NCBI GenBank assembly: GCA_003345555.1
Contig: PRDJ01000082.1
Location: forward strand, 1-12,797
DNA length: 12,797 nucleotides
Direction: 5' to 3'
DNA from: Candidatus Thorarchaeota archaeon
GTDB lineage: Archaea; Asgardarchaeota; Thorarchaeia; Thorarchaeales; Thorarchaeaceae
In this document: piece by piece, positions 1-12,797 of the stretch
Layout of the letters: each line of letters opens with the position of its first letter
Position numbering within the stretch: the stretch's first letter is position 1
Translations under genes and position numbers: made by a program
Notes under the pieces: model-generated
Databases searched by the model: none
Told to the model about the DNA's origin: nothing
Seen by the model: only the letters and a program-made list of their open reading frames with translations

Positions 1-606
1 GATTCCAAAGGTCGCGGGGCAGCCCACACGGGCGAGAAATGCATGGAGTCGGCCGCGCATGTCGTGGGCAAGGGTTACACATGCCAAGGAAATATCCTTG
101 CAAGTGCGTCTGTCGTCACTAGCATGGCTGAAACCTACGAACGAACTGAGGGCGATTTGATAGACAAGTTGTTTGCAGGTCTGAAGTCTGGTCAAGCTCA
201 AGGCGGTGACAAGCGAGGAATGCAATCGGCTGCAGTGCTGGTGGTCCGTAAGAATGGTGGATATGGCGGAGGAAACGATAGGTATGTAGATGTCCGGGTC
301 GACGAACACCCAAGACCTATTGAGGAACTTGAAAGAATATTCAGGATATATGATATGACACTGCTAAGCAGAGAGCCTTTGAATATGCTCATTCGACTAG
401 AGGGAGCCGTGGCACAGAGGGTCCAAGAGGCGCTAGTGACTCTGGGCTATCTGAAGGCAGCAGAAAGAGCATGTTTTCCGCCAGAGGCTGCAGCCGCGCT
501 CGAGAAGTTCATGAACGTCAGCAATTTCGAAAACAAGGCCCGTTCAGATGGGACAATCTGGCAGAGCGTCTTGGATTACCTCATGAAGGAAGCGAGGGTT
601 GGCTAA
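1..606 (+). CDS. DUF1028 (Ntn-hydrolase-like) protein with C-terminal PG_binding_2-like domain; 5'-truncated by the window edge
   Basis: Frame 1 is open from base 1 (DSKGRGAAHTGEKCM...), so the ATG at 43 is internal. DUF1028-type motifs: AAHTG, GHxxGxGYxCQGNIL-like, GGDKRGxQSAAVLVV, DRYVDVRVDEHPRPIEELERI. The C-terminal VQEALVTLGYL...ALEKFMNVSNFE...VLDYL resembles the putative peptidoglycan-binding domain often fused to DUF1028. Confidence 0.88.
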   Translation, partial: DSKGRGAAHTGEKCMESAAHVVGKGYTCQGNILASASVVTSMAETYERTEGDLIDKLFAGLKSGQAQGGDKRGMQSAAVLVVRKNGGYGGGNDRYVDVRVDEHPRPIEELERIFRIYDMTLLSREPLNMLIRLEGAVAQRVQEALVTLGYLKAAERACFPPEAAAALEKFMNVSNFENKARSDGTIWQSVLDYLMKEARVG

Positions 607-653
607 TCTTGGATTCGTCTCGATACTTTGCACCGGCTTCGAAGGCCTGGTCT

Positions 654-1142
654 CTATACACGATCTCGTGCCTTCCAAAGGATGTCCCGATATCGCTCAA
701 CCAGTATGTCCGGCCAGTTTCCTATTGATCTTAACATCAAATCTGCAGTTAGTGTGACCCCTTTATCGAGTTCCAGTTCTCGAAGCCACGGGCAGCCGAA
801 CAATGGAGTCACATCCAGTCGCTTGATTTGGTTCTCCCTCAACGTAATCTCACGTATGTCATGACACTCCGCTATTGGCACTAGATCGATTTCCTGCAAT
901 CGGTTATGGTTGAGCCTCAGTTCCTTCAAGCGACCGCATTTCGCCAACGGCGTCAAGTCAACTCCTGAGAGAGAGTTGTATCCTAGACTAAGGTACTCTA
1001 AGTCTATGCACCATATCAGGGGCAAGAGGTCAACCGATGTCATGTCGCGAAGGTCTAGGTTGATATGTGACTCTGTCGCCTTGAAAATCTCGTATTTCTC
1101 CAAACCGGTACTTGTGACGTATCTGATAAAGACCTCAACCAT
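654..1142 (-). CDS. Short leucine-rich repeat protein (162 aa)
   Basis: LxxLxLxxNxLxx(V/I/L)DLxPLxxCxx repeats at exact 24-aa spacing (VDL at aa 37 and 61, IDL at 85, LDV at 109). A GAGG SD-like motif lies upstream on the minus strand. Confidence 0.9.
   Translation of the reverse strand: MVEVFIRYVTSTGLEKYEIFKATESHINLDLRDMTSVDLLPLIWCIDLEYLSLGYNSLSGVDLTPLAKCGRLKELRLNHNRLQEIDLVPIAECHDIREITLRENQIKRLDVTPLFGCPWLRELELDKGVTLTADLMLRSIGNWPDILVERYRDILWKARDRV
765..1034 (-). repeat. 3 full plus 1 partial 24-aa LRR units (72-nt period)
   Basis: VDLLPLIWCIDLEYLSLGYNSLSG / VDLTPLAKCGRLKELRLNHNRLQE / IDLVPIAECHDIREITLRENQIKR / LDVTPLFGCPWLRELEL. Confidence 0.9.
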
Positions 1143-1410
1143 GGCAAGCCCCTCATCCTGAATGCATAGTTCGAATGACTACCATAGGCACAGGATTCTC
1201 CCATTTCGCTCGGCGAATTACACACTTAAAGACTGGGCGGATGTCTCTGCTTCTGAGGGCATTCAACAAAACTGACCGACCCGGAAGCTATTACAGAAGC
1301 AATAGCCAGCCGCGGTATATAGTCTAGTCCTCCCTAGAACTCGCGCGCTTACCGGCACATCCCGACCAGAACGCACTGCATTGTTCTCTCATGAATTCAC
1401 GCAACCCAAC

Positions 1411-1416
1411 TTTTAA
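1411..1416 (+). promoter_or_regulatory. Archaeal TATA-box candidate for the OFOR operon
   Basis: TTTTAA lies about 21-26 nt upstream of the TTG at 1437 and about 45 nt upstream of the ATG at 1458. Confidence 0.55.
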
Positions 1417-1457
1417 GAACGAGCTACTGAATTAGCTTGGCTTCAGAGGACAAGGGA

Positions 1458-3179
1458 ATGAAGCGTGAGGCATCCATTGTTCTGGCTGCTCCTGCCGGAT
1501 ATGGTGTGCAGACAGTTGAAGAGGCACTCACTACTCTCCTGATGGCTTCAGGGCTCAATGTTTTCGCAACAAGGGAGCTCATGTCGCGCATCAGAGGCGG
1601 CATGAATTCCACTGAGATAAGAGTGAGTTCTGACCGCGTGGCTGCGTACATGAGACACACGGACATCGCAGTGCCTCTGAGCAAAGGAGCTCTACAGCAT
1701 CTCATGACATACTCCCACGTCGACAAGGAAACACTCGTAATGGGAGAAAAAGAGAATCTCGTGGGCTTGTCCAGTCTGTCGGAGAACCAATTCTACGATC
1801 TCCCAATATCCCGAATTGCTGCAGAGATCGGCGGGTCGATATACTCGAATAGCGTTGCTGTGGGCGCCATCATGGCATTGTTCGATATTGATGAGAATCT
1901 AGCCATTGGCTATTTCCAGAAGCGCTTTGGTTCAAAGGGTGACAAGGTGGTTCAGCAGAACATTGATGCCTACAGACGAGGAAGCGAGTTCGGCCAGAAG
2001 CTTGTCTCTTCAGGAAGAATTCAGATTGACATCAAGCGAGATCCGCGCATCAGTGGCCATATGCTGTTGGATGGTGCTGAGGCAGTAGGGCTTGGTGCCA
2101 TAGCGGGCGGATGCAACTTCATATCGTCATATCCGATGTCCCCATCGACTCCTGTGCTGATTTTTCTGTCGCAGCACTCTCAGGAATTCGGAATCATTGT
2201 TGACCAGGCAGAGGACGAGATTTCTGCAATGAACAAGGGTATCGGAGCTTGGTATGCCGGGGCCAGAGGAATGGTGACAACGTCTGGAGGCGGGTTTGCT
2301 TTGATGACGGAGGGTCTCAGCTTGGCTGGAATGCTCGAGAGCCCAATGGTGATTCACCTAGGTCAGCGCCCTGGACCCGCAACGGGATTGCCCACGAGGA
2401 CTGAACAGGGTGACCTGAAACATGTCCTAAATGCTGGCCATGGAGAGTTTCCCCGGGTGCTGTTTGCGCCAAGCACAATTCAAGACGCTTTCTATCTCAC
2501 ACAGAGAGCTTTCAATCTGGCTGACAAGTATCAAGTGCCTGTTTTCGTTCTTACCGACCAGTTTCTTCTTGAGTCTTCATATGACATTCCTCCTTTGAAT
2601 CTCTCCGGGGTTGAAGTTGAAAAACAGGTTATCAGAACCGATTCTGCTTACAGAAGGTACGCGCTGACTGAGAGCGGTATTTCTCCGAGAGGAATACCAA
2701 GCTACGGGGATGGGCTCGTCGTTGTGGACAGCGATGAGCACGACGAGGACGGTCATATCACAGAAGACCTGCTTCTCCGGAAGAAGATGGTTGACAAGCG
2801 ATTCTACAGAAAGCTTGAACGAATCAGGAAGGAGGCGATTCCTCCTGAGCTTCTGGGGAGCAGGAGTTGCCGGTTCCTTGTCATTTCTTGGGGGTCGAAC
2901 TATCATGTGATGAAAGAGGCATTGACCAAGTCCGAACGCCGTGACATTGCGGTTTTGCATTTCAACCAAGTGTATCCCCTGCATGAGAGTGTGACGTCAT
3001 ATCTAGGAAAAGCGAAGAAGCTGGCTATAGTTGAGAACAATGCTGGCTGCCAGTTTGGCAGACTGTTACAAGTCGAGACGAATATCAGTATCCCGGCCGA
3101 GAACTGTCTGCTGAAGTATGATGGAATGCCCTTCTCCGTGGAGGAGGTCGTTGAGTTCCTCCACAATCTGAATGCCTGA
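1458..3179 (+). CDS. korA: 2-oxoacid:ferredoxin oxidoreductase alpha subunit (fused gamma-alpha, KorA/OforA type)
   Basis: N-terminal gamma domain (AGxGVQT, SRIRGG), YPMSPST (YPITP-like), [54 protein letters not shown] 1458 has GAGG at 1446-1449; the TTG at 1437 is an alternative, leaderless start. Substrate specificity cannot be read from sequence. Confidence 0.95.
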
Positions 3180-3184
3180 GGTGA
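3178..3184 (+). promoter_or_regulatory. Shine-Dalgarno GAGGTGA overlapping the korA stop codon
   Basis: GAGGTGA lies 5 nt upstream of ATG 3190, consistent with translational coupling. Confidence 0.75.
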
Positions 3185-3189
3185 TCAAG

Positions 3190-4074
3190 ATGGACGTAAG
3201 CGACTACGAAATCATGAACACGGTCAGTTACGATATCGCGTGGTGCCCCGGCTGCGGGAATTATGGAATCCTGAATACTCTGAAACGAGCACTTTCTGAA
3301 CTTAGTATCCGGCCGCAGGATTTGGTCATTGTCTCAGGAATAGGTCAGGCAGCAAAAATACCCCATTATCTGAGGACGAACGCGTTTAACGGTCTTCATG
3401 GACGAGCGCTGCCTGCGGCTGTCGCTATTAAGGCTGTCAACCCAAGCCTCACTGTTATTGCCGAAAGTGGTGATGGATGCATGTACGGAGAAGGCGGCAA
3501 CCATCTCACGCATACCATTCTCAGAAATCCTGACATTGCCCTCTTTGTTCACGACAACATGGTCTACGGTCTCACCAAAGGTCAAGCATCACCAACAAGC
3601 GCACGAGGGTTTGAAACGCCATTACAAACCGCTGATAGGGGCGGGTACAGTAACGAGCCCTTCAATCCGCTCGCACTAGCAATAGCCATGGATGCATCCT
3701 TTGTTGCTAGGGCATTCATTGGAGACTCCGAACAGACGAAGGAACTGATGAAGGCGGCGATCGAGCACAAAGGGTTTGCTCTACTCGACATCTTCCAACC
3801 CTGTGTGACATACAATCGCATCAATACCTATGAATGGTTCAAGAAACACACTTACTACATCGACGATTCGCATGACTCAAGAGACCGGATTGCCGCTTTT
3901 CGCTTGGCTCTGGAAACTGAGAAGCTGCCACTCGGTGTGTTCTACATCAACCCCAACAAACCAACATTCGAGGAGGGTACGGGGGTCTACCGGGCGAATA
4001 AGGACCCGGTCTGCATGAGATCACTGGACAAGGAGCGGCTGGCTCGGCTGATTGAGTCGAAGACTGGGGCTTAA
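3190..4074 (+). CDS. korB: 2-oxoacid:ferredoxin oxidoreductase beta subunit (TPP and [4Fe-4S] binding)
   Basis: [27 protein letters not shown] motif GDG(x)n-[24 protein letters not shown]. Start moved from 3172 to ATG 3190 because of the SD. Confidence 0.95.
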
Positions 4075-4095
4075 TGTCTCCTGCGATGACTTCTA

Positions 4096-4662
4096 CTACC
4101 TGACTGAATAGCGTTTCTCTTTCCACGGGTCTGCTTCGTTATGATATCCTCTGACTTCCCAGTATCCCGGCTCGTCTGCTTTGACAAACTTCAGCTCAAC
4201 CAACCACTTGACCGACTTGTAGGCGTAGATCGAACTGACCACAGACCGAAGTGGGCCACCATGCTTCGGCTCAAGGTCCTTGCCTCCCCACTTGTAGGCT
4301 AGGATTGTGCCATCGTCTAGGAATGAGTCGACACTGGTGTTGCTTGTGTAGCCAGAGTCTGCGATCATAACTACGTACTTTGCACTTGGTTTGACTTTGG
4401 CTGTTTCGCAAATAGTCCTACCAAGTACGCCTTCCCATTCATTATCGAGTCGACTCCAACCTGTTACACAATGGAAATCTGCAACTATCTTGTGGGAGGG
4501 CATAGCGAGGAACTGCTCCCAGGTGAGCTCAAGCGGCTTGTCCACTTCTCCCGTAACGCGAAAGCGCCATTTTTGCCGGTCGAACTTCATAGGTCGTTCA
4601 ACGTTGAGTACGGGGAACCCATCGGTGACATGTTGCCCGGGAGGAACTCTCTCTTTCTTCAT
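4096..4662 (-). CDS. Sulfite-oxidase-like molybdopterin-binding oxidoreductase (YuiH/MsrP-like, cytoplasmic, 188 aa)
   Basis: PPGQ N-terminus, DFHCVTGWS with the Mo-ligating Cys, WEGV, HGGPLR, YAYKSVKWL, GYWEVRGYH...DPWKEKRY. No signal peptide is visible. Confidence 0.92.
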   Translation of the reverse strand: MKKERVPPGQHVTDGFPVLNVERPMKFDRQKWRFRVTGEVDKPLELTWEQFLAMPSHKIVADFHCVTGWSRLDNEWEGVLGRTICETAKVKPSAKYVVMIADSGYTSNTSVDSFLDDGTILAYKWGGKDLEPKHGGPLRSVVSSIYAYKSVKWLVELKFVKADEPGYWEVRGYHNEADPWKEKRYSVR

Positions 4663-4822
4663 TGCAGCCGTGCGATGACCGACTCAGGCGGATTTCAACC
4701 TGTTGCCTTCGCGCATCGTGGAGAAGAAGGTCAGAGTCTACTGAGCGAAAGATATGAGACTGCTGTCCGGGATTCGCCGCGTATAATGGTGCTCTGAGGC
4801 TTCGGCAATCAACACACGCATC

Positions 4823-4837
4823 AAAAGAATGATATTA
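4823..4837 (+). promoter_or_regulatory. BRE/TATA-like promoter for the zinc-finger gene (likely leaderless)
   Basis: AAAAGAATGATATTA ends about 22 nt before ATG 4859. Confidence 0.5.
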
Positions 4838-4858
4838 GCGCCTCCATCAGTCTCAGAT

Positions 4859-5020
4859 ATGACAAAGAAGGTCAATGATCTGTATCTCTGCGAGGAATGT
4901 GGTCTTGGCTATCGGGAGCGGGCATGGGCTGAAAAGTGTGAGATGTGGTGTAAGACCCACAAGTCTTGTAGTCTTGAGATTATGAGTCATGCTGCCAAGG
5001 CTCCTAACCTAAAGCTGTAG
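4859..5020 (+). CDS. Small Cys-rich zinc-finger protein (53 aa)
   Basis: YLCEECGLGY...KCEMWCKTHKSC. The upstream ATG at 4829 overlaps the promoter-like element, so ATG 4859 is preferred. Confidence 0.8.
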   Translation: MTKKVNDLYLCEECGLGYRERAWAEKCEMWCKTHKSCSLEIMSHAAKAPNLKL

Positions 5021-5131
5021 GTTTCTTGCGTTTCCTCGCACAAATTCCGTAAACACATAGTCCTGGCGCGCCTTTGTCAGTCATTCATCATAATCGGATG
5101 GGCTAAAAGGTAGGGCGCAGACTGTCCGGTT

Positions 5132-5476
5132 GTGCCCATTGACCGGAACTTCCGCAGCAAGCTGAGGGTCAGCGGCAACCATGGCGGTCATTCGGTCTGG
5201 ACCTCAAAGAGTCACAAGCCATGTACGATCCATGGCACAACAGTCGGTGTTCACATGGAGTCCTGCATTGGATGCATGAAATGCGTGAATGCCTGTCCGA
5301 CAGCTGTCCTTGTCCCGTGGACGGACAGTTTTGGGAAACAGTTGGTAGACCCCGCCAACGAGATGGAATGCATGGCCTGTCTGCTATGCGAGGTTGTGTG
5401 TCCCGTGGATGCCATAAGTGTCCAAAGGAGTCCTGGCTCCGAAGAAACCTTGGACTCTTTATTACACGATGTGTAG
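5132..5476 (+). CDS. zfx: Zinc-containing-type dicluster ferredoxin (114 aa)
   Basis: Two CxxCxxCxxxCP motifs. The N-terminal extension IDRNFR...HGGH...IHGTTVGV and DPANE align with Sulfolobus/Thermoplasma Zn-ferredoxins as I recall them (IDPNYR...HSGH...IHGTIVGV...DPVNE). GTG start. Confidence 0.9.
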   Translation: MPIDRNFRSKLRVSGNHGGHSVWTSKSHKPCTIHGTTVGVHMESCIGCMKCVNACPTAVLVPWTDSFGKQLVDPANEMECMACLLCEVVCPVDAISVQRSPGSEETLDSLLHDV

Positions 5477-5501
5477 TCATGATACATTGGAGATAGATGG
5501 A

Positions 5502-6770
5502 ATGTTCGAGGTTCTTCTGACTGAAAGCGAGAAGAGAATAAGGGATGAAGTCCGTACGTTTGTGAGAGACAGGGTCGATCCCTCTCTCATCCTCAAGATG
5601 GACTCCCGTGAACAGGAATACCCGTATGAATTCGTCAAGGCCGTCGGGCAAGCCAACCTCTTCGGATTGCGTTTTCCGAAGAAATATGGCGGCCGCGGTC
5701 TCGGCTGGGTCTCAGAGATGTTGGCCATAGAAGAGATTGGGGTTCTAGGTATTGCACTTGGGTGTGCCTACTCTCTGCCAAGTATAATTGGAGAGGGGAT
5801 AAACAGATTTGGAACTGACGAACAGAAACGGAAGTACCTTCTGCCGACACTACGTGGCGAGAAGATATGCGGAGAAGGGCTAACAGAACCTCGTGGTGGT
5901 TCAGATTTCTTTGGTACCAATACGACAGCTGTCAAGCGAGGGGACCATTTCGTGCTTAACGGGGAGAAACGTTTCGTCGCCGGAGGAGTTGGCGCTGACT
6001 ATTTCCTAGTTTATGCCAAGACCGACTTCCTCAAGGCGCTCCCGCACAAGTCCCTCAGTGCTTTCTTGGTGAATAGAGATTCTGGCGTGAAAGTTGAAGA
6101 ACAGTACGAGCTAATGGGATGCCGGGGGATGGGAGCTGCGCGGATTGTCCTGAACAACATCGAGGTGGATGAATCTGACTTAGTGGGTGGTCTGAATGGC
6201 GGAAATGACGTGTTCAATGCGATGATGGTCCCCGAGCGGTTAACTTCCGCCGCCGGTGCAATAGGCATGGGCAGGGCTGCGCTTGAAACCGCGGTCAGAT
6301 ACTCAGACAAGAGGGAAGCATTTGGTCAACAGATCCGGCGATTTGAGGGAATAAGCTTCAAGATTGCAGACTGTGCTACACAGCTCGATGCGGCAAGGGG
6401 CTTGGTCTATCATGCTGCCAAGAAAGCAGACACAGGCGCATGGTGCCGCAAGGAAGTCTCTCAGGCGAAGTTCTTCGCGACCGAGGCCGGCTTCCAGGCA
6501 ATTCATGAATCCATGCAAATCCTCGGAGGCATTGGTTACACAAACGTGTACCCATTGGAAAGGCTATTCCGCGATGCTAGGCTAGGAATCACATGGACCG
6601 GGAGCAATGAGGTACAACGTCTGATAGTACAGAATGAGGTTTACAAGGAAATCCTGTCCGAAGGCCGCGGCACCAAGCGGGACATAGAACTGGACACACC
6701 GGGCGCCCAGAAGACAGCCGAAAAGGTGTTCACTGAGGCGGCTGACAAGTACTTTCCAAAGGAAGGATAG
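5502..6770 (+). CDS. Acyl-CoA dehydrogenase (IVD/LCAD-type catalytic Glu, 422 aa)
   Basis: GEGLTEPRGGSD, LNGEKRFV, GCRG, ERL, REAFGQQI, AKFFATE, QILGGIGY, ERLFRDAR. ATG 5502 has GGAG at 5489-5492. The longer ORF from 5418 overlaps the ferredoxin gene. Confidence 0.95.
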   Translation: MFEVLLTESEKRIRDEVRTFVRDRVDPSLILKMDSREQEYPYEFVKAVGQANLFGLRFPKKYGGRGLGWVSEMLAIEEIGVLGIALGCAYSLPSIIGEGINRFGTDEQKRKYLLPTLRGEKICGEGLTEPRGGSDFFGTNTTAVKRGDHFVLNGEKRFVAGGVGADYFLVYAKTDFLKALPHKSLSAFLVNRDSGVKVEEQYELMGCRGMGAARIVLNNIEVDESDLVGGLNGGNDVFNAMMVPERLTSAAGAIGMGRAALETAVRYSDKREAFGQQIRRFEGISFKIADCATQLDAARGLVYHAAKKADTGAWCRKEVSQAKFFATEAGFQAIHESMQILGGIGYTNVYPLERLFRDARLGITWTGSNEVQRLIVQNEVYKEILSEGRGTKRDIELDTPGAQKTAEKVFTEAADKYFPKEG

Positions 6771-6850
6771 TGGTCAGGTCGGCACCAGCCTTAGTAATTC
6801 ATGAACGCACCCACGATTTCCCAGATGCGCAAGTTCATAAGCCGAGTCGA

Positions 6851-6864
6851 TTAATTATAGTTAA
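6851..6864 (+). promoter_or_regulatory. AT-rich near-palindrome containing a TATA-box candidate upstream of the 55-aa protein
   Basis: TTAATTATAGTTAA has dyad symmetry with one mismatched pair. An SD-like GGGAG lies at 6903-6907. Confidence 0.5.
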
Positions 6865-6916
6865 GCCTTGGCAATCAACTGAGAGAGGCAAGCAACAGAA
6901 AAGGGAGATCATTAAA

Positions 6917-7084
6917 ATGAGCAAGCTCGTCTGCAAGAAGTGCGGTATGGAGATGGCAATGCCAATGCACTGCGGAAAGGAAATGCACCAAGAGGGCAAC
7001 CAGCTTGTCTGCTGGATGGGTCCCGAATGTGGGCAGCAGGCTATTCCAAAGCATCATGGCGCTCCTATGTCAATCAAGGCATAG
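6917..7084 (+). CDS. Small Cys/His/Met-rich metal-binding protein with two desulforedoxin-like modules (55 aa)
   Basis: MSKLVCKKCG...PMHCGKEM / LVCWMGPECG...PKHHGAPM. ATG 6917 has an SD; the ORF-track start at 6770 overlaps the ACAD stop and is implausible. Confidence 0.8.
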   Translation: MSKLVCKKCGMEMAMPMHCGKEMHQEGNQLVCWMGPECGQQAIPKHHGAPMSIKA

Positions 7085-7100
7085 GGGCTAACATGCATAG

Positions 7101-7145
7101 CCCGCAAAGGTGGGAAGGGGTTACCTTTTTCGCACCTAATGCGGG
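7101..7145. terminator. Long imperfect hairpin followed by a T-rich tract (possible terminator or structured RNA)
   Basis: CCCGCA/TGCGGG, AGGTG/CACCT and GAAGGGG/CTTTTTC stacked stems (some G-U pairs), followed by TTAGTCATTTTTCATT. Confidence 0.5.
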
Positions 7146-7304
7146 TTAGTCATTTTTCATTGAAGTGCGAAAAGTGCAAACTGAAGTGCTGACGACAGAA
7201 TCTTCTGAGCATATGTCCAGTCCGTGGCTTTTGGCATCGATTGGATCAGAGCGCAGGAAGGGTTATTTCCTGCCATCAGACCACATCCCAGATGAGGCCG
7301 ATTT

Positions 7305-7676
7305 GTGATTTCTCAGATACTTCCTCCTCTGGAGCTGATCGAGTATGGTATCCCCGCTGTGCTCGTCGGACTCGTCATTGGTTATGCTATTGGTGGCTCG
7401 TCACGTCTGTCCATCTTGAAGCGCGTAGGTCTGGCAACAGTCGTCTGTCTTGTGGGAAGTCTGATGATGTCTGCTTTGTTGTACGTCTTCCTGCCCGTGA
7501 CAATCCAAACAGTGCTTTTCGGGATAATATCTTTCACAGGGGGCTACGTATTCGGGACAGTGAGCCATTGGAGCCCGCCTGAAGTGCCGGCCTCCAAGCC
7601 CCATGTCATATTCGAACCTGAAGACGATGAGGAGTTCGACCGTGAGATAGACAAGGCCCTCGGTCGAGACAGATAG
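7305..7676 (+). CDS. Hypothetical 3-TM membrane protein with acidic C-terminal tail (123 aa)
   Basis: Three hydrophobic segments with GxxxG motifs, GTG start with GAGG upstream, and the acidic tail EPEDDEEFDREIDKAL. Confidence 0.8.
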   Translation: MISQILPPLELIEYGIPAVLVGLVIGYAIGGSSRLSILKRVGLATVVCLVGSLMMSALLYVFLPVTIQTVLFGIISFTGGYVFGTVSHWSPPEVPASKPHVIFEPEDDEEFDREIDKALGRDR

Positions 7677-7794
7677 AATTGTGTGTTTCCGGATGGGTTT
7701 TCGTTACAGCATTCTGCAGTGGACAAGCCCATAATCGTTAATAGATAGGTTGAGGCAGGGGTCTCGTGCTCTAACCAGAAGAGTGACATGCAAC

Positions 7795-9015
7795 ATGAGA
7801 AAGACTTTGGCTTCTCTAATCCCTCTTGTGTTCATCACATGCATGCTGTGGTCTACACTCATCATTATGCCTTCACAGGCTGTGCCCGCAGGTTGGAGTG
7901 GTGACAGCAATCTAGAGTTTCTTTTTCTCCTGAACGGAACGTCGGCTGCTGAAGCAAACTCCAGTCACCCTGTACCAGTGATTACCGACCTAACCATGAA
8001 CCTGACGATTCATGCCGTCAACAATCTCCATCTTTGGGGCGGCAGTCTAGTCATGCAGTACTTGGGAATCTCGATAGTGAATCAGCCGTTGTCCTTGAGC
8101 TATGATTTGCCTGCCGGGTTTAATGCATCTCTTCTGAACACATCAATCCCGTTGGGCTCTCTGCTAACCTATGGTGGCATTGCTCTAGTAACCGGAACGA
8201 TGCTTGGGTCGCTCTCCTTCGTATACAATGTCACATCAGGGACAAACACTACAGTAAGCCAAGACTTTGTGCTTCGGTTGGGTCCTACCGGTGCGGCCGC
8301 AATAATGTCCGTGGCGGGTCTTGTCACCGTGGCCTTCACAATCACTTCAGTATTCGGCCTGCTCATGTCACTGGATGATTTTCAACGGGGAATTCTGGCG
8401 GCGAGGAAGACCAGAGGCGCAAAGAGGGCTTCAGACGTGGGCATATTTCCGTCTGCTCTCGTTCTTAGGAGACGACCAAAGAAGGGTGCAGAGACAATAA
8501 GCAAGGAAGAACTTGTACGACGCGTAAGCGACGCGGCCAGAAAGGGCTGGGATGGAAGGCGATGCCCGCAGTGCGGTCATAAGTGGCCAAAGGAAGCCGC
8601 CAAATGCCCGAAATGCAGGCTGGATCGTACATCAGCCCCAGACTACTTCTCAAAGGGCATTGCAGAATACGCACCGAAAGCGCTCAGTGTTGTTAAGCCC
8701 AAATCCAAAGTTACCGTTGGTACTTTCTCGCGGCGTCTAAAGCTGAAGCCTGACAGGGGTGGTGCTTTAGCTGCAGCATTGACCGACATGGGCGCCTTTC
8801 AGACTAAGAGTGTGAAGGTGCCACTGATGAAGGTAGCACTGGCTGGCATGACTCTGGCAGGTACTTACTGGAGCTGGATGCAGATCATTGCAGGGGCAAC
8901 TCCCTCCCTTTTGGATATCCTCTTATTGACCTGCGCCGGCCTGATCGTATCAGTGCTCGTGGCCTATTTGATGAGCTGGCTTGCAAGGGTCCCGAAGCTC
9001 GGTTACGAAGAATAG
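7795..9015 (+). CDS. Uncharacterised membrane protein: signal peptide, N-glycosylated ectodomain, TM, zinc ribbon, wHTH-like segment, 2 TM (406 aa)
   Basis: Signal-like N-terminus ending SQA, 7 NxS/T sequons, a hydrophobic helix, CPQC-x10-CPKC, a basic cytoplasmic region and two C-terminal hydrophobic helices. ATG 7795 follows GAGTGA; the TTG at 7750 is an alternative start. Confidence 0.85.
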   Translation: MRKTLASLIPLVFITCMLWSTLIIMPSQAVPAGWSGDSNLEFLFLLNGTSAAEANSSHPVPVITDLTMNLTIHAVNNLHLWGGSLVMQYLGISIVNQPLSLSYDLPAGFNASLLNTSIPLGSLLTYGGIALVTGTMLGSLSFVYNVTSGTNTTVSQDFVLRLGPTGAAAIMSVAGLVTVAFTITSVFGLLMSLDDFQRGILAARKTRGAKRASDVGIFPSALVLRRRPKKGAETISKEELVRRVSDAARKGWDGRRCPQCGHKWPKEAAKCPKCRLDRTSAPDYFSKGIAEYAPKALSVVKPKSKVTVGTFSRRLKLKPDRGGALAAALTDMGAFQTKSVKVPLMKVALAGMTLAGTYWSWMQIIAGATPSLLDILLLTCAGLIVSVLVAYLMSWLARVPKLGYEE

Positions 9016-9048
9016 TGCGAGGTGGACCTTTGTGGTCCCCTCCTGCAC
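9015..9048. terminator. GC-rich hairpin between convergent genes (probable terminator)
   Basis: GTGC/GCAC, GAGG/CCTC and GGACC/GGTCC stems with a TTTGT loop, followed on the + strand by CCTTTTCGGGTTTCT. Confidence 0.55.
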
Positions 9049-9157
9049 CCTTTTCGGGTTTCTGCCGTCAGGTTGCTAGTTTTCTAACAAGCAGATCGAC
9101 CGATTAGCAACAAGTACAGTGAAGGGACAGTACAGAAGTCGTGACGACCAACATTTC

Positions 9158-10519
9158 TCAAGGTACAATCGTCAACGCAATATGCAGAAAGGTCTGCTCT
9201 AGCCAGAGAATCGTGGAAGCGGTCGTGACCTCCAATAAAGAGAGAATCGATCCGATTTTCAGGTATTCCTTGAGGCCTATCTCAAGGCCTTTTCTTTTCA
9301 TTGTGCCAAGCCACATGAGAATCGCCAATGACCCAAGTGGGAAGAAGTGGGGCCCCAAGTTGTTCCCGATGATGTTAGCGAATATTAGACTTGTACTCGC
9401 CTGTGGGCCCAAACCCGCCAGGACCATTGCCTTGTCAACAGACAGAAGACCCAGCATTGTCATAGGCCAATTGTTCATTGCACTCGCACCGATCGTTACA
9501 ATCAAGCTCGGGACAAGAATCGAGAGTACTGATGGTAGAGACACTGAGCCTATGAAGAGAGCTGCAAAGAAATCGACAGCTCCCGCATGTCTCAAGCCCT
9601 GTACCACGAGAAAGATGGCCACCATGAAAAACAGGATATCCCAGTTGACTCTCCTCAGGACTTGCAGAGGGCCATTCGACTGGGTTCCCAAGCTTGGGTC
9701 CGTCTTGTACTTCATTGCGTATAGTGTAAGGAGAAAGATTGCACCTGAGAAGATGACAAATGAAACTGGAATGCGGTTCAGTGACGTAACAACATATCCA
9801 ATGTCTATGGCAATCAGGGTGATTATGCTCGTTCTTAGCATAAGAGGGGGCGAGCTGTTCTTAATAAGATCCTCAACCGCCGAGTTTGAGTACGTGGGTG
9901 GGATTCTTTTCCTGAAGAACAAATACACGACAAGAATGGTTTGCACTGCCGTGACAATTCCGACCAAGCCCATGAAGATCGCATGCTCTATGAACGTGTA
10001 CCCGAAGTAGTCCGCGCTTACTATATTCACAGGGTTACTCGTAATCAGCGGCATTGCCGCAGTGTCAGCAATGAGCCCTGCCCCAAAGAGGTATGCAAGG
10101 CTGCTCTCTTTGCTGGTCTTCAGCTCCTTAACCATCTCCATGACAATCGGGGTGAGAATGAGAACTGCACTATCGTTCGCGAACAGAATGCTCACAGCAG
10201 CAGTAAAGAGCGAGATGTAGAAGAACAACCTTACACCGTGACCGTGAGCGAGTCTGGCTACCCTCAGGGCCGCCCACCTGAAGAAACCCATCGCATCTAG
10301 AGTCACAGACAACATGACTATGCCTACAAACGCAAGAGCCGCATCCCATATGTTTCCGAAGGCAACAATGGCGTCTGCAGCAGTAACAGTACCAAGCAGT
10401 AGAGATGCAACTGCTCCAATTCCCGCCGCTATGCCCAAGTTGATGTGCCTCGGACGTTTCACCATGAGAAACAGAGTCACGAGGAATACGGCCACTGATG
10501 TAATAGCTGCATAGTCCAC
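9158..10519 (-). CDS. arsB: ArsB-family arsenite/antimonite efflux membrane protein (453 aa)
   Basis: ArsB motifs LDAMGFFRWAAL, ILFANDSAVLILTPI, AGLIADTAAMPLITSNPVNIVSADYF, IGNNLGPHFFPLGSLAILMW. About 11-12 hydrophobic segments; GTG start with a GGTGA SD. Confidence 0.88.
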   Translation of the reverse strand: MDYAAITSVAVFLVTLFLMVKRPRHINLGIAAGIGAVASLLLGTVTAADAIVAFGNIWDAALAFVGIVMLSVTLDAMGFFRWAALRVARLAHGHGVRLFFYISLFTAAVSILFANDSAVLILTPIVMEMVKELKTSKESSLAYLFGAGLIADTAAMPLITSNPVNIVSADYFGYTFIEHAIFMGLVGIVTAVQTILVVYLFFRKRIPPTYSNSAVEDLIKNSSPPLMLRTSIITLIAIDIGYVVTSLNRIPVSFVIFSGAIFLLTLYAMKYKTDPSLGTQSNGPLQVLRRVNWDILFFMVAIFLVVQGLRHAGAVDFFAALFIGSVSLPSVLSILVPSLIVTIGASAMNNWPMTMLGLLSVDKAMVLAGLGPQASTSLIFANIIGNNLGPHFFPLGSLAILMWLGTMKRKGLEIGLKEYLKIGSILSLLEVTTASTILWLEQTFLHIALTIVP

Positions 10520-10604
10520 GGTTTCACCACGTTTTCTTTGAAGTCCATGTTACGTCCGTACAGTCAAACGCGTTCCAGATGCCGCATACCAAATCGTACA
10601 CAGG

Positions 10605-12383
10605 TCATGCTTCATCAAGGACAGCTCTGATTCTCATGAGTCCAGCCCCGATGCTATCCTGCTTCGTGATCTTGAAGTGCTTTAGGACTCCCGTGTGCTC
10701 GACGTGCGGCCCAGCGCAGACCTCCTTACTGAAATCACCGACAGAGTAGACTGAGACCTCATCACCATATGTATCCTTGAAGAATGCTAGGGCTCCCTTC
10801 TGCATCGCCTGATCCAGCTTCATGACCTCGCGTGTCACCTTCAGGTCTCGTCTTATGACATCGTTCACAAGGTCCTCTACTTCCTGTAATTCCTCAGCCG
10901 TTAGCTTCCTAGAGAAAGTGAAGTCGAATCGAAGACGTTCTTCTGTTATATTACTCCCATTCTGACGAACAGAGTCCCCAAGCACTTTCCTGAGCGCGGC
11001 CTGCAGCAGATGAGTTGCCGTGTGAAGCTTCGTGACCTCTTCCGTATGGTCTGCGAGTCCGCTCTTGAACTTGCCTTCCGTCGCAGTCCTTGATATGTCT
11101 CGGTGCTGTTCGAACTCTCTCCGGAACTCGTCAATGTCAATCTTGATTCCCTTCTCGGAAGCGAGTTCAGCAGTCATCTCGAGTGGTAGGCCGAAACTTG
11201 TGAACAGAACGAAGGCATCTTTGCCTGTGATTGTACCAGTCTCTTGGATTGTCTGTTCGAACTTCTTGAGTGCTTTGCCAAGAGTGCCTCTGAATTTGCG
11301 TTCCTCAGCATCTAGGCTCAGCATCACAAAGTCCCTATTCCTCTGGACTTCGTCATAGACATCCTTGTACATGCCTATCACAACGTCTGCCAAGTCTGTG
11401 AGGAAGCCTTGTGGGATACCAAGTTCGTCTCCGCATCTGATTGCCTTCCTGAGGAGCCGGCGCACAATGTAACCATGTTCAACATTAGAGGGTGAGATTC
11501 TCCTGTCATCTGCCATTATCATGACCGCAGCCTTCACATGGTCGCTTATGATTCGCATCAGTTTCTCGTTAGACTTCTCCACCCTCGCCTTGCCTGAAAG
11601 CTCCTTTATTCTTCTCATTAGGGGGATGAAGGCTTCCGTGTCGTAGACGCTCTGGGCTCCGCTCAAGGTAGCTACCGTCCGTTCGAGTCCCATGCCCGTG
11701 TCAACATTCTTCTGTCTCAGAACCTCATACGTGCCATCCTCCATCTTGTTATACTGCATGAAGACATCATTCCATATCTCAAGAAAGTGTCCGCACGAAC
11801 AACCGGGTTTGCAGTCAGGACCACACTTTGGTATCTTGCTCACTTCCATGAACATCTCGGTGCAAGGCCCGCACGGTCCTGTTTTCCCGGCAGGTCCCCA
11901 CCAATTATCGCCCTTTGGCAGGAAGTAAACACGCTCTGCCGGTACACCAAGGCTCAGCCAGATTCTGGCTGACTCGTCGTCCTTTGGTGCATCAGGATCA
12001 CCTGCGAATACTGTGACCGAAAGCTGCTTCGGGTCCAAGGCTAGCCACTTCTTGGAGGTAAGGAACTGGTAACTCCACGTTATCGCTTCCTTCTTCCAAT
12101 AGTCGCCCAGGCTCCAGTTTCCGAGCATCTCAAAGAAGGTGAGATGGCTAGTATCGCCCACGCTATCAATGTCTGTCGTGCGTATACATTTCTGACAATC
12201 TGCGAGACGCTTGCCCTTCGGGTGCGGTTGCCCCAGCAAGTGGGGAACTAACGGATGCATTCCTGCGGTCGTGAAGAGCACGGTGGGGTCATGTTCTGGA
12301 ATCAATGACGCTGATGCAATTATCGCATGTTTCTGCTGCCTGAAGAACTCGAGGTACTTCTGACGCAGCTCCTCTAATCGCAT
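10605..12383 (-). CDS. alaS: Alanine--tRNA ligase, compact form (592 aa) with editing motifs but no C-Ala domain
   Basis: LFTTAGM, QKCIRT, HLTFFEMLGNWS, EIWNDVFMQY, VDTGMGLER, SNxxxGYIVRRLLR, editing HTATH and CAGPH. ATG 12383 has GGTGA 5 nt upstream; the TTG at 12395 is an alternative start. Confidence 0.97.
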   Translation of the reverse strand: MRLEELRQKYLEFFRQQKHAIIASASLIPEHDPTVLFTTAGMHPLVPHLLGQPHPKGKRLADCQKCIRTTDIDSVGDTSHLTFFEMLGNWSLGDYWKKEAITWSYQFLTSKKWLALDPKQLSVTVFAGDPDAPKDDESARIWLSLGVPAERVYFLPKGDNWWGPAGKTGPCGPCTEMFMEVSKIPKCGPDCKPGCSCGHFLEIWNDVFMQYNKMEDGTYEVLRQKNVDTGMGLERTVATLSGAQSVYDTEAFIPLMRRIKELSGKARVEKSNEKLMRIISDHVKAAVMIMADDRRISPSNVEHGYIVRRLLRKAIRCGDELGIPQGFLTDLADVVIGMYKDVYDEVQRNRDFVMLSLDAEERKFRGTLGKALKKFEQTIQETGTITGKDAFVLFTSFGLPLEMTAELASEKGIKIDIDEFRREFEQHRDISRTATEGKFKSGLADHTEEVTKLHTATHLLQAALRKVLGDSVRQNGSNITEERLRFDFTFSRKLTAEELQEVEDLVNDVIRRDLKVTREVMKLDQAMQKGALAFFKDTYGDEVSVYSVGDFSKEVCAGPHVEHTGVLKHFKITKQDSIGAGLMRIRAVLDEA

Positions 12384-12435
12384 TACTGTCACCAAGTTCC
12401 GATTGTGCTAAGTCGCCGGGCCCTTCTGCTGTTCT

Positions 12436-12449
12436 ATTTTAACGCTTTT
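12436..12449 (-). promoter_or_regulatory. BRE/TATA-like promoter of alaS
   Basis: The minus strand reads AAAAGCGTTAAAAT about 55 nt upstream of ATG 12383. Confidence 0.55.
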
Positions 12450-12487
12450 GATGAGTCTTGGCATGGTCCGTTCATTCGAGGAATTCC

Positions 12488-12796
12488 TTATACAAGGATC
12501 AACCCTGACGGTGACATTCTGTATTTCCTGAGCCTCGAAGGCAACCAAGGGTGCTTGTCTAACCAGTCAAGAAACCTGTCGTTGCTGACAATATCCGCGT
12601 TGTTCTTCTTAGCTGTTCTTATGATTTCGAGGTCGTCATCGACACCCTTTGGTGCCTGTATGACGCGTTTGGATGCAATCATCTTGAGCAACTGTTCGTC
12701 CTCATCGACTTGATGGAGCAAGGCTGCCGAGACCACGATTATTGGCACGAACCCGGCACTGGCAAGACTGTTGTTGGCCATGACAATATTCTCAAG
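12488..12796 (-). CDS. Zc3h12a/Regnase-like NYN/PIN-family ribonuclease domain protein; 5'-truncated by the window edge
   Basis: The frame is open to the window end (LENIVMANN...). DDDLEIIRTAKKNNADIVSNDRFLDW matches the family motif DDxxIxxxAxxxxxxIVSNDxF/YxD. The N-terminal DGxN motif would lie outside the window. Confidence 0.8.
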   Translation of the reverse strand, partial: LENIVMANNSLASAGFVPIIVVSAALLHQVDEDEQLLKMIASKRVIQAPKGVDDDLEIIRTAKKNNADIVSNDRFLDWLDKHPWLPSRLRKYRMSPSGLILV

Positions 12797-12797
12797 T

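Follow-up and report, generated by a model that had tools for sequence, protein, structure and literature searches.

A conserved, unnamed family of Thorarchaeotal membrane proteins with a predicted Ig-like ectodomain and a basic, winged-helix-like cytoplasmic module

The locus and its two membrane-protein genes

The window, that is, the whole stretch of 12,797 nucleotides analysed in this work, comes from the genome of a Candidatus Thorarchaeota archaeon (2.28 Mb, 93% complete), and the homologues found in public databases are also labelled Candidatus Thorarchaeota (Asgard). At positions 7795 to 9015 of the forward strand, stop codon included, lies an ORF coding for a membrane protein of 406 residues, preceded by a gene for a smaller membrane protein of 123 residues (Table 1). 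An earlier interpretation of this DNA, made from its letters and its translated ORFs (the sequence-only reading), had placed the start of the larger gene at TTG 7750. In the ORF list and its translation the frame is indeed open throughout from 7750 to 9015 on the forward strand, and the alignment of orthologues moves the start to ATG 7795 (MRKTL...), which is where 34 orthologues begin to align. The protein is therefore 406 residues long and the residue numbers of the sequence-only reading were 15 too high; in all that follows, residues are numbered from ATG 7795.

Table 1. Features of the 406-residue protein and of the gene upstream, with the evidence for each
Feature	Position	Strand	Evidence
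Whole gene, start ATG 7795	7795..9015	+	ORF list, orthologue alignment, present in 76/76 family genomes
Signal peptide or N-terminal anchor, aa 1-29, end PSQA/VP	7795..7881	+	hydropathy, conserved (P)VQA/AP, low pLDDT at aa 21-29
Predicted extracellular Ig-like (E-set) beta-sandwich, aa 30-164, with 7 N-glycosylation sequons	7882..8286	+	AF2 strands, VIA matches, sequon enrichment
TM1, aa 165-194	8287..8376	+	hydropathy; AF2 helix 173-206
Basic juxtamembrane helix, short strand aa 222-226, helix aa 237-251	8377..8547	+	AF2 models, orthologue identity
Zinc ribbon, aa 252-280: W252, C257PQC260, W264, C271PKC274	8548..8634	+	invariant Cys/Trp; weak Pfam matches
Winged-helix-like domain, aa 281-343	8635..8823	+	AF2 domain model, VIA matches, 76% orthologue identity
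Parts of the winged-helix-like domain: H1 aa 293-299, strand aa 305-307, H2 aa 308-314, H3 aa 319-331, strand aa 335-340			
C-terminal TM hairpin, aa 344-398, the outer end carrying invariant W361 and Q363	8824..8988	+	AF2, hydropathy, invariant columns
Upstream 123-aa three-helix membrane protein, conserved acidic tail (HVIFEPEDDEEFDREI)	7305..7676	+	adjacency in family genomes, alignment

Two wetland studies provide contigs from metatranscriptome libraries that cover the two genes (7305-7676 and 7795-9015), all at an identity of at least 95% and most at 99% or more, which is compatible with expression of both genes and falls short of proof of transcription. The spacer 7591-7804 is not covered by these contigs, which is uninformative on co-transcription. 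A search of the window against Rfam returned no RNA family, and a repeat search of positions 7000 to 7800 gave one weak inverted repeat and nothing else. The AAGTGC repeats that the sequence-only reading had put forward as a possible binding target are present at 7162-7189. We rejected them as a binding site, since GAAGTGC occurs five times in the window against 2.2 expected, a count that 12 of 200 shuffles also reach, and the repeats are not conserved upstream of the gene in three genomes of the same genus.

Besides the window's genome, 22 family genomes carry the small gene (7305-7676 in the window), and in at least 18 of them, or 19 if a copy with two in-frame TGA codons is included, it is the immediate upstream neighbour of the orthologue, in the same orientation. 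Its product has three predicted TM helices, and, judged by the basic residues of the first loop, the C-terminal tail lies in the cytoplasm. This cytoplasmic EPEDDEEFDREI tail bears the conserved motif H-V-I-F-E-P-E-D-D-E-E-F-D-R-E-I, and the 123-residue protein is a possible partner of the 406-residue protein. The adjacency itself is weak evidence for such a partnership and may reflect relatedness only, because synteny across the family extends over some ten genes here; this block includes genes for a ferredoxin, an acyl-CoA dehydrogenase, a nitroreductase-like protein, the small TM protein, the protein under study and an MBL-fold hydrolase. In one genus (genomes G006 and G021) the small gene is kept and the orthologue is absent from its usual place downstream, and searches of both whole genomes found the paralogue described below only. 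A complex prediction for residues 160-406 together with the 123-residue protein scored 0.00, which gives no verdict and is neutral on binding.

Architecture and topology of the 406-residue protein

The protein opens with a hydrophobic N-terminus (residues 4 to 30) that closes, according to hydropathy and the alignment, in a conserved (P)VQA/AP site, so that the signal-peptide-like start described in the sequence-only reading stands. The full-length AlphaFold2 (AF2) model, made from 35 orthologues (mean pLDDT 73.7), comprises a beta-sandwich at residues 40-162, a long TM1 helix, a mixed cytoplasmic module and two C-terminal helices. The Ig-like or related sandwich fold that had been suggested as a check on the ectodomain is thus what the model predicts, and its structural neighbours are Ig-like E-set domains, with VIA matches at Z 10-11 to RbmA, RhoGDI and Spo0M. 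By language-model similarity, the neighbours of the ectodomain are archaeal CARDB/NPCBM-associated surface domains (score 0.80), to be read as a lead only.

All seven N-x-S/T sequons reported earlier are present, at residues 47, 55, 69, 110, 115, 145 and 151; that at residue 115 reads NTS in the window protein and NKS in the cluster representative P0002. Over the 35 orthologues the ectodomain holds a mean of 5.5 sequons, versus 2.0 after shuffling, and the cytoplasmic part 0.06, and the positions 77, 115 and 151 are kept in 26 to 31 of the 35 sequences. From this pattern we infer that the ectodomain may be N-glycosylated. The cytoplasmic 150 residues contain 36 Lys and Arg against 12 Asp and Glu, and the ectodomain a single Lys or Arg. 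The sequon distribution and the charge agree on an ectodomain that faces outwards and a basic module within the cell; the topology proposed earlier, with a Lys/Arg-rich module inside that is anchored at both ends, is borne out.

The TM helix announced after the ectodomain is found by hydropathy as TM1, and the two further TM helices expected at the C-terminus correspond to AF2 helices at residues 344-366 and 372-397, joined by a loop of five residues. The first of these two is weakly hydrophobic (mean Kyte-Doolittle value 0.92, against 2.2 for the second), and for this reason the pair is best termed a TM hairpin. The alignment also reveals small-residue motifs in the TM helices.

The cytoplasmic module was in addition folded alone, with 40 orthologues and paralogues as input, and this model (pLDDT 82.5, pTM 0.74) is better than the full-length one. 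Its predicted order is a helix, a short strand, a helix, a four-strand zinc ribbon and a helix-strand-helix-helix-strand unit at residues 293-340. The zinc ribbon, C257-P-Q-C260-x10-C271-P-K-C274, is real: the four Cys together with W252 and W264 are invariant even in paralogues at about 25% identity, and the two knuckles formed by C257/C260 and C271/C274 are unchanged in orthologues, paralogues and remote homologues. Pfam DZR or Zn_ribbon_3 gives weak matches in 35 of the 35 orthologues (E-values below 1e-3 to 1e-5, best 2.7e-5), and the window protein scores 16.6 bits, under the Pfam gathering cut-off of 27.3. A clean deletion has removed the ribbon in 12 or more family genomes, which belong to three genera and two further species and still keep winged helix and TM helices, so that the ribbon counts as an accessory part. 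Ribbons of the same CPxC...CxxC kind beside a TM helix are described by DZR (PF12773), Zn_ribbon_3 (PF13248) and Zn_Ribbon_1 (PF13240), which are domain-only models without known function, whereas here the ribbon is one dispensable part of a larger module.

For the segment that the sequence-only reading had taken for a winged helix-turn-helix, the model does predict a winged helix, with the topology H1-strand-H2-turn-H3-strand, and its structural neighbours are mainly winged helices. In a VIA all-against-all search with this part, most of the best 50 matches are winged helices (Z 5-7, rmsd about 2-3 Å over 50-77 residues). Among them are the DNA-binding domains of MarR, ArsR, IclR, Z-alpha and FtsK-gamma (Z 5-6), the RNA-binding SelB, and the protein-binding winged helices of GATOR1 and SEA complex chains and of the FAM91A1 N-terminal domain (Z 6.6-7.0). 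When the cytoplasmic domain was the query, Foldseek returned no PDB match at E <= 0.001. With middling Z scores and this empty Foldseek result, the winged-helix assignment is a reasonable one that rests on prediction.

In classical winged helix-turn-helix proteins, H3 is the helix that reads the DNA. Here H3 is G323-A-L-A-A-A-L-T/V-D-M-G333, with Ala and Gly invariant or nearly so, no Lys or Arg, and an Asp at 331 that is kept in 32 of the 35 sequences; the polar and basic residues of a DNA-reading H3 are absent from it, and the remote homologues likewise have no conserved basic H3. The eleven conserved Lys/Arg of the module lie on strand 1, on H2 and on the wing. As the last strand ends at residue 340 and TM2 begins at residue 344, four residues on, the domain must lie on the membrane, and since it is tethered both by TM1 and by TM2-TM3, its release would need two cuts. 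The conserved gene block contains no protease gene. The proteolytic release considered in the sequence-only reading is thus weakened.

Conservation and distribution

The inner parts of the protein are the best conserved. Mean pairwise identity among orthologues is 48% in the ectodomain, 64% in the zinc ribbon, 71% in the TM hairpin and 76% in the winged helix, with 75% in the juxtamembrane part (residues 195-236) and 61% in the helix at residues 237-251, so that the inner module is the constrained part. A profile of the cytoplasmic module found a match in 76 of the 76 genomes of the window's own family, and sporadic weak matches only in the rest of the phylum. With E <= 0.001 as the threshold, a profile search of 1.84 billion representative proteins brought up 66 relatives.

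Most family genomes carry two copies, the orthologue of about 406 residues and a paralogue of 485-560 residues, which has the same architecture plus a tail of 53-103 residues with 25-38% Asp/Glu. In the window's own assembly, which is 93% complete, the paralogue was not found with a query from a genome of the same genus (G002). Remote relatives, at 16-23% identity, have the same architecture and occur in a few other MAGs; those with a source name carry mostly Asgard labels (Promethearchaeota, Hodarchaeota), and two are labelled Bathyarchaeota and Thermoplasmata. In one remote relative, of 1225 residues, the same inner module is preceded by a VWA domain and Ig-like domains. The profile of a remote member, used in a second, word-based search for homologues, added only close relatives of P0144. 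The neighbour genes of the paralogue and of the remote homologues vary and are uninformative.

Pfam and NCBIfam hold no curated model for this protein and yield sub-threshold, generic zinc-ribbon matches only, and an ESM Atlas feature search returned the protein's own cluster only. The sequence-only reading, which recognised no named family in this architecture, is therefore upheld on this point. Matches of the zinc ribbon to eL43, eL40 and bL32 in the Pfam, NCBIfam and PDB sequence searches were discarded as generic and weak (E from 0.01 to >1). On sequence and modelling grounds, the family is a real, conserved and unnamed one that fits no curated family description, with familiar predicted folds in an unusual arrangement; it is a variant of the theme of the membrane-tethered winged helix and zinc ribbon.

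Possible functions at the membrane

What could such a protein do? The sequence-only reading saw in it a surface sensor that controls transcription, or that tethers DNA or RNA to the membrane. In the first case it would be a membrane-bound one-component regulator of the ToxR/CadC kind: the ectodomain would sense a signal, and the winged helix would recognise particular promoter sequences, either from the membrane or once released. With these regulators the protein would share a winged helix at the cytoplasmic face of the membrane that is coupled through it to an outside domain; DNA-binding winged helices (MarR, ArsR, IclR, Z-alpha) are among its structural neighbours, the module is very basic and has a zinc ribbon, and the ectodomain varies more than the inner module does, as is seen in sensors. 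ToxR and CadC, however, have an N-terminal OmpR-type winged helix on a flexible linker, then one TM helix and a C-terminal sensor outside, whereas the present protein places its outside domain first, holds its winged helix between TM1 and the TM hairpin, and has an Ala/Gly-rich H3. The window protein matches no helix-turn-helix family in hmmscan even at E up to 10, and hence no OmpR/PhoB-type family (Trans_reg_C), nor is a helix-turn-helix family among the 25 most often matched when 35 and 40 members are scanned. In regulators freed by intramembrane proteolysis the effector domain hangs on a single TM helix and one cleavage cascade releases it; here, by contrast, TM helices flank the module on both sides, the domain stopping four residues short of TM2. 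The Sulfolobus proteins ArnR and ArnR1 are archaeal membrane-bound helix-turn-helix regulators with two C-terminal TM helices, and resemble our protein in being archaeal and in combining a domain of this type with such a pair of helices; ArnR is not known to possess an ectodomain, a signal peptide or a zinc ribbon, and no search revealed a sequence relation. The helix GALAAAL(T/V)DMG with its conserved Asp331 has no basic or polar reader residues, the ribbon is lost in at least 12 genomes, and no conserved repeat lies upstream. Nothing beyond the fold links the protein to transcription, and we regard a transcriptional regulator as improbable. From the charge of the module, non-specific nucleic-acid binding remains plausible.

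Two further explanations start from the ectodomain. The protein might be a very divergent TRAP-alpha-like accessory of the translocon, its Ig-like domain facing the exit side of SecY and its basic module docking on rRNA, which such charge would suit. Eukaryotic TRAP-alpha (SSR1, PF03896) has one TM helix and a short tail, and the likeness consists of a signal peptide, a non-cytoplasmic Ig-like domain that is glycosylated (here by inference), a TM helix and a basic cytoplasmic part. The lumenal domain of TRAP-alpha recurs among the structural neighbours in three libraries (Foldseek, VIA and the Atlas). Five entries in the Foldseek top 22 are ribosome-translocon structures with TRAP subunits (E about 1e-3); the VIA match to 8b5l_q, which from its residue numbering we take to be the TRAP-alpha chain, reaches Z 9.7 across 142 residues, the TM helix among them, with an rmsd of 12.7 and with unrelated Ig-like folds scoring alike; and the nearest Atlas models include a eukaryotic TRAP_alpha cluster (116 residues aligned, rmsd 3.6). 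Yet RhoGDI, RbmA and other generic Ig-like folds score equally or better, the PDB profile search finds no TRAP, and PF03896 has no HMMER match in the protein (E up to 10), in its own genome or in 26 family genomes. Moreover, one TM helix and a short tail there stand against three TM helices and a domain of 150 residues here. The Pfam models for TRAP_alpha, TRAP-gamma and TRAP-delta gave nothing usable in the own or the family genomes; TRAP_beta matches were located in other, large proteins, and weak TRAP_alpha matches in another family of the phylum (f9) came from a repeat-rich surface protein of 914 residues, of another kind. According to the supplement of Eme et al. 2023 (PMC10307638), Thorarchaeia encode two very divergent TRAP-alpha copies, detected by profile-profile search only. 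The present family also has two copies in most genomes. The rows listed in the table of Eme et al. include one TRAP-alpha cluster, which scores in the column of the 'Idunn' ancestor and not in that of Thor. We consider a divergent TRAP-alpha doubtful, about on a par with the regulator. Still less probable, a long shot in our estimate, is the elaborated form in which a Thorarchaeial TRAP-alpha-like subunit or analogue would hold its Ig-like domain at the outer face of SecY, dock translating ribosomes with its zinc-ribbon/winged-helix module, and have this docking regulated by acidic tails in cis or in trans; if it were true, the protein would be an archaeal ribosome receptor without described counterpart. 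Alternatively, the protein may simply be a structural surface or adhesion protein whose cytoplasmic module is a mere anchor or oligomerisation device with no ligand of its own. CARDB-like and E-set domains are common in archaeal surface proteins, and the ectodomain is of this sort; the relative with the VWA domain looks adhesin-like, archaeal membrane proteins with CARDB and a zinc ribbon are among the nearest Atlas models, and the small-residue motifs of the TM helices would suit such a device. For a mere anchor, however, it is unexpected that the cytoplasmic module is the best conserved part (75-76%, against 48% in the ectodomain), and we hold this explanation to be unlikely, if a little less so than the regulator and the translocon accessory.

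Our preferred reading, put forward tentatively and with less than even confidence, is that of a membrane-resident adaptor or receptor, with a clamped basic module that would engage a polyanionic partner at the membrane and an ectodomain that would bind something at the surface. The signal peptide would be cleaved, and an N-glycosylated Ig-like domain would then stand outside the cell and bind something there. TM1 would lead to the strongly basic module made of juxtamembrane helix, dispensable zinc ribbon and winged helix, which would be clamped to the inner face of the membrane because the TM2-TM3 hairpin follows directly. So held, the module would keep a polyanionic cytoplasmic partner at the membrane, and no proteolytic release would be involved. 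The partner may be non-specifically bound nucleic acid, an acidic protein tail or anionic lipid; its nature, like any signalling, is presumed here.

The adaptor reading draws on the topology signals, both predicted folds, the conservation of the inner parts, the eleven conserved Lys/Arg, the presence in 76 of 76 genomes and the RNA-library contigs. Acidic partners are moreover at hand, in cis in the tail of the paralogue and also in that of the small upstream protein. The tail of the 123-residue protein mirrors the acidic tail of the paralogue, which suggests that the basic module may meet an acidic tail in cis (in the paralogue) or in trans (from the 123-residue protein). The relative in which VWA and Ig-like domains are joined to the same inner module fits a reusable anchor or output module. 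Against the adaptor reading it counts that positive charge beside the membrane on its cytoplasmic side is what the positive-inside rule describes, so that the high basic charge of the module is partly explained without a polyanionic partner. We also count against it the winged-helix Z scores of only 5-7, the empty Foldseek result, the synteny of the block, and the small gene without orthologue in G006 and G021.

No closer relatives of eukaryotes are known than the Asgard archaea, and to our knowledge almost nothing is known of how their cell surface communicates with the cytoplasm. Should the module prove to tether nucleic acid, ribosomes or an acidic partner to the membrane, the family would represent a new type of archaeal transmembrane coupling device, and might have something to say on how the translocon accessories of eukaryotes arose; should it be no more than the anchor of a surface protein, the interest would be local, for the annotation of Thorarchaeota. 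A candidate acidic peptide that could serve, alongside the tail of the paralogue, as ligand of the basic module is HVIFEPEDDEEFDREIDKALG.

Variation of the zinc-ribbon protein and of the small gene upstream

Our comparison of the orthologues of the 406-aa membrane protein shows that the zinc-ribbon segment (about aa 251-280) is precisely absent from those of at least 12 genomes of the family, including G004, G019, G010 and G014 (loci L027, L029 and L031). These ribbon-less orthologues, of 375-407 aa, retain the winged helix and all of the transmembrane helices. One genus, represented by G006:C46 and G021:C90 (loci L033 and L034), has kept the small gene, coding for the membrane protein with the acidic tail, but lacks the large orthologue; here the small gene sits between nitroreductase-like and MBL-hydrolase genes, and the paralogue is the sole copy found in G006 and G021. 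The small upstream gene of another genome, G012, carries two in-frame TGA codons, and this copy may be a pseudogene or may reflect sequencing errors.

Upstream of the small gene, a GGTTAT element lies about 35 nt 5' of the gene and is flanked by an inverted repeat, GCAGGAA ... TTCCTGC. The core GGGTTAT(C/T)TC is kept in three congeners; it may be the TATA box of the small gene, possibly with an operator alongside.

The inner module and other proteins

In a remote relative, the 1225-aa P0149, labelled by JGI as a Ca-activated chloride channel family protein, VWA and Big_3_5 domains together with a NOMO-like beta-sandwich are fused to the same module, comprising the TM, zinc ribbon, winged helix and TM hairpin. 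Pfam TRAP_alpha matches in the phylum sample were weak and were found solely in a 914-aa Asgard surface protein of G042. This protein is rich in repeats of the W-x-D type and has a single TM, and its cytoplasmic domain terminates in a winged-helix-like motif.

The predicted structures closest to the AlphaFold2 model of the cytoplasmic domain (ma82c5cdd08ad) include DUF742 (conservon CvnC), NPR2/GATOR1 and a member of the Ras/Roc/Arf GTPase family from Asgard archaea, all with TM scores of about 0.33-0.43. These neighbours of the model give a faint hint that this type of winged helix might travel with small-GTPase machinery.

Gene neighbourhood

In most other genomes of the family, an MBL-fold hydrolase gene occupies the ArsB position and is followed by PiT and PhoU-like genes; the ArsB gene is a local rearrangement in the genus of the window. 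The ferredoxin and acyl-CoA dehydrogenase genes belong to the gene block whose synteny extends across the family. Leucine-rich-repeat proteins of the LRR_4/LRR_8 type are common in Asgard genomes, and one is encoded in the window.

Coordinates of the features discussed
Feature	Position	Strand	Remark
Leucine-rich-repeat protein (LRR_4/LRR_8)	window 654-1142	-	162 aa
Small ferredoxin-like gene	window 5132-5476		one side of acyl-CoA dehydrogenase gene
Cys/His-rich small ORF	window 6770-7084		other side of acyl-CoA dehydrogenase gene
Inverted repeat	window 7239-7287
ArsB-type arsenite pump gene	window 9158-10519	-	directly downstream of the 406-aa protein gene
Small gene copy of G012	G012:C11:42203-42466
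914-aa surface protein	L078:1205-3949
P0149	L037:6001-9678
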